Positions 1-64,000 of a DNA stretch of 64,000 nt are shown piece after piece. Source of the stretch: Promethearchaeia archaeon (lineage in GTDB: Archaea; Asgardarchaeota; Lokiarchaeia; Sigyniarchaeales; SOKP01); assembly GCA_029856045.1 (NCBI GenBank), contig JAHQWG010000012.1:64001-128000 (forward strand). Direction: 5' to 3'. Position numbers and translations under genes: made by a program. Below the pieces are notes generated by a model. It was not told where the DNA came from, searched no databases, and saw only the letters and a list, made by a program, of their open reading frames with translations. The stretch's first letter is position 1; every line of letters starts with the position of its first letter.

Positions 1-155
1 GAGGTAATAGTAACTAGGGATCCTAATTCACTTTTCAGTAAATCTCTAATTGCTACACGGATAACTTCTGATCTATTTGGATAAACGTTAGAGTTTACCA
101 ATTCTTCAATTCCACGTATATAAATTTCTGGAACATGAACAGTTATTAGCTTCAC
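1..155 (-). CDS. Ribbon-helix-helix (CopG/Arc/MetJ; CdrS/aCcr1-like) transcription regulator, runs off the window start
   Basis: Not in ORF track. Manual translation from GTG at 155: VKLITVHVPEIYIRGIEELVNSNVYPNRSEVIRVAIRDLLKSELGSLVTIT...; alternating beta-strand, then NRSEVIR helix motif; AGGTG SD-like upstream. Confidence 0.85.
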   Translation of the reverse strand, partial: MKLITVHVPEIYIRGIEELVNSNVYPNRSEVIRVAIRDLLKSELGSLVTIT

Positions 156-282
156 TTTTTTAACTACACCTACATATTTTTTTAATATATACTCCAATAA
201 TATCAAATTAAAAATAGGATATTATACAGATATTATCGAATTGAGTTTATTAAAAATCAAAAAAATCTTAAAAGAAAAAGAT

Positions 283-489
283 TTATTGTTCTTCTAATAG
301 TTTTTTTCCGACATTCTCATAATAATCTTTTACTTCCGAAATTGAGAGCGATACAATTGCATGTCTTGCATGGTTTAATTCAAATTTCTTAATTATTTGT
401 TGATTAGATGGATTAGATGGGTTAATGACTACATATTCTTTACATCTATGACATGCTCTTACCATTATGAAACTCATAACCAGTCTCAA
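283..489 (-). CDS. Small putative zinc-binding protein
   Basis: CxxC (CHRC) plus HxxH (HARH); co-oriented with flanking genes. Confidence 0.6.
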   Translation of the reverse strand: MRLVMSFIMVRACHRCKEYVVINPSNPSNQQIIKKFELNHARHAIVSLSISEVKDYYENVGKKLLEEQ

Positions 490-571
490 CCCAGACTTAA
501 TTTTTATTTGTCCTAATTATTAAATAGATAGATAATTTATATTTTTTTCTAATTAGTATAATAATTAATCT

Positions 572-2146
572 TTATAGGCGATCATGCGTTTTCACAAAAT
601 ATTTCTCTAAATTTTGCAATTCTGAGGCACTCTTAATTACATATTCTTCATTTAAACATGCTAAACAAAGTTGATCCTTCCTTAATCCAATTGCTTTAAC
701 TAGCCCATTAATACTCTGATAAGCAAGTGAGTCAGCTCCAATTTTTTGTCGAACAAGTTCTATATAATTATCTTTATCTATATATTCCATCCGTCCAGCC
801 AATAATTCAGAAGAAGAGGGAAAATCAATCCCCATATAACATGGTGCTTTTATTGGTGGTGCGGAGATTCGCACATGAACTGATTTTGCTCCGCCCTTTC
901 TAAGAAGTGATACTATTTGAGCCATTGTTGTTCCTCTTACAATGGAATCATCAACTAAGACTACATTTTTTCCATCTATAATAGATCTAATAGGGTTTAA
1001 TTTTTCAGAAACTGCGTTCTCACGATTCGTTTGACCGGGCATAATAAAAGTTCGCCAAACATATCTATTCTTCATTAAACCTTCTTCATAAGGAAGTCCA
1101 GATTCTTTTGCATATCCCAATGCAGCACTTCTACCAGAATCTGGGACAGGAACAACTATAGTATTATTTAAACCGCAAGGGTGTTCTTTTGCTAAATTTA
1201 TGCCTAAATTTTCTCTTGCTTTATTTACAGGAATTCCATCAATTATAGAATCAGGTCGTGCAAAATAAACAAATTCAAATTGACATAATGCTGTTCTTTT
1301 TGAATTCGCAAAAGTTTCCCTATTTATACTACCTGTAGGTTCAAAATGAACAATTTGTCCTGGTTTTACATCATCAATTAATTTGCCATTAACAGCATCT
1401 ATTGCACAACTCTCTGAAGCTACAACATTTTTAATTCGATTATTATCATCAACTGTTCCATAACATAGAGGTTTAAATCCAAATGGATCTCTAACAGCAT
1501 AAATATCTCCATCTGGTGTTAATAAAGTAAGAGAATAAGATCCATCAAGGAATTCTGCAGCAATTTTAAAGATTTCAATCCAATCTTTAGTTCCAATGCT
1601 TAAAGAAGCAAATAGAGTGGCTATTACTTCAGTATCGCTATTACTATTGATAATTATTCCTTTTTCGCCTAAATGCTTCTTTAATTTCATAAAATTTGCA
1701 ATAGTTCCATTAAAACCAAAAGAATATTCAATTTGATTAGAACAAAAGTGATATGGTTGAGCAAAAAGAAGTTTTGAGGATTCCGTTGTTCCATATCTCA
1801 CATGACCGATTCCAATATTACCCCAATATTGTCTTAAAAGTTCTTTATTTAAAGATTGTGCAGCTAATCCACTATTTTTATAAGAATAAATTTTTTGATT
1901 TCCATTTACAATAGATATTCCTACAGCTTCTTGACCTCTATGTTGGACACCCATTAATCCTAAATATAAATCATGGGCAATATTGTATCCCAAATCCGGT
2001 GTTGAAATACCAAAGACTCCACAGTGATCTCTAGGTTTATCATTTATCGAGGGAGAGGAATAAAGGAGTTTCATTTTTAAATCTTTCTTAAAGAAATTGT
2101 TTTTTGAACAAAAATTGCAATTTAAACAATTTTTTAACCCACTCAT
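572..2146 (-). CDS. purF: Amidophosphoribosyltransferase (canonical, propeptide and Fe-S type)
   Basis: DHCGVFG (mature Cys1), QHRGQE, GHVRY, PVPDSG, VDDSIVRGTT PRPP loop, Fe-S cysteines CQFE/CYMG/CLAC. Start may be a downstream Met. Confidence 0.95.
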   Translation of the reverse strand: MSGLKNCLNCNFCSKNNFFKKDLKMKLLYSSPSINDKPRDHCGVFGISTPDLGYNIAHDLYLGLMGVQHRGQEAVGISIVNGNQKIYSYKNSGLAAQSLNKELLRQYWGNIGIGHVRYGTTESSKLLFAQPYHFCSNQIEYSFGFNGTIANFMKLKKHLGEKGIIINSNSDTEVIATLFASLSIGTKDWIEIFKIAAEFLDGSYSLTLLTPDGDIYAVRDPFGFKPLCYGTVDDNNRIKNVVASESCAIDAVNGKLIDDVKPGQIVHFEPTGSINRETFANSKRTALCQFEFVYFARPDSIIDGIPVNKARENLGINLAKEHPCGLNNTIVVPVPDSGRSAALGYAKESGLPYEEGLMKNRYVWRTFIMPGQTNRENAVSEKLNPIRSIIDGKNVVLVDDSIVRGTTMAQIVSLLRKGGAKSVHVRISAPPIKAPCYMGIDFPSSSELLAGRMEYIDKDNYIELVRQKIGADSLAYQSINGLVKAIGLRKDQLCLACLNEEYVIKSASELQNLEKYFVKTHDRL

Positions 2147-2259
2147 ATTTTCGAATTTGCTCCTTCCATTATTTAAATAAATGTAGAATGGTATAAAATT
2201 TTTTGCATTTATAAGATCTAAATTAAAAATTTAAGATAATGCTTGGATATCTTTAACAA

Positions 2260-3657
2260 CTATTCTACACCATCCCAGCAATATGTGCACAATTTTTCCT
2301 TGGGCAGACCAATAGCTTTAACTAGGTCTTCAAGTCTCTGGTATTGTAACGTCGTCAGCTGCAACCTTTTACGTATAACATCAACCATGGCTTTATAATT
2401 ATCAGACTCAGGGTCGATATATTCGGCAGGATCGTCGATATCCTTTCCAATTAGTTCTTTTATGCCCCAGCGACCTGCTAAATCTAACTCAGAACGAGAC
2501 CGGGAGAAATTAAGGAATTTGCAGCTATAAATAAGCGGAGGGCATGCTGGTCGCATGTGAACTTCCTTAGCCCCAGAACTGTAGAGTCTTTGAATTGTAT
2601 CTCTAAGTTGCGTTCCTCTCACGATTGAGTCTTCACAGAAAAGTAGACGCTTACCATCAATGAGTTCTTTAATCGGAATGAGTTTCATCTTCGCAACGAG
2701 TTCTCTAATGGATTGATCTTGTGGCATAAAACTCCGTGGCCAGGTTGGGGTGTATTTTACAAATGGTCGTGAGAAAGGAATTTTTGCTTCACTAGCATAA
2801 CCCAAGCCATGCGGTGTTCCAGAATCTGGGATGCCTGCCACGAGATCAATTTCCACATTATCTTTCTTTGCCAAGTAAGAACCGCATTTGTAACGAACAA
2901 CCTCAACATTAATACCCTCATAATTAGATGCTGGATATCCATAATATACCCATAAAAAAGCACAAATTTGCAGCCGGTCACCAGGTGCAATTTTCTGTTC
3001 AAGACCTTTCTCACTTATGAAAATTACTTCACCTGGTCCAAGGTATTTTGTTATTTTATAATTGATATTTGGGAATGCACAAGTTTCCATTGCAACGGCA
3101 TAAGATCCTAATTTTTCCCCTATAATGAGAGGCGTTCTACCAAGTTTATCTCGTACCGCATAAATACCTTCATCTGTTAATATAAGCATAGTACAAGAAC
3201 CTTCAATCATATCGAGGACTTTCTTAATTCCTTCTTCATAGGTAGAACCTTGGCTAATTATAGTTGCGACCATTTCTGTGGGGTTGATTTCCCCTCCATG
3301 CATTTCTGAGAAATGTGATCCATTCTTTAATACTTCTTCTGCTAGCTTTTCCAAATTGTTAATTCTACCAACTGTAGCAATGGCGAATACGCCTAAACGT
3401 GAGCCGATTATCAAGGGTTGATCTTCATAATCACTGATCACTCCGATGCCTTTATTTCCGTGCATTTTCTTGATATCATCCTCGAATTTCGACCTGAATT
3501 GAGTTGTTGTGATATCCTTAATATATCTTTGAAATCCACCAGAGTTTTTTACGGTCAATCCGCCTCTTCTGGTTCCTAAATGGGAATGATAATCAGTCCC
3601 GTAAAAAAGATCTTCTATACAATCGCTATTTGAAAAGACTCCGAAAAGACCACCCAT
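2260..3657 (-). CDS. purF: Second amidophosphoribosyltransferase-like protein lacking the N-terminal catalytic Cys
   Basis: MGGLFGV start, YHSHLGTRRGG, GIPDSG, CEDSIVRGTQ, CTYC; ATG at 3657 overlaps the purL stop (TGATG). Confidence 0.85.
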   Translation of the reverse strand: MGGLFGVFSNSDCIEDLFYGTDYHSHLGTRRGGLTVKNSGGFQRYIKDITTTQFRSKFEDDIKKMHGNKGIGVISDYEDQPLIIGSRLGVFAIATVGRINNLEKLAEEVLKNGSHFSEMHGGEINPTEMVATIISQGSTYEEGIKKVLDMIEGSCTMLILTDEGIYAVRDKLGRTPLIIGEKLGSYAVAMETCAFPNINYKITKYLGPGEVIFISEKGLEQKIAPGDRLQICAFLWVYYGYPASNYEGINVEVVRYKCGSYLAKKDNVEIDLVAGIPDSGTPHGLGYASEAKIPFSRPFVKYTPTWPRSFMPQDQSIRELVAKMKLIPIKELIDGKRLLFCEDSIVRGTQLRDTIQRLYSSGAKEVHMRPACPPLIYSCKFLNFSRSRSELDLAGRWGIKELIGKDIDDPAEYIDPESDNYKAMVDVIRKRLQLTTLQYQRLEDLVKAIGLPKEKLCTYCWDGVE

Positions 3658-5900
3658 CACATATCTCCTTCCATGATTCTAGGTAATGTTGAATTGAATA
3701 AATTTTTTGCTTTCATAATATCTAAATTAAAATTTTCTTCAAGTCCTTTAATCATAATTTGCTTTTCTTCAGTAATGACTCCAATTTCTTTAAAATAGAG
3801 TTTATACTTTTTAATTAATACTATAAATTCTTTTATTTTATCAGCGTCTACTTCTATTATGAATCTTCCAACCGACTCACTAAATACAATTTGTTCGGAA
3901 GTTAAATCTTTATCAAAACAATCATAAAGATTTAGATCAGCTCCTAATTCATTTGGAAAACTCATTTCTAGAATAGTAATTAAAAATCCACCCTTATTAA
4001 CATCATGAATAGATTTAATATAGCCTTTTTTATTGACATCCAATAGAAAATCCCAAGTTCTTTTAGCGAAATCGAGATTGACTTTGGGTGGAGTGCCTCC
4101 TTCAATATTGTAAATAACTGAATGATATTCCGAACCCCCTAATTCATTTTTTGTTTCTCCAATTAAAAAGATTGGATTTCCTGATTTCTTAAAAGGTAAT
4201 GTGATTATATTTTCTTGACCTTCAATATACCCTAATAACATGATAATGGGTGTTGGTTTGATTACTTTTTGAAGAACTTCATCCTCATTATAAAAAGAAA
4301 CATTTCCTCCAACACAAGGGATATTTAGAAATTTTATACTATCTGCCATACCTTTAACACATTCAGAGAAATACCAAAAAGATGTTGGCTTCTCAGGATT
4401 GCCAAAATTACAGCAATTAACCATTGCAATAGGTTTTAAGCCGTTAGAAATAATATTACATCCTATTTCAACTACTGCACCTTTTGCTCCTTCATACGGA
4501 TCGAGAAAACAATGTTTAGAATTACACCCAGCGCTAGCAGATATATATTTATTTGTTCCAATTATTCTTAATACGCCCGAATCTCCATCTCCACATTTTA
4601 CTACTGATCGTACGCCTACTTCATGATCGTATTGCCTATAAATCCATTCTTTACTACAAATATTTTCGGATGCAATTAGCCGATATATTATCTCATCAAA
4701 TTTTAATGATCTTTCAGGAGTTTTCTGATTAATTAAATCATCTAGAAAGTCTGGGCGTTTCTCTTCTCTAATAATAGCCGGAAAATCTGATAATAGAGTG
4801 GGATCTAGCTCAACTACCATATTATCCGCATCTGTTATTCTTAATAATTTTGAATCATTAATTTTTCCTAATACAGCATAAGGGGTTTCATATTTTTTAA
4901 ATATTTCAAGAATAGTCTCTAACCCTTCAGCTTTTACAATAAACATCATTCTTTCTTGTGATTCTGAAAGCATTATCTCAAATGGAGTCATGTTTGGTTC
5001 ACGAGTAAAAATTTTATTGACATCAAATTCTATCCCAGTACCTCCATCTCCTGTTAATTCACTTGAAGCACAAGAAAGTCCGCCGCCTCCCAAATCTTTT
5101 AATCCTCTTACATATCCAGTTTTAACCGCCTCAATTGTTGCCTCAATAATTAATTTTTTACTAAAAGGATCTCCAATTTGAACCGCTGGTCGATCTGATT
5201 CAGATTGCTCAGTTAAAGTTCTGGAAGCAAAAGTAACTCCATGAATACCATCTCTCCCAGTTGAATTTCCCATTAATACAGCATAATCTCCAGGTTTCGA
5301 TGCTCTACTTGGAGTAAAATCTTCAACTTTACCAACACCTATACACGCTACATTTACTAAGCAATTATTTTCAAAACTATGGTCAAATTCAACTTCTCCA
5401 CCAATTGTAGGAATTCCAGTACAATTTCCATAATCTGCAATTCCCTTTACAACATATTTTAGTAGCCACTGAGAATGAGAATTATTTTTTAATCTTCCAA
5501 ATCGAAGTGGATCCAACAATGCTATTGGAAACATACCCATACATAAAATATCTCTAATTATACCTCCAATACCCGTAGCTGCGCCATGATATGGCTCTAT
5601 TGCAGAGGGATGATTATGAGATTCAATTCGAAATGCTATGCAATAATCATCACCAATATCAACAACACCTGCATCTTGTCCAGGACCCGCTAAAACATAA
5701 TCATAATTTTCTTCTGCAGGTTCAAATAATTTTAATTTAGGGCGAGAAGATTTATAAGAACAATGCTCACTTCCCATTACATCAAACATACCCCATTCCG
5801 TAATATATGGGTCTCTTCCAAGAATTGATTTAATCCTTTCTATTTCCCTTTCTGTTAGAGCAACCTCGACTGTATCTCTTTCATTTCCAACTATAGGCAT
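3657..5900 (-). CDS. purL: FGAM synthase subunit PurL
   Basis: SEHCSYKSS, ESHNHPS, TGRDGIHG, DLGGGGL, MLSESQERM, QYDHEV, GGNVSFYN. Confidence 0.97.
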   Translation of the reverse strand: MPIVGNERDTVEVALTEREIERIKSILGRDPYITEWGMFDVMGSEHCSYKSSRPKLKLFEPAEENYDYVLAGPGQDAGVVDIGDDYCIAFRIESHNHPSAIEPYHGAATGIGGIIRDILCMGMFPIALLDPLRFGRLKNNSHSQWLLKYVVKGIADYGNCTGIPTIGGEVEFDHSFENNCLVNVACIGVGKVEDFTPSRASKPGDYAVLMGNSTGRDGIHGVTFASRTLTEQSESDRPAVQIGDPFSKKLIIEATIEAVKTGYVRGLKDLGGGGLSCASSELTGDGGTGIEFDVNKIFTREPNMTPFEIMLSESQERMMFIVKAEGLETILEIFKKYETPYAVLGKINDSKLLRITDADNMVVELDPTLLSDFPAIIREEKRPDFLDDLINQKTPERSLKFDEIIYRLIASENICSKEWIYRQYDHEVGVRSVVKCGDGDSGVLRIIGTNKYISASAGCNSKHCFLDPYEGAKGAVVEIGCNIISNGLKPIAMVNCCNFGNPEKPTSFWYFSECVKGMADSIKFLNIPCVGGNVSFYNEDEVLQKVIKPTPIIMLLGYIEGQENIITLPFKKSGNPIFLIGETKNELGGSEYHSVIYNIEGGTPPKVNLDFAKRTWDFLLDVNKKGYIKSIHDVNKGGFLITILEMSFPNELGADLNLYDCFDKDLTSEQIVFSESVGRFIIEVDADKIKEFIVLIKKYKLYFKEIGVITEEKQIMIKGLEENFNLDIMKAKNLFNSTLPRIMEGDM

Positions 5901-6608
5901 TTATATCCTGGATTTTATAAAATTAACCATTGATTTAAATAATTTTATCCCATGAGCATTCTTAAATGGGTTTAAGATTTCTTCTGAGGCTCTTTCAGGA
6001 TGAGGCATTAAGCCAACACAGTTTCGTTCTAAATTGCAAACTCCAGCAATGTTATCGAATGAGCCATTTGGATTTGATTCTTCATTAAGAAGCCCCTTCT
6101 TTGAAACATATTTAAAAACGATTTGATCATTATCATATAATTCTTTTAAATTATCATGAAAATATCTTCCTTCACTATGAGCAATGGGAATATCTATTAT
6201 TTCGTTTTTTTTCATTTGATTTGAAAATGCCGTTTCATTATTTTCAACCCTTAAATGCACCCACCTACATTCAAATTTTAAAGTATCATTTCTTAAAAGC
6301 GCACCAGGTAAAAATTCAGCTTCAGTAAGAATTTGAAAACCATTGCAAATCCCTAATACAGGACGCCCATCTTTAATCATTATCTCAGCTTCCTTTACAG
6401 CAGGACTATGAGCTGCTATAATTCCGCCACGTAAATAATCCCCGAAAGAAAAACCACCTGGAAGAATACAACCGTCATATTTTCTTTCTTTAAAATTAGT
6501 GTGCCAAATCAAATCCGCCTGGATGCCAATAACATTGTTTAATATATGAGTTGCATCACGATCGCAATTTGACCCTGGGAATTGGATAACAGCAATTCTT
6601 ATACTCAT
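5901..6608 (-). CDS. purQ: FGAM synthase glutaminase subunit PurQ
   Basis: FPGSNCD, PGGFSFGDYLR, GICNGFQ, MPHPER. Confidence 0.97.
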   Translation of the reverse strand: MSIRIAVIQFPGSNCDRDATHILNNVIGIQADLIWHTNFKERKYDGCILPGGFSFGDYLRGGIIAAHSPAVKEAEIMIKDGRPVLGICNGFQILTEAEFLPGALLRNDTLKFECRWVHLRVENNETAFSNQMKKNEIIDIPIAHSEGRYFHDNLKELYDNDQIVFKYVSKKGLLNEESNPNGSFDNIAGVCNLERNCVGLMPHPERASEEILNPFKNAHGIKLFKSMVNFIKSRI

Positions 6609-6625
6609 TTTTTTAAAAATATATT

Positions 6626-6889
6626 TTAATTTTTCTTTTTAACACTTAGAACTGTTAGATTTTGGGTCACTGGATTAAAAATCCTGAGATCATTACACAT
6701 TTTTTCAACGAATCTTTCTGCCAATTGCTCATTTTCGGCTTTTACATAAATCCTTAAATATTGTCCTGTTCTAACATTTAAAACCATGTCATATCCTTGC
6801 TTAGCAATCAGGTCTTTCTGAATAGTGGAACCCACTGGATCTCGAGCAGCTGGCTTATTTTCTAATACTACTTCTACAATATATTCCAT
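6626..6889 (-). CDS. purS: FGAM synthase subunit PurS
   Basis: 87 aa with DPVG and NPV motifs, directly upstream of purQ. Confidence 0.9.
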   Translation of the reverse strand: MEYIVEVVLENKPAARDPVGSTIQKDLIAKQGYDMVLNVRTGQYLRIYVKAENEQLAERFVEKMCNDLRIFNPVTQNLTVLSVKKKN

Positions 6890-7119
6890 GATATTCTATT
6901 TTTTTATGAAAATTTTCAAGATTCTGATAATTAAAAATATACTCAATACTTTTTATTAATTTTTATTAGTTTTTATTAAAGGAAAAATAAAATGATTTTA
7001 AAGAGCATCTTATAACGACAAAAATCTTTAATCATTTAAAAGATTTAATATAGAAAAAGAAACTCCAGTATGATCCCAATCAAGATTCTTATCAATTCAT
7101 TGGTTTTTTCATCTAAAAA

Positions 7120-8097
7120 TTATAAATAACCAGCATGTTTTAAATTATTTTTAATTCGTTCAATAGGATCCTTTTTAGTATCAGGATTAAATTGCACCCC
7201 AATTATTCTTTCGAAATTGTTAATATACCGTTTTGCTAACTTTACTTTTATATTATTTGGAATTTCGGGGATTTTTTCATTTGGTTTAATATTAGGAAAC
7301 GTTTCTGGAAAAGTTTCCATAAGCCAACCTCTAAAAAATTCTTTATCAAGAATTTCAGGTTCCTCAGATTTACCAAATAATTCTTCATATGTATCAGCAA
7401 TCCAAAATCTTGATGAATCAGGTGTATGAATCTCATCAATAACAAAAAGTTCATCATCCTTTAATCCAAATTCATACTTTGTGTCGACTAATATTAGATT
7501 ATTTTTTTTACTGAAATTTTGCCCAAATTCAAATAATTTAATGGTATCTTCTTCCATCTGTTCATAAATAGATTTTGAGACCAAATTTCTATCTAAAATT
7601 TCCTTTTTAGAGAGATATATATCATGACCATGGGTGGCTTTAGTTGATGGTGTAATTATTGGTTCATTAAATTTTTGATTCTTTCTTAATCCTTTTGGAA
7701 ATTCAATCCCAGAAAATTTTTCTCCTTTTTGATAAGCACGCCACAAGCTTCCAGTAATATAACTACGAATCACCATTTCTATTGGAACTGTCTTGCATTC
7801 ACGAACAACTGAAACATTAGGATCCGGAACAGAAATCAAATGATTTTTTACTACGTTTTTTGATTTTTCAAACCAAAATGATGAGAGCTGATTTAAAATT
7901 TGTCCCTTGAAAGGAATTGTTGTTATTACCCTATCAAATGAAGATATGCGGTCAGTTGAAATAATAATTCTAACACCTTCTTTAGAATAATTATCTCTCA
8001 CCTTTCCTTGATACTTTTTTCCTAATTTTGGAAAATTAGTTACTTTGAGGGTATATCTAAGCTGTTCATTTAATATCTCATCAATCATTTCATTCAT
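7120..8097 (-). CDS. purC: SAICAR synthetase
   Basis: GKVRD, TDRISSFD, IPFKG, TPSTK, DTKYEFG, DEIHTPDSSRFW, LDKEF. Confidence 0.95.
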   Translation of the reverse strand: MNEMIDEILNEQLRYTLKVTNFPKLGKKYQGKVRDNYSKEGVRIIISTDRISSFDRVITTIPFKGQILNQLSSFWFEKSKNVVKNHLISVPDPNVSVVRECKTVPIEMVIRSYITGSLWRAYQKGEKFSGIEFPKGLRKNQKFNEPIITPSTKATHGHDIYLSKKEILDRNLVSKSIYEQMEEDTIKLFEFGQNFSKKNNLILVDTKYEFGLKDDELFVIDEIHTPDSSRFWIADTYEELFGKSEEPEILDKEFFRGWLMETFPETFPNIKPNEKIPEIPNNIKVKLAKRYINNFERIIGVQFNPDTKKDPIERIKNNLKHAGYL

Positions 8098-8158
8098 ATT
8101 TTATTTGTTATGCCTTATAAGGTAGATTATTAATCAAGTGGTAAATAATTAAAAAATC

Positions 8159-8551
8159 TCATTTCTTTTTGTATGTGCCATTAGAAAACTCACTTAGCGG
8201 ATATTTTTTACGATTTTTTTCCATTTTTTTTTGAAAAGCATAAGAGAGATCTAAATTAATTGCATTTGCAAAGCTAAGAAGATAAATAAAAATATCAGCA
8301 AATTCTTCGGATATATTTGAAAAAATATTGGGATTATTCAAAATTTCCTCTAGAGAGGGGCTTTTGAAAAGAAAGAGTTCTAATAATTCTGCACTTTCAA
8401 TGGATATTGCTTGTGCTAATTCTTTTGGAGTATGATATTTATTCCATTTTCTATCTTTTACAAATTTTTCGACTTCTTTTTTTAAAAAAGAGATTGTTTG
8501 ATTACTATCATTAAAAATAGAATTACTTTTTTCGAAATTCATAATAATCAC
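8159..8551 (-). CDS. MazG-like (dCTPase-type) nucleotide pyrophosphohydrolase
   Basis: RKWNKYHTPKELA, ESAELLE, EEFADIFIY, KMEKNRKKYP. Confidence 0.85.
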   Translation of the reverse strand: MIIMNFEKSNSIFNDSNQTISFLKKEVEKFVKDRKWNKYHTPKELAQAISIESAELLELFLFKSPSLEEILNNPNIFSNISEEFADIFIYLLSFANAINLDLSYAFQKKMEKNRKKYPLSEFSNGTYKKK

Positions 8552-8577
8552 AAAAAATAGTTATTAAACAACTAAAG

Positions 8578-9408
8578 TTAGCCCATTTCTTTAAGAAATT
8601 TATCTATATAATTATTTATCTCCTTATAGATTTGTGATGGTGCTAAATGACCAGCAAACTCTATTGCAATCAATTCAGAATTGGGAATTTTTTCAGCTAA
8701 TCTTTCCGAAAAAGTGAGAGGGCTGTAATTATCCAGCATTCCACCCACGATCAACGTGGGACATTTAATATCAGAAGGATCAAAACATTTCGCTTCATCA
8801 ACCATATTGAATATTTCCTCTTCGATGATTTCCTCTAATTCAGGATCACTATATTCTTGGTTTTCGGATGCCTCTTTAAGGGCTAACTTTATAAATGGAA
8901 TTGTACGGTCTAGAACGTCATCAAGAGAATTCTCTGCAATTTTTAGAAAGTTCATACGAATATTATACGGCAAAATGTTCCAAAATGACCCTCGGATATC
9001 ATTATCAATCATTAAGTCCCCAGAATTCAGGAGAATTAAGAATTTAACTTTATCGGGATGTTTTTTAGTTAGGAGTTGTGCAATCATACCTCCAAGAAGA
9101 CTATGAGATAGAATTCCAAATTTTTCATTAATTTTTAGATGTTTCAATAGATCTTCTATATCCCTTAGATATGTCTCTCTTAAATGATCCTTTAATTTTA
9201 TACTAATAGGCTTAAAACTCCTTCCAAGACCAATTGCATCAATTGGAACTAATCTATATTTTTTTTTCTTTAGAAATGAGATTTGATGTTTGAAGAAAAT
9301 AACAGAAGAAGCTTGCCCGTGTAAAAGGATAATGGGGAAATTCTTAGGATCTTCATTGATATCCTCATAATATATGCTTAGAGAATCCTTATTTCGAAAG
9401 AATGGCAT
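8578..9408 (-). CDS. Alpha/beta fold hydrolase
   Basis: LLHG, DAIGLGRS, SHSLLGG, PTLIVGG..D, AGH. Confidence 0.85.
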   Translation of the reverse strand: MPFFRNKDSLSIYYEDINEDPKNFPIILLHGQASSVIFFKHQISFLKKKKYRLVPIDAIGLGRSFKPISIKLKDHLRETYLRDIEDLLKHLKINEKFGILSHSLLGGMIAQLLTKKHPDKVKFLILLNSGDLMIDNDIRGSFWNILPYNIRMNFLKIAENSLDDVLDRTIPFIKLALKEASENQEYSDPELEEIIEEEIFNMVDEAKCFDPSDIKCPTLIVGGMLDNYSPLTFSERLAEKIPNSELIAIEFAGHLAPSQIYKEINNYIDKFLKEMG

Positions 9409-9653
9409 AACTTCTTCTTTTCTTTTTTCAATTCTATTATTAAAAGTATTTGATAATAAAAATATTTTATTGAAATCATGGATTAAAATTGTAAATAGTT
9501 TTAAAATGTGAGTAAAAAGATAAATTTAAAAATAATTAATTTGATCTTGAAATTTTTTAGGAGAAAATATATAAAAATGAAGTTTAAGTTTGTTTAGAAT
9601 TTACTCATTTCTTAGTAATTATTCTACATTATTAAAAGAGAGAAAAAAAAAAT

Positions 9654-11204
9654 TTAGAAATTTTCATAGCGCAAAGAGCGAGATATTATATCCTTCCAAC
9701 AGGAATATTTCTTTTTACGTTCTTCTTCCGTCATCTGAGGTTTATAGGTTTTTTCTACTTTTCTAATCTGTAAGAGCTCATCTTCAGACTTCCAAAACCC
9801 CACTGCTAGCCCAGCCATAAAAACAGCACCTAATGCAGTAGTTTCAGGGTTACCTGTATGTTCAACATCTATTCCCAAGATATCACTTAAAAATTGAAGG
9901 AGAAATTTATTTTGAGATACTCCACCATCAGCTTTTATTTTTTCTATTTGAATTTTTGTGTCTATAATAATGCCTTCAACTATATCTTTTATCCTAAGGC
10001 AAATTCCTTCTAAAATTGCTCTTATTATATGTTCTTTTTTAGTATCTAAGTCTACGCCAAAAAGATTTCCTCGTGTGCTAGAATCCCAATATGGAAATGA
10101 AAGGCCAGTTGTAAATGTTGGTAAAAAATAAACGCCATCTGTTGAATCCACACTTAATGCCATTTTTTCCGTTTCGGAGGGATCATTATATAGTCCCAGT
10201 TCATTCTGCAACCAATCTATGATGTTACCGGCATTATGAGACATTCCTTCCGTCATATAAGTGGTTTGCTCATTGATATGCCAAGCAATTAATGGGTATA
10301 ATTTTCTTTTTGAAGCATAACATTTTTGTCCTGTATTAAGGTCTACAAATGAGCCCGTACCATTTGTAACTTTCATTGATCCTTCGTTAAAACAACATTG
10401 TCCGAATAAACTTGCCATTTGATCTCCAATTAAACATGTAATGGGTATTTCGCCGCCAAAAATTTTTGCTTTTCCGAAATCTCCTCTAGTATCTCTAATT
10501 TCTGGTAATATGTATTCTGGAATTCCCATTGCTTTTAAATATATCGAATTGTATTCTAATTTAAATGGATCAAACAAACCGGTATGAGCATTTGAATAAT
10601 CAGTAGCAAAAACCCTTCCTTCAGTTAAATTCCATAATATCCAAGTATCGATTGTCCCCCATACTACGCTAGTATTGGGGTCGCTGATTAATTCTTTAAC
10701 CTCCGGATGAGTTTCAAGAAAATATCCTGTTCTCATGGATGTATGATCAGTAGTGAATTTAATGGTTGAAAATGTTAATAATTTTATATTACGCGTAAAT
10801 AAGTAGATAAATTTTGTTATACCTCTTAAAAATCTAAAATAGAAACTTTTATTTTTTTTCTCAGTATATAAGGCACATCGTTTATCTTGCCAAGTGATAA
10901 TATTAGAATAAATTTTTCCAGTATTTTTATCCCAGAAAAGAAAGGATGCTCTTTGAGTAGTAATACCAATTGCTGCTATATTCTCGGGACTTAAATTATT
11001 TGATTTTATAACTTCTTCCATAACTTGTCTGCTTAATTCCCAGATTTCTTTTGGATCTTGCTCTACTTGACCCTTTTCTTCCATAATATATTTAGGTTTT
11101 CTTTTGGCTTGGGCGAAAATTTCACCATTTTTATCATAAATGAAAGCTTTAATGTTAGTTGTCCCAATATCAAGGCATAAAATATATGTATCCATTTTTA
11201 TCAC
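9654..11204 (-). CDS. glpK: FGGY-family glycerol kinase, GK5-like
   Basis: DIGTT, EQDP, ITTQR, WQDKR, GTIDTW, GDQMASLFG, TNGTGSF, DGGVSQN, ETTALGA; amphipathic insertion after WQDKR. Confidence 0.85.
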   Translation of the reverse strand: MIKMDTYILCLDIGTTNIKAFIYDKNGEIFAQAKRKPKYIMEEKGQVEQDPKEIWELSRQVMEEVIKSNNLSPENIAAIGITTQRASFLFWDKNTGKIYSNIITWQDKRCALYTEKKNKSFYFRFLRGITKFIYLFTRNIKLLTFSTIKFTTDHTSMRTGYFLETHPEVKELISDPNTSVVWGTIDTWILWNLTEGRVFATDYSNAHTGLFDPFKLEYNSIYLKAMGIPEYILPEIRDTRGDFGKAKIFGGEIPITCLIGDQMASLFGQCCFNEGSMKVTNGTGSFVDLNTGQKCYASKRKLYPLIAWHINEQTTYMTEGMSHNAGNIIDWLQNELGLYNDPSETEKMALSVDSTDGVYFLPTFTTGLSFPYWDSSTRGNLFGVDLDTKKEHIIRAILEGICLRIKDIVEGIIIDTKIQIEKIKADGGVSQNKFLLQFLSDILGIDVEHTGNPETTALGAVFMAGLAVGFWKSEDELLQIRKVEKTYKPQMTEEERKKKYSCWKDIISRSLRYENF

Positions 11205-11227
11205 ATTTTTATATTTTCTTTTGAAAT

Positions 11228-12514
11228 TTATATAACTTTAGCAATTAATTCAGTTAAGTCTATTATTTTAATTTTCTTTTTATTATTATCTTCAATTCCT
11301 TTTTCTAATCCTAATTCACAAAGCGGGCAAGCCGTAACGATTATATTTGCACCTGTTTCAATTAATTCATTAACTCTATTTTGCGAGATTTTTTCCGCTA
11401 AATCATTATTTGCCCAATGGAGCGTACCGCTATACCCACAGCAATGGGTATATTTTTCATTACAAATTGGCTCTAATAGATTTAATCCCGGAATTTTCTT
11501 CAAAACTTCTCTTGGCTCGGAAATAACATTTAAATTTCTTGACATTAAGCATGGATCATGATAGACAACGTTTTTGAATTCTTCAGGTATTTGGGTTTTA
11601 AGAATGAGTTTATTTTCCTCAATCAATTGTTTAAATAATTGTAAGATATGAATCACTTTTACTTTTAATTTAACACCAATCTTTTCATATCGATTAAGTA
11701 AAGTATCAGCACAACCTGGACAATCAGTCACAACTAGTTTTGCTCCAGAACTCGTGATTAAATCTATATTTTGCTTGGCATATTCTTTAGCTAAATCCAA
11801 ATGTCGAGTATTAAATAATGGGGCACCACAACACCATCTTTTATCTAAGTTAGTTGAGAATTTAATACCAGCCTTCTTCAATATTTCAATATTAGCTTTA
11901 ACAACTTCTGGAAATTTCATCATTTCGCATCCAATATAATAAAAAACATCATCATTTCCATCAGATTCGATATTTTCAATGCCCTTCTCTTCATAAGTCT
12001 TGAATATATTTGTGTCTTCTATAGTATGAGTTTTATTTAATTTTTCTATTTGTTCTTTTATATAACTTGGAGTCAAACCTTTATCATTAATATCATCTCG
12101 AACCGTTTCAAGCAATGAAACTACTGAAAAATCGAATGGGCACCAAATTTTACAGTTTTCGCAATTACAGCATTCATACATTAAATTAATAAAGTCTTTA
12201 TTTTCTTCTTTAGAAGGATCTATTTTGCCGACTGAAAGATAATAGCCAATTAGAGATTTATAAGCGGGTGCCATACTTTCAGTTTTTGCTCCTTGGAGGG
12301 AATTGCAATCAAATCTGCACATTTTAAGACATAACATGCAATTAATCAAATTTTTTACATCAGCTTTATATTCTCCTTGAGGATAAAAATTTTTCTTTTT
12401 CAACCTAAAATTCTTTAAAACTATTCTTTTAACATCACGGTCAGCATTTGCTATTATAGGAATCATCCATTTATACTTTTTTAATTGTTCCAAGATACTC
12501 ATTTTATTTAGCAC
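11228..12514 (-). CDS. GlpC/HdrD-like Fe-S oxidoreductase (ferredoxin plus two CCG domains)
   Basis: CMLCLKMC, CCNCENC..WCP, YYIGC, CCG, CPGC, YHDPC, CCG, TACPLC. Confidence 0.9.
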   Translation of the reverse strand: MLNKMSILEQLKKYKWMIPIIANADRDVKRIVLKNFRLKKKNFYPQGEYKADVKNLINCMLCLKMCRFDCNSLQGAKTESMAPAYKSLIGYYLSVGKIDPSKEENKDFINLMYECCNCENCKIWCPFDFSVVSLLETVRDDINDKGLTPSYIKEQIEKLNKTHTIEDTNIFKTYEEKGIENIESDGNDDVFYYIGCEMMKFPEVVKANIEILKKAGIKFSTNLDKRWCCGAPLFNTRHLDLAKEYAKQNIDLITSSGAKLVVTDCPGCADTLLNRYEKIGVKLKVKVIHILQLFKQLIEENKLILKTQIPEEFKNVVYHDPCLMSRNLNVISEPREVLKKIPGLNLLEPICNEKYTHCCGYSGTLHWANNDLAEKISQNRVNELIETGANIIVTACPLCELGLEKGIEDNNKKKIKIIDLTELIAKVI

Positions 12515-13982
12515 CTCCCTTTTCAGGGGGAAAATAAGTTTTTCCCGGATTTAAAATATTATTTGGATCAAGTAAGTTTTTTATATCTATTAGTGATCTT
12601 AAAGCTTTCCCCCATTCTTTTTCCATCCAACGTGCTCTATTGATACCAATCCCATGATGATGAGCAATAGATCCTCCAGCTTTAACACATGCATCTATTA
12701 CAGCATCCCAACATTCTTGATAAAACTCAAAATCAGATTTTCCTCCAGTTGCAACCCCACTAAATGTAAAATAAAAACCAACCCCATTAGGATAAAAATG
12801 TGAGGCATGAGCAGTTATATGAAGATTACCTTTAACTTTCTTAACTGAATCAAGAACTAAATGATACAATTCTGCAGCATGTTCCCACATAACAGATACT
12901 TCAATAGTATCAAATACAATTTTATATGGCGGACCAAATGATGTTTCTGTTACCCTAAATCTGGTTTCAAACCAGTGTTCTACTGGTTCTTCTCCACAAT
13001 TAGCACCCTTATTATCTTCACATTTTTCTCTTGTAATAATTCCTTCTAAATTTACAAGTCTTTCATTTCCTTCACAAACAAAAACAGCCATAACTTTATC
13101 TTTCGCTTCTTTTATTTGAGGGAAATGTCTACTTGTTTCTGAGGTATCGTAGATGCGTATAACAGCTGGATATATTTGATTCCTTAAAATATTTCTGATA
13201 GCTTCTAATGAATCTTCGATAGTTGGAAAAGCGTAAGAGATTAATTCTCTTTTTTCTGGATATGGCCATATTTTTAAAGTTGCTTTAGTAACTATCCCTA
13301 ATGTGCCTTCTCCTCCAATAAATAATTTATCAAATTGTGGTCCAGTTGCTGCTCTTATTATTGTTTTTAGTTTAATGATTTCACCTTGTGGTAATATGAT
13401 TTCTAAACCTAAGACTATATCTTCTATTTTTCCATATTTTGTGGAAAATTGACCAGCTGCTCTATGGGCAATCCATCCACCAACAGAAGACATATAAATG
13501 GATTGGGGAATATGTCCACAGGTATAGCCTTTAGCATTAAGATATCTCTCTAAATTCATCCCATTCATACCTGCTTGAACTGTAACAGTCAAATCTTTAT
13601 CATTAATCTCCAATATTTTATTGAACTTTTTCATGTCAATAATGATTCCACCATATATTGGTATCGCACCTCCTACAACTCCTGAACCCTCGCCGTAAGG
13701 GATTATTGGAATTTTTTCCTCATTCGCTAATTTTAAAATCTTAGATATTTGATCATTATTTTCAGGCCATGTTATTAAGTCGGGTAACGCCGCTAATTGT
13801 CCTTGGATTCTCCAATTTAAAGTAATTAGCGTAGAATCTTTAGAATAAGCAATTAAATCTATTTCTCTGGTTGAAACATTTTTTTCCCCCAAAATAACCT
13901 TTAATTTAGAAAGAATCTTTTCTTTATCTTTAATCTCACATCTATTATCTTTAAAAATTAAACCAAATTTTTCAAGAGCCAT
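12504..13982 (-). CDS. VAO/PCMH-family FAD oxidoreductase, alkyl-dihydroxyacetonephosphate synthase-like
   Basis: PYGEGSGVVGG, GHIPQS, GGWIAHRAAGQFSTKYGKIED, GEGTLG, HASHFY, HHHGIG, LDPNNILNPGK. Confidence 0.85.
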   Translation of the reverse strand: MALEKFGLIFKDNRCEIKDKEKILSKLKVILGEKNVSTREIDLIAYSKDSTLITLNWRIQGQLAALPDLITWPENNDQISKILKLANEEKIPIIPYGEGSGVVGGAIPIYGGIIIDMKKFNKILEINDKDLTVTVQAGMNGMNLERYLNAKGYTCGHIPQSIYMSSVGGWIAHRAAGQFSTKYGKIEDIVLGLEIILPQGEIIKLKTIIRAATGPQFDKLFIGGEGTLGIVTKATLKIWPYPEKRELISYAFPTIEDSLEAIRNILRNQIYPAVIRIYDTSETSRHFPQIKEAKDKVMAVFVCEGNERLVNLEGIITREKCEDNKGANCGEEPVEHWFETRFRVTETSFGPPYKIVFDTIEVSVMWEHAAELYHLVLDSVKKVKGNLHITAHASHFYPNGVGFYFTFSGVATGGKSDFEFYQECWDAVIDACVKAGGSIAHHHGIGINRARWMEKEWGKALRSLIDIKNLLDPNNILNPGKTYFPPEKGGAK

Positions 13983-14239
13983 AATTTTCTCATTTATTTC
14001 TAAACTTATTTTATAAATTAAATTAGCTTTTATGATTTTTATTAAGTTTTTGTTAAATAAAATCTTAACTTATTATAAATATCTGAAAACGCATTAATAA
14101 GAAGAATCAAATAGGAGTTTTAAATTTACAAGAATTTAAATGTTAATACATAGTAAAAACATTAATATCAAAAATTGATTATGAGAATATTTGAATAATT
14201 AGCTATAAATATAAAAATTAGAAACTTAATTATTATATC

Positions 14240-14824
14240 ATGAGTGAAAATAAAGAACAACTAAGAAAACTCATAATGATTATTTCTGATCTTAGAGCAA
14301 AAGATTCCGAGCGATATGAAAGTCATGTTGCTTTCATGAATGAAACGGTTAAAATGATAAAGGCAATTGCAAATCAAATGAATGAACATTGGAAACAAGT
14401 TCAAAACTCTTTATTGGATTTAAATAAAACTATTGAAACAAGCCTAGATGCTTTATTAACAGGTATTAATCCAAAAGGATTACGTGAAACCTCACATAGA
14501 TTAAAAGAAATAATGGACACTATGAATAAAAGTGTTCAATCAATGAATCTAGAGAATGTTATGAGAGAATTAAAAGCGATTACAACAGAAGGTCCAAAAG
14601 TATCAATAGATTTTTCTCAACCAGTTGCTGAACAAATTTCAGCTGGAATGAGTTATCCACAGAGTGGAACAAAATTAAAGCCTCCTCCTGGAACAGAGCA
14701 AACAGGACAAGCAGAAGAGGAGGAGATATATGGGTATATCCCAGATAGTATGAAAAAGAAAAAGAAGAAGAAAGACGAAGAAGAACCGCATTTAATGAAG
14801 CCAAGCGATTTATTTAAGAAATAA
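14240..14824 (+). CDS. Hypothetical helical protein with low-complexity charged tail
   Basis: 194-aa ORF; helical N-terminal two thirds, Pro/Gly linker, poly-K/E tail. Confidence 0.7.
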   Translation: MSENKEQLRKLIMIISDLRAKDSERYESHVAFMNETVKMIKAIANQMNEHWKQVQNSLLDLNKTIETSLDALLTGINPKGLRETSHRLKEIMDTMNKSVQSMNLENVMRELKAITTEGPKVSIDFSQPVAEQISAGMSYPQSGTKLKPPPGTEQTGQAEEEEIYGYIPDSMKKKKKKKDEEEPHLMKPSDLFKK

Positions 14825-14839
14825 AAAACATTTATTGTT

Positions 14840-15631
14840 TTAAACTTTTTCCTGAGCAATTAAAGCTGCTCCTAATGCCCCAGTTATTTGAGGTGCATCC
14901 AAATTATTATTAAACTGTGGTATTTCAATCTTAAATTCAAGTTCTTTTTCTAAGAAGACCTTCACTGCCGGGTTTTTTGCAACTCCACCACAAAAAATTA
15001 ATTGTGGCTTAACACTAATTCTTTTTGCCATAGAAGCTACTCGCCTAGCGATAGATTTGTGTATGCCGGCTGCAATATCTTCTTTCTTAGCGCCTTGTGC
15101 AAATAATGATATTACTTCTGACTCCGCAAATACTGTACAAGTTGATGAGATAGATTCCGGTTTTTTTGATCTTAATGCTAAATCACCTAATTTTTCTATA
15201 GGTACCTCTAAAGCATTTGCCATAACCTCTAAGAAACGTCCTGTGCCAGCCGCACACTTATCATTCATTTGAAAGTCTATAGGGCTCTTAGTTTTTGAAG
15301 ATATTAAAATTGCTTTGGAATCTTGGCCCCCAATATCAATAACAGAGGTTGCATCTGGAAAAAAGTATAACACACCCTTCGCATGAGCCGTGATTTCGGT
15401 TACCTTTTGATCAGCAATGTCAATAGTATGCCGTCCATAACCAGTGCTCATTATAAAAACATCTTTCTTCTTTAAATTTTCTTCAGACATTATTTGATTA
15501 AATAATTGATGACCAATTTTTTGAAAATTATGAGTAGAGCGTGCAATTTTATAATTTTTGATTTTATTATTATCATCTAATAGAACAATTTTAGTTGAGA
15601 GTGAGCCGATATCTATTCCTACAGTTTTCAT
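14840..15631 (-). CDS. 2-hydroxyacyl-CoA dehydratase activator (HgdC/BadF/BcrA-type ATPase)
   Basis: GIDIGS, TGYGR, EITAHAKG, DIGGQDSK, MNDKCAAGTGRF, STCTVFAESE, GGVAKN. Confidence 0.93.
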   Translation of the reverse strand: MKTVGIDIGSLSTKIVLLDDNNKIKNYKIARSTHNFQKIGHQLFNQIMSEENLKKKDVFIMSTGYGRHTIDIADQKVTEITAHAKGVLYFFPDATSVIDIGGQDSKAILISSKTKSPIDFQMNDKCAAGTGRFLEVMANALEVPIEKLGDLALRSKKPESISSTCTVFAESEVISLFAQGAKKEDIAAGIHKSIARRVASMAKRISVKPQLIFCGGVAKNPAVKVFLEKELEFKIEIPQFNNNLDAPQITGALGAALIAQEKV

Positions 15632-15713
15632 ACAATCAATATTATGAGTTATTTATTCAATAATCGTAAAAATTAATTAGAATTAATTGAAAAGAAAATA
15701 AAAACTTTCTTAT

Positions 15714-16493
15714 TTAAGTAAATTGACCGATCGTTAATGTAAGAATAATTGTTAATATTATGGCTAATAAGAAATGAATAAAATATTTAATTATTGATCC
15801 CTTAGACAGTCTGGCTAAATATTGAGCTAAAAGGAATACAGTGATAATTATTATTATAAAAGAAATTATGAATTGTATATATATTAGATTGGGATTAACA
15901 AAAAATGGTGTCAACATTAGTAATGCTCCTAAGAATGAAGAAAGTCCATTAATAATAGCCAAAATACGTGAAGCAAAATCTTCTGCTTTCTCATTAATAT
16001 CCTTTTCTTTCTTATTGGATTTCTCGTCTGAATTAACATTAACTTGTTTTTTTATATAGGTTTCTTTCGCTTTTCGGCTTAACCCAATCATATGCTTCAA
16101 TATTTCCTCTTTTATTTGATTTTGATTATCAAGAGCACTTTCTTCATTCTCTGAATCATCATCTTCATTATATATTGCCATCGCTTTTTTCAATTCGTAA
16201 TTGATTTTTGCTCTTTCAGCTTCTTCAGAAAGGAGAGATCCAGAGATACCAGAAACACCCATAGCAATTGCTGTAGCAATACCAGGTAAAATAAGGATAT
16301 CAGTTGTTGAATATAGAGATTGATCTCTTATATATAAAGTAAAGATTCCGATTATAATTCCCAGCGTTGTTAAAAGACCATCTGTAAAGTTCATAATAAA
16401 ATATCGACGAGCAATCGCACCGACTTCTGAAATTTCCCAGTATAGTTTCCAGCGCCCAATAATACTTTTATTACTTTTTTCTCTTACATCCAT
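15714..16493 (-). CDS. VIT1/CCC1-family membrane protein
   Basis: ARRYF.MNFTDG, AIAMGVSG, SEEAER, soluble acidic loop, three C-terminal TM segments. Confidence 0.8.
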   Translation of the reverse strand: MDVREKSNKSIIGRWKLYWEISEVGAIARRYFIMNFTDGLLTTLGIIIGIFTLYIRDQSLYSTTDILILPGIATAIAMGVSGISGSLLSEEAERAKINYELKKAMAIYNEDDDSENEESALDNQNQIKEEILKHMIGLSRKAKETYIKKQVNVNSDEKSNKKEKDINEKAEDFASRILAIINGLSSFLGALLMLTPFFVNPNLIYIQFIISFIIIIITVFLLAQYLARLSKGSIIKYFIHFLLAIILTIILTLTIGQFT

Positions 16494-16625
16494 CCTATAT
16501 TACTAATTGTATTTTCCTTAAGAAAATTTAAAATCTATTTTTGGGAGGTAATTTTTCTCTATTAGATAATATTCTTGAGATTTATTAAAATATATAATTT
16601 TATTGTTATAAATTTATCTTCACTT

Positions 16626-17531
16626 TTATGAGTTAGAATTCTCACCTTTTATGTTTGCTTTTCTCCCCAAATATATTGAGAATAAGTAATAAATACCAAA
16701 AAGTATTACTAAGACACCCAATATTATTATGAGAATAAAATTGAAATTAGCTGAATAGACTTCTAACAGTTCAAGAGGTATATCTTCTAAATTAATTGGA
16801 AAACTCATTCCTGGAGGAAATAAAATGCTACCGAGCCAAGAAAAGAAAAAAGCCCTTGGAATAGAGCCAATAAATGTTCCTATGGAATATTTTTTCACAT
16901 CTAAATCGACTAATCCTGCTACATAACTGATAGGATCAAAAGCTACAAAAGGTAGAAATCTCGCCACTATGATTGTTCCCATCCCATATTTCCTAATAAA
17001 ATTGTCAGCTAGGAATAAAGCCTTTTCTCCAATAAACTTTTCAACTAATGGTCTTCCACCTTTTCTGCTTATATAGTAACATACGAGTGCCGCTACCATT
17101 GATCCAATAATCCCCATTATTCCTCCTCCGACCAAACCCCAAATTATTCCAGTAGCTAAAAGCACAATTTCAGATGGAATCGGAACTAAAAGACCTTGAA
17201 TAGCCATAATGGCAATAAAAAGTAATATACCCCAAAATGCTAGTATATAAATTGGATTAACAAACCATTCAATAACCAAGCGATATAGAAAGGTTTGGTC
17301 GACAAAGATAATATAATATAATAAATACAATGAGATGCCAATCAAGAAGATAAAGATTATTATGTATATTATTGTTTTAGCATCATAATTAGAAAAATCA
17401 AATAGCTTTTTAAAATATTTCTTTACTCTTAGGGAAATGGTTATTTTTTCTATAGGTTCTTTCTCTTCAATTATTTTCTCCTTTTCCGAATTTTCTCCCA
17501 TTTTACTAACTTGTTTTTTATTATTTTCCAT
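16626..17531 (-). CDS. TVP38/TMEM64 (VTT/DedA-like) membrane protein
   Basis: QGLLVPIPSE, GSMVAA..CYYISR.GGR, ARFLPFVAFDPISY.AG. Confidence 0.88.
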   Translation of the reverse strand: MENNKKQVSKMGENSEKEKIIEEKEPIEKITISLRVKKYFKKLFDFSNYDAKTIIYIIIFIFLIGISLYLLYYIIFVDQTFLYRLVIEWFVNPIYILAFWGILLFIAIMAIQGLLVPIPSEIVLLATGIIWGLVGGGIMGIIGSMVAALVCYYISRKGGRPLVEKFIGEKALFLADNFIRKYGMGTIIVARFLPFVAFDPISYVAGLVDLDVKKYSIGTFIGSIPRAFFFSWLGSILFPPGMSFPINLEDIPLELLEVYSANFNFILIIILGVLVILFGIYYLFSIYLGRKANIKGENSNS

Positions 17532-17605
17532 GATAATTTAAATCTAAATTTATATAAAAATTATATTTTTTTATATTTTTATGTAAAAATCGTTAAGAAT
17601 TATAT

Positions 17606-17674
17606 ATGGATATAAGGAAGCTAATTGTACTTAGTCACAGAGGGATAACGGGTCGATTTATGGAATATTTATAA
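17606..17674 (+). pseudogene. N-terminal remnant of a glycerophosphodiester phosphodiesterase (GDPD/UgpQ-like)
   Basis: Manual translation MDIRKLIVLSHRGITGRFMEYL*; resembles the GDPD N-terminal HRG...EN motif, then stops. Confidence 0.5.
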
Positions 17675-17824
17675 TTTATTTTAGATTATAAAAAGAAATA
17701 ATAATATAAAATAAAAACTTTTAATTAAAAATTTTATAAATAACAAATAAAGATTTTTTTGTGTCTTTAATATTGTTGGAAAAAAAATAAAAAATAATCT
17801 AATTTTAGTTTAGAGGAAATAAAA

Positions 17825-18742
17825 ATGACTGAAAACGTTGAAGATTTGATTTCAAACAATAATAAAGATGAAATAGAAAAACAAGAAATTAAACTTCAAT
17901 TTCATTTTTATCTCACATTTTTTGCTTTTATATATTTAGGATCATATTTCTTACCTGGTATAATTTTAATGTTATTTATATTGCTATATTTTGTACCATA
18001 CTTTTTACAGACCACAAATTTTGTTTCTCTTTTTATAGAATTAAACCCCTTACTTGCTTTAACATTAATGCCTTTAATTATTATCAGTTGTTATTTAATT
18101 CATTTATTTTTTATAGGTTTATTAACTCGATGGTGCTGGAGTTTTACTGAAAAGAAGTCTCCAACAAAGAATGGGATTATTCCACGAAATGTTCCTAGCG
18201 ATACTTTAAACTATTACCATATTCGTTCATTTGTAATTAAATATGGGAAATTTGTATTCACTAAAGGTCTTTTTCCTTGGTTACTGAATTGGTATTATAA
18301 TTTCGTTGGATCAAATAAAATTGGAAAAGGTACAACAATTGAAGAGGAAATTGTTGGTGATAAATTTATTGATGTAGGTGAAGATTGTTATATTGGAGTT
18401 AATTCAGCAGTATGTTCACACACTGTCGAGGGAACTTTTGGTCGGATACCTTATTTTGAAATAAAACTTGGAGATAATGTTACTTGTACGGCATTTAACA
18501 TAGTCGGTCCTGGATGTGATATCCATGAGAACTCTTATTTATTGCCGTTAGGCTCTACCGGTAAAAACCAAACTACCAAGGGGAATAGTTATTATTTTGG
18601 AATACCTATGCGCAAGATTTTCACGAAAAAGATAATAGAATATTTAAAGATCTCTCAAGAAGATTTAGAAAAAGATAAAGAGTTAAGAAATAGACAAAAA
18701 AAACTTAAGGAAAAAATAGAGAGTGATGTATTATTAAAATAA
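17825..18742 (+). CDS. Membrane-anchored left-handed beta-helix (hexapeptide) acyltransferase-like protein 1
   Basis: Two hydrophobic segments, then KIGKGT, VGEDCYIG, CSHTVEG, LGDNV, YFGIP. Confidence 0.8.
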   Translation: MTENVEDLISNNNKDEIEKQEIKLQFHFYLTFFAFIYLGSYFLPGIILMLFILLYFVPYFLQTTNFVSLFIELNPLLALTLMPLIIISCYLIHLFFIGLLTRWCWSFTEKKSPTKNGIIPRNVPSDTLNYYHIRSFVIKYGKFVFTKGLFPWLLNWYYNFVGSNKIGKGTTIEEEIVGDKFIDVGEDCYIGVNSAVCSHTVEGTFGRIPYFEIKLGDNVTCTAFNIVGPGCDIHENSYLLPLGSTGKNQTTKGNSYYFGIPMRKIFTKKIIEYLKISQEDLEKDKELRNRQKKLKEKIESDVLLK

Positions 18743-19662
18743 TTGAAGTTAATAATAATACAAGTGAAGGAGAAAATAATGAATTAAGTATATCGGAAAA
18801 TAATGAAAAGCATGATTTAATTATTGATTTTACTACAAGTAATGCTATTAGCAGAGTTGATATTAAGTTTTTAGTAATATATATTCCGATTTTTTGGTTT
18901 AGCGGTATATTAGTTGCGATATACTGGTATCAATACACTAAAAATCTCCCTTCAATTCAAGAGAACTGGATTTTCTGGCTTTTTCCGATTTTATATCTGC
19001 CTATTGCCATATTGTCCATGCTTTTCATTTTTATTTTTGGTTGTGTTTTTTTTAGTAAATTATTTTTAATAATTATTAATTTAATTCACAAACCAAGAGA
19101 GGGAGTATTTAGAACGGATTTAGGAGATAAGAATTTTGAGTTTTGGTGTCTTCGAACTAAATTAAAAAAATTAGTTATATGGTTACTGAGAACATGTCCT
19201 CTTCCTTGGATCGATATTATAGCTTTTAGATGGTTTGGAGTAAAAATGGATTTTTCAAGTCATCTTCTAGATTCTTGGTTTGATATTGAATTTATTAAAT
19301 TAGGACGTAAAGTAATGGTTGGACAGGGCTCAGTTGTTATGAGTTCAATGATAGTTGGTAAATATTTAATTATTAAACGAATTATTCTTGATGATTACAC
19401 AATAATAGGAGGAATGGCTTGTGTTTCACCAGGAACAATTACAGGTAAAGATTCACTTTTGGCTGCTATTTCTTCTACGATTTACAATCAAGTGCTTGAA
19501 TCAGAATGGGTTTATTTTGGAATTCCATGCATTAAATTTAAACCAAATAAGTTTACATTTAAAAAAAAAATGACTAAAAGGAGTGTGGATGAGGAGGAAG
19601 CGATTAATGTTGAACAAGAAATTAATATTGAAGATGATAAGAAAGAAAAATATAACTTGTAA
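18733..19662 (+). CDS. Membrane-anchored left-handed beta-helix protein 2 (start uncertain; frame extends ~95 codons upstream of the called TTG at 19012)
   Basis: Frame open from 18727 and encodes a TM segment (KFLVIYIPIFWFSGILVAIYW); KPREGVF, FGVKM, LGRKVMVGQGS, YFGIP. Confidence 0.7.
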   Translation: MKIIEVNNNTSEGENNELSISENNEKHDLIIDFTTSNAISRVDIKFLVIYIPIFWFSGILVAIYWYQYTKNLPSIQENWIFWLFPILYLPIAILSMLFIFIFGCVFFSKLFLIIINLIHKPREGVFRTDLGDKNFEFWCLRTKLKKLVIWLLRTCPLPWIDIIAFRWFGVKMDFSSHLLDSWFDIEFIKLGRKVMVGQGSVVMSSMIVGKYLIIKRIILDDYTIIGGMACVSPGTITGKDSLLAAISSTIYNQVLESEWVYFGIPCIKFKPNKFTFKKKMTKRSVDEEEAINVEQEINIEDDKKEKYNL

Positions 19663-19678
19663 TTTGAGGGGTTAAAAA

Positions 19679-20593
19679 ATGTCAGTACCTACAAGCATGC
19701 GGGTTGGACCATTTACCCCAACTATTTTAGTTAAAAAGAAATATATAATCTTTTATATATTTCTCATCTGGATTTCAATGATCCCTATTTTATTAGAATT
19801 TTGGTTATATTGGCAATGTTTTTGGGATGCAATAAAACCATTATACTTCTATTTTTTTCTCCCGCTTCTCTGTTTTGTTATGTATATAACTGCAGTATTA
19901 ACATCTGTTCTTTTTGCAAAATTAATATTAGTTATTATAAAGGCAATTCTTAAACCAAAAGAAGGTATTTTTCTTAGAGACGCATCAGATAAAGATTATC
20001 GCTATTGGAGTTTAAGAAATACAGTTAAAAAATGGCCAATTTGGCTTTCACACAAATTTCCGTTTCCATTCCTTGATAATATTTGTTTTAAAGTTTTTGG
20101 AGTTAAAACTAAATTTTCAAATTCGTTGTTCGAGGGATGGGTAGATTGTGAATTCATTGAATTTGGAAAAAATGTAATTATAGGACAAGGAAGCATCATT
20201 CAATCCGCTTGTATTGTTGGAAAGTTGTTAATTATAAAAAAAACAATTATTGAAGATAATGTAAGAATTGGAGCACACGCTATATGTATGCCTGGCACTC
20301 ATATTAGAAAAAATAGTGTGTTAGCAGCAAATTCTGTTGCAACAGTTGGACAAGAACTTGAAGAAGGATGGATTTATGTTGGAGTTCCTGCAACAAAATA
20401 TAAAAAGAATAGATTCTTCGAAGATGGTTTAGAAAATGTACTTGGAGATGTAAAAGATGTTGAAAATTTAAGAAAAACGTATGAGAATTTATATATTAAA
20501 CGTTATGATAAACATCTTACTTATAAAGAGAGAAAAGAACTTAAAGAAGAAAGGAGAGTAGAAGAAAAAATAAGATTGGAGCAGGGTGTATAA
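19679..20593 (+). CDS. Membrane-anchored left-handed beta-helix protein 3
   Basis: Two TM segments, KPKEGIF, FGVKT, FGKNVIIGQGS, IEDNVRIG, YVGVPA. Confidence 0.8.
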   Translation: MSVPTSMRVGPFTPTILVKKKYIIFYIFLIWISMIPILLEFWLYWQCFWDAIKPLYFYFFLPLLCFVMYITAVLTSVLFAKLILVIIKAILKPKEGIFLRDASDKDYRYWSLRNTVKKWPIWLSHKFPFPFLDNICFKVFGVKTKFSNSLFEGWVDCEFIEFGKNVIIGQGSIIQSACIVGKLLIIKKTIIEDNVRIGAHAICMPGTHIRKNSVLAANSVATVGQELEEGWIYVGVPATKYKKNRFFEDGLENVLGDVKDVENLRKTYENLYIKRYDKHLTYKERKELKEERRVEEKIRLEQGV

Positions 20594-20833
20594 AAATATT
20601 AGCAGACTTAAAAAAATGATAATAATATCTTATAAAATGTTATCCAATTCTGATATGGAAGTAACTTCACCTTATTAGTCTCTTTAACTTTAAGAGAAAA
20701 AAGAGTTAAAAGATGTTAAAGTCTTAAAAATTTAATTTTTTAAAATTAATAACTTTTTTAAGAGCAAATTATATGATTTATATAGATTTAAATTTATCAG
20801 TTAAATGACAGGATTTTTGAGGAAATAGAGCAC

Positions 20834-21460
20834 TTGAATCAATTAAAATACCAAGTAATTGAAATTCTAATAGAACATGTAAGAATAGTTACAAATAGTA
20901 TGAAAGAGATGCATTTATTTTATAAATTATGGACTGAACCTAGAGATAAAAAAGAAATAAATGAAAAAAAAGAAGAAATAAACCATTTAGAAGAACAGGC
21001 GGATGAATTAAAAGCAAGGATCATAAAAAAATTCGCTGAAGCAGAATCACAAGGATTAAGTACATTATTCGATTTAGTCCTAAAAACTGATGGGATTTTA
21101 AATTATATTAATGAATTTACAGATAGAATATTGTATATTGATAAAAGACTTTCTAAGAACATTAATAAAAGAATTAATTCTATCATAAAAATATCTATAG
21201 ATATGGGAGAAGCATTAACAATTGCAGTTAAAAGCTTATTGGGGCTAAGAGAGAAAGCATTTGATACATCAAAAAAACTACATTTGCTAGAACATGAAAT
21301 AGATTCACAATATAGAGATTTTGAGAATTATTTATACAATTCAACTGATTTAGATGTAATTACTATTTTAAAGGTAAAAGGAGCTGTCCAGAAAATTGAG
21401 GAAATGGCCGATTTAATTGAAAACATTGCAGATTTGATTCGAATCATAGCATATAGTTAA
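20834..21460 (+). CDS. DUF47/PhoU-like phosphate-transport regulator
   Basis: Repeated helical motifs LEEQADELK and LEHEIDSQY; C-terminal EEMADLIENIAD. Confidence 0.8.
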   Translation: MNQLKYQVIEILIEHVRIVTNSMKEMHLFYKLWTEPRDKKEINEKKEEINHLEEQADELKARIIKKFAEAESQGLSTLFDLVLKTDGILNYINEFTDRILYIDKRLSKNINKRINSIIKISIDMGEALTIAVKSLLGLREKAFDTSKKLHLLEHEIDSQYRDFENYLYNSTDLDVITILKVKGAVQKIEEMADLIENIADLIRIIAYS

Positions 21461-21504
21461 TAAAAATTAAAACAAAACATTAAATTAAAGAGAATGCAGA
21501 ATAT

Positions 21505-22098
21505 CTAAGGTTTAAACCATTTTAAAATATAATATGTTTTAGTCTGCGGATTTGCTATAATAAAACGTTTCCTCACAGAAGTCGCTAATCTTCCTGCTCT
21601 AACCATCTCAATTGCTGAAATATTGGAATCACTTCGCAATACTTGAATAATAAATGGGGAATGCTCAAGACCAGGTCCTTTCTTGTAAACTGCAAAATCG
21701 GCTCCAAATTTTAATGCGGGTCGAACAACATATCCCTTGTCTCTTAAATCCTTATAGATATTGTACTTATCTTCAAACAGATTATGTTTATTTTTAGCAA
21801 ACTCAAAAAATTCTTCTGAAGTGAGGTTTTTATCAGATTCTACATCAAATATGCTGATCCTTCCAGATTCCAGCAAATATTGTGCTTCAATTAATGATAA
21901 TTCAGTAGGTTTTGAATAATATTCCAATCTAGGTTTATTTATACCCAATGGGCTTCCATAAAAATTATTCACATATAGATAAGAACCGTATAGCGGATTA
22001 AAGATAATTACCCTTGAATTGATTAATTTCGCAGGGATAACCTCTGGAATATCTTCTTCTTTGATTTCATCAAGTGAAATTGCGTTTTCTTTTACCAT
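21505..22098 (-). CDS. endA: tRNA-intron endonuclease, catalytic subunit
   Basis: LSLIEAQYL, YKDLRDKGY, KFGADFAVY (Tyr), EHS (His), VRK (Lys). Confidence 0.93.
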   Translation of the reverse strand: MVKENAISLDEIKEEDIPEVIPAKLINSRVIIFNPLYGSYLYVNNFYGSPLGINKPRLEYYSKPTELSLIEAQYLLESGRISIFDVESDKNLTSEEFFEFAKNKHNLFEDKYNIYKDLRDKGYVVRPALKFGADFAVYKKGPGLEHSPFIIQVLRSDSNISAIEMVRAGRLATSVRKRFIIANPQTKTYYILKWFKP

Positions 22099-22311
22099 AT
22101 CTAAACATAAATCTGATTATTTGATTTATTTTAAGAGTTTATTTATACTAATATTTTTCGATCTTATTGAGTAAAGTTAGCAAATTTTTTTCTGAAGAAG
22201 TAAAATTAGATAGAATATAAATGATATCCTATTTAAATAAAATAAATAATGTTTAAAATGTAGATTTACGTTTTTATAATCATTATAAAACACAAAATTC
22301 TAAATTTAATA

Positions 22312-23223
22312 GTGAAAAATATGGTATTAAAACGGAAGAGTTGTGTTGCAGGCTCTTTTTATCCTCGCTATAAGCCAGATTTGATATCAATTATTGAAGA
22401 ATCTTTTTTAGATAAAAACTTTGGTGTAGGAAAACCTTTTAAATGTGAAAATCTAGAGAATAGAACAATTTATGGGGGAATATCTCCGCATGCTGGATAT
22501 GTTTATTCAGCTGCTTGTGCATCTTTTACATTTTTTAATTTGTTTAAGGAGAAAATTCCTGATACTGTTATTGTTTTAGGCACAACCCATACAGGCTATA
22601 GTGAGATTGCTTTATTGGAAGAAGGTTTTTGGGAAACTCCCTTGGGTGATATTGAGATCGATTCGGAATTAGGGAAAAAGATTGCAGAGAATAGCAATAC
22701 GATAAAAATCGACCAATCGGCATATCTTGGGTTCCCACATAGTCGTGAGCATAACATTGAAGTCCAATTACCATTTATTGTTTACTGTTCGGCTAATAAA
22801 TCAAAATTAGTTCCCATTACAATAGGCTCTATGAATTTTAAAGTATTAAACGAGATTGCAATTGATATTGCAACAGTTATTAAGTCAGAAAACAAAGATA
22901 TCGTTGTAATTGCTTCTTCTGACATGACTCATAAGCAACCCAGGAATATAATGAACCCAAAAGAAGATTTAGAGGAAATGAGAATCGTTGATCAAAAAGT
23001 TATAGATAGTTTTAATGAAAACAACCCTGAAAAGGTCTTTAATAACGCTAGAGCAACAACAGTGTGCGGACCTCAAACAATAACTACTTTAATGCTAATC
23101 TGTAATAATTTAGATGTAAAAACTCCTGAAGTATTAAAATATTACACAAGTTATGCCAAGGGAGGTGGAACTGGACCATGCGAGTATTGTGTAGGGTATT
23201 TTTCAGGGATTATGAAAATATAA
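22312..23223 (+). CDS. MEMO1-family protein (AmmeMemoRadiSam B)
   Basis: VAGSFYP, PHAGYVYS, WETPLG, EHNIEVQLPF, ASSDMTH, CG. Confidence 0.92.
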   Translation: MKNMVLKRKSCVAGSFYPRYKPDLISIIEESFLDKNFGVGKPFKCENLENRTIYGGISPHAGYVYSAACASFTFFNLFKEKIPDTVIVLGTTHTGYSEIALLEEGFWETPLGDIEIDSELGKKIAENSNTIKIDQSAYLGFPHSREHNIEVQLPFIVYCSANKSKLVPITIGSMNFKVLNEIAIDIATVIKSENKDIVVIASSDMTHKQPRNIMNPKEDLEEMRIVDQKVIDSFNENNPEKVFNNARATTVCGPQTITTLMLICNNLDVKTPEVLKYYTSYAKGGGTGPCEYCVGYFSGIMKI

Positions 23224-23820
23224 TTGAATCTAAACATAATTACAATGCTAGTTATAGACGAAGAATCAATAAAAAAAGCTAGAATTACTCTCGTTCTAAT
23301 TACAATCAATTTAATGGCTTATTTTATAATAAATGTTGGACTTGGAGAAGATTATGTGATATTACTCTCTCAAATCAATGTTAATATTTATAATGGGGAA
23401 GTTTATCGACTTTTTACAGCAATGTTTTTACATGCTGATTTATTGCATCTATTTAATAATATGGTTTTTCTATTTCTTTTTGGTATTGGAATAGAATCAA
23501 ATTATCGAAGAATTGAATATATTGTGATTTACTTCATGTCCGGTTTTATTGGAAACCTATTTAGTTTATTTCTCTTACCTTTAAATGTCATTAGTTTAGG
23601 TGCATCTGGTTGTGTTTTTGGTCTAATTGGTGCTGCAATAATGAGTTATATAAGATATGATAGAAGTGCAATACTGTTTGGAGCAATCTATTTAATATTT
23701 TTTTTATTTCAATCAATAGGACCTGAGATTAATATTTGGGCACATTTATTTGGAGGTTTAGTAGGACTTTTTCTAGGATATCTGATTAATAGAAATAAAA
23801 ATGTTGAAAATATATACTAA
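23224..23820 (+). CDS. Rhomboid intramembrane serine protease
   Basis: RLFTAMFLH...H..NNM, GASG catalytic Ser, AHLFG catalytic His. Confidence 0.92.
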   Translation: MNLNIITMLVIDEESIKKARITLVLITINLMAYFIINVGLGEDYVILLSQINVNIYNGEVYRLFTAMFLHADLLHLFNNMVFLFLFGIGIESNYRRIEYIVIYFMSGFIGNLFSLFLLPLNVISLGASGCVFGLIGAAIMSYIRYDRSAILFGAIYLIFFLFQSIGPEINIWAHLFGGLVGLFLGYLINRNKNVENIY

Positions 23821-23863
23821 AAATTAAACTTTTTTTAAAATAAAAAACTATTTTATAATTATT

Positions 23864-24790
23864 ATGGCAGAAAAAGATATACGTGTTGCCGGGATTATTG
23901 ACAAATTAACTGAAATAACCACTGAATATAACCAACTTACTAAAGAAAACGAAGAATTAAAACAAAAAATAATGAAGAATGTTGAACTTCTATCTGAGGC
24001 AGAGATTGTAATTAAAAATTTAAAAGAACAAGTAGCAATTTTTAAAAATCAAAAGAAAAGTGATATCCCTCAATTGCCACCACAAGTAAATGAGTTAAGA
24101 AGAGAATTGGTAGAAAAAGAAAATGCATTAAAAAATGCACACAATATTATAAAGGAAAAAGAAAATGAAATTTCTATTATGAAACTAAAGGTCAGTACTT
24201 CAGTCTTAAGCGATCAATCACAATTAAATAATTTTAGACAAGAATTACTCGAAAAGAATAGCCAAATATCAGAGCTTTCTAATCTTAATAATGAATTAAA
24301 GAGTCAAATTAAAAGATTGGAGACTGCCAAGATTATTACGGAAGCACCAACCCCTGCAGCTGAAACATCTGCTTCTTTAAATGTTTTAGTCGAAGATTTA
24401 CAAGATAAATTGAATAAAAGTAAACGGCATGCAGAGAAACTTGAAGTAGAGTTTAGAAATTTAAAGTCCATTCAAGGACAAGGAGCAGCCTTAGAACGAA
24501 TTACAGAACTTGAAAATAAAAATGAGAGATTATTACAAAAATTAAAGGAATTAGAGTCTATTCAATTAACTTCAGAAGATCCAAATAAAATTATACAACT
24601 TGAAGAACAATTAAAAGAAAAGGCAACAATTATTATGGAACTTGAGTCAAAACAAACCGAAGCTTCCACTACTGTTAGTTCAGGAGTTGGAGCTCCTGCC
24701 GGATTAATCGAGGATTTACAAATAAAGATTAATAAATTAAAATCTGAAGTTAAAAAGAAAGATGAAATGATTTCTAAATTAAGATCATAA
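23864..24790 (+). CDS. Coiled-coil protein with internal repeats
   Basis: Heptad-rich E/K/L sequence; repeated EDLQ.K.NK.K motif. Confidence 0.75.
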   Translation: MAEKDIRVAGIIDKLTEITTEYNQLTKENEELKQKIMKNVELLSEAEIVIKNLKEQVAIFKNQKKSDIPQLPPQVNELRRELVEKENALKNAHNIIKEKENEISIMKLKVSTSVLSDQSQLNNFRQELLEKNSQISELSNLNNELKSQIKRLETAKIITEAPTPAAETSASLNVLVEDLQDKLNKSKRHAEKLEVEFRNLKSIQGQGAALERITELENKNERLLQKLKELESIQLTSEDPNKIIQLEEQLKEKATIIMELESKQTEASTTVSSGVGAPAGLIEDLQIKINKLKSEVKKKDEMISKLRS

Positions 24791-24838
24791 AAGATATTAA
24801 TTATTTTTAAAAAATTTCTTAATTATTTTGATGAGTTA

Positions 24839-25822
24839 ATGAATAATTCAAAAAAAATTGCCTTAAAGGAAAAACTCACATTCATTTTTTGCGGGCATTT
24901 TGCATTAGATAAAATTTTTAGATTCAATCAGGATAGCATGGAAACCGTTGGAGGTGGGGTAACATATGGATCACTCGCTTTAGATACATATACTAGTGAT
25001 GTTTGGATTGGAATAGTTTCAAATTTAGGAAGTTTAAATTTCAAAAAGGAATTTCTGGGAGAATTTCTCGAAAGAAATATTAATTTAGATGGCATAACGT
25101 GGAGCCATTCCAAAAATACAAGTTTTGTTTTAAATTATTTTAATCATAGCAGAAAATTAACCTTAGTTTCTAAAAGTCCTAACCTCAATTTTAGAAATTT
25201 TCCATTAAATTATATTTCGAAAAATCCAGATGCTATTCTTTTATGCACATTATGTAATGAAATAGATATTGAATATATAGAAGATTTGGTAAAAAATTTA
25301 AAAAATAGTTATATTGCCATCGATCTCCAAGGATTTATCAGAAAAATTGATAATTCTGGGCAAATATCATTAAGATATGATAAAAATTTCAACAAAAAGA
25401 TCTCATATATAAGTGATTTAATTAATGAAAATCTTATTTTAAAAGGTTCCCAGGAAGAGATGAGCACACTTTCTGGAATAAAAAACCCCATTAAATCAAT
25501 CAAAAAATTAACAATGAATGATTCGTTAATAATTACAACTCTTGGGGAAAAAGGTTCATTAATTGCAAGGAAAGGAGAGAAAATAATTAAAATCCCTGCA
25601 TTTAGTCCTAATGTTGTTGTAGATGAAACGGGTGCTGGAGATGTCTATATGTCTGTTTTTATGTATGAATTTTTAAAATCCTCAAAAGATTGGGAATCAA
25701 TAAAAAATGCTGGTTATTTTGCTTCTGCTGCCTCTTCTTTTTTAGTTGAAATGAAAGGCCCAAAAGGTTTTAAACTTAAAGAAAAGGTGATCAAACGAAT
25801 AAAAAATAAAAATTATATATAA
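24839..25822 (+). CDS. PfkB/ribokinase-family carbohydrate kinase
   Basis: GGGVTY, IDLQG, TLGEKGS, DETGAGD. Confidence 0.88.
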   Translation: MNNSKKIALKEKLTFIFCGHFALDKIFRFNQDSMETVGGGVTYGSLALDTYTSDVWIGIVSNLGSLNFKKEFLGEFLERNINLDGITWSHSKNTSFVLNYFNHSRKLTLVSKSPNLNFRNFPLNYISKNPDAILLCTLCNEIDIEYIEDLVKNLKNSYIAIDLQGFIRKIDNSGQISLRYDKNFNKKISYISDLINENLILKGSQEEMSTLSGIKNPIKSIKKLTMNDSLIITTLGEKGSLIARKGEKIIKIPAFSPNVVVDETGAGDVYMSVFMYEFLKSSKDWESIKNAGYFASAASSFLVEMKGPKGFKLKEKVIKRIKNKNYI

Positions 25823-25881
25823 TTGAAAACTAAAATCAATTTAATAAAAAACATAAAACGATTTTTTTTAATGGAAAAGTT

Positions 25882-26469
25882 ATGCATATAAATGTACATT
25901 ATGCCATTGGAGTAATAGTCGCCTCGATTAGCCAATTCTTTCTTAAGATTAATTTATTTGAATTTTTTATGATTATTTTTTGTTCATTTATTATAGATTT
26001 CGATGTTTTTTTTTCCAAATATGCAAAAGATCATAACCATAGGAATCTTATTACACATTCTATTTGGCCCGGGAGTGTTTTACTAATATTTGGAATCATT
26101 TTTTTAAATCTTTTATTAATATTATGCGGAATTACTCTCTTAATTCATGTTTTCTCTGATACATTTGATTGGGGTACAAATTTATTCTATACTGGAAAAA
26201 CAATTGGGTTAAAATTATTAATTACTTCAGAAGAAATGAAAAATATGGATGAAATTCTTTCAAAATATAAAGTGGCGCATTCCTTCTTTGTTTTTAGATA
26301 TTATAATAATAAATTCTGTAAAATTTTAGAAATTCTTGTTTTTATTTTAATGATTTTATTAAATATTTTTCTTGCAAGTGAATTTTGGTATTTCTTTATT
26401 ATCTATTTCTTCTTTTTAAGCATGCAAATGTATGAATATAAGAAATTGAAAAAAATTGAGAATTCTTAA
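25882..26469 (+). CDS. Membrane-bound metal-dependent hydrolase (YbcI/YdjM-like)
   Basis: N-terminal His, DFD, HR...THS, H...D, multiple TM segments. Confidence 0.75.
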   Translation: MHINVHYAIGVIVASISQFFLKINLFEFFMIIFCSFIIDFDVFFSKYAKDHNHRNLITHSIWPGSVLLIFGIIFLNLLLILCGITLLIHVFSDTFDWGTNLFYTGKTIGLKLLITSEEMKNMDEILSKYKVAHSFFVFRYYNNKFCKILEILVFILMILLNIFLASEFWYFFIIYFFFLSMQMYEYKKLKKIENS

Positions 26470-26571
26470 AGTATTTTATAATGAAAAAAAAGCTTTTAAT
26501 TAAAAAAGAAAAAATATAAAATAAAGAAATCACATTAGTAATTAATTTAGAACAACAATGGATGAAAAAAT

Positions 26572-26907
26572 ATGATTAAAACAATTGAAGACTGTCAAAA
26601 GTTTGTTGATGTTTACAATACTATTTTTAATGAGGGAAAAAATGAATTTCTATATAAGATTCAATTAGGGGATAGTCGAACCATTGTAAGAACGTTTAAA
26701 ATGAGAAAGTTTAAGATAACTTTGAACGAAGAGAAAAAAATCAATGTATTATTGAAGGGGGAAAATAAATTTATTGCAGAAGAAGGAGCTCCATATTGTC
26801 CGTGTAAACTCCAACATATTGATCAAAATATATGCCCATGTGAAGAATGTTTAGATGAAGCTGAAGAACTTGGGCATTGCCATTGTCTAATGTATGTTAA
26901 AGTATAA
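26572..26907 (+). CDS. Ferredoxin-thioredoxin reductase catalytic-subunit-like protein
   Basis: YCPC...ICPC...HCHC signature. Confidence 0.85.
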   Translation: MIKTIEDCQKFVDVYNTIFNEGKNEFLYKIQLGDSRTIVRTFKMRKFKITLNEEKKINVLLKGENKFIAEEGAPYCPCKLQHIDQNICPCEECLDEAEELGHCHCLMYVKV

Positions 26908-26914
26908 ACTCGTT

Positions 26915-27640
26915 TCAAGAAAACTTATATTTTTTTCCAACGATACCAACAAAGCATTTATCTCCAAACTGTCTTTTAAAATTTAGAGCATTCATTGTGC
27001 AATGGCATAAAATAACTGATTTTAACATAGGATTTAACTGTTTTGCTTCCTCATTACTAAATTTGAACCCATGCATACCACCAATTATATGTAAAGGTGT
27101 GTTGAGGCGTATGCCTAAATTGGTTCTTTCTTTTAAAATTGCACTCAATCCTGGATGACAACAACCACACAGTAGGATATAACTCTCATTAATTTTTATA
27201 AATAATGCCTGTTCGTGTATTCCTCCATAATCTGAAGACCATAAAGAATTCGTTAAAAAGAGACCTGGAGATATTTCGCTTATTTCTCTTCCCTTTTCGA
27301 TAATTACTTGATTTTTTTTTGGAACGGTAATACCTTTATAGCTTTCTTGAGCGTCCCAATCTCTGTGAACATAAACAAAAATATTTTCATTTTTTTTTAA
27401 GATTCCTGGCAAGCCATCCGTGTGATCATAATGATTATGACTTAAGATTACAGCATCCAAGGAGGAGGGAGAGACCTCCAAAGTTTTGAAATTAAGTAAA
27501 AGTGGTTCGATCTTTGTGCCTGTGTCAAATAATATTTTTTTATTATTAATTTCAATTAAAGCAGAAAAGCCATAGGATTTTATGAAACCATGTTCCACTC
27601 CATTAAAATCATCTATTAATATCGTAATATTAACAAACAT
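26915..27640 (-). CDS. Metallo-beta-lactamase-fold hydrolase (MJ0301-like class)
   Basis: GFSALI, LFDTG, SHNHYDHTDG, GCCHPG, GGMH, CHCT. Confidence 0.85.
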   Translation of the reverse strand: MFVNITILIDDFNGVEHGFIKSYGFSALIEINNKKILFDTGTKIEPLLLNFKTLEVSPSSLDAVILSHNHYDHTDGLPGILKKNENIFVYVHRDWDAQESYKGITVPKKNQVIIEKGREISEISPGLFLTNSLWSSDYGGIHEQALFIKINESYILLCGCCHPGLSAILKERTNLGIRLNTPLHIIGGMHGFKFSNEEAKQLNPMLKSVILCHCTMNALNFKRQFGDKCFVGIVGKKYKFS

Positions 27641-27825
27641 AGCCTTATTATTTCTAATTATTATCCCTTTATATTCTCTTCTAATTTAAATTAGATATTC
27701 CTCTTGTACAAATTGTAATATTAAAAAAAGTTTATAAAAATCTCAAGAAAGTAAAAATTTATTATCCTTAGATTCTTTTAAAAAATAATTCTCTTAGAAT
27801 TAAAGTATTTAATATAATTAAAAAT

Positions 27826-28104
27826 TTGGTTTTAAAATTGGTAAAAGGAACAGTTAAATGGTTTAATAGCCGAAAAGGCTTTGGATTTATAAACTCTGAA
27901 GAGGGGAACGATGTATTTGTTCATTACTCAGCATTATCTGGGGAAGGGGATGAATATAAAACGCTAAACGAAAATGACAAAGTTGAGTTCGATGTTGTTC
28001 AAGGTGAAAAAGGACCACAAGCTTCAAACGTTGTTGTTACAGAAAAAGCTCCTCGACAATTCAATTCATACAATAAAGGCGGCAAACGAAATTATCGCTA
28101 TTAA
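27826..28104 (+). CDS. csp: Cold-shock domain protein
   Basis: GTVKWFN, KGFGFI (RNP1), DVFVHYS (RNP2), KGPQASNV. Confidence 0.95.
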
Positions 28105-28281
28105 TTTTATGAATTAAAATAAATCTCTAAAAAGTAATAATAAAAAATTAAGTAGTAAATAATAATAAGTAAAAATCTCTTTTTACGATTGTTATCGAAC
28201 CTTATCTTTTTTTTTAATTAATTTTGGTATTTAATCGGATTAAATAGAACTGATTATGAAAAAGATTAGTTTTATTTATTT

Positions 28282-29559
28282 TTAGTCCCTAATTCCATCT
28301 TCGGAGATTGTGAAAACTGCTTCAGCTTCCGGTAAGTGAGGAGCATCAACAATTTTAGCAACTCGTTGATTTTCTTTACCCTTTCTTAGATAAACTCTTA
28401 CTGTCGAACCATGAGCAACAATATTACCTCCAGTTGCTCTAAGTGGATTTCCGTAGAATACATCTGGTTTTGATTGGACTTGGTTCGAAACAACTATGGC
28501 TAAATCATCATAAATCTCAGTTAATCGAAGAAGATCATGCAAGTGAGAATTCAACGTTTGCTGACGGTCTGCAAGAGTCCCTCTTCCAATGTACTCACTT
28601 CGAAAATGGCCAATTAACGAATCCACAATAATTAATTTTATATTTTCCTTATCAATTATATTAGATGCGTCCTTGGCGAGCATGACTTGATGGTCTGAAT
28701 TAAATGCCCGTGCGAAAATTATATTCTTTAAAACTTTATTATAATCTAAATCCAAAGCATCTGCCATTTGAATTATCCTTTCAGGTCTAAATGTCCCCTC
28801 AGTATCAATGTATAAAGCTTTTCCATTAAGCCCTCCTTTTTCTTCAGGCAATTGCACATTAACACATAATTGATGCATAATTTGAGTCTTTCCTGTTCTA
28901 TATTCTCCAAAGAACTCGGTTAAAGCTCTTGTTTCTATTCCACCCGCTAAAACTTCATCTAAATTAGGACTACCCGTAGAGATCCGTTTTAATAATCTTC
29001 GTTCTTCCCATACCTCACTTGCTGATTTAAAATTAATATTTAACAACTCTTGAGATGACTTAATAATTTTTTCAACAGTTTTATCTCCCAATCCCGAATC
29101 ATCCATTATTACTTGTTTTGGAGTCACCGCAATTGCTCTTATGGATAATAACCCAGCTTCTTTTAATTTCTTTAAAGTTGCAGGTCCGACACCAGGTAAA
29201 TCAGAGAAACCGTAATCAATTTTTCCTTTAGACTTTTCTTTTTGAATATCTGGTTTTTCAGACTCTTCAATAACAAATTCCATATTTTCTTCTATTTCTT
29301 CATTAGTCTCACTTGAAATCTCCATATCTTGACTTGAAATTAATTCTTTTGCATTTGAAATCCAATCCAAAACTTTTTTCTCGGAACTTTTGACTATCTT
29401 TGCTATTATTTTTGGGTCTGCGTTAATAAAATCTTCATAACTATTTATTCCCTCAGCCATCAACTTTTTTGCAGTTACATTACCTATTCCGGGAATTTGG
29501 GTTAAATCTGAATTATTATTATTGCTCATAATAAAAGAAGCCTTCCTTTCTTTTTTCAA
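28282..29559 (-). CDS. radA: DNA repair recombinase RadA with an extra N-terminal HhH domain
   Basis: [39 protein letters not shown]; HhH motifs IPGIG and LPGVG. Confidence 0.95.
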
Positions 29560-29658
29560 AATAAAATAAATCTTGATTCTTTAAATAAATTACATATTTA
29601 GATTTTAATAAAAATATAGGAGTTTAAAAAATAATTGATTTTTTAAAAAAAAATAAAA

Positions 29659-30390
29659 TTATTGTGAAGGAGTTCTTTGTCCGCTTTTAGTAACTAGTAA
29701 AAGTGCCACGAAAAGTATAACACAAAATAGAAAGGTTAGCACTGCCGTAGATTCTGGAGCCCATATATAACTTATTATCCAAAATGGTATAATGAATATT
29801 GCAGTAATAACTACAACTGCAACTAAATTTGCCTCTTCACCACGAATATCATTTAACAATGGAATGCAAATCAAAACAACGAGAGCTGTGATACTGATGC
29901 GAAAAGATAATACAACGTTTGGATCGATAACTGGGTTTAAATCTCCTGTTATGGTAAATAACTCAGGCAACCAAAAGAAAGCTAAATATGAAGAACACCC
30001 AGTTTGCATATCAGGAATTAAGTTATCTGATGGCAAAATCGCAGTGAGAACAAACTGAACTATTAAAGCAACCAGTAAAAATAAAAGAACATCATCTATC
30101 TCTTTCTTCTTTTTAATTACATGATATGTATCTCTTAACATAACAACAATCCAAAGCAAGACCAAGATAAGATACATACCTAATACTCCAAATGATTGGT
30201 ATTCTGCATAGGCTGAACTACCACCTTCAGTAATTTTGAACCATAGGTAATTGATTAATGGTAAAGCCATAATATATGCAAGCAGTGAGTAGCGCTCTCC
30301 ACGCTTAAAAATATCAAATATCAAAAAGATTACAAAGATGATACTTAACGTTATCATAATTATTATTGAATTTAGATCAAATAGCGCCAT
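29659..30390 (-). CDS. Hypothetical multi-pass membrane protein
   Basis: About 7 hydrophobic segments. Confidence 0.75.
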   Translation of the reverse strand: MALFDLNSIIIMITLSIIFVIFLIFDIFKRGERYSLLAYIMALPLINYLWFKITEGGSSAYAEYQSFGVLGMYLILVLLWIVVMLRDTYHVIKKKKEIDDVLLFLLVALIVQFVLTAILPSDNLIPDMQTGCSSYLAFFWLPELFTITGDLNPVIDPNVVLSFRISITALVVLICIPLLNDIRGEEANLVAVVVITAIFIIPFWIISYIWAPESTAVLTFLFCVILFVALLLVTKSGQRTPSQ

Positions 30391-30541
30391 AATTAAATCA
30401 CTTTATTTTATAATTTTTTTACATAATTTATTAAATCTTTATGTTTTTAATTATTTTTTATTTTAAATTTAATTTAATGTATTAAATTTTTATTAATCTC
30501 AAACATAAATTATTATTAATATATTTTCATAAGACCAGTTT

Positions 30542-32341
30542 TTGAATATGCTCCAGAAAAAAAGATCTAAATTTAAAGGTGAAAATATTGCCAAGATAAT
30601 CGTGGCAATAATTGCAATTGGTGGAACAAGTTTTTATGGCTTTATTTCTGTGTTTCTGTTGAATAATAATTTAAATGTTGAGTATTTTGTGAATGGATTT
30701 GATGTTCAATTAGCCCCTGAGTCCGTTATCGATTATGACTACATATATAATATTATTAACAAATCTGAAGAACTAGTTGGAATTTATCATATTCCTAAAA
30801 ATCTCACAGGAAATAATTGGACTCTACCACCTTTAGGTGTTACATTTAATTATGCACTAATAAATGAGAATCTAACATTCTTTAACAGTTCATTTTATAA
30901 TAATTCTCAGATTTTAGCAACTTTTGATCCATTAAACACAAGTAGCCCTTATAACGATTTTAACATCATGAATTATGGGAGTGATACGGCTCATGTTTCA
31001 CTCTATTCAGGATTATATGTTGCCGGAGAAGCTTTTCGATATGCAGTAGCAAAACGGGAGAATAATAACGCTGAGGTTGAAGCAACTTTGGAAAGGTTGC
31101 GTGATTTGGTATTGGCATATGAGATATTAAGTGAGGTAGCTGGAAATTTCACATGGCCTCGTTATGCAGTTCCAGATACACCCCTTGCAAGAGAAAAGTT
31201 TCCGGGTTATGGTTTTGAAGCATCTAAAGATCGATATATCCGAGAATATAAAGGCTATAATTGGTCATTGATAATGCATAAAAGTCGAGATGTTACATGC
31301 GGGCAGTTATTCGCCATGAGTATGATTTATAATTTAGTAGATGACCCTGATTTAAAAGAGAGAACGGGTAGAATTATAGATAGAACGGTTTCATATTTTT
31401 ATGATTCAAATTGGCGAATCCTTGATGTAAATGGTAAAATTCACACGGTTGCAGCAGAATTGATGAGTGGACGACCTGTTCCAAGTTCTTTATTTGTTCT
31501 AAGCTTTCTAAAGATGGCTGCGATAGTTAATCCTGAAAAATGGCAATCAATTTATCTTCACTACGCATATGATAGAGGATTCGCTAAAGCTTTAGGAAAA
31601 AGTGATCGAGCAGGTATCGGATTTCCAAGTTCTAATGTAGCTGGTCCTTATTATCCATTAAATTTTATATATAATGATATTCCAATATTAATTTGGCTTG
31701 AAGAAGACCCAGTTTTAAAGCAAATGTATTTAGATAATTTATTGGATCCTGCTCAAAATTTTGTCAAGTTTCATCGTAATGGGGAGTTTGATGCTGTTTA
31801 TTTATTATGTCATAGTACTCCTAATTTCGACAATTTACGTGATGTTCCCACTCTATTAGAGAGTGATATTAATAATGATGATCAAATTTGGGGTAGGGTT
31901 CGAGATCGAATTCAAAATCCTTTTGAATTTATTAAATCTGATATAAAAGATTGCTTATGGCGTTCTATGAATAGAAAGTATCCTTATAGAACTTATTATA
32001 ATGATGTTTTTAATTTTCCAAATCAACACCAAACACCGATCCCCGGTGTACCTTACCCAAAAATCGGGTATTGGGAAGGAACCAGTTTTGATTTAGTCGA
32101 ATCTATAGAAGATCTTCTTGAAGGAAAGGAGCCATCAAGTGAGAAAAATTTATTAAATAATTCATGTCCAGTCGATATGAGAAAGACAGAAAGTATGATG
32201 TGGCAGAGAAAAAGTTATGGAATAAATAACGTTAATTATATTCGAGGTGATCAGAGATATGGCTGGACCCAACTTGTTCCCGATATCCTCGTTGTATATT
32301 GGATTGCCAGATATTTAAATATAATACCTAAAGGAAATTAA
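30542..32341 (+). CDS. Membrane-anchored extracellular protein, possible (alpha/alpha)-barrel glycosidase-like
   Basis: N-terminal TM anchor, several NxS/T sequons, motifs SGLYVAGEAFRYA, SRDV, YWIARY. Confidence 0.6.
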   Translation: MNMLQKKRSKFKGENIAKIIVAIIAIGGTSFYGFISVFLLNNNLNVEYFVNGFDVQLAPESVIDYDYIYNIINKSEELVGIYHIPKNLTGNNWTLPPLGVTFNYALINENLTFFNSSFYNNSQILATFDPLNTSSPYNDFNIMNYGSDTAHVSLYSGLYVAGEAFRYAVAKRENNNAEVEATLERLRDLVLAYEILSEVAGNFTWPRYAVPDTPLAREKFPGYGFEASKDRYIREYKGYNWSLIMHKSRDVTCGQLFAMSMIYNLVDDPDLKERTGRIIDRTVSYFYDSNWRILDVNGKIHTVAAELMSGRPVPSSLFVLSFLKMAAIVNPEKWQSIYLHYAYDRGFAKALGKSDRAGIGFPSSNVAGPYYPLNFIYNDIPILIWLEEDPVLKQMYLDNLLDPAQNFVKFHRNGEFDAVYLLCHSTPNFDNLRDVPTLLESDINNDDQIWGRVRDRIQNPFEFIKSDIKDCLWRSMNRKYPYRTYYNDVFNFPNQHQTPIPGVPYPKIGYWEGTSFDLVESIEDLLEGKEPSSEKNLLNNSCPVDMRKTESMMWQRKSYGINNVNYIRGDQRYGWTQLVPDILVVYWIARYLNIIPKGN

Positions 32342-32357
32342 TGGAGGGTGGTAAGCA

Positions 32358-33875
32358 ATGCAAGAAGATAAAATGGCAAATATTTCATTTAAGAGATTAA
32401 ATATAATCCCAATTATAAGTGGGCTAATTCTAATCGGGCTAGCATTTATAAATATTCCATTTTTAATAGATGAGGAGGGAAACTTCTACTTTGAACTTTT
32501 AGAGCAACCAGGAATAACGTTTATTATTGAAATGAATATTTACATTTTTATTGGCATAATTCCAATTATTTTTGGACTAATTTTTATAATATTTTCTTTA
32601 ATGACCTCCCGGACTATTACACTCAATTTTCTAAAAAAAAATGATACGAGCTCATTGGAAATAGAATATATTAAAATTCCAGTTTTTAAAAATCTCCTTG
32701 AGACTAACGAGAGATTATCTTTACCAACTAAAATCCAACAAATTATTATTGGAAAACGGCATCAGAGATTTGTAGCTTGGGCCTCATTTGCATTAATATT
32801 CTTTCTTGTATATTTACTTACTGATTACATAAATTTCTTAAATTTATCTTTTAATATGTTTTTTATTTCTGGAGGAATTCCTATATCAACACGATGGATG
32901 TTAACGATAAACATTTTATTATTGCTAATAGCAGCATTTCTGATTGTTCTATTTCCAAGAAGATTTTTTCAATTGGATACGCCTGATGATTTTATTAAAT
33001 TTGATTATAAATCATTCCAATTAGAGAGAATATCAGAAGAGAGTAAGAAGATACAAATATTGGATGTATTTGAATTGGTACAAGAAGAAAAAGGAAAAAG
33101 TATAAAGAAAGAAGATACAATAAATGTTGATAATCTGAAAGTACCTCTCGAAGAAGTCCCTAATTCTCATACTCCATTATTTAATTTAATTTTAAGTTAT
33201 GCTTTTATAATATTAACAATAATTATTCAACTAATTCCGGATTTCTTTTTACTCGATTTTACGGCGGACATTAAATATTTTATTACTTTTAATTCGGTTT
33301 ATTTCTTTATACGCTTACATCACAGTTATTGGATTACAGAACAATCAGTGGAAGTAAAAGAAGATTCATTAACATGTGTTAGAAAAAATCCAATTGCTGG
33401 TACATGGGCAAATTATAATAATTTTAATTCAATAAATAAGGAATATAAGCCATATAAACCTCACTATTTGGAATATTTTGTTGTATTTTTCCTGTTAGTG
33501 GAAGTGATTTGGGTGATTTATAATCTTTTATATTTCCCAAGTTATTTTTTGACAAATCCATACACTTTTGGTTATATTTTAACAGTGATCGGAATAATTG
33601 TGTTTATTTTCTTTGAATTTAATACGCCATCTTCCACAGTTTCATTGACGCCAGAATTTCAATCTAGAGAAAGTAAAACAGAAAAATTCTACTTATTTTT
33701 TCCAGTAAATTTTATTGAAAAAATTCCAAGATTTAAAGATGCGTATAAATCGAAAAATATTTATGATATTTTAAGGATTAATTTGATATTATTAATTCCA
33801 ATTATTTTTGGGGTTATTTGGGTAATTTTAAGCGCCCTCGGATTACTCCCGCCATTAGAATCCACAATATTTTAG
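32358..33875 (+). CDS. Hypothetical multi-pass membrane protein
   Basis: About 9 TM segments in paired hairpins separated by soluble segments; 17 bp after the preceding gene with GGAGG SD. Confidence 0.75.
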   Translation: MQEDKMANISFKRLNIIPIISGLILIGLAFINIPFLIDEEGNFYFELLEQPGITFIIEMNIYIFIGIIPIIFGLIFIIFSLMTSRTITLNFLKKNDTSSLEIEYIKIPVFKNLLETNERLSLPTKIQQIIIGKRHQRFVAWASFALIFFLVYLLTDYINFLNLSFNMFFISGGIPISTRWMLTINILLLLIAAFLIVLFPRRFFQLDTPDDFIKFDYKSFQLERISEESKKIQILDVFELVQEEKGKSIKKEDTINVDNLKVPLEEVPNSHTPLFNLILSYAFIILTIIIQLIPDFFLLDFTADIKYFITFNSVYFFIRLHHSYWITEQSVEVKEDSLTCVRKNPIAGTWANYNNFNSINKEYKPYKPHYLEYFVVFFLLVEVIWVIYNLLYFPSYFLTNPYTFGYILTVIGIIVFIFFEFNTPSSTVSLTPEFQSRESKTEKFYLFFPVNFIEKIPRFKDAYKSKNIYDILRINLILLIPIIFGVIWVILSALGLLPPLESTIF

Positions 33876-33882
33876 ATGGGCT

Positions 33883-35259
33883 TTATTCAAATAAAATTTC
33901 TTCTAATTCTTTTATTGCTTTATCAATATTCTTTTCTTCGTCATATTCGGCTGAAATTATAACAGCATCTCTAGATAACGAGAGTTTTACTGTAATATTA
34001 ACACCGTCTTTTATTATTTTAACCTCGTTGATAATATCGATGTATTCTAAATTGTGTTTTTCTATTTTTTGAGTTATAAATTCATGAAAATTATCAATAA
34101 ATTTTGAATCTACAGAAATTTTTTTACTGATTTTATTAGTTTTAGGAAAATTTCGAGTTAAATCGCTTAATAAACTTTCTTTTGAAGCCACAATATCTAA
34201 AATCTTAATTAGAGTAAGATTACCGTCTGAAATCGGCCCAAAATATGGAAAATAAAATTCAAAAGAATCTGAGGCGGCAAAACAAGCTCTAGCCTCCCTT
34301 ATACTCCTTGAAATTATACCAGGTTTGGATTTTTTCTTTATAAGATCAAAACCTTGACCATTTACATAATCGTCCAATACTTTTGATGAGGTTTCTGACA
34401 CAATTACACTATTTGGTTTTGATTCTTGAATTTTTTCATCGAAAGTAATAAAGAGCATGAAAAGATCCTCAAAATTAATCTCAATTCCAGACTCATCAAC
34501 TATTATAAATCTCTGACCATCGCTCGAGAAACATATTCCCAAATCACTATGACTAGCTCTGACGATATCTGCGCAATTTCTTATTGTATTAATACTAGGA
34601 ACTGATGCTTTTACTTTTTTTTCTTGGTGGAATGTATTCAAGGCAACTACATCTACATCCAAACTGCTGAGTAAATTTGGTGTTATTTGGCCAGTCGGAC
34701 CAAAGGAACAATCAACAACAACTTTTAAGTTAGTATCAGAAATTTTAGCTTTATTTACAAATTGAGGGAGCGCTTTCATATAAATATCTACTGTATGTGG
34801 GATACTAGATATTTTTCCTATATTTATTGGTTCTGCTCTTCTTATATTTTTAGGAAACTTTTTAGATGCTCGAACTAATTCTTCTAATTGAGATTGAGTA
34901 TATATGAAGCCACCGGCATCCAGAAATGTAATCTCTACATCGTTATTGTATAGATGGCCCGTTGAGAAATACGCTCCACCGCTGGCTCCAAATCTCCTTA
35001 TTGAAAATTGTAAAAGCGGAAATGTTGTATCATGAAGATTTAATAGGTCCACACCAGTCGATAAAACACCTGCAGCGTAAGCTCTTTTTAACATACGAGA
35101 ATCTTTATGAAAATCTCTAGCCATAACGAGTATATCATTTGGTTTTAAAGTAGATCCGTGAAGAATTCCAAGGACAGTTGACATCTCTGGGGGTAAACTT
35201 TCATTAACTCTTCCAGCGATAATACCCCGCTTTAAGATATTCCCTAGTTCGAAAGTCAT
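33883..35259 (-). CDS. Phosphohexomutase (PMM/PGM)-fold protein with degenerate catalytic motifs
   Basis: ARDFHKDSRMLKRA, VVVDCSFG; STGH replaces TASHNP and SSDGQR replaces DxDxDR. Confidence 0.8.
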   Translation of the reverse strand: MTFELGNILKRGIIAGRVNESLPPEMSTVLGILHGSTLKPNDILVMARDFHKDSRMLKRAYAAGVLSTGVDLLNLHDTTFPLLQFSIRRFGASGGAYFSTGHLYNNDVEITFLDAGGFIYTQSQLEELVRASKKFPKNIRRAEPINIGKISSIPHTVDIYMKALPQFVNKAKISDTNLKVVVDCSFGPTGQITPNLLSSLDVDVVALNTFHQEKKVKASVPSINTIRNCADIVRASHSDLGICFSSDGQRFIIVDESGIEINFEDLFMLFITFDEKIQESKPNSVIVSETSSKVLDDYVNGQGFDLIKKKSKPGIISRSIREARACFAASDSFEFYFPYFGPISDGNLTLIKILDIVASKESLLSDLTRNFPKTNKISKKISVDSKFIDNFHEFITQKIEKHNLEYIDIINEVKIIKDGVNITVKLSLSRDAVIISAEYDEEKNIDKAIKELEEILFE

Positions 35260-35393
35260 CGTAGATCAACTTTTACAAAAATAAATTAATTTATAATTTT
35301 TAATTAATTTTATGGAAAGAATAAAATTAAGGAATTTAATTTTATAGATAAAATAATAAATTTTCTTTCATAGAATATTGATAAAATGAAAAA

Positions 35394-37136
35394 TTGGATT
35401 TGATAAATAAAATGACTGTAAAAAATGTTATTGGGAGTTTTTCTTTTGTCCTTCATGCTCACTTACCATGGGTTATTAACCATGGAAATTGGCCTCATGG
35501 GACATCATGGTTAAACGAGGCAGCAAGTGAGACCTATATACCAATTTTGAATATTTTAAATGAACTTATAAGTGAGGGCTATACTCCAAAAATAACAATT
35601 AGTCTGAGTCCTCCATTAGTTGCAATGTTAAAGCACAGTTCATTCAAGGCTGATTTTAATGCGTATTTAGATACAAAAATTGATGCATCTATCCATGATA
35701 TTGAGGAATTCACCAAATATAAGTTTGAAAATCTAATAAAAACTGCCCATGAATGGGAAAAATTCTACACAGGAATAAAAGATAATTTCAATCATAATTA
35801 CAATCAAGATATAGTGAATGAATATAAGAAACTTCAAGATAAAAATGTAATAGAATTAATGACATGTTTTGCTACACACGGCTATTTTCCTTTACTAGGA
35901 AAGGATAGTTCAGTAAATGCTCAAATTAAAATTGCAAAGGATTATTATAAGCGAATTTTCGATCGTGAGCCGATTGGAATCTGGCTTCCGGAATGCGGTT
36001 ATAGACCGGCATATAAATGGAAAAATCCTTTAACTGAAGAGGAATATTATAGGGAAGGTGTGGAATATTTTCTTGCAAAGCACGGTTTTCGTTACTTTAT
36101 CGTAGATACACATTCAACAATGGGGGGCGAAACTAAAGGTGTTTATCTTGAAAGGTTTCCTATATTGCTAGAGTTATGGGAGCATTTCAAAGTAAAATAT
36201 CAACCTTTAGAAATAAAATTTGACAGAACACCCTATGAACCTTATTTATTGGAACCAAGACCAAATTTACCACCAGTTGCTATTTTTACAAGAGATGAAA
36301 AAACGGGTCTCCTCGTTTGGTCGGGTGAGCATGGATTTCCTGGAGATGGAAACTATTTAGACTTTCATAAAAAGCATTATCCCGGAGGAAATCGATATTG
36401 GAAAGTTACTGGAGCAAAAATAGATATTGGGCAAAAAATGGAGTATTATCCAGGAGATATAGAAAAACGTCTGGAAGAGAATGCATCTCATTTTAAAAAT
36501 CAAGTAAAAGATATATTAAATGAATATAAAAGTAAGAATAATGGATCTGGTGTGGTTGTAGCTCCGTATGATTGCGAGCTTTTTGGTCATTGGTGGTTTG
36601 AGGGACCTCGATGGTTGAAAAAGATATTAAAATGGATGGAAGATGACCCGGAGGTTGATCTTACAACATGTTCAAGGTATTTGAATCAACATCCTCCAAA
36701 TAAAATAATCTCTTTGCCTGAAGGGTCGTGGGGGCTTTCTGGATGGCATAATACATGGTTAAATGATTGGACTTCTTGGTCATATCACTATATTTACGAA
36801 TGTGAGGAAAAAATGGAAGAAGTAGTTGAAAAATATTATGCTTCAGCTGATAAAAATTTGAAAGATATTATTGAACAGTTAGGGAGGGAACTTTTACTTC
36901 TTGAATCCAGCGATTGGCAATTTTTAATAAGCACATGGACAGCTAGAGATTATTCAGAAAATAGAATTGCAGAACATTATGAAAAATTTATTCGTTTGTA
37001 TGATATGGTGATGAAATATGGAAATAAGGAATATGTGGATGAAGGAGAATGGGAATATCTTGGAATGGTTAAGGACAGCGACTCCATATTCGAAAAATTA
37101 GATGCCAATGCATTTAAGCCATTCAAATATGATTAA
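35394..37136 (+). CDS. GH57 1,4-alpha-glucan branching enzyme
   Basis: LHAHLP, ETYIP, THGYFPL, WLPEC (nucleophile), YDCELFGHWWFEGP (acid/base), ESSDWQF. Confidence 0.93.
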   Translation: MDLINKMTVKNVIGSFSFVLHAHLPWVINHGNWPHGTSWLNEAASETYIPILNILNELISEGYTPKITISLSPPLVAMLKHSSFKADFNAYLDTKIDASIHDIEEFTKYKFENLIKTAHEWEKFYTGIKDNFNHNYNQDIVNEYKKLQDKNVIELMTCFATHGYFPLLGKDSSVNAQIKIAKDYYKRIFDREPIGIWLPECGYRPAYKWKNPLTEEEYYREGVEYFLAKHGFRYFIVDTHSTMGGETKGVYLERFPILLELWEHFKVKYQPLEIKFDRTPYEPYLLEPRPNLPPVAIFTRDEKTGLLVWSGEHGFPGDGNYLDFHKKHYPGGNRYWKVTGAKIDIGQKMEYYPGDIEKRLEENASHFKNQVKDILNEYKSKNNGSGVVVAPYDCELFGHWWFEGPRWLKKILKWMEDDPEVDLTTCSRYLNQHPPNKIISLPEGSWGLSGWHNTWLNDWTSWSYHYIYECEEKMEEVVEKYYASADKNLKDIIEQLGRELLLLESSDWQFLISTWTARDYSENRIAEHYEKFIRLYDMVMKYGNKEYVDEGEWEYLGMVKDSDSIFEKLDANAFKPFKYD

Positions 37137-37184
37137 TAAAGGACAATTTTTTTCCCTTTCTATAAAAAAATAAATAAGAAAAAG

Positions 37185-38336
37185 TTAGATTTCGGAGCCC
37201 ATTTCAATGGATTTATCGGAAATGACCTTATCATCGCTGATTCTACAGTTTGGACCAATAATTACGTTATTTAAAACAGCATTGTTCCCAATGGTGCAAT
37301 CATTACATATTATTGAAGAGTTAATTTTACATCCAGCACCAATAGATACATTATCCCAAATAACAGTTTTATCTATAATTGAATCTTCTTTAATTTCCAC
37401 ATTTGACCCAATTGATGATAATTCTTTTATTTGAACATTATTTTTTAAACACACATTATCCCCAAAACAAGTCATTTTCTTAATATTAACAGAACCTTCT
37501 GTATCGATTATTTTGGTCGTCCAAATATTATCATCTTCATTTCCATTGGGAGTTATAGGCCAGCCATATTTTCTTAGAAGATCCCAGTTTGCCCAAAGAT
37601 ATGTTTGTGGATTACCAACATCAAGCCAGTAATAATTTTCAACAAAACCATATAGATCATAATTATTTGCAAGAAGATATGGAAATACATCACTTCCAAA
37701 ATCTACAAGTGGTTGACTTTCTAAAATGTCTAGAATTTTTACATCAAATGCATAAATTCCCGTATTTATAATGTTTGTGTGAAGAAATAGGTCAGCACGT
37801 TGTGCCATACCACTTACGTACAGTTCCATGGGTTGAGGCTTTTCTAAAAAAAGATAAATTTTCCTATTTTTATCTAATAAAACTACTCCATACTGGGATG
37901 TATGACTCTGCACCATTTTCATGGAAATTGTAGATATTCCATTTTTTTCACTGTGAAATTGCATAAAATTTTTCATTGGAAGGTTAGTTACAATATCTCC
38001 CATACCAACAATAAATTTTTTACTGTCAATATTCTCACGGCATTTTTTTACAGCATCCGCAGTTCCGCTAGAATCTTGAATTAAATATTCTAATCTTACA
38101 TCTCCTAATTTATCCTTTGTCCATTCTTTTTCCAAATGTTCTTTTAAAAGATTACCCCTATGAGCTAATGCAATAATAATATGTTTAATTCCTGCGTATT
38201 TTACGTGATTTATGGCATAGTCGATCATTGGTTTGTTTGTGACCTTAACAAGAGGCTTGGGAATTATAGATGTAAGTGGCTGTAGCCTTTTCCCAATTCC
38301 ACCTGCTAAAATAACTGCACAAAATTCAATAGTCAT
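37185..38336 (-). CDS. NDP-sugar pyrophosphorylase (nucleotidyltransferase plus C-terminal beta-helix)
   Basis: LAGGIGKRLQPLT..PKPL, GTADAV, FLEKP, NTGIY, DFG.DVFP, YWLDVG, hexapeptide tail. Confidence 0.9.
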   Translation of the reverse strand: MTIEFCAVILAGGIGKRLQPLTSIIPKPLVKVTNKPMIDYAINHVKYAGIKHIIIALAHRGNLLKEHLEKEWTKDKLGDVRLEYLIQDSSGTADAVKKCRENIDSKKFIVGMGDIVTNLPMKNFMQFHSEKNGISTISMKMVQSHTSQYGVVLLDKNRKIYLFLEKPQPMELYVSGMAQRADLFLHTNIINTGIYAFDVKILDILESQPLVDFGSDVFPYLLANNYDLYGFVENYYWLDVGNPQTYLWANWDLLRKYGWPITPNGNEDDNIWTTKIIDTEGSVNIKKMTCFGDNVCLKNNVQIKELSSIGSNVEIKEDSIIDKTVIWDNVSIGAGCKINSSIICNDCTIGNNAVLNNVIIGPNCRISDDKVISDKSIEMGSEI

Positions 38337-38466
38337 AAATCTTCAGATATAAATCTTTAATTTTTCTTAATTCGAACACAATTGGAAATTTAATTTAAGC
38401 CGTATAGAATAAGAGATTAAAACTCATTATAATTTAAATATTTTAATCAAATTTTTTTTAATTTTT

Positions 38467-39708
38467 TTAAGATTTTGATACAATTTCTTTTTTTTGAATG
38501 ATTTTTCTTAGTTCCTTAGCTACATTTTCTGGAAGTAATCGAGCTACTCGCATATCATCTGCCATTTCTGCCCCCCCTATAAACTCATATGGTAAAACAT
38601 CGCCAAATAGATGGAAATGGGATTTTTCATACCCATAGGGTTTCATATTTAGAATAATATTCCTATTTGGATTAACAAAGATGTCATTTAGAGCTTTCCA
38701 GATTATTTTTAGATTTTGTGCGAGTTCGTCAAAATAATTTTTATCAAGTTCATCTAATCGCTCAAAATGCTCATTTGGATAAAATCTGAGATGATAATTT
38801 CTTAAAGGACTGCCAGTTGCAAAAAATGTCCATAAATTTGTTTTTAAAACTATCCTAGAGCCACCACCATGATCTGACTTGCATAGACGACATTCACGTT
38901 CTCTCATCTCTTCAAACGCTTTAAGATGCATTTCTAATCGCGCCCCATGGCCATCCTCGTTTAGATCAATATAAACTTGCGAATGAAATCTTCTCTGACT
39001 GCCCCCTACGGGCTTCCCAATATTAAAAAACGGTGATACCGGAATATTCTTTATTCCTTTTTTATTAGCCTCATCAATAACATAATTTATTCCTGCAGTT
39101 GTTGATTGAAATACTTCAGATATTACATCATCCGGAATTTCTTCAAACTTTAAAGAATCATAATAATCCTGCGAAATAGTAACCAGATTTACACCATACG
39201 CCAGTCTAGAGTTTGAAGGTAAATTATTAATTATATAATCATGGATCGAATCTTCAATCCATCGAGCCATAGCAGGATATCTATTGATTAATGTTATTGT
39301 TTTTCCTTGAATATTCATGTTTCTTTTTGGTATGATACTAAAAGGCGAATCTAATCTTTTATTTCCATTACAAATAATTATTCCAAAACCATCACCAATT
39401 AGATTGCCTTCATTATCCTTTATTGGTTTTCCATTTAAAATTGCTTTAAAAGCATCATTATCTCCATTGTCATTATCCATATTGAATTTTCTTTTTCTTC
39501 TAACGGGAGAGATATAACTATAATGTCCGTAAATTTTTGATAAAACAATACTCTGTCCATTATCCTGTAGAATAATGGGTACGTTTGAAAGTGGATCCCA
39601 TCGTTTGATCGGGATTTTGGTTAGACTTGAAAAACTATGGCTGGAAATGATGCCGAATTGCATAAAGGGAATTTCCCACAATTCTAAAGTCCTTTTAGAT
39701 TCACTCAA
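38467..39708 (-). CDS. GalT/ADP-glucose phosphorylase-like HIT-superfamily nucleotidyltransferase
   Basis: NRYPA, FFNIG..VGGSQRRFHSQ, CRLC, HFH, GGAE, PENVAKELR. Confidence 0.7.
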   Translation of the reverse strand: MSESKRTLELWEIPFMQFGIISSHSFSSLTKIPIKRWDPLSNVPIILQDNGQSIVLSKIYGHYSYISPVRRKRKFNMDNDNGDNDAFKAILNGKPIKDNEGNLIGDGFGIIICNGNKRLDSPFSIIPKRNMNIQGKTITLINRYPAMARWIEDSIHDYIINNLPSNSRLAYGVNLVTISQDYYDSLKFEEIPDDVISEVFQSTTAGINYVIDEANKKGIKNIPVSPFFNIGKPVGGSQRRFHSQVYIDLNEDGHGARLEMHLKAFEEMRERECRLCKSDHGGGSRIVLKTNLWTFFATGSPLRNYHLRFYPNEHFERLDELDKNYFDELAQNLKIIWKALNDIFVNPNRNIILNMKPYGYEKSHFHLFGDVLPYEFIGGAEMADDMRVARLLPENVAKELRKIIQKKEIVSKS

Positions 39709-39890
39709 AATGTCTAAATCAGTAATGATTATTTACTCCAAAAAAAATTTGTCATTAAATATGTTTCCTAATTTGGATTACTTATTATAAAACTTCATCT
39801 AATATAGAAATTAAGAAACAACTTTTATTAATTATTAATATTTTTTGATATCTATTATTATTTTTTTAAAAAAAATAAAAAAAATATTCG

Positions 39891-42620
39891 GTGATGATAA
39901 TTACTGAGTCTTTAATATTAAATCTAAGAGATATTACTGAAAAGGATATAAATAAAATAGGGAGTAAGGCTGTAAATCTCGGAATGTTAATTCAGAAAAA
40001 TTTTTCTGTTCCAGAAGGGTTTGTTATTACTATTGCTGCATATTCTTTATTTCGAGACGACAATGATCTCGAGACGACAATTCAAAATTTTCTTAAAGAT
40101 ATTGATTATTCTAATTATGAAACAATTGAGACTTGTTCAAGAAAAATCAAAGAAGAAATTGAACGAGCATCTCTCCCTCATAAATTGATAAAAGAGATGA
40201 AAAAAAGATTTGAATATTTGGATATAAATAATTTTGTCGTTCGCTCATCCGGTTTATCAGAAGATTTACCAACAGCTTCTTTTGCAGGACAATATGAATC
40301 TTTTCTAAATATTAAAAGTCTTGATGAGATACTTAAACATATTAAGCGATGTTACTCATCGGTTTGGACTAGTCGAGCAATTGTATATCGGAATGAGAAC
40401 AAAATTCCTCATGATAATGCTGAATTAGCAGTAATTATTCAAAAGATGATTCCAGCTAAGAGTTCAGGGGTCTTATTTACAGCAGACCCAATATCATTAG
40501 ACCGTTCAAATTTGCTTATCGAATCTAATTTTGGATTAGGTGAATCTGTTATGTCAGGAGTGATTAGTCCAGATCAATACACAGTTCATAGAGGTGGTTC
40601 AGTTAAAAAAGAATTATTTGAGATTCTTAAAAAGCGAATTGGCTTAAAAAATGTTGCTGCACACCCAAAATCTTCAGAAAATGAGAATGGAATTGAATAT
40701 ATCAAATTAACCGATGATATGAATAGAAAGTCTTCCCTTTCTGATGAACAAATCATACAGCTCGCCCAAATAGGGAGAGAAATAGAACATCAATTTGGAT
40801 CTCCACAAGACATTGAATGGGCAATAGATCGATCAAATCAAATCCATCTTCTCCAAACGCGACCAATAACCTCAATGAAGTCTGCTCAACCCGTTAAAAA
40901 AATTATTTGGAGTCGAGGATATTCTGATGATTATTGGAATGATTCTGTTACTCCTTTATTTTTTGATCTTTTAGGAGATCAATTAACGCTAACTGTAAAC
41001 ATGGAATTAAATAGTATTATGGGTTACCAACGCATGGAGAAAAAGTTAATGAAACCCTTTAAAGCGCATGTATATTTCAATCTTGATGTTTTGAAGCGAA
41101 AAGTAGAACATGAAATACCGGGGTTTATTAGGAATGAAGATCTTCTGAATTATTTTCCAGAAGGTTCTGGACCATTTGGTCAAAAAACTATAAAAAAACT
41201 ACCTTTTCGTCTTTTAAAGCGAATAGTTGCAGAATTAAGGGTAATGCTACATGATTCTGACGGTTCAATGACAAAAACTGATAAAAAGTATGAGACGTGG
41301 ACCCAAGAAGAATTTTTTCCATATTGCGATGAATTTGATTTACGTTTAGGAAATCTAATAGGAAGTGGAAATATTAAAGCTCTTATTGATTTAGCTGAAG
41401 AATTAGACCAAAAAATAATGGTTACTCATTTTCGTCTTGTTCGCTACGGAATACCTGTTCACAACATTGGGATGAATTTAATGGCTCAGTACCTACTAAC
41501 TCGATTTCTTGGAAAGAAAGAGATGCAGCGGTTATATCCGATATTAATTTCAAATCTAAAGCATAAATTGACCGAAACAAATGAACAAATACATGATCTT
41601 GCTGCATTTATTCGAAAAACCCCAGAATTAAGAGATATAATTCTCGAAAAGGATTCAAAAGAACTTTATATTTATCTATCATCCGAAAAAAATCCTGTTT
41701 TTAAAAGCTTTTTTGATATATTTGAAAGATTTTTACAGGAACATGGTGACCGCGGATTTACGAGAGAACCCTACTATCCACGTTGGAGGGACGCCCCTGA
41801 ATATGTATTTGATATCTTAAAATCTCTAGTCGCAGATGAAATTAAAGAAATAGAAAAAGAAAGTTCAAAAAGAACAATTGCTCAAGAAAATATTGATAGT
41901 TTTGTTCAGCAAAAAATCAGATCAACGAGATTGGGCTTTTTAAAATGGAAAATATTTTCAATAATTTTAAAGTTTGCTCGCAAATATATCATATTTCGCG
42001 AAAATCAAAGATTTAATCTGGATCGGTGGATTACAAGGAATCGACATGTTTTCTTAGAAATTGGAGAACAATTCACACGTCAGGGAAAATTACAAGATCC
42101 AATAGAGATTTTCTTTTTACACAAAAAAGAAATAAAAAAATTAGCTTTTCAGGATTTAAGCAACAAAGAAGTTAGTAAAATCTCAACTTTAGTCAAAAAA
42201 CGATATGAAGAATTTTTAAAATATGAGAATATTATACCACCAAAATTCATCGAAGGTTCGCAGGAATTCAGAGATCCAACTCAATTTACAAAAGAAAGTC
42301 ATTCATTTCGAGGAATTCCCGCAAGTCAAGGAATTAATACCGCTCCAATACGTGTATTAACTAAGATTGAGGATATACCAAGTGTTGAAGCAGGTGAAAT
42401 TCTCGTAGTTCCTCGAACAGACCCTGGTTGGACCCCCATTTTTTCGAAAATTGCAGGCTTAATCACAGAAACAGGCGGTATTCTTTCCCACGGAGCAGTT
42501 ATATCGAGGGAATACGGCGTTCCAGCTGTAACAAATATTCCAAATGCATGTCAACTTTTCCAAACAGGTCAAGTTGTCACAATTAATGGTAATAATGGCT
42601 GGATTACACTTCAAAAATAA
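39891..42620 (+). CDS. PEP-synthase-related dikinase with rifampin phosphotransferase-like domain order
   Basis: GSKAVNL, VRSS..ED...SFAGQ, GLGESV, QDIEW, LQTRPIT; large central domain; C-terminal TDPGW...SHGAVISREYG. Confidence 0.88.
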   Translation: MMIITESLILNLRDITEKDINKIGSKAVNLGMLIQKNFSVPEGFVITIAAYSLFRDDNDLETTIQNFLKDIDYSNYETIETCSRKIKEEIERASLPHKLIKEMKKRFEYLDINNFVVRSSGLSEDLPTASFAGQYESFLNIKSLDEILKHIKRCYSSVWTSRAIVYRNENKIPHDNAELAVIIQKMIPAKSSGVLFTADPISLDRSNLLIESNFGLGESVMSGVISPDQYTVHRGGSVKKELFEILKKRIGLKNVAAHPKSSENENGIEYIKLTDDMNRKSSLSDEQIIQLAQIGREIEHQFGSPQDIEWAIDRSNQIHLLQTRPITSMKSAQPVKKIIWSRGYSDDYWNDSVTPLFFDLLGDQLTLTVNMELNSIMGYQRMEKKLMKPFKAHVYFNLDVLKRKVEHEIPGFIRNEDLLNYFPEGSGPFGQKTIKKLPFRLLKRIVAELRVMLHDSDGSMTKTDKKYETWTQEEFFPYCDEFDLRLGNLIGSGNIKALIDLAEELDQKIMVTHFRLVRYGIPVHNIGMNLMAQYLLTRFLGKKEMQRLYPILISNLKHKLTETNEQIHDLAAFIRKTPELRDIILEKDSKELYIYLSSEKNPVFKSFFDIFERFLQEHGDRGFTREPYYPRWRDAPEYVFDILKSLVADEIKEIEKESSKRTIAQENIDSFVQQKIRSTRLGFLKWKIFSIILKFARKYIIFRENQRFNLDRWITRNRHVFLEIGEQFTRQGKLQDPIEIFFLHKKEIKKLAFQDLSNKEVSKISTLVKKRYEEFLKYENIIPPKFIEGSQEFRDPTQFTKESHSFRGIPASQGINTAPIRVLTKIEDIPSVEAGEILVVPRTDPGWTPIFSKIAGLITETGGILSHGAVISREYGVPAVTNIPNACQLFQTGQVVTINGNNGWITLQK

Positions 42621-42704
42621 CCTTAAAAAAAGGAATTAAATTATTAGAAAAAAAATATTTATTAAATAAGTTTCTTTAGTTAATAATCAAAACTGTGAAT
42701 TTCA

Positions 42705-43577
42705 TTGTCTCGAGAATTAATAAAAAACCATCCCCTCACTTTTTATTTTATAATAAGCTATGCTATAATGATCATTACAGTTTCTATTCAATTAATTTTT
42801 AGTATTCCTAGTTTTGGGGTCTTGAGTTTTAATGTCCCGGGATTTATATTGTGGATTTTGATGATTTTTAGTCCCACCATTTCAAGTATAACCGTAACTG
42901 GTATCATTAATGGAAGGACGGGAATTAAGACCTTATTAAAAGGTTTTTCTATTTGGAAAGTTGGACTAATTTGGTATTTTGCAGCCTCTTTATTTCTCAT
43001 CGCGCCACTTATTGCTGGGATTTTTTATTTTATTTTTGGAGGAGAGGCACCGGGAATTGACCCAAGTTTAACCTTTCAAGTTATCATTTCCTATGTGGTA
43101 TTTGGGTTTTTCTCTGGCCCCTTAAGTGAAGAAGCAGGTTGGCGAGGCTTTGCTCTACCAAGGCTTGAATCAAAATATAATGCACTTGTAGCTAGTCTTA
43201 TTTTAGGAATAATTTGGACGTTTTGGCATTTACCATTGTATTTTTTACCTGATTCTTCGCAAATTGGAATCCCATTTCCAATATATATGGTTCTAGTTGT
43301 TTCTATAACTATTATAATGACTTGGGCATATAATAATACTAATGGTAGTTTAATCATTACAGTACTGATTCATTTCTGTTTTAATTTTGGTAGCGTATTA
43401 GTTGTTTCGATATTAGGATTAATATCTATGATGGTATTTTTCATTGTTGGTGCAGTATTGATCGTAATTTATCTGATATTCGTTATAGTTCATGGTGGTT
43501 CGAAAAAACTTTCCAGAAAACCAGATGAAGAAATGCCTTTTAATAAAATCATTACAAAAGAGGCGGCACTAAAATAA
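42705..43577 (+). CDS. CPBP/Abi (CAAX-type) intramembrane protease
   Basis: EEAGWRG, WTFWHLP, IHFCFN. Confidence 0.9.
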   Translation: MSRELIKNHPLTFYFIISYAIMIITVSIQLIFSIPSFGVLSFNVPGFILWILMIFSPTISSITVTGIINGRTGIKTLLKGFSIWKVGLIWYFAASLFLIAPLIAGIFYFIFGGEAPGIDPSLTFQVIISYVVFGFFSGPLSEEAGWRGFALPRLESKYNALVASLILGIIWTFWHLPLYFLPDSSQIGIPFPIYMVLVVSITIIMTWAYNNTNGSLIITVLIHFCFNFGSVLVVSILGLISMMVFFIVGAVLIVIYLIFVIVHGGSKKLSRKPDEEMPFNKIITKEAALK

Positions 43578-43584
43578 AGATGGT

Positions 43585-43660
43585 ATATATCAATAGTTGC
43601 CGGGGGTTTAGACGTAATATCAAAATAGATATTCTTAACTTCGGGAATTGTTTTTAACTT
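43585..43660 (-). pseudogene. guaA: 3'-terminal remnant of GMP synthase (guaA/guaAB)
   Basis: Manual translation KLKTIPEVKNIYFDITSKPPATI, matching the GMP synthase C-terminal YDITSKPPATIE motif; in-frame stop just upstream. Confidence 0.75.
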
Positions 43661-43709
43661 ATTTTTTTCCTAAAAAAAATAAAATTATGGTTAAATAAGG
43701 TGTAGAAAA

Positions 43710-44675
43710 ATAGAACCAAAAACTCATGAATGTAAGACTGCTGATTCCGAATGGAATGAATCCTATTATTTTGTATTTTATGATAAAGAAATAAATTTGG
43801 GTGGAATGAGTCGAATTGGATTCAAGCCAAATAAACCAGAGGGAATGACATTTTTATTTCTCTTTTTGCCGGATGGTTCAGCTGCTGGATATCATCATAT
43901 TGAGAGCATTAAAGAATATTCAACTCCATTTAAAGTGGGTGGTATGGCTCATATATGTCAACCAGATGGAAAATGGAAATATGAATTTAATGGAAATATG
44001 ATTATGGTCAAGAATCCAGAAGATTTGCCGAAAGTTAGGGAACAACCAAAATTAATAGCGGGAGCTCATAAAGTAAAGATAAATCTCAATTTTGATCCAA
44101 TTAATGATGTGTATGAATATAGTGAAAATATGACTCCCGAGTCTTTAGAGCTTGGAAAAAAGGCGGGAGATAAACACTGGGAGCAAATTGCCAAGATCTC
44201 TGGGGATATTCAGGTCGGTGAAAAAAAATATCCTATTCGAAATACTCTTGGGCAACGAGATCACACTTATGGTATTCGAGATTGGACTGGTATAGGTAAT
44301 TGGTTGTATTATGTGGTTTGGTTTAATGAAAATTTAGCGATAAACCCAGCAGTTGTCATAGCTGATGATGGCAGATTATCTACAGGTGGTTTTCTTTTTA
44401 AAAATGGTCAAAATATTCCATTAAAAACGATTCGAATTATTGATCAACAATTTCGTGATGATAATATATTTCCAATTAGTTCAGAGCTTGAATTAATTGA
44501 CGCTTTAGATGATAAGCATATTCTGAAAGCACGTGTGAGATCAATTATTCCAGTTCCCTTTCAAGATAATGAGGGTAACCAATCTATCCTTATTCAATCA
44601 TTTGCAGATTACCAATTAGATGATAATAAAAATGGCTACGGATCATTAGAAACTTTAAGAAAAGTAAAAAAGTAA
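43710..44675 (+). CDS. Hypothetical protein, AttH/CrtC (lipocalin-like) type; probable ATA start upstream of the called TTG at 43797
   Basis: Frame open from 43695; WNESYYF, SRIG, HWEQ, GQRDHTYGIRDW; AAGGTG SD-like just before ATA at 43710. Confidence 0.7.
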   Translation: MEPKTHECKTADSEWNESYYFVFYDKEINLGGMSRIGFKPNKPEGMTFLFLFLPDGSAAGYHHIESIKEYSTPFKVGGMAHICQPDGKWKYEFNGNMIMVKNPEDLPKVREQPKLIAGAHKVKINLNFDPINDVYEYSENMTPESLELGKKAGDKHWEQIAKISGDIQVGEKKYPIRNTLGQRDHTYGIRDWTGIGNWLYYVVWFNENLAINPAVVIADDGRLSTGGFLFKNGQNIPLKTIRIIDQQFRDDNIFPISSELELIDALDDKHILKARVRSIIPVPFQDNEGNQSILIQSFADYQLDDNKNGYGSLETLRKVKK

Positions 44676-44698
44676 AAAATAAGGAATAAGATAAATTT

Positions 44699-44827
44699 TT
44701 AATTTCTTTTTTTATTACGTCTTTTTTTTTGAGATTTAGAGCCAAAACCCCAATCTGGAGTATGAGAATTTTTATTATTGTGTTTAATTTTATATTTTCC
44801 ATTTGTTTCTTCGAGGGGCGGGTTCAT
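44699..44827 (-). CDS. Putative 42-aa basic small protein
   Basis: Manual translation MNPPLEETNGKYKIKHNNKNSHTPDWGFGSKSQKKRRNKKRN*; AAGGT upstream; below the ORF-track cutoff. Confidence 0.35.
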   Translation of the reverse strand: MNPPLEETNGKYKIKHNNKNSHTPDWGFGSKSQKKRRNKKRN

Positions 44828-44947
44828 TATTAAATAAACCTTCTAATATAAATGAACTATATTATTATTTAATTCTTAACATTACTTTCTATTTAAAAGA
44901 TATATAAATTTTCGTCGGTCTTTAAGACAAAAATGTAATATAATTGA

Positions 44948-47149
44948 TCAATTTAGTGAAAATTCCAACTCAAAATCGACTATACTATTAGTCATTACGA
45001 TATTTAAGCCTTGAAATATTTTTTGATATCCAGTATTCGTTCTTGAAAATGTTTTTATAGAATATTTTCCCATGTTAGCATTTTGTGCATTTCTCAAAAC
45101 TTTTAACGTAAATATTAAGTTATATGTTTGATCATAGGCACTAAAGAAATCACATTTTTGGAAGGTCCTTACTTGAGAGAAATCAGTTTTTGAATCATTT
45201 TTTAAGATTTTTAACTTATCTTCATTAAAAGTGTATTTAAATTGCTTTGGATCTCCATTAAAGAAAAATGGAACCTCAATACCTATTCTTAAATCATTTA
45301 AAATTTTTTCCAATATCTCGGGATTTTTTTTTTCAATAGATGGTTGTATTTTAAATGAAACATTGAATTTATTAGACCCAGATTGAAGTTTAATTATTTT
45401 AATTAGATCAAATCCAAAGGTTTGACCGGATTCTGGTTCAGTGATGCTTCCCGAATATTTCAATTTAACTATTGCAATATCATCATTAATTGTTGTTTCA
45501 AGAATTTCATAATCTCCTGAAATAAAATCACCTAATTCTTTATAAGTATTCCGACCAAGCTCTTTTACTGTGGTATCTTTATGAAATATCATAGTCCTAA
45601 GCATTCCTTTTCTAAAAAAATCAATAATAACTTCTTCCTTTTCATGATAAGCTTCATGCCATCTAGTCATAACATTAAGTAAATTGTATGATTTTGGCTT
45701 AAAATCTAACTCAAAAAGGATACCACCTAACCTTGGTTTTACATATAAATTGAGAATATCCGATTCTATTATTATATCTTCAAAACTGTCAAAATCAAAA
45801 TCTAATACATGAATTCTTGGACTTTTACTGAGTGGAATGATCGTATAATCGCTATATTTATTAATTAAGAGATTTTCGATCTTAGTTATTATTTTTTCTG
45901 CGTTTATAATATGAGTAAATATGGAAAAACGTAAAAATGCAAGGTAGATTCCTCCAAATTGGCCATGCCAATAACAGTCGTTGCACTGACTTTTATAAAC
46001 CTCGTCCCAAGCATTCGATAATAATTCTTGAAGTTTTTGATCTTGATTCCCTAATTTTATTATTTTATTTTCGATCATTTTTAATTTCTTACGAACGTAA
46101 AGCATCTTTTTATGCATTGTATTCGATTCAGGATATTTTACTAGGAAATATCGCCAGAATCCACCCTTAATAAACCTATCAATTTTTGAATCGATAATAT
46201 GATTTTCAATTTTTTCTTTAATTTTTTTAAATTGAATCCTCTGCTTAGTAGGAAGCACCCATTCCTCCATTTTATCGTAAGATGATGTGGGAATATATAT
46301 TAAACCTTTAGAGTTGTAATTTTCAATATATTCTGATAAAGTAAGGCTTTTTATCCAATCATTATCTAAGATTGTTTCAAACAAAGCTGGAATAAATGGC
46401 TTTTTGTCGTCCCCATCATAATGCCCTTTAATATAACAAATCTCATGTGTGGTCCCCCATACGCCCATCTTTTCGGCATCACTTAAAAGGACAACGATTC
46501 GGTCCCCATTTTCATCAGCGGATTTTTTTAAATAATCAATTGTCATAAAAGTAGGTTTCCAAGGAGTTAAATATCTAATTTTTTCGTTAATAGGAAAAAT
46601 CGTTAGAATGTTGCCTCCGTCTTCGACCGTATAAGAATAAAATGTATCTCTTTCTTCAAGACCACAGGCTTTGAGATGATTATCATCAACCAAAATATAT
46701 TTTAATCCTGCCTGATTTAAAAATGAAGGATAATTAGGTTCCCATACTCTTTCACTTAACCATGCTCCATTGACCTTTAATCCAAATTCATCCATTATGC
46801 GTTCGCTTAATTTATTCATTTGAGCGATTTTATCCTCATCAGGAATCATTGCATAAATCGGTTCATAATAACCGCCACCAATTATTTCAATTTGGTCTCT
46901 TTTTGACATTTTCTTCAATTTATCCACAATCTCTGGCTCATAATCACAGAACCAATCTAGAAGATTTCCTGAAAAATGGAGTGTAAACTTTATTTCTGGA
47001 AAATCGAACATTTGATCAATTAATGGTTCATATGCTTTTTTATAGCAGTCTTCAATAACCCAATGAAAATTATCTACGGGTTGATGGAAATGAAATACGA
47101 GAGGAAAATTGATTGATTTCCCTTTTATATCAGAGTTTTGTTCAGTCAT
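44948..47149 (-). CDS. GH57 alpha-amylase/4-alpha-glucanotransferase
   Basis: HFHQP, HFSG, GGYYEP, WLSERVW, VDDNH, SDAEKMG, QCNDCYWHG, C-terminal beta domain. Confidence 0.92.
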   Translation of the reverse strand: MTEQNSDIKGKSINFPLVFHFHQPVDNFHWVIEDCYKKAYEPLIDQMFDFPEIKFTLHFSGNLLDWFCDYEPEIVDKLKKMSKRDQIEIIGGGYYEPIYAMIPDEDKIAQMNKLSERIMDEFGLKVNGAWLSERVWEPNYPSFLNQAGLKYILVDDNHLKACGLEERDTFYSYTVEDGGNILTIFPINEKIRYLTPWKPTFMTIDYLKKSADENGDRIVVLLSDAEKMGVWGTTHEICYIKGHYDGDDKKPFIPALFETILDNDWIKSLTLSEYIENYNSKGLIYIPTSSYDKMEEWVLPTKQRIQFKKIKEKIENHIIDSKIDRFIKGGFWRYFLVKYPESNTMHKKMLYVRKKLKMIENKIIKLGNQDQKLQELLSNAWDEVYKSQCNDCYWHGQFGGIYLAFLRFSIFTHIINAEKIITKIENLLINKYSDYTIIPLSKSPRIHVLDFDFDSFEDIIIESDILNLYVKPRLGGILFELDFKPKSYNLLNVMTRWHEAYHEKEEVIIDFFRKGMLRTMIFHKDTTVKELGRNTYKELGDFISGDYEILETTINDDIAIVKLKYSGSITEPESGQTFGFDLIKIIKLQSGSNKFNVSFKIQPSIEKKNPEILEKILNDLRIGIEVPFFFNGDPKQFKYTFNEDKLKILKNDSKTDFSQVRTFQKCDFFSAYDQTYNLIFTLKVLRNAQNANMGKYSIKTFSRTNTGYQKIFQGLNIVMTNSIVDFELEFSLN

Positions 47150-47303
47150 ATTCTAGGTTCCTTCATTTTTATACAAATTAAAAAATCGAGTATAATTATT
47201 CATCTAATTTAAATATAGAATATAAATTTTAAAAAATGAAGTAAAATTCTAAAATATAAATTATCAATTCCTTTTAGATTAGAGAAAAAAATACATTAAG
47301 AGC

Positions 47304-48986
47304 ATGTCATTAAATATTAGTAGAGAAATTGCTTTAGAAATTATCAATACAAATGAATTTAAACATTGGTTGAAAAACAGAAGATGGTTTGGAGAAAAAA
47401 ATTTACCGGATTTTGATATAAAATTAAATTCTATTTATATTGTTCCAAATGAATTTATAACTCCACATGACTGTGCAATTATATTCACTGTTATTAATAT
47501 AAATTCCAATAAAGAAAGCAATTATTTTCTTCCATTATATATTTTAAAATCTTTCGATTCACTCAATGAGGAGATTAATACCTTAAAATTAATTGAGCAG
47601 AAATGTTTAATATTAGATTTGAGTGAAAAAACAAAAAAGATAATACTTTTTGAAGCTGAATTTTTTCCAGATTTTTGGAAGATTTTGTTTTCAAATTTTA
47701 ATAAATTAGGAGAGATAAATTGCGAAATATTTTCTGAAAAATTTAAAAATCTCTTATTAGATGATTTTCAAGTTAAAATAAAAGAATTAGGTGATGCAAA
47801 GACTACAAATATTGTTTTAAATTTGGAGATTGATAAACCAAATGATAAAAATGACACTGGAAGTTTAAATCAGTTGGTAGTAAAATCATACAGAAAATAT
47901 GCTCCACATATTGAAGTAGAAATGCTTAAAACTCTTAATAATAACAGCTTTAATGCGGCTCCTAATATGCTGGGTTTAATTAGTTTTAAAGAATATAATG
48001 TTCTTAATTTTATGAATTTTATAGAGAATGACGGAGATGTTGGTCTTATTTATTGGAATGAATTGAATGACCTTTTTGATTTTTACTTAAATAATCCTGA
48101 CGAATTAAATGAATATAATTTCAAGAAAAATATAAACCAAATAGAGTTAAAATTAAAAGAATATTGTAGAAATTCAATACAATTTAGTGGAAAACTTGGA
48201 GATTTTCTTAAATATTTGCATCAATGTCTTATCAATAACGAATCAAATGAATTTAGGTTAGAAAAAATAGATCAGGAAACAGTAACTTTAATATTAAATC
48301 AATTTAAGAGTCTTTTATCTGATATAATAAACGGTTTAAATCTTAGTAAAGAATTAGAAATTATAAAGAGTGAAGAAATTATTGCGATTTTAGTAAACAT
48401 ATCCTCAATAATGGACAATAAAGATTATTTTTTAAAAATAAAAGATGTTAAAACACAAAGAATTCATCAAGATTTACACATGGCCCAAATTTTAATTAGC
48501 AAGTTGGAAGGAAACTCGGAACTTATTATTACTGATTTTGAGGGAGATCCTCAATTATCTATTATGGAACAAAAAAGAAAATATCCAATTGAAAAAGATC
48601 TCGCCTCCCTTCTCAGATCACTTGATTATATTAAACTTCTCTCCCTAATTGGTGTAATAAAATATTATATAAAAGAAACCTCTGACCAGATATCTAAAAA
48701 AATTTTATTATCTTTATACAAAGAACAGAAGCCGACAGCATTATCGGAAAAAGATTATATTTTTCTTAAAAATCTTGTGAATATTGGAGATTTCTGGCAA
48801 TCTCATATATCCAATTTAATCTCTATTGCATATTATAAATCTGAAGAATTATACCAAATGAAAAAATTCCTTATAAATTTCTTTTCAATTCAAAGATGTT
48901 TGATGGAACTTCTCTACGAAATCAAATTTAGACCTGAAAATATCATGATCCCATTCTTAGGGTTAAAAAAAATCTTGCTAAAGTAA
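47304..48986 (+). CDS. Maltokinase (Mak/Pep2)-like kinase
   Basis: RRWFG, QRIHQDLHMAQIL, DFEGDP, DLASLLRSLDY, ELLYEI..RP....IP. Confidence 0.8.
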   Translation: MSLNISREIALEIINTNEFKHWLKNRRWFGEKNLPDFDIKLNSIYIVPNEFITPHDCAIIFTVININSNKESNYFLPLYILKSFDSLNEEINTLKLIEQKCLILDLSEKTKKIILFEAEFFPDFWKILFSNFNKLGEINCEIFSEKFKNLLLDDFQVKIKELGDAKTTNIVLNLEIDKPNDKNDTGSLNQLVVKSYRKYAPHIEVEMLKTLNNNSFNAAPNMLGLISFKEYNVLNFMNFIENDGDVGLIYWNELNDLFDFYLNNPDELNEYNFKKNINQIELKLKEYCRNSIQFSGKLGDFLKYLHQCLINNESNEFRLEKIDQETVTLILNQFKSLLSDIINGLNLSKELEIIKSEEIIAILVNISSIMDNKDYFLKIKDVKTQRIHQDLHMAQILISKLEGNSELIITDFEGDPQLSIMEQKRKYPIEKDLASLLRSLDYIKLLSLIGVIKYYIKETSDQISKKILLSLYKEQKPTALSEKDYIFLKNLVNIGDFWQSHISNLISIAYYKSEELYQMKKFLINFFSIQRCLMELLYEIKFRPENIMIPFLGLKKILLK

Positions 48987-49024
48987 TTCTGATAATTTTA
49001 ATAAATAAATTATATATAATTTAT

Positions 49025-50413
49025 TTAATCTAATTTTTCTGCTATATATGGTTTCAAAGATTTTATTGCGATTGCGTAAAGAGGAATTACGGATAATTCA
49101 ATAAATATTGAAATTATGAAAGGAGCTTTTGGACCTAAACTATCCCAGGCTAATCCCCCTAAAATCGGGCCCAAAATAGCACCTAATAAACTTAACCACT
49201 GAGCTGCTCCAAAAATTTTTCCACGATGGATTTTTGATATTCGACTGAGAACCTTTTGTAAAACTAAATTACCACCCCAGGCAAAAGTTGAATCAAATAG
49301 TAATATTATACCAAACATTAATCCAGATGTAGAATTAATTATTAACCACGTCACAAATGCACCTAATCCACTCACAACAGCAATTCCTAATATTGGATTT
49401 ACTTTATCAGCAATTTTTCCTATTTTAGAAGCAAATAATTGAGATAATACTTGACTAGGAAAATAAATTAACATTACAAGTGTAGGGTTCTCAATTTTTA
49501 ACTCTTGTATCAAATAGACTTGAAAAAATGGATATGCTAATTCTGAATTCATATTACTTGTCATAAAAGCAATACTCAATACAAAAAAACCGATAAAAAA
49601 TCCAATTGCTAAATTATTCCTTGATTTAAAAAGAGAATCTTGTTTCACAGGCTCTTGAGAAATAATGGTTGGTTCGACTGAAGATGGAAATAAATTAAAA
49701 ATATGCTTTTCATATGTGAGTTCCTCATTAACTTTACGATGAAAAATTATCCCTCCAAAAATATTAGATATAGCAAATAATAATAGTGGGCTGTAAACTA
49801 AAAAAAGATTTTCAGGAATAAAGAAATTTGCTAAACCAAAGATAGTAAAACTAATAATTGATCCAATGAGGTTTCCTTTTCCTATCATTGCAACCCTTTT
49901 ACCGAATGCAAAAGAACGATTATCTTTATTTGATTTTTCGGAAATTAATGTATCTAATGGTGTCCAAAAAAATCCAACAAAAAATCCCAAAACAAACATT
50001 CCAATAGTAAAGATCAATAAAGAAGAAAATAAAATACCCACATACATTAATATATAGCATGCGGCACGCCCAATACTCCCTATTAGGACCAAAACCTTTT
50101 TTGAGACACGATCAGTTAAATAACCAATAATCGGAGCACTAATTAACCCACCCATTATTTGTATTGAAAATGTAAAACCTAATTGCAAACCTGAAGCTCC
50201 AAGTAATTGCACTGTTATATATGGTATTAAAAATGAAAAAAAGAAAAATCCCATACTATTCCAAAAGATAATTCGAATCATAGGAACAAAATCTGGAGTA
50301 ATCTTTACCTGGATTTTATCTTCTTGAGGATTCCCTCCAGAATTAATTCGTTTTGTCTCTTTTGATATATGTTTAGAATTAGAATGATTCTTAGTATCAA
50401 TATTATTAAACAA
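49025..50413 (-). CDS. MFS transporter
   Basis: About 12 TM segments, GYLTDRVSKK and GKIADKV loop motifs. Confidence 0.9.
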   Translation of the reverse strand: MFNNIDTKNHSNSKHISKETKRINSGGNPQEDKIQVKITPDFVPMIRIIFWNSMGFFFFSFLIPYITVQLLGASGLQLGFTFSIQIMGGLISAPIIGYLTDRVSKKVLVLIGSIGRAACYILMYVGILFSSLLIFTIGMFVLGFFVGFFWTPLDTLISEKSNKDNRSFAFGKRVAMIGKGNLIGSIISFTIFGLANFFIPENLFLVYSPLLLFAISNIFGGIIFHRKVNEELTYEKHIFNLFPSSVEPTIISQEPVKQDSLFKSRNNLAIGFFIGFFVLSIAFMTSNMNSELAYPFFQVYLIQELKIENPTLVMLIYFPSQVLSQLFASKIGKIADKVNPILGIAVVSGLGAFVTWLIINSTSGLMFGIILLFDSTFAWGGNLVLQKVLSRISKIHRGKIFGAAQWLSLLGAILGPILGGLAWDSLGPKAPFIISIFIELSVIPLYAIAIKSLKPYIAEKLD

Positions 50414-50614
50414 TTAAAAAAGCTCCCTTAAGACTATTATATTTAACAAAGAGCCTTTTCCTAAAAAGTTCATTATTTAACTCATAACTAAAATTTATAG
50501 AATAAATCGAAACAACATAATTTAGAGCAAATAATGATACTAATCAAAAACGCCACTTGTTAAATAAAATTTAGATGGAAATTGGAATAAAAACAAAGAT
50601 TTCTCAAAAGAATA

Positions 50615-51205
50615 CTATTCCTCTCTCAAATGCATAAATGTAAAGGTATAATAACCACTTGGAGCGTTTTCAAATTTGCCAAAAACTCTCTCATATTCTT
50701 TTTTTATCTTATCAGACGAAACATTTTCGCTTAAAAATCGCATCGGCATTTTTTTTTCATTCACTAAACGATAACAAAATGACTTTACAAAATTTTCAGG
50801 TCCAAATTCATGAGGTATCTGAATATTTCTGTTACTGTCAAGAATTAGTAAAAACCAACCTAATCTATTGCATAATTTTAATTTGTATTCTAAACTGAAA
50901 TCTCCCTTAATTCTGCATATATCATTCACATATAAAGCCATATCATCACCGAGATCCATTTGAGATATTTCATCCAATTTTGATAATATATTATGAATAG
51001 TCTCCTGCTTTAAGACCATTAAAGATCGATTATTATATCCCCGTATTGTTCCATCATTATGTATTGCTAAGATTTCAGCTAAATTCAGGAAATTTCTTAT
51101 TACACTACCTTTCTTATCATTTAGTATTTTTTCAGAAATAAATTTCAGTTGTTTTATCAAATCAGAACTAATTCTTACTGTTATAGGCTTTTTTTCTGTA
51201 CTCAT
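50615..51205 (-). CDS. Protein with N-terminal ribbon-helix-helix DNA-binding domain
   Basis: KKPITVRISSDL...KKGSVIR; C-terminal domain unassigned. Confidence 0.6.
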   Translation of the reverse strand: MSTEKKPITVRISSDLIKQLKFISEKILNDKKGSVIRNFLNLAEILAIHNDGTIRGYNNRSLMVLKQETIHNILSKLDEISQMDLGDDMALYVNDICRIKGDFSLEYKLKLCNRLGWFLLILDSNRNIQIPHEFGPENFVKSFCYRLVNEKKMPMRFLSENVSSDKIKKEYERVFGKFENAPSGYYTFTFMHLREE

Positions 51206-51486
51206 AATTTTTTAATATGAATTTATACATATATACTTTTGTAGAGATCATACACATAAAATTACAAAGTCTTCAAAAAGAATTTTAAGATATAGCCAAA
51301 AATGATAATTTAAAATATAAGTTGTATTATATTTATTCCTTATAATTTCCCATTTTTGTGGAAAATAATTAACATTAATTTAAATATTAGAATTTGTATA
51401 TAATTTTTTCCCAAAAAAGTATTTATTTGAATAAGAAATTATTTATAAAAATATGTAGTCTTTTAGCATATTTTTTATTAAAATGA

Positions 51487-51535
51487 TGACAATCGTGACA
51501 TTTGTTACATTTGATGCGACGAAAAACCTTTAAAT
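51487..51535 (+). promoter_or_regulatory. Three 9-bp imperfect direct repeats followed by BRE/TATA-like element
   Basis: TGACAATCG TGACATTTG TTACATTTG (51487-51513), then GAAAAACCTTTAAAT (51521-51535), upstream of the ArsR-type gene. Confidence 0.5.
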
Positions 51536-51601
51536 CTTAAGAGAATATTAATTTGATTGTAATATAAATAGTAAATCTTGATTAAGGGTTAAAATTATAA
51601 A

Positions 51602-51940
51602 ATGGAATTTACAGAAACGGTTTCTTTTAAAGAAGTCTTGGATAGTATTGAGCAAGATCTTAAAATAGATGATGATGAAAAAATTGAATTAATTTCAAAA
51701 GCTCTATCGAGTCAAACAAGACGAGATATTATACGCCTTATTAGAAATCAATCAAGAAATGGTGAGTTAATTGATGTTTCATCAATTGCGGGCATATTAA
51801 ATATGACAGAAGCAAACATTTCCGCACAGATTAAACGACTTGAGAAGGCAGGATTGATTCGATGTTATTATATGCCTGGGCATCATGGTGTAAAGAAAAT
51901 TTCTCAAATGACATATAAAAAAATCATTTTTAGTATCTAG
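51602..51940 (+). CDS. ArsR-family winged-helix regulator
   Basis: KALSSQTRRDII, IA..LNMTEANISAQIKRLEKAGLI. Confidence 0.88.
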   Translation: MEFTETVSFKEVLDSIEQDLKIDDDEKIELISKALSSQTRRDIIRLIRNQSRNGELIDVSSIAGILNMTEANISAQIKRLEKAGLIRCYYMPGHHGVKKISQMTYKKIIFSI

Positions 51941-52064
51941 TCCTATTAATCTTTCAATTCAGGGGGAAATTCCGATTCTTTCTCCATTTTAATATTATTT
52001 TTAAATTCGATTTGATTTTTTATTTTACGGTAGAGATTATTAATGTAATTAAGATATTATCAAT

Positions 52065-52757
52065 TTAATTTACGTTCTCTTTTGTTTTAGAGTATCTAGT
52101 CTTTATATCTTTGAGTACAATTCGTCTCGTTCCTGGTTTCATTAATCTTAAACCATATACTAATTCAATGAAATTTACAATCATATGGGAGGTTGCTCCA
52201 AATATTACATACTTTTTATTATTTGCTTTATAATTATATTTTCCTACGGCAATGGTGTCACCTCTAAGCTTATATGTTCTCTCAAGATAATTTTTTTTAT
52301 TTACCAAAAATGAAATTGGGACCTTTATAATTTCTTGTACCTCATCGTCATTTTTAACCATATTTTGTAATTTATCAATAAATCCAACAAAAGGAGTTAT
52401 CGTATGTCCTTTCGGTGTAATAACATCGTCAATACATCCCATTATATGAACTTTATCTCTTGGGATACCTAATTCTTCTTCAGTCTCTCTTAACGCTGTT
52501 TCTTCATATGTGTCATCTATTTGAGGTTCATATAATCCTCCGGGAAAGGCCATTTCTCCAGCATATCTATCGGTAGGTCTATGTGTACGTCTAATTAAAA
52601 CTAAATTATAAGGTTTATAGTTATAAGGAATAATCAATAATAATACAACTGAATCTATAAGATAATTCTCTTTAAGAGAGAGTCTAAAAGGTGAATTAAA
52701 TTTTTTTAACCTATTTTTAACTAAATCTTCATTAAATACTAAATTCATGAATATCAA
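52065..52757 (-). CDS. Nudix CoA pyrophosphatase-like hydrolase
   Basis: GEMAFPGG, TALRETEEELG, ITPFVG, N.DEV, IFGAT. Confidence 0.88.
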   Translation of the reverse strand: MIFMNLVFNEDLVKNRLKKFNSPFRLSLKENYLIDSVVLLLIIPYNYKPYNLVLIRRTHRPTDRYAGEMAFPGGLYEPQIDDTYEETALRETEEELGIPRDKVHIMGCIDDVITPKGHTITPFVGFIDKLQNMVKNDDEVQEIIKVPISFLVNKKNYLERTYKLRGDTIAVGKYNYKANNKKYVIFGATSHMIVNFIELVYGLRLMKPGTRRIVLKDIKTRYSKTKENVN

Positions 52758-52829
52758 TATTATTCTTTAAAATAATTGCGTTTATTAACATAATTTAGAT
52801 TGAAGAGTTATGTGTATATGTACATTAAA

Positions 52830-54038
52830 TTAAAATTCTACTTTTTCCTCAAATTTCAACTCTTTTCCGCAGCTTTTACACCTTGAATCTATCAATTTTT
52901 CAAAGCATTTTGTATGGTATAATGCATTACATTTGTAATTGCCACATTTAATTATATCTTGTTCTTCCTCAAATATCATATTACATACAGGGCAGGAGCT
53001 ATATAATGCCTCATCACCTAACTGTGAAGAAGTTGTCCTTTTTGCATAAAAAACATCACTTGTTTCAGATTTAGAAATCAGACTTGGTTTTCTTAATGCT
53101 TGCAGTTTTGTAATTTGCTGAACCTCTACTGGAATTTTTAGAAGATAAAAACAATGAGGACAACGAAAAGCTCCTGAAGCTTTTAATTTATCATCAGATA
53201 AACTTGCCGCGTAAGCCGTGGCACAGTGGAGGTGCATAGGGATTTGGCAGTCAGGACAATATCTTCCCTCTGTAAAGAATGTTCCTCCACAATATGGACA
53301 TATATCAGAAAAACAAATAGAACATTTTTTATAATCCACTTCTCCGCGAATTTGTTTTATCCGTTCTTGTTGGTCTTTGGTTAAATCCTGTGTTCTCAAG
53401 AGAGAGGCAGCAATTTTACGTAAGAATGCTGGATTTTCAATAGTGGACTTGATATCTATTGTACCACTTACTACATTTGATGTTGCCATCACTTTAGCTG
53501 AATTAAGCATACTATCTGAATCATTATTATAAAAGTATTGACCTTTAGTGACCTCTGATAATCTTTTTAATATATTAAAATGGGTTAATTCACCCAATAT
53601 TATTGTATCTATCTTTATATTTAACTTACTTGCTAAATTAGCCATCTTTAAAGGATCAATTGACGTCTTTGTATAATTACCATCAGAAATTATTAAAATT
53701 CGAGGCACCTTAGCACTAATTTTTCTTAGCTCTCCTATTTGTTTTTGGATTCCGAGAGCGAGAGTATCCCCCAGAGTGGATTTTCCCTCAAATTTTATAT
53801 TGTTTAAATTTTTAATTATTACTTCTTCATTGCTATTGAAATCCAAAACAAGTTTAGGATTATCAGATATCGTTATGATAGCAAAAGATGTTGATGGATC
53901 TTTTTGAAGTCTTGTAGAAACTAGGACTTGTAGAGCCTTTTTACAAGATTCTAATCTATTTGGTACGTAATCTTTTCTATACATTGAACGACTAACATCA
54001 AAACATATGATAATATTTTCAGAGACTAGTTGGCTCAT
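52830..54038 (-). CDS. vWA domain (Ssl1/Rpn10-like) fused to two RING/PHD-like zinc fingers
   Basis: DVSRSM..KDYVPNRL, ISDG; CSIC..CPYC..CPDC..H..C..CPHC and CPVC..C....C..H..C..CKSC. Confidence 0.8.
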   Translation of the reverse strand: MSQLVSENIIICFDVSRSMYRKDYVPNRLESCKKALQVLVSTRLQKDPSTSFAIITISDNPKLVLDFNSNEEVIIKNLNNIKFEGKSTLGDTLALGIQKQIGELRKISAKVPRILIISDGNYTKTSIDPLKMANLASKLNIKIDTIILGELTHFNILKRLSEVTKGQYFYNNDSDSMLNSAKVMATSNVVSGTIDIKSTIENPAFLRKIAASLLRTQDLTKDQQERIKQIRGEVDYKKCSICFSDICPYCGGTFFTEGRYCPDCQIPMHLHCATAYAASLSDDKLKASGAFRCPHCFYLLKIPVEVQQITKLQALRKPSLISKSETSDVFYAKRTTSSQLGDEALYSSCPVCNMIFEEEQDIIKCGNYKCNALYHTKCFEKLIDSRCKSCGKELKFEEKVEF

Positions 54039-54412
54039 TTCAATTTTAGAAGAAATCTTTTCAGTTGATTATAAGATATTTTAATGAACTTAGAGGAAAT
54101 TAATCCTTTCAAGTTGTATTTATGAATATAATAGAAATTAAGTTTTATAAAAACTTTTATAAAAAGGGACAAATAAAACGCAGATTGTAAGAAAATACTT
54201 AAGGTTCAATTCTACTCAATATGTTCATTTTTTCTATAAATTTGAATTGAAATAAATTTTACAATTGGAGATAATAAATAGATAAAAATAAAAGGGCTTT
54301 TGATGATTTTTTTTATGATATATTTGCAAATAATTAATATAATTTGTGAATAAATAATATTATTAATATATAATTTAATTTTAAAATAAAACAAATAAAA
54401 TGAATTTAGAAT

Positions 54413-55624
54413 ATGCAAATATCAGGAAATAAGGACATTGAAAAAATAAAGGGTTTTTTCAAATCAAGCATTCTCATTGATGATATTATGGAAATCCTAA
54501 AATATAAAGTGGACTCTCTAATTGGAATTGATACGATTAGTGCAAATATTCTCAAGAAATCGGCAGTGAATACTATTAAAGATCTAGCAGAATTACCTGA
54601 TGAGAAAATTCTTGAAAATAAAGAAATTCCCGCAGATATTTTAGAAAAATGGATAAGCATTGCAAAATTAATCCAGGAATTTATTAGTTCAAGCAGATTT
54701 GCGCAGAAAAAAGTTTTATTGATCGGATTGGATAATGGTGGAAAGACTTCGATCTTAAATGTAATTCAAGATAAATATTCTATGGTTAAAAATATCTTGC
54801 CTACCAGAGGAGTTCAGCGAGAACAGCTAGACTTCTTTGGGTATGGGGTTATTAGCTGGGATTTAGGTGGTCAAATTCAATATCGTGAAAATTTATATTT
54901 TAAAAGACCAGAATTATATTTTTCTGATGCGGATTTACTTTTATACGTTGTTGATGTTCAAGATCCTAAGAGATTCGTAGAGTCCGCAAATTATCTAAAA
55001 ATTGTCCTTCAAACACTCCAGGATTTAACAGAGAATCCTGAGATATTAATTATTCTAAATAAATTTGATCCTGATTTGAAAAATGATAAAACAACTTTAG
55101 CTAATGTTGTATCTGCAAAAACCAAATTTAATACTATGGTAAAAGAATATGGTTTTGAATCTCTTGATTTTGTGAATACTACAATTTTCGAAAGTTTTAC
55201 CATTAAACAAATGTTTTCAGTTGCACTTAAAAAGATCTCCGAGACATCAGAGATTATTGAAAAGATTTTATCTCGATTTTCAGATTCGGTTGAAGGAAGA
55301 GCTATTTCTATTATTTCTACGGATGGACTTATTTTTGGTAGTTTCGCTAAAAATGAAGCAGATGAGATGTTAATTAACAATACTGCTTTGTTGATGCAGA
55401 CTTTATTGAGTTTTCATTCAACTGTTGGATTATTAAGAGAAAATTCGATGGTGCTCGAATATAGGTTAAATAAGTTCTCTATTCGGGGCGAAAAATTATT
55501 TGAGTATAGTGATAAAAAAATTCCAGTTTATCTTTGGTTGTTGAGTGAAAATGTATCACTTTTAGATGAAAAATTAAATTACTTTACCACAGAAATAATG
55601 CCCTTAATAAACTTATTTGTTTAA
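54413..55624 (+). CDS. Arf/Rag-like small GTPase with N-terminal HhH-like and C-terminal roadblock-like domains
   Basis: GLDNGGKTS, PTRG, WDLGGQ, NKFD, TTI; C-terminal AISIISTDGLIFG. Confidence 0.85.
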   Translation: MQISGNKDIEKIKGFFKSSILIDDIMEILKYKVDSLIGIDTISANILKKSAVNTIKDLAELPDEKILENKEIPADILEKWISIAKLIQEFISSSRFAQKKVLLIGLDNGGKTSILNVIQDKYSMVKNILPTRGVQREQLDFFGYGVISWDLGGQIQYRENLYFKRPELYFSDADLLLYVVDVQDPKRFVESANYLKIVLQTLQDLTENPEILIILNKFDPDLKNDKTTLANVVSAKTKFNTMVKEYGFESLDFVNTTIFESFTIKQMFSVALKKISETSEIIEKILSRFSDSVEGRAISIISTDGLIFGSFAKNEADEMLINNTALLMQTLLSFHSTVGLLRENSMVLEYRLNKFSIRGEKLFEYSDKKIPVYLWLLSENVSLLDEKLNYFTTEIMPLINLFV

Positions 55625-55751
55625 TTCGCAAAATTTCTTTTATTTCTTTATTTATTTTTCTAATACCTGAAAATCAAGGATAAAATTTAGTTCAAATTTT
55701 CTAATACTATACAAATCTTAAAAAAAAAAAGTTTAGTAATAGTTAAAATAT

Positions 55752-56261
55752 TTATTTTTTTCTTCCCACTAAAAACGAGCCAACTAATGCAATTACAGCT
55801 CCCGCACACGCAATGAAGAAACCATTACCTAATCGCCAAGTCCATGTTCCTAAAAAATCCACAGTACCAAAAAAAACGTTGTAATCAGCTCCAAACAGCC
55901 ATTCTAAACCAGCGAGGATAGATTCAAAGTGTTCTTCAACATAGAGTGCATAACAGAATAGCGCTAATCCTAAAATCATTAAAAATGAGCACAAAAGTGA
56001 TCCTGCTTTTGATCCCTTTGCTGCAGCTAAAATAACTAAAACAGAACTGGCAACAAACAGTAGTCCCCCGATTAAAAACAATTCTCCTGCAAAATCTCCA
56101 ACTACATTATATCCATATGGATTTAGATAACCTGCATTTGTTCCCCAACCCACATAAGTGACTTCCCACCACCCTAGCGATGGTTCAATAAAGGTTAAGA
56201 TGGCAGCTAAGATACCAATAATTCCACCTATTATTGCTAAAATTTTAGACAAATTTCTCAC
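55752..56261 (-). CDS. Hypothetical four-TM membrane protein
   Basis: Four hydrophobic helices; WW after TM1; LGNGF before TM4. Confidence 0.7.
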   Translation of the reverse strand: MRNLSKILAIIGGIIGILAAILTFIEPSLGWWEVTYVGWGTNAGYLNPYGYNVVGDFAGELFLIGGLLFVASSVLVILAAAKGSKAGSLLCSFLMILGLALFCYALYVEEHFESILAGLEWLFGADYNVFFGTVDFLGTWTWRLGNGFFIACAGAVIALVGSFLVGRKK

Positions 56262-56485
56262 TCATTAATTAAATAATTTATTTCAGTATCACATTAGAAG
56301 TTTTAATTACTTTTTATTATTACTTAAAAAATTTAACCATAAGTTATAAATTAAAATAATGTATGATCGATTTTTTAATAATTATTCATAAATTTTATCT
56401 TTTATCTTTTTTTTATTATAAATAACCATAATAGGATGCTTAGCATATCTTACTTAAAATAAGTTTTTTATAAATATCGCAAAAA

Positions 56486-57340
56486 GTGCAAGAGAAAATG
56501 GAACAAAAAAGTGAAGAAAAAAAAGGACTTACTAATGAAGAAAGAATGGAATTAATAAAATCAAACATGGAGAAGATAAGATACAAAATAGCGATAATTT
56601 CAGGGAAGGGAGGGGTTGGTAAGAGTACGGTTGCAGTGAATTTAGCAATGAAATTGGCAAGCACAGGTTCTGCTGTGGGATTACTTGATATCGACATCAC
56701 AGGTCCCAATGTAGCGAAAATGATTGGATTGAGTCCTGAATTGAAGCCACAGGTAGATCCTAATAAAATGCAATTTTTTCCAATCAATGGACCTCTCAAC
56801 ATTAAAGTCATGAGCATGGCATTCTTAATTGATGATAGTGATAGTCCGGTAATTTGGCGAGGACCAATGAAAATGAGCGCAACACGGCAATTTCTTGGGG
56901 ATGCACAATGGGGTTATTTGGATTATTTAGTAATCGATTTGCCACCAGGTACCGGGGATGAGACTTTAGATATATTACAATTGATACCAGATGTTCATAT
57001 TATTATTGTTACAACACCTCAAGAAGTAGCACTGATGGATTCTAGAAAAACCATTAAGATGTCTCTTATCATGAATAGAGATGTAATAGGAATTATAGAG
57101 AATATGTCAGGTTATATTTGCTCCGAGTGTGGCCATAAAGTCGATTTATTTGGGAAAGGAGGTGGAGAAAAAGCGGCAAAAGATTTTAATGTGCCTCTTT
57201 TGGGTCAAATTCCTCTAGATCCAAATATTAGAGTAACTGGTGACTCAGGATTACCATTCATAGTTCAATATCCAGATTCTCCAGCCTCAAAAGCTTTTAC
57301 AGAATCAGTAAATAAAATTAAGGATATCTTAGAGAAATAA
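56486..57340 (+). CDS. apbC: Mrp/NBP35 (ApbC) Fe-S cluster carrier ATPase
   Basis: SGKGGVGKST, DIDITGP, WRGP, DLPPGTGD, VTTPQ, ENMS..CSEC. Confidence 0.95.
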   Translation: MQEKMEQKSEEKKGLTNEERMELIKSNMEKIRYKIAIISGKGGVGKSTVAVNLAMKLASTGSAVGLLDIDITGPNVAKMIGLSPELKPQVDPNKMQFFPINGPLNIKVMSMAFLIDDSDSPVIWRGPMKMSATRQFLGDAQWGYLDYLVIDLPPGTGDETLDILQLIPDVHIIIVTTPQEVALMDSRKTIKMSLIMNRDVIGIIENMSGYICSECGHKVDLFGKGGGEKAAKDFNVPLLGQIPLDPNIRVTGDSGLPFIVQYPDSPASKAFTESVNKIKDILEK

Positions 57341-57414
57341 TTTCTTCTTTTTTTTTTATTACTCTTTTGAAAATAATCTAATTATAATAAAAAAAAAGAA
57401 TAAAAAATGTAAAT

Positions 57415-59772
57415 TTATTTTATATATTTTTTTGATAACCTTTCTACGATAGTAGGATCTAGGACTTCTCTTGGTTCCCAATTCTTCGATTTTAAGTATT
57501 CCAAAATTTCTGTTTTCATATTAATTGGAATATCAGCCTCAACTCGAATATATTTCTCCAATTCGTCTGGTATATTTACGCCAAGATATTTTCGAGATAA
57601 ATCCATCCAGTGTGTTATTTTAATCATTCTTCCTTTAGTATTATCAGCTGGTCGAATACAAAGTTTAGCACAGAGGACAATTGCTTGCTCTATTGATTCT
57701 GCGGTTGTTAGAAGATGTTCTGGGGCGGGGGCGACTGGATGACCTGAAGTTCCATCTCTCGCATTATAAGCTGTCCAAACTTCATCATTATCAGTACGAC
57801 CAAGATACATTCTTCTATATTCTGCAGAATGAGGACCACATACTGCTGGTATACCCAAACCATTAGCACTACTGGCTATGCTTGCCGCCTTCTGGCTCAT
57901 AGCCCCCCAAGCAACACCTACTGCTCCAACGCGGTTTAATATATAATCAGCAATTTCTTCATAGTTTCCACGTAATGGACGCCTTGCAAATATATTTGCA
58001 ACTTTGCAGGCAGCACCACAGATATGCGGATTACTGACACAACTTCCAACATTGACTAAACCACCTCTATCGAAATCACCTGGAAATCTATCATATAAAG
58101 TTTCACCTTCTTCGTTTTTCACAAGTGCAATATCCATTGCAGCACATCCAGATACACACACAATATAACCTCTAATTAAAAACTCTTCCACTAAAATATA
58201 TAGTTCTTGAATTTCTTTCGCGTAGTTTGCACAACCTATAGGTGCAATAATACCAGGAATTTCTCCAAAAACTATAGGAGCGCCAACATTTCTAATTTCT
58301 GTATCTTGAATTGGTCCTCTGCCAGCTCTCATATTAAACTTTTCATTTCTAATATATTCCTGTCCCGCAAATATGATTAAATCTAAGGGAGAGACACCAT
58401 GCATACATTCCCCTTCACATCGACCGCAATCTAAACACCATTCTGAAATATCGGCTAATAATTTGAAATCACCGTCCTTTGCAGCTTCTATTGCATCTAT
58501 TAAAGGTAAATCATTTGGGCAATTGCGCTGACAATTTCCACATGAAATACATTTTTTAGCCATCTCTATTGCTTCTTCTCTGTCAGGAATAGATTTTTTT
58601 CCTTTTCTTATTGGTTTTACTTTAATCGCAACTTCAACTGCTACTTTTCCTGCTTTTTCAGGATTAAGAATGAGCACACCTTTTACTTTTCCTGAAACTA
58701 GATCATCAATAATTTCTTGGGTAGGATCTGCAGTTCTATCCGGAAGTCCTTCCATTCTCTTTTCATTAGTTGCAATATAAGGTGCATTTACCTTTTTTGC
58801 TTCTTCAAAAGTACGTAAATGAACGCATTGTTCATCTACCATCACCACATCTGCCAACCCAGAACGAATATATTTCAATTGTCTTGATAAGGAACCAACA
58901 ACTTTAGCCCCTTCATAATAACGTGTAAGGTCTATTGCAGTACAACATATAGCTCCCACATCTACTTTATCCTCTAATTCTTTTTCTCTCATATAATCAG
59001 CTAATTCAATTCCCGGAGCTACATTATGACCGATCATTAAAATTGTGGCTTTATTTTCTGTATCAAGTGTTCCCATTCCCAATTCTACTATTGGAACGTC
59101 AGCTTCTCCTTTGGGGAATCCAAATGCAGCAATTTGCACAGCATCTGCAATCTCCATTCCTACATTATCACAAAGACCCGCCAAAAAACTTTTAGATTCA
59201 AAATCTAAATAACTAGATTCTTGTCCAGTATGACCCGCAGATAAGAGATGGGTAATGGTATTTTGAACCCATTTCATTGCCTCTAGACAATCAGAAAGGT
59301 TTTCTGGTTTCATTCCAACGATTAATCGAGTCATTGGCATCTCAACTTCAATCTTATCCCCAAAATTTATCGGAACATCCCCAAATTTGTGCATTAAATG
59401 ATGGATTAAATGATCTCCATGAGCACTATGGCAGCTTGCTCCAATGCAACATGCAATCTCTACTATTCTTCCTTGCTGTCCTTTCATATCAATCCCGCAT
59501 GCGCCAGTCTTTCCCTTTGATAAATTGCATTTTCCGAAGGTACAAAGACAGCACATATCACAAATAGGCATATAGAAAGGAGGATATCGTTCCATTAATT
59601 TAAAGAACCAAGGTCTTAAAGTAGGGATTATTGGTTTTGGTGTAGGACCCATAGGTTCCCATTCTTCATAATCACTAGAAACTACTTTGCCAACAGTGAA
59701 CTCAAAACCCTTGATCTTTCCAAGAGGACCTTTATATTCGTCTATCTTTATTCTTGCGCCTTTTTCCGTCAA
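57415..59772 (-). CDS. cdhA: CO dehydrogenase/acetyl-CoA synthase alpha subunit (archaeal type)
   Basis: CDMCCLCTFGKC, GACG, GHNV, ICCT, DEQC, ferredoxin insert CISCGNC/CLDCGRC, GCANY, SGC, GSCVSN, SQKA. Confidence 0.95.
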   Translation of the reverse strand: MTEKGARIKIDEYKGPLGKIKGFEFTVGKVVSSDYEEWEPMGPTPKPIIPTLRPWFFKLMERYPPFYMPICDMCCLCTFGKCNLSKGKTGACGIDMKGQQGRIVEIACCIGASCHSAHGDHLIHHLMHKFGDVPINFGDKIEVEMPMTRLIVGMKPENLSDCLEAMKWVQNTITHLLSAGHTGQESSYLDFESKSFLAGLCDNVGMEIADAVQIAAFGFPKGEADVPIVELGMGTLDTENKATILMIGHNVAPGIELADYMREKELEDKVDVGAICCTAIDLTRYYEGAKVVGSLSRQLKYIRSGLADVVMVDEQCVHLRTFEEAKKVNAPYIATNEKRMEGLPDRTADPTQEIIDDLVSGKVKGVLILNPEKAGKVAVEVAIKVKPIRKGKKSIPDREEAIEMAKKCISCGNCQRNCPNDLPLIDAIEAAKDGDFKLLADISEWCLDCGRCEGECMHGVSPLDLIIFAGQEYIRNEKFNMRAGRGPIQDTEIRNVGAPIVFGEIPGIIAPIGCANYAKEIQELYILVEEFLIRGYIVCVSGCAAMDIALVKNEEGETLYDRFPGDFDRGGLVNVGSCVSNPHICGAACKVANIFARRPLRGNYEEIADYILNRVGAVGVAWGAMSQKAASIASSANGLGIPAVCGPHSAEYRRMYLGRTDNDEVWTAYNARDGTSGHPVAPAPEHLLTTAESIEQAIVLCAKLCIRPADNTKGRMIKITHWMDLSRKYLGVNIPDELEKYIRVEADIPINMKTEILEYLKSKNWEPREVLDPTIVERLSKKYIK

Positions 59773-59959
59773 TATTTTTCACGAGATATTAATAGTTTAT
59801 ATTTATCTTAAATTAATTAAGATAAAAGAATTCGATTTTAAATTTTAACTTTTATAATTTAATCAATATTTTTGAGTTTTTACTATATTCAATAACTTCC
59901 ACTTTAATTGGAAATGATTGAATTAAAGAATAATATAACTAAATAATTTTTAAAATAAT

Positions 59960-60481
59960 TTATTCTTGCTCAAACTCAAATTTAAATGAGCACATATCTG
60001 CTCCTTTCAAAATACAATTAATCTCTCTCCCTTCACTATCTATTCCTATCTCTTCAATAAGACCTGTGAAAATTCCATTGTAAATTATACAAATATTTTT
60101 TGCCATAATATTATCAATATAATCTTTTGAAAGAGGATTTCCCACATCGATAGTAATATTTCCCTTTCCATAATTTAAAACAAGAATTCCATATCCTAAA
60201 CTCTGTAATATTTCAAGTATAGAATTAATTATTTTCATTTTCTCTCGAAATTTTAATGATGCTACATCGCTAGTTTTAATAAAATCTTTAGCTATGGATT
60301 TTCCAATAGATTTTCCAACCCAGATTAGGATATCCTTAGATTCTGAGCCAGCTAATTCTCCGAACTCAATTAGTTCTTCTGGTCTAATCATTAAAAGAGG
60401 TAAATTTGAATCTTTTAAATAAATATGGGATTTTTCTTCATCTAAGAAAACATTTTCGACTTTTTTTACCCGTTTAAACAA
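59960..60481 (-). CDS. V4R-domain protein
   Basis: GKSIG, LGYG, C...NG...G, E..C...G.D.C.F. Confidence 0.85.
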   Translation of the reverse strand: MFKRVKKVENVFLDEEKSHIYLKDSNLPLLMIRPEELIEFGELAGSESKDILIWVGKSIGKSIAKDFIKTSDVASLKFREKMKIINSILEILQSLGYGILVLNYGKGNITIDVGNPLSKDYIDNIMAKNICIIYNGIFTGLIEEIGIDSEGREINCILKGADMCSFKFEFEQE

Positions 60482-60656
60482 TATTCCGCACCTCTGTTTT
60501 AATTTAAATTTTTTTTTTTTTTTTTAATTGTTTATTATTTTAGTGTTTATTATTATTATATTCTATCTAATTATAATTCAGTTTTTCAATTTTATTTAAT
60601 TTTTTGTAGAATATAAGATTAAAAAAAAACATAAAAAAGATAGTCCAAGATAAATT

Positions 60657-61661
60657 TTAGACATCTGGTAAAATTGTGGATGCTTTCTCACTTAACCAAT
60701 CTAAAGATTTTATAATATTAACATTATCTGCTACACTAATAGTCATAATATCCCAAGTTCGATTAGTAATTTCATTTAAATTAAAATGCTTGATTAATTC
60801 CTTTTCTGATATTAGAGCAAAGGGTAAATCAATTTTATTAGCCAAAATTAGAAGTGGGACACCTTCAAGCTCGTATCGAATTAAAATATTCCATAGCTCC
60901 TTTTTAGATTCATCAAATCTTACCTCATCGGCTGCATCTACCATATATATTAACATATTAGAATCTTGCATTCCTAAAAGCCACTTAGATCTAAGTCTTA
61001 CTTGACCAGGAACATCCCAAAAAATAAAATTATAATCGTTATGTGTATAATGTTCAATATTGAATTGTCTTGTTGGTTCATAATAATTTTGATTATATTC
61101 TCCCGTAGTTATTCTTCGTACATATGAAGTTTTACCAGCTTCATCAAGTCCAAAAATAAAAACTTTTAATATTGATCCATGATCTCTAAATGCTAAAAAT
61201 GGAGAATATCCTAAAACTTCATCATAATATCGTCTTATGTCTATAAAAATTGAGATTATTAATGTCTCTAATTCTAGATAATTACTAATTATATTTTGCT
61301 TTTCAGGTAAAAAATATTTGTTAATTTGTTCTTCAAAAACTTCTTTTAAATCATAGGGATTATCATCTTTTTCCAATACTAAACCAATAATTGCATCGGG
61401 ATAAATTAAACAGCTATAAATATTAATTCCTTCAGTAATTAATGGAGAATACAAAACTGGAGTCTTGTTCTTTCCCACTTCGAGATTGGATACTTTTTCT
61501 CTAAAATTCAATATTAGATCTGAGATAGACTTGTTTTTAACAATGTTAGATAATTTTTTTGGATAGCTTATTGTGTTCATATTTGAAAAATTATCTTGGG
61601 TTAAATCAACATTTAATATACTAATATCTCTACTGCTTATAAAAAATATATCTTTTAGCAT
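60657..61661 (-). CDS. Arf-like small GTPase with N-terminal longin-like domain
   Basis: GLDEAGKTS, PT, WDVPGQ, R.KW, VDAAD, ANKID; ~160-aa N-terminal alpha/beta domain. Confidence 0.85.
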   Translation of the reverse strand: MLKDIFFISSRDISILNVDLTQDNFSNMNTISYPKKLSNIVKNKSISDLILNFREKVSNLEVGKNKTPVLYSPLITEGINIYSCLIYPDAIIGLVLEKDDNPYDLKEVFEEQINKYFLPEKQNIISNYLELETLIISIFIDIRRYYDEVLGYSPFLAFRDHGSILKVFIFGLDEAGKTSYVRRITTGEYNQNYYEPTRQFNIEHYTHNDYNFIFWDVPGQVRLRSKWLLGMQDSNMLIYMVDAADEVRFDESKKELWNILIRYELEGVPLLILANKIDLPFALISEKELIKHFNLNEITNRTWDIMTISVADNVNIIKSLDWLSEKASTILPDV

Positions 61662-61799
61662 AGCAACTCGGTTTCAAATATTGTATTTTTAAACCTAATT
61701 ATTTTTTGGTTTTGTAAATTAAGAATAATTCAAATTATTAACTATTTAAAAATTGGATGATTAAAAAAATTTTTTAAAAAATAGTAAAATTTAATTGTC

Positions 61800-63218
61800 T
61801 TAATCAGAACCATTTTTTTCTTCATTTTGATTTTGCTCTGTATCATTTTGAATATTTTCTTTTTTTTTTGTTTCTTCAGAACTTACTGAAATCAGTTTTG
61901 AACCACAAACAGGACACTCAGACCAACCATTACGGCATCCGTAGGAACATTGCGGGCAAGGAATAATATCCTTAGTATCCTTCCATTCAGGAATATTTAG
62001 GGTTCCTTGACGAGATTTTGCAAGGTTTTCAAGTTCTTCTTCAGACCATTCAGGTAAGTTAACTCCTAAATCAGTACGAGATTTTGCTATATCTAATAAT
62101 TGCTCTTCAGTCCATAGTTCCATGTTTGGTGGAAGTCCAGTTCCAAGCCCACGCTCAGCTGCATCTTTTACAAGGTCTTCTCGAGTCCAAACCTCTAATC
62201 TCTGTCCGCCGGGTCCAATAGCCTGTCCTGCTTGAGTTGGAGGTGTTGGACCAGTACTCACTTCTGAAGGTTTTTTTGTAGAAGGTGCTTCATAACATAG
62301 TGCAGAGAAGCGTAATAATGCTTCAAAACAAGTAGCAAATGCGTTGACCGATTTACTTTCATCTTGAACAACAACAATCGTTGATCCATCTTGCATACTT
62401 GGCACTGCTATAGCGCAAATTGACACAGGAGAACTGGTTCTTTTTGACTCTGTTGCTGAGGAGAGTTTTTCCATTGCATCTATTAATTCTTTATCCTTTA
62501 GTAGAAAATCACAAATTGGTTCTCCATGCCTTTGATACTGTTCATGATAGCGAGTTAAATTATTCTTGGTTGTATCTTTATCCATTGAGGAAATTAGTTC
62601 AGTTATATATGAATAATTCTCGATCATTGATCCTTTATGTTCTGATTTTTCAGGATTAAAGTCGCCTAAATCAAGATCTCCTATCAAGGGTGCAAATAAC
62701 GGGTCCGCATCTTTTATTTTTCCAAATAAGGTAATCCGTGGAATAATACATTTAATTTCTGCATAATATGAAATTGAATTATCATTAATTGAAATTTTTT
62801 CTGGTTTTTCATTATCAACCATAATTCTTGGAATTGTCCGAAAATACACTTCAACAAAAGGTAATTGCTTAACAGGGATAATCGCTCCGCAACCCATTGG
62901 AATCAATAATTGAAAATTTTTAACATAAGAATTTATTAATTTTTCAAGATCATTTTTCACTTCATTATATTCTTCCTTTTCTAATTCTTTCTTAATATTA
63001 TCTTTTAATTTTTCCAACTTTTCTTCATTCTTCTCAATATTGCCCCCAAATACCTTCACTTCGTCTATTGTATTTTCCTTAAGAATAGAAATAGCATTAT
63101 CAATGATCTTTTGCTGTTCTTTGTTTAGTTCATTAAAAACTAAATAATTATTAACATCAAAATCACTACTTTTAATTAAAACTCTTAATTTTTGAAATAA
63201 TTCTGAAATAATTCTCAA
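61800..63218 (-). CDS. Hypothetical protein with Trp-acidic helical repeats and C-terminal zinc ribbon
   Basis: WTREDL/WTEEQL/WSEEEL repeats; CPQC...CPVCG. Confidence 0.75.
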   Translation of the reverse strand: MRIISELFQKLRVLIKSSDFDVNNYLVFNELNKEQQKIIDNAISILKENTIDEVKVFGGNIEKNEEKLEKLKDNIKKELEKEEYNEVKNDLEKLINSYVKNFQLLIPMGCGAIIPVKQLPFVEVYFRTIPRIMVDNEKPEKISINDNSISYYAEIKCIIPRITLFGKIKDADPLFAPLIGDLDLGDFNPEKSEHKGSMIENYSYITELISSMDKDTTKNNLTRYHEQYQRHGEPICDFLLKDKELIDAMEKLSSATESKRTSSPVSICAIAVPSMQDGSTIVVVQDESKSVNAFATCFEALLRFSALCYEAPSTKKPSEVSTGPTPPTQAGQAIGPGGQRLEVWTREDLVKDAAERGLGTGLPPNMELWTEEQLLDIAKSRTDLGVNLPEWSEEELENLAKSRQGTLNIPEWKDTKDIIPCPQCSYGCRNGWSECPVCGSKLISVSSEETKKKENIQNDTEQNQNEEKNGSD

Positions 63219-63251
63219 CTCAAAGAATTAATTATAAAATAATAGTTTCTT

Positions 63252-63279
63252 TACTGCTATAAGGACTCTACTGCTATAA
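63252..63279. repeat. Perfect 11-bp direct repeat
   Basis: TACTGCTATAA at 63252-63262 and 63269-63279. Confidence 0.6.
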
Positions 63280-63931
63280 AAATTTAACTCTAAAAATAGA
63301 ATAAAAATAAAATCAAAATCAGAGTTATATAAATTGCTAGCTATTTTTTGAAAAAGTAAGAGTGTTTAAGAGCACAAAATACATTAATAACTTTCAAAAA
63401 TATAGTTCATAATTGAATACTCATGTATATCATATTTTTATATATTAACTATTGTTAATTAATACACTAATATTTCTCAAAACACTCTTTTTCCTTAAAA
63501 AAAAATTTTAATTACGAAAATCTTTAATCTAATCCAAAAAAACAAAATTTACACCATTGAGATTAAAAATTTATAGAAATTGAATAATGATTATGAAATC
63601 TTATATCAATAGTTAAAAAAATATTAAACATTTTTCACCAACAATTAAAATATTTTTAAAATAATTTTCAATAGTAATTAATAAAAATTGAAAAAATTAT
63701 AATTAAAAATTCTGAAGAAAAATGGAATTAGACTAAAAAAAGAGATTTTTTTAAATTATATCTTTTTGATAATTTATTATTGCATTAATTATTTAAATAC
63801 ATTTTACAAAAAAGGCTGTATCCTTTATAAAATAACACTTCAGAGGAAAATTTTAAATACTAGAATATCATAATAGATCATTATATCAGATAAAATAAAA
63901 TGTGTTGAAATTCAAGGAGCTTAACCTTACT

Positions 63932-64000
63932 ATGAAAATTGTTACAGTAAATATACCAGAACCATATATAAACGCCATTGATAAATTAACAGGACATGAG
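63932..64000 (+). CDS. Ribbon-helix-helix regulator, partial (runs off the window end)
   Basis: MKIVTVNIPEPYINAIDKLTGHE...; AAGGAG upstream; similar to the RHH at the window start. Confidence 0.75.
   Translation, partial: MKIVTVNIPEPYINAIDKLTGHE

Follow-up and report, generated by a model that had tools for sequence, protein, structure and literature searches.

Introduction

The alkyl-DHAP synthase AGPS, or ADPS (EC 2.5.1.26; PDB 2uuu and 4bby; MXAN_1676 in Myxococcus), is a VAO-fold flavoprotein with a catalytic set formed by Arg352/Arg419, Tyr508/Tyr578 and a His triad, and the reaction that it catalyzes is redox-neutral (PMC3509576). Shorter relatives exist in prokaryotes. In Escherichia coli, YgcU belongs to the uncharacterised ygc cluster, which also holds the FGGY kinase YgcE, ETF/FixCX electron carriers, an SDR and MFS transporters. 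AF0868 of Archaeoglobus has been named a putative D-lactate dehydrogenase (PMC3949148). We searched the literature for functional work on YgcU, AF0868 or the AGPS-like genes of Asgard archaea and found none; nor did the papers found establish what any short-type AGPS relative from a prokaryote does. In Pseudomonas aeruginosa, PA3026-PA3025-PA3024 is an operon of the GliR regulon whose deletion gave no phenotype (PMC8151288). It combines an FAD oxidoreductase, with a proposed acyl/alkyl-glycerone phosphate substrate, with a GlpD homologue and an FGGY kinase; no CCG subunit was described, and its authors proposed a biosynthetic direction. The GlcD/GlcF, D-lactate and D-2-hydroxyglutarate dehydrogenases pair a VAO flavoprotein with a ferredoxin/CCG relay.

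The FGGY kinase GK5 stands alone in animals and is found mainly in skin. The mouse enzyme reportedly phosphorylates glycerol. A preprint (PMC13596139) identifies ACAD10 as the alkylglycerol kinase of animals and reports that salvage is blocked when it is lost. By this account GK5 is not the main such enzyme in animals. No paper connecting GK5 and Asgard archaea was found in our searches.

Results and Discussion

Organization of the locus

The window analyzed here comprises 64,000 nucleotides from a Promethearchaeia archaeon (GCA_029856045.1, JAHQWG010000012.1:64001-128000), in which an initial annotation had described three co-oriented genes as a candidate ether-glycerolipid pathway. The genes are indeed present as three intact ORFs (Table 1). 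However, the 11-bp overlap and 23-bp gap described between them were artefacts of choosing the first GTG, and the likely starts leave gaps of 1 bp and 32 bp. The first GTG of the CCG gene is a doubtful start because it lies inside a GGAGGTG Shine-Dalgarno-like motif, and the protein read from the ATG has the length of most orthologues in the family. The kinase probably starts at its ATG. The same GGAGGTG motif may translationally couple the flavoprotein and CCG genes. A promoter and terminator scan of the locus, designed for bacteria and applied to this archaeal host, gave chance-level results. The alpha/beta hydrolase is the usual neighbour in the family; it is absent from the same place in one genome of the same genus and is thus no fixed member of the operon.

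Table 1. Features of the locus, in coordinates of the window.
Feature	Position	Strand	Product	Remarks
FAD flavoprotein gene	12504-13982	minus	492 aa	Pfam FAD_binding_4 and FAD-oxidase_C
CCG Fe-S protein gene	11228-12502	minus	424 aa from ATG 12502	Pfam CCG (two) and weak Fer4; from first GTG, 11228-12514, 428 aa
GK5-type FGGY kinase gene	9654-11204	minus	516 aa (GTG 11204) or, more probably, 513 aa (ATG 11195)	Pfam FGGY_N and FGGY_C
GGAGGTG Shine-Dalgarno-like motif	12512-12518	minus		Within the 3' end of the flavoprotein gene, before ATG 12502
Basic amphipathic helical segment of the kinase	10767-10844	minus	Residues 121-146	Same length as the eukaryotic GK5 segment
Alpha/beta hydrolase gene	8578-9408	minus		Ser103-Asp226-His254 triad; 245 bp downstream of the three genes

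The flavoprotein and its Fe-S partner

The motifs that had suggested an AGPS-branch enzyme (GHxPQS, GGW..R..G...YG.IED and HHHGIG) are present in the flavoprotein and nearly invariant among its relatives. A VAO fold with the FAD domain was confirmed, and R276, Y404 and H441-H443 align with Arg352, Tyr508 and the His triad of AGPS. In the PDB, AGPS is also the top sequence hit (E 1e-63), and it gives the fold match with the lowest rmsd (2.1 Å over 465 residues, 28% structural identity). In contrast to this conserved catalytic constellation, the amphipathic segment of about 20 aa that AGPS carries in its cap domain at the tunnel entrance is missing: the D279-G305 cap segment has 27 aa, whereas Dictyostelium AGPS has about 50 there and the long Asgard paralogues L181 and L182 have 47. 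AGPS Arg447 (Arg515 in guinea pig) has no counterpart in the alignment, where the flavoprotein has Thr/Glu, whereas L182 keeps the Arg; a nearby conserved residue, R341, might partly substitute for it.

Lacking the segment and Arg447, the flavoprotein is of the short YgcU/AF0868 type and not of the AGPS branch proper. It has the HxSHxY and HHHG motifs, the short cap, and a clustered FGGY kinase and electron carrier, and on a prokaryote-only VAO tree it groups with YgcU (97), apart from L181 and L182. It is 30% identical to YgcU, from which the Asgard unit differs in having a CCG Fe-S protein and a GK5-type kinase where E. coli has the other ygc genes. The Archaeoglobus counterpart considered here is the AF0868 protein; the similar three-gene cluster suggested for that genus is putative. 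The 2026 plasmalogen-origin paper found too little phylogenetic signal in AGPS. The fold search fails to separate D-lactate dehydrogenase (Z 42.4) from AGPS (Z 41.4), the two being within 1. Unlike the D-2-hydroxy-acid dehydrogenases, however, the flavoprotein has no GDGNxH or EHG metal-site motif, with HASHFY and HHHG there instead, and its TIGR00387 (GlcD) score of 236.8 is far below the cut-off of 567.9.

The Fe-S protein has basic helices at its N-terminus and carries two Cys clusters of the ferredoxin type and two CCG domains. Its proposed role as electron partner of the flavoprotein gained support from three sides. The two genes are adjacent in 44 of the 45 Asgard loci examined, a linkage far beyond chance; flavoprotein-CCG fusions occur in Bacillota; and the predicted complex scored 0.93, compared to 0.00 for the best control (the mark for this score is reached by 58 of 80 solved pairs and by 2 of 110 mismatched pairs). 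Three runs shared at least 95% of the contacts, with a partner pLDDT of at least 89, and placed the interface on the ferredoxin part of the CCG protein (Cys 57-69). The possibility that this protein is merely GlpC was ruled out by the existence of a separate GlpC, by the Bacillota fusion and by the complex model. Its TIGR03379 (GlpC) score is 65.5, below the cut-off of 279.9, and in loci with adjacent GlpAB a second CCG gene accompanies them.

A dedicated CCG partner implies net oxidation rather than the redox-neutral AGPS exchange. This bears directly on the ether-lipid synthesis proposed initially, in which the flavoprotein would be a working AGPS swapping acyl for alkyl on acyl-DHAP. The conserved Arg, Tyr and HHH residues and the PDB and fold matches agree with that proposal, as do the PlsC-type acyltransferases of the genome and a divergent acyltransferase as a neighbour in one relative. 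We nevertheless consider it very improbable: an Fe-S partner would have no role in such an exchange, the flavoprotein lacks both Arg447 and the amphipathic segment, and the surrounding genes encode a kinase and catabolic dehydrogenases. In contrast to MXAN_1676-1675, the neighbourhoods examined here showed neither FAR nor GNPAT; a genome-wide search for FAR returned 12 generic SDR-type matches.

The kinase and its replacement

Judged from its sequence, the kinase is a GK5-type enzyme, a true relative of eukaryotic GK5 and not a GlpK. In a tree built without the insertion columns, the GK5-like clade was supported at 99/96 and the group of eukaryotes, Asgard archaea and spirochaetes at 100/96, and an AU test rejected the grouping of the kinase clade with GlpK (p=0.0056). 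Scores are below the GlpK NCBIfam cut-offs (NF000756, 466.6 against 498; TIGR01311, 452 against 590.35). The glycerol kinase signature of GlpK is R83, E84, Y135, D245 and F270 (PMC3245297), and three of the five are conserved here (R85, A86, D153, D261, F286), Glu84 and Tyr135 being replaced by A86 and D153; D12 is also kept. Eukaryotic GK5 is 39-42% identical and shares the loss of E84, Y135 and R188.

An insertion of about 25 aa after WQDKR had been noted in the kinase. The amphipathic stretch has about that length, but the net insertion relative to GlpK is only 16 aa: in the alignment, the W103-Y135 segment has 49 aa in the kinase and in all eukaryotic GK5 rows, and 33 aa in GlpK. This confirms the equivalent insertion that had been put forward for metazoan GK5. 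The basic amphipathic nature of the kinase segment was also confirmed: no 18-mer of the protein is more amphipathic than residues 121-138 (moment 0.83; shuffle p=0.0014), the segment has a net charge of +8, and helices are predicted at 121-137 and 140-146. Mean amphipathic moments are 0.60-0.63 in 88 GK5-type sequences, compared to 0.36 in GlpK-length sequences.

Unlike animal GK5, the Asgard gene lies in an operon and is replaceable by an unrelated kinase. Among 91 family genomes, an unrelated FGGY kinase is present in 56, the GK5 type in 22, and both in 2. The replacement is LsrK/XylB-like, has no amphipathic helix, is the sole type in 54 of the 91 and, in the loci examined, takes the place of the GK5-type gene beside a flavoprotein that is about 70% identical. 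The kinase type changed at least five times on the flavoprotein tree. The pairing of AGPS and GK5 is thus less special than first thought, most family genomes holding the other kinase. Nor is it Asgard-specific: operons of similar make-up are, as judged from gene content, widespread, with versions in Thermoplasmatota, Bacillota, Pseudomonas and E. coli. The idea that the GK5 insertion proves a lipid substrate was ruled out by the swap. GlpK E84 is missing in every aligned partner kinase, across several lineages. Position 135 is Arg in the short kinases and Asp in the GK5 type, which leaves a sulfonate or phosphate C1 group unsupported.

The exchange of kinases in place, together with the short flavoprotein without lipid gate segment, would suit a small soluble substrate handled with the same dehydrogenase logic, such as a tetritol, a pentitol or a glycerol whose C1 group is polar. 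In that case the helix of the GK5-type kinase would do no more than anchor the enzyme near a membrane-facing Fe-S complex. Amino-sugar genes lie upstream in the family, and bacterial short-type relatives are found with ETF (E. coli ygc), glycerol dehydrogenase, sugar transporters (ABC), SDRs and sugar-phosphate isomerases (SIS), or in PfkB/HAD fusions, one of them with a PfkB kinase. We regard this reading as somewhat unlikely. Conservation of the basic amphipathic 49-aa segment extends from archaea to vertebrates, we recognised no sugar transporter among the genes of the family operons, and the enzymes of bacterial sugar clusters are only 30-37% identical. Moreover, GK5-type genes occur repeatedly among lipid genes: an MMPL transporter is the first gene of two Thermoplasmatota operons, one other GK5-type gene is surrounded by SCP2, acyl-CoA dehydrogenases, Fe-ADH and AOR, and thiolase-type genes adjoin further ones.

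Plain glycerol would be a simpler substrate. The kinase would yield glycerol phosphate, and the FAD/CCG pair would act as a non-GlpA glycerol-3-phosphate (or sn-glycerol-1-phosphate) dehydrogenase producing DHAP. Consistent with this, the three-gene unit of the family lacks GlpA (GlpA/GlpD are adjacent in 0 of 13 family loci), the CCG protein resembles GlpC/GlcF, the flavoprotein fold ties with D-lactate dehydrogenase, two GK5-type genes are flanked by glycosidases that could free glycerol, and mouse GK5 is said to use glycerol. However, outside the family GlpA lies within 6 kb of the pair in 19 of 32 Asgard loci, and loci with the complete ABC set also have GlpB and a separate GlpC; on the plain route this GlpA or GlpABC would be redundant. 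GlpA is also found in the versions from Thermoplasmatota, Bacillota, Microbacterium, Novosphingobium and Pseudomonas. The present genome encodes a separate kinase with the full R83/E84/Y135/D245/F270 signature, adjoining a glycerophosphodiesterase (orthologue in 85 of 91 family genomes), and a GlpA (orthologue in 87 of 91), with two GlpA/GlpD genes in total. Plain glycerol is thus handled elsewhere. With two of five signature residues lost and the metal-binding EHG motif absent, we find this route improbable.

Proposed function

The three-gene unit most likely breaks down a modified glycerol, possibly derived from ether lipids, rather than making ether lipids. Our leading, still tentative, proposal is that it forms a redox module for the catabolism of a glycerol O-substituted at C1, most likely lipid-derived (monoalkyl or monoacyl glycerol). 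The lipid-linked glycerol suggested initially thus survives within this substrate class; the synthesis of ethers is not supported.

The substrate, direction and chemistry that we infer are as follows. The membrane-leaning GK5-type kinase would phosphorylate the free primary hydroxyl of the C1-substituted glycerol. A GlpA/GlpD-type dehydrogenase would then oxidise C2, giving a 1-O-substituted DHAP, a known class of AGPS ligand. This step was omitted from the earlier pathway, and gene neighbourhoods place it between kinase and flavoprotein; in many relatives the gene for its enzyme adjoins the pair, in PA3026-PA3024 it is inside the operon, and in the Asgard genome studied here it lies elsewhere. 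The flavoprotein would follow AGPS chemistry, with a Tyr base, a C1 carbanion and a flavin-N5 adduct from which the C1 substituent is lost. Water would replace the fatty alcohol, releasing an alcohol or acid, a C1-oxidised triose phosphate and reduced FAD, which the Fe-S/CCG subunit of the predicted complex would re-oxidise.

This catabolic module accounts for AGPS catalytic residues in an enzyme without GDGNxH/EHG, for a CCG partner on a relative of a redox-neutral enzyme, for GlpA beside the pair in non-family and bacterial loci, and for partner kinases without E84 where other genes cover plain glycerol. The amphipathic helix and the lipid-related neighbours hint at a lipid, as do a phospholipase C and a lipid kinase co-regulated with PA3026-24. 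Against it stand the lack of a measured substrate for any short-type enzyme in the literature found, the missing AGPS segment and Arg447, the 54 genomes whose only kinase has no helix, the sugar clusters of bacterial relatives and the report on ACAD10. GlpA/GlpD is not adjacent in the family, and five operon-bearing genomes that are 92-100% complete lack the candidate for a second GlpD. The co-distribution of this gene with the operon gave no signal (5 joint absences versus about 3.5 expected); genus g3, with 4 genomes, lacks both and counts as one event.

A bolder version, which we hold to be rather unlikely, is that the unit cleaves monoalkylglycerol ethers independently of oxygen, by oxidative AGPS chemistry through the Fe-S subunit, and that eukaryotic GK5, as a descendant of the Asgard kinase of this route, has retained its activity on lipid-linked glycerol. 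No anaerobic alkylglycerol-cleaving enzyme was met in our literature searches. The ether could be of bacterial, eukaryotic or archaeal source because C2 oxidation erases chirality.

The unit is no evidence for an Asgard origin of AGPS or for eukaryote-type ether lipids in Asgard archaea. It is, however, a compact and expressible test case, and the exchange of kinases usefully narrows down the pathway: two unrelated kinases feed one flavoprotein, and their common substrate should identify it. Eukaryotic GK5 falls among mostly Asgard proteins in the kinase tree, which offers a prokaryotic handle on the GK5 substrate.

Gene organization

The three minus-strand ORFs of the unit are intact, at the coordinates and with the domains assigned by the initial annotation (ORF check and domain search), and the nearest relatives of their proteins carry Promethearchaeota/Lokiarchaeia names, which confirms the Asgard assignment. 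The overlap and gap reported there between the genes need correction, as they rested on GTG codons that probably do not serve as starts. For the CCG protein, a start at ATG 12502, which follows a GGAGGTG motif, yields 424 aa, equal to its orthologues, and a 1-bp gap to the flavoprotein gene; a kinase start at ATG 11195 (513 aa) would revise the CCG-kinase spacing. The unit is real, and its function is inferred here from its genes.

Positions of the unit and of related features (L, locus; G, genome; C, contig)
Feature	Position	Strand
Flavoprotein (AGPS/YgcU family)	window:12504-13982	minus
CCG Fe-S protein	window:11228-12502	minus
GK5-type FGGY kinase	window:9654-11204	minus
Three consecutive membrane proteins with hexapeptide-repeat-like acetyltransferase tails	window:17825-20593	plus
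Canonical-signature FGGY kinase, own genome	C27:360632-362179 (L215:4743-7183)	
492-aa gene upstream of flavoprotein	L152:3655-5133; own orthologue C41:14096-15568	
Long AGPS-like paralogue, 545 aa	L182:5785-9213 (G026); L181:5523-7151 (G086)	
Both kinase types side by side in tandem	L008:1980-6757 (G174)	
Four tandem short slot kinases, two flavoproteins	L208:3467-14293 (G185:C202)	
Sulfatase-family gene, or one or two ~770-aa membrane-anchored genes of no assigned kind, between CCG and kinase in some relatives	L206:7691-9184; L207:7519-9012; L203-L205	

Flavoprotein and its Fe-S partner

Placement of the flavoprotein in the AGPS branch holds for the family; by its sequence, the protein is not AGPS proper. 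AGPS is its best PDB sequence match, and in the alignment R276, Y404 and H441-443 correspond to Dictyostelium R352, Y508 and the His triad. Residues R352, Y508 and R447 are important in AGPS (PMC3509576), and all of them agree with a uniform shift of 3 between chain and author numbering. However, the alignment gives no counterpart of R447, the cap segment D279-G305 has only 27 aa (25 in E. coli YgcU, about 50 in AGPS, 47-98 in long prokaryotic forms), and in a quick tree the protein clusters with YgcU (97), apart from a long Asgard paralogue. A fold search tied the AGPS and D-hydroxy-acid dehydrogenase families, and motif alignment found no metal-binding motifs of the latter.

The long paralogue, from another Asgard family, is colinear with 2uuu and 4bby end to end, retains Arg447/Arg515 and the amphipathic segment, and on these features is the better AGPS candidate, serving as an example of a true AGPS-like protein in archaea. 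It adjoins a GlpD-like gene in G026. Some AGPS-like proteins are tandem doubles of 900-1000 aa, and some flavoproteins are fused to a PfkB kinase or HAD phosphatase (protein rows P0358, P0409, P0470; P0415; P0478).

The proposal that the Fe-S protein is the flavoprotein's electron partner was borne out. The two genes are adjacent in 13/13 family loci and in 31/32 loci of 12 other Asgard family codes, and are fused in Bacillota; where GlpAB is present, a second CCG gene sits with it. Complex prediction scored 0.93 (best control, 0.00), with ≥95% of contacts common to the runs and partner pLDDT ≥89. The score mark was reached by 58/80 solved and 2/110 mismatched pairs, counts only roughly valid for the present alignments, and resemblance to known flavoprotein/Fe-S pairs may add to the score. 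The predicted interface joins the ferredoxin cysteines (57-69) of CCG to flavoprotein residues 284-285 and 342-355; these are the two sites at which the flavoprotein differs from AGPS. Gene context and modelling thus both indicate that CCG belongs with the flavoprotein. Because the AGPS reaction is redox-neutral, an electron relay of its own suggests that the flavoprotein carries out a net oxidation. Ether-lipid synthesis we consider very improbable.

Identity of the kinase

The suggestion that the kinase is GK5 rather than GlpK was upheld by phylogeny. It scores under both GlpK family cut-offs, and its top named eukaryotic matches, above GlpK, are Acanthamoeba and Mytilus GK5; some Asgard copies are already named 'glycerol kinase 5' by NCBI. 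With insertion columns removed, GK5-like proteins form one clade (99/96), in which eukaryotic GK5 (100/99) is nested in a 100/96 group otherwise composed of Asgard proteins, metagenomic rows and a few spirochaetes. Earlier branches hold more Asgard, Thermoplasmatota and bacterial GK5-like forms with 55-59-aa segments. Uniting the window's clade with GlpK was rejected (p-AU 0.0056), and the sequence evidence identifies the kinase as GK5-type. The tree, sampled from matches to two queries and lacking resolution within the 100/96 group, is compatible with an Asgard origin of eukaryotic GK5. Spirochaetales GK5-type kinases (P0060, P0062, P0063, P0081) are sister to the window's clade (100/100) and were possibly transferred from Lokiarchaeia; the sole Spirochaetales locus read (L201) has no FAD/CCG pair.

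GK5 does carry an equivalent insertion, as first proposed: the W103-Y135 segment has 49 residues in the window kinase and in GK5 of an amoebozoan, Capsaspora, sponge, mollusc, amphioxus, fish and gecko, against 33 in GlpK. The amphipathic stretch is 25 aa as described, but the net insertion, lying within it, is 16 aa. The segment is helical in the structure model, strongly amphipathic and basic by calculation, and may bind the membrane. Among the five glycerol-specificity residues of GlpK (PMC3245297), R83, D245 and F270 are retained and E84 and Y135 lost, a loss common to the whole GK5 group.

Exchange of the kinase

Within the family, the gene after CCG usually encodes an LsrK/XylB-like FGGY kinase. 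It shares only 22-25% identity with the window kinase, its segment is reduced to 16-20 aa, and it lacks the amphipathic helix. The block flavoprotein-CCG-kinase-hydrolase-MazG-purC is the same with either kinase, and between the two sets flavoprotein identity is 67-76%. Among 91 family genomes, 56 have the LsrK/XylB-like kinase, 22 the GK5 type and 2 both, and the flavoprotein tree requires at least five changes of kinase type, although the counted genomes are related and not independent. As GK5-type kinase and flavoprotein also occur together in distant Asgard families and Thermoplasmatota, their pairing is old. Most simply, the two kinases would supply the same or a similar product, so the GK5 helix alone says a limited amount about substrate.

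G174 and G194 (L209; GK5 type in a genus otherwise with the short type) look like replacement in progress, and the L208 copies suggest diversification across related substrates. In most family members the 492-aa gene immediately precedes the flavoprotein gene; it has no Pfam or NCBIfam match, and a weak Atlas lead (score <0.9) to prenyltransferase alpha/alpha toroids.

Proposed function

Outside the family, 19/32 loci have GlpA no more than 6 kb from the pair, and it is also present in Thermoplasmatota and Bacillota operons; GlpD-like genes neighbour relatives in Microbacterium, Novosphingobium and P. aeruginosa. In other bacteria the flavoprotein is accompanied by a kinase and either an SDR or a glycerol dehydrogenase. 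Both gene sets would lead to a DHAP-like ketone phosphate substituted at C1, which belongs to the AGPS ligand class. In family f7, the GlpA beside the pair (L176-L180, L194-L196) has SGxKY at the HGGLRY position of GlpD, a hint of altered substrate, and a radical SAM (MSMEG_0568-like) gene follows CCG.

The window's genome has two GlpA/GlpD genes unlinked to the unit. Its C27 kinase has only 35% identity to E. coli GlpK but the full GlpK signature. Encoded divergently to a glycerophosphodiesterase gene and present in 85/91 family genomes, it is probably the enzyme that phosphorylates glycerol in these archaea. Nearly all genomes of the family, including those of the genus lacking the operon, have this canonical-signature kinase and one GlpA, so plain glycerol is already served. 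That coverage, with two GlpK signature residues lost in the window kinase, makes a plain glycerol-phosphate dehydrogenase an unlikely role for the flavoprotein.

We regard it as probable that the unit serves catabolism, as a dehydrogenase whose substrate is a phosphorylated glycerol substituted at C1. Most likely, the kinase would act first and GlpA/GlpD second. The flavoprotein/Fe-S heterodimer would follow, forming an AGPS-type N5 adduct at C1, expelling the substituent and ending in hydrolysis in place of alcoholysis. Hydrolysis of a flavin adduct is established chemistry in nitroalkane oxidase, and by analogy may apply here. A lipid-derived O-substituent is a tentative proposal, for which the GK5 helix and the MMPL, SCP2, acyl-CoA dehydrogenase, thiolase and phospholipase contexts of relatives were counted. 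In the same scheme the substituent could, somewhat less probably, be small and soluble, as the short cap, the in-place kinase swap and relatives in sugar clusters would favour. A report of ACAD10 as the animal alkylglycerol kinase (PMC13596139, preprint) weakens the case for GK5 in that role in animals; a lipid QTL mapped near Gk5 in the mouse, with an ether PE among its lipids (PMC13750656), is only suggestive.

The three protein families are all known, and operons akin to the unit (ygc, PA3026-24) have been described but not characterised; our literature search found no paper on this three-gene unit or on GK5 in Asgard archaea. New here are the distinction between short and long AGPS forms, the near-exclusive in-place kinase swap and the separate housekeeping glycerol route.

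Follow-up and report, generated by a model that had tools for sequence, protein, structure and literature searches.

Three adjacent genes of an Asgard archaeon coding for membrane-anchored beta-helix paralogs: a candidate heterotrimeric acyltransferase related to the terminal module of poly-lysine synthetases

Background

Do three adjacent paralogous genes of an Asgard archaeon, all of which couple a membrane segment to a left-handed beta-helix (LbH) domain, specify three enzymes or the three parts of one? LbH enzymes are usually homotrimers. The genes in question lie at 17825..20593, on the plus strand of the window (the whole stretch of 64,000 nucleotides from a Promethearchaeia archaeon which was analyzed here), and a first-pass annotation of this DNA had interpreted them as a split version of the C1-C2-C3 module found in epsilon-poly-L-lysine synthetase (Pls), assembled into an asymmetric heterotrimer with a single catalytic site. 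Asgard archaea are the closest archaeal relatives of eukaryotes, and the members of this family bear only the public labels "hypothetical protein", "DapH/DapD/GlmU-related protein" or "acyltransferase". A literature search, with subscription journals mostly outside its coverage, found no published description of the Asgard three-unit system, and gave nothing beyond articles on Pls production and work on other subjects.

Results and discussion

Architecture of the three paralogs

The region contains three co-directional open frames on the plus strand, whose products are indeed paralogs of a common plan. The first gene (g1, 17825..18742, plus strand) is an open reading frame for a protein of 305 aa, which is classified as a type A unit by tree and HMM, and comprises two transmembrane (TM) helices, a linker and a divergent LbH domain. 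It is followed by g2 (type B, 18727..19662, plus strand), an open frame of 311 codons, and by g3 (type C, 19679..20593, plus strand), which codes for a protein of 304 aa with two TM helices, an HKPxEG-type linker and a canonical LbH domain resembling those of the maltose and galactoside acetyltransferases (MAT and GAT). In BLASTP comparisons g2 and g3 share 40% identity (E 5e-58), and g1 shares 24% with g3 (E 1e-11) and 22% with g2 (E 1e-9).

Hydropathy analysis reveals a pair of hydrophobic segments near the N-terminus of each protein, namely residues 30-64 and 66-104 of g1, 23-47 and 59-101 of g2, and 20-45 and 52-93 of g3. The corresponding membrane hairpins, all on the plus strand, are encoded by 17912..18136 in g1 (residues 30-104; hydropathy and AlphaFold helices), 18856..19092 in g2 (residues 23-101 counted from an ATA codon at 18790; hydropathy and alignment to the g3 hairpin) and 19736..19957 in g3 (residues 20-93; AlphaFold model and hydropathy). 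Helix 2 of the units is followed by a Lys/Arg-rich segment, and the LbH domains are predicted to face the cytoplasm. A closing Y.G.P motif had also been reported for the three proteins; across the 11 units of this genome its G235 and P237 are invariant and Y233 is present in at least 90%.

The AlphaFold model of g3 shows helices at residues 20-48 and 61-90, followed by a region of beta-strands (160-243, pLDDT 76-93) that is recovered as a beta-helix in the fold test. Its top Foldseek matches are MAT, GAT and AntD (E 8e-7 to 4e-5). When superposed on the CoA-dependent acetyltransferases of maltose and galactoside, its LbH domain has an rmsd of 1.6-1.8 A across about 92 columns, with 25-30% identity. 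The three proteins differ in their scores with the Pfam hexapeptide-repeat models (PF00132/PF14602): Hexapep and Hexapep_2 reach 36.3 and 31.8 bits on g3 (gathering score 27, E 4.5e-9), the match on g1 is at 16.4 bits and under this gathering score, and g2 has no match to either PF00132 or PF14602. An ESM Atlas search with g2 recovered Promethearchaeota "acetyltransferase" clusters only. In the model of g1 the hairpin helices have a pLDDT above 90, whereas LbH residues 165-260 fall below 50 (mean of the model 63.6), for which reason this model was left out of the fold search and provides no reliable geometry for the surroundings of His199, the residue considered below.

The start of g2 deserves separate mention. 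Its first in-frame ATG, GTG or TTG is at 19012, and initiation there would cost the protein helix 1 and half of helix 2. As the homology of g2 to g3 extends upstream of this position, g2 probably begins at a non-canonical codon, such as the ATA at 18790, which would give a product of 290 aa. A near-identical relative (L057) has the same leader, while a canonical start codon is found in 11 of 13 relatives. An assembly error at the g1/g2 junction was considered and rejected, since the junction is spanned, with 0 gaps and no indels, by contigs from two further studies. Upstream of g1, an AT-rich spacer of 293 bases read from the sequence (17532..17824) extends to the divergent VTT/DedA gene, and the promoter of the three-gene unit is presumed to lie in it.

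A single histidine of the catalytic type

The motifs CSHTVEG in g1, MSSMIVG in g2 and QSACIVG in g3 are all present as originally quoted. The codon of His199, the His of the g1 motif, is a CAC at 18419..18421 (plus strand); in one variant strain it reads CAT, which also encodes His. The first of these motifs had been described as a His/Glu motif unique to g1, and of its two residues the His holds up, being invariant in 78 of 78 sequences (g1 and 77 A-B fusion proteins), while the Glu is not conserved. The residue of E. coli LacA (1kqa) with which His199 aligns is His115, the catalytic residue of that enzyme, located in the sequence TGHPVHH, and this correspondence suggests that His199 is itself catalytic and serves as the general base. 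At the same column B units have Ser and C units have Ala or Ser; thus a general-base His in every subunit, as would be expected of the MAT/GAT type, is not found here, with only g1 retaining it and g2 and g3 having Ser and Ala respectively. As A alone supplies this residue, a ring composed of the three proteins would contain one active site, situated at the interface of A with a neighbor.

These observations also bear on the idea that the proteins are not acyltransferases but a gamma-carbonic-anhydrase-like enzyme or a membrane LbH trimer with a purely structural role. The highest-ranking matches to g3, by sequence and by fold, do include gamma-carbonic anhydrases, the heterotrimeric subunits of complex I among them, but these matches are limited to the generic coils of the LbH fold. 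None of the His columns is invariant in all 11 units of this genome, and therefore a three-His zinc site is unavailable; the single conserved His instead occupies the general-base position of acetyltransferases, which are also the best-fitting structures (1.6-1.8 A). We consider such a function highly improbable.

Gene order and fusions point to a heterotrimer

The family is large, with 690 relatives of g3 in one search, 289 A-B fusions in another and up to 15 matches per related genome; a search of named genomes found its carriers among MAG records only, with no cultured carrier. Beyond g1-g3, the present genome has loci of the compositions [A+B][C] and [C+A][B] and a two-unit locus of a fourth type. 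The cyclic order A-B-C is kept in 54 of 54 complete cassettes, comprising 23 of 23 from 18 regions of 14 related genomes, in which A is followed by B and B by C, and 31 of 31 at loci from named MAG records, although the surveyed related genomes are close kin and their cassettes are not independent counts. Gene fusions obey the same order: the 181 classified proteins include 122 A-B, 12 C-A and 2 C-A-B fusions and not one B-A, A-C or C-B fusion, and six fusion proteins contain a fourth unit type. The two C-A-B proteins come from Asgard relatives and have lengths of 797 aa (P0125) and 651 aa (P0127). Single chains are also known from independent lineages outside this family, in Elusimicrobia (P0226) and a chytrid (P0234). 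A chain of the A-B or C-A-B type cannot form a three-fold homotrimer of one unit type. Cyclic gene order and fusions thus offer strong comparative support for the A:B:C heterotrimer that the first-pass annotation had envisaged, and a 1:1:1 assembly of the units is predicted. A prediction of the g1+g2+g3 complex gave a partner score of 0.81, compared to 0.82 for a control with chain 2 replaced and 0.00 and 0.00 for controls with replaced partners, and counts neither way.

A challenge to such an assembly is that g1, g2 and g3 might be three separate homotrimeric enzymes, tandem duplicates clustered by their duplication history alone, with B and C either inactive or using other catalytic residues. 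This would agree with the usual state of LbH enzymes and with the situation in distant Asgard families (loci L027-L038), where single-unit proteins with the hairpin, a P-x-E-E-G linker and an LbH domain, about 25% identical to g2, are encoded by lone scattered genes rather than by cassettes. The His is kept in 12 of 12 of these proteins, which implies that homotrimers are viable in the 2TM-LbH family, and their own assembly is probably homotrimeric, with three active sites. Untidy loci also occur in the relatives: an A+B gene is orphaned in 5 cases, the A gene is doubled in 2 cassettes, and one locus has two units. However, separate enzymes are hard to reconcile with the fused chains and the constancy of the cyclic order, and the His is absent from all B and C units, although type C is the most conserved of the three (64-78% identity, 76 homologs). 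The same single-His pattern moreover recurs in the fused Pls relatives, and we regard three independent enzymes as unlikely.

Relationship to the C1-C2-C3 module of Pls

In published descriptions the Pls module consists of TM1-6 with C1-C2-C3, in which two TM helices followed by a linker and an acetyltransferase-like domain make up the repeating unit (PMC8117764, PMC8506220). The comparison with TIGR02353 (NCBIfam), the check originally suggested for this kinship, fell far short: this model spans all three units and has a curated cut-off of 423.1 bits, and g1, g2 and g3 score 20.2, 26.3 and 30.9 bits against it, the best place in the whole genome reaching 50.6 bits. The match of g2 pairs residues 79-284 with profile positions 26-227, and includes helix 2 and the linker. 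A query profile made from all 11 units of this genome, on the other hand, retrieves Pls/PosA synthetases with E 1e-30 to 1e-36 and three matched stretches in each. Single stretches often extend over about positions 10-250 of the 276 in the profile, namely the helices, linker and LbH domain, with scores of 23-72 bits per unit; nine of the retrieved proteins exceed the TIGR02353 cut-off (471-642 bits) and bear an amino-acid adenylation domain. In hhalign comparisons with Pls units the probability is 96.0-99.3% over 108-198 columns, and the linker motifs correspond, with K-P-x-E-G...Y-x-[FY]-W in the Asgard units and K-[PE]-G-x-Y-P-x-W...Y-F-R-x-W in Pls. The catalytic column of the Pls-type proteins has a His in unit 3 only, as QTHLFEDR, in 13 of 13 cases.

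Profile search and hhalign thus uphold the homology implied by the term "split Pls module", but descent by fission is not supported. In a midpoint-rooted FastTree phylogeny of about 160 columns the Asgard types A, B and C cluster with one another instead of pairing individually with Pls C1, C2 and C3, and by hhalign A, B and C are each nearest to C1. Neither result supports a one-to-one equivalence of A with C1, B with C2 and C with C3, and given this clustering and common proximity to C1, the division into three types probably took place independently of that in Pls. Searches of the PDB by sequence profile and by fold returned generic LbH enzymes only and no structure of a Pls-type module.

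Acyl donor and the possibility of a polymerase

The absence of an adenylation or carrier partner near the genes had been noted from the window, and it extends genome-wide for the carrier domain and its modifying enzyme. In this genome, which is 100% complete by marker genes, there are 0 matches to PF00550 (PP-binding) and 0 to PF01648 (phosphopantetheinyl transferase). A genome search for A and T domains yielded 13 acyl-CoA-synthetase-type or adenylate-forming genes (PF00501), all on other contigs or far off; no adenylating enzyme adjoins any of the four loci of the genome. Given that a phosphopantetheine carrier system is missing from the genome, an acyl-CoA thioester is the most likely donor, and the family likeness to CoA-dependent acetyltransferases suggests that the complex binds CoA.

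The kinship with Pls raises the alternative that the cassettes are relatives of poly(amino acid) synthetases that do without a carrier protein. The single-His ring would then act like the Pls module on monomers whose activation takes place in trans, with aminoacyl-CoA, aminoacyl-AMP or aminoacyl-tRNA as possible forms. The product would be an amide-linked homopolymer or an amino-acid addition to a surface molecule, leaving through or along a six-helix membrane base. The only studied relatives with the same unit plan are polymerases (PMC8117764); the homology to Pls goes beyond the LbH domain to the helices and the linker, and mutations in the linkers joining the TM helices are reported to alter the length of the Pls polymer (PMC8506220). 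One His per three units is likewise as in Pls, and the 13 adenylate-forming enzymes could activate a monomer. Set against this are the missing thiolation domain and phosphopantetheinyl transferase, the location of the adenylating enzymes away from all four loci, and the neighborhoods of the cassettes, which among 89 neighbor proteins of 14 relatives contain no amino-acid pathway or polymer-degrading gene. Furthermore, several paralogous cassettes per genome suit modification enzymes of varied specificity at least equally well. We accordingly treat a synthetase function as doubtful.

Genomic neighborhood

Pfam searches verified that the divergent neighbor codes for a VTT/DedA protein. The other lipid-related neighbor that had been proposed, a GDPD remnant, was not recovered: there is no GDPD match on the contig of the window (C15) at E <= 1, and the four matches of the genome are on contigs C32, C27 and C14. 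Nor is a lipid-related context conserved, as the relatives have different neighbors. Their [A+B][C] cassettes adjoin a divergent CxxCxxCC gene, a 335-aa zinc alcohol dehydrogenase and DUF6512, and their cassettes of separate A, B and C genes adjoin DUF1295 and a C-N hydrolase. All those genomes share one family or order, so that the synteny may be mere inheritance. In the present genome DUF1295 has weak matches only (21-23 bits) and the two C-N hydrolases sit on other contigs. A reading of function from the relatives' neighbors was therefore rejected.

Proposed mechanism and its implications

Based on these observations we propose, with a probability of roughly 0.6, that g1, g2 and g3 form a heterotrimeric membrane LbH acyltransferase that has a single active site and uses a CoA thioester as donor. 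Each subunit would bring a membrane hairpin of two helices and, on the cytoplasmic side, an LbH domain; these domains would pack as a trimer with A, B and C in fixed cyclic order, and the three hairpins together would form a six-helix membrane base. A would bring the general base, His199, to the single active site shared with its neighbor, and B and C would serve as scaffold and binding walls. The acceptor may be an amine or hydroxyl on a membrane-associated or exported molecule.

The Asgard genes display a Pls-type module divided among three subunits, in which natural fusions define the order of neighbors and one conserved His marks the probable active site. For Pls itself this leads to the prediction that C3, with its QTHLFEDR motif, is the sole catalytic unit. 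The proteins constitute a large and well-conserved membrane family, whose product might matter for the unusual Asgard envelope or lipids. Were the synthetase reading true, the product might be passed across the membrane along the six-helix base with exchangeable A subunits setting the specificity, and the multiple cassettes could generate a range of surface polymers, or of modifications to lipid head groups, that are so far undescribed; the split genes would then also be a tractable model for the mechanism of Pls C1-C3, which is poorly understood.

Comparison with known systems

The LbH domain of g3 shares its fold and hexapeptide repeats with the MAT/GAT enzymes (LacA, 1kqa; MAT, 1ocx; the C. 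difficile enzyme, 4isx) and with AntD (3vbi), and it retains the IG[SA]H...PG coil of LacA. Enzymes of the MAT/GAT type are soluble homotrimers with three equal active sites, whereas the Asgard units have an N-terminal membrane hairpin and a linker of about 70 residues, and differ among themselves, two of the three being without the His. In the predicted assembly they are reminiscent of the gamma-carbonic anhydrase heterotrimer of mitochondrial complex I (7tgh, 8iuf, 7ar9), a membrane-attached LbH trimer of different subunits, some of them inactive, but the proteins of the window lack its zinc-binding His triad and show no link to complex I. In comparison to the Pls module, which is a single chain, the window has three separate genes; the Asgard genes have no adenylation or thiolation domain in cis and their genome no carrier system, and the His-bearing unit is first in gene order here and third in Pls. 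Common to both are the unit of two TM helices, linker and LbH domain, the use of three different units per enzyme, and a His at the general-base column in just one of the three.

Three adjacent paralogues and the start of g2

Three co-directional open frames on the forward strand span positions 17825-20593 of the window, namely g1 (17825-18742, 305 aa), g2 (open frame 18727-19662) and g3 (19679-20593, 304 aa), whose products define unit types A, B and C respectively. The g2 frame opens 16 bases ahead of the g1 stop, and the ATG of g3 follows the g2 stop after a gap of 16 bases. Pairwise protein comparisons gave 40% identity for g2/g3 (E 5e-58), 24% for g1/g3 (E 1e-11) and 22% for g1/g2 (E 1e-9); judged by sequence, the three are paralogues. 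Near its N-terminus each has two long hydrophobic segments, followed by a Lys/Arg-rich stretch and then the beta-helix region. The first-pass annotation was right in recognizing three paralogues here, as the open frames, the paralogy, the hydrophobic segments and its motifs (CSHTVEG, MSSMIVG and QSACIVG, with a closing Y.G.P) were all found. The AlphaFold model of g3 (mean pLDDT 74.5) has helices at 20-48 and 61-90 along with two in the linker, and short strands across 160-243, where pLDDT is 76-93; that of g1 is unreliable across the left-handed beta-helix (LbH), and among the three genes the Pfam Hexapep model is significant in g3 only.

The earliest in-frame ATG, GTG or TTG of g2 lies at 19012, with none in 18727-19011. 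Initiation at 19012 would delete the first helix and half of the second, and the g2-g3 alignment extends well upstream of this point. A TTG at 18743, directly 3' of the g1 stop, belongs to the g1 frame and meets a stop after 15 codons. An ATG or TTG lies a few codons past the preceding stop in the B gene of 11 of the 13 relatives examined, and among these 13 the g2 leader of the window is shared only by a near-identical MAG locus (L057). The g2 DNA is real, because contigs of two other studies bridge the g1/g2 junction with 0 gaps, one being identical and the other differing by 12 substitutions (7 synonymous and 5 conservative). The start is probably a non-canonical codon, such as the ATA at 18790. 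Two type C units of the same genome (C3:25020 and C25:105389; loci L007 and L004) likewise seem to start at ATA and ATC: exactly these codons open the conserved N-terminal motif (M)S/T.P.S.R/K..PFT, and the ATA overlaps the upstream stop as ATAA.

Conserved order, fusions and a single histidine

The genome containing the window (3.34 Mb in 55 contigs, scored 100% complete; the window is C15:64001-128000) has three more loci, on contigs C3, C25 and C15. The C3 locus encodes a 565-aa chain fusing A and B, followed by C; the C25 locus encodes a 558-aa chain fusing C and A, followed by B. The C15 locus (L001, 11941-13514), upstream of the window, encodes two units of a fourth type, of which D1 retains a His (HSHLIYND) and D2 lacks it. 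In some relatives the units lie in frames of ~780 aa broken by a single stop.

Across 18 regions of 14 related genomes, all 23 complete cassettes (sets of A, B and C) run A, B, C along transcription. The cyclic order is likewise preserved in all 31 complete cassettes at 31 loci of named MAG records, of which 18 read A, B, C, four have an A+B fusion with C and nine a C+A fusion with B; the two counts are not independent, because all the genomes are kin and the sets may overlap in genomes. In the named-MAG set contig ends truncate four loci, and one odd frame is excluded from the count. The 181 proteins classified include 122 A-B, 12 C-A and 2 C-A-B chains, with no B-A, A-C or C-B chain among them; six further multi-unit chains contain the fourth unit type (A-D1, C-D1 and D1-D1).

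H199 is invariant in g1 and all 77 aligned A-B fusion proteins. The earlier proposal of a His/Glu motif in g1 holds for the His; the Glu three residues on is not conserved. The claim that the first gene alone keeps the His was borne out, this column being Ser in type B, including g2, and Ala or Ser in type C, including g3. A profile of 17 A units aligned the His, at E 5.9e-5, with H115 of the TGHPVHH stretch, the general base of the galactoside acetyltransferase of E. coli (1kqa). In the epsilon-poly-L-lysine synthetase-type NRPSs (Pls/PosA), a His occupies the same column in unit 3 only of the terminal C1-C2-C3 module, as QTHLFEDR, in 13/13 proteins (nine full and four without the A domain, at least one of the four being a fragment of a longer protein).

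Type C lacks the His yet is the most conserved unit. Based on these observations, all of them comparative, g1-g2-g3 would most likely form a membrane acyltransferase that is a heterotrimer with a single active site. This reading is limited by the poor LbH of the g1 model and by irregular stoichiometry at some loci, the 18 regions also holding five orphan A+B genes, two cassettes each with a pair of A genes, and one locus of two units; the single, scattered units of other Asgard families, which retain the His in 12/12 examined, also count against it.

Distribution, gene-neighborhoods and candidate acyl donor

With g2 as query, matches at E <= 1e-5 were recovered in 34 of 121 sampled genomes of the phylum, among them 15/15 of the window's own family and 2/2 of its sister family; the homologues carry source labels of Promethearchaeota, Lokiarchaeota and other Asgard MAGs. 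The divergent neighbor is indeed a VTT/DedA protein (Pfam, E 7.6e-26); the GDPD remnant reported before g1 could not be recovered, there being no GDPD match on the window's contig. Other neighbors identified with Pfam are a VIT1-family iron/manganese transporter gene (15714-16493) and, downstream of g3, genes for a PhoU-like DUF47 protein (20834-21460) and a tRNA-splicing endonuclease (21505-22098).

Recurrent neighbors in relatives (CxxCxxCC, zinc alcohol dehydrogenase, DUF6512, DUF1295 and C-N hydrolase) are absent beside the cassettes of the window's own genome. At L042, L043, L045, L054 (and L040) an orphan A+B gene and a separate A, B, C cassette flank a same-strand gene for a DUF1295 membrane protein, a relative of steroid 5-alpha-reductase, and a C-N hydrolase adjoins cassettes in L039/L040, L044, L049 and L050; neither arrangement occurs in the window's own genome. 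One relative has a heliorhodopsin gene (L039:14709-15545; PF18761, E 4e-85) a few kb from its cassettes, and in two relatives cassettes adjoin B12-dependent ribonucleotide reductase genes (L052:7464-9998 and L053:3-4058) whose inteins contain a LAGLIDADG or HNH endonuclease domain.

The earlier observation that no adenylation or carrier partner lies nearby holds: the whole genome has neither a PP-binding domain nor a phosphopantetheinyl transferase, and its 13 adenylate-forming enzymes, of acyl-CoA-synthetase size, all lie away from the cassettes. The LbH of g3 fits CoA-dependent acetyltransferases at 1.6-1.8 A. A CoA thioester would be the simplest donor.

Relationship to the Pls terminal module

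Pls is described as combining an A and a T domain with six TM helices and three acetyltransferase-related domains, C1-C3 (PMC8117764, PMC8506220). Against TIGR02353, whose model spans three units, g1, g2 and g3 singly score 20-31 bits versus a cut-off of 423 bits; the proposed kinship is thus not a formal membership and emerges from profile comparisons. A profile of the genome's own 11 units, searched against 1.84 billion representative proteins, gave 7597 matches at E <= 1e-3, of which 137 reached E <= 1e-30, and the best 150 include long proteins matched along three stretches. Nine of these long proteins (P0229, P0233, P0239, P0251, P0259, P0268, P0266, P0273 and P0241) pass TIGR02353 with 471-642 bits, all with an amino-acid adenylation domain in the same protein. 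Single matched stretches often span profile positions ~10-250 of 276, i.e. helices, linker and LbH; PDB chains, with no Pls-type chain among those searched, match the LbH part only (positions ~145-260, 25-49 bits). Profile-profile comparison by hhalign of the three Asgard types against each of the three Pls units gave probabilities of 96.0-99.3% over 108-198 columns, and the juxtamembrane linker motifs correspond. On these sequence comparisons we regard the homology of the window's units to Pls units as established.

Three-unit single chains without an adenylation domain also exist, in an Elusimicrobia MAG (P0226, 651 aa) and the chytrid fungus Obelidium mucronatum (P0234, 809 aa), as do fusions of three units to a short-chain dehydrogenase (P0218) or a fatty-acyl-AMP ligase (P0262).

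The system is a genuine, conserved relative of the Pls terminal module in free-standing form, apparently undescribed so far. In a FastTree phylogeny built from 120 units, each of Pls units 1, 2 and 3 forms a clade and all Asgard units form a group of their own, with A apart from B and C; in hhalign A, B and C are each nearest to Pls unit 1. The three-part division of the Asgard units probably arose separately from that of Pls C1-C3.
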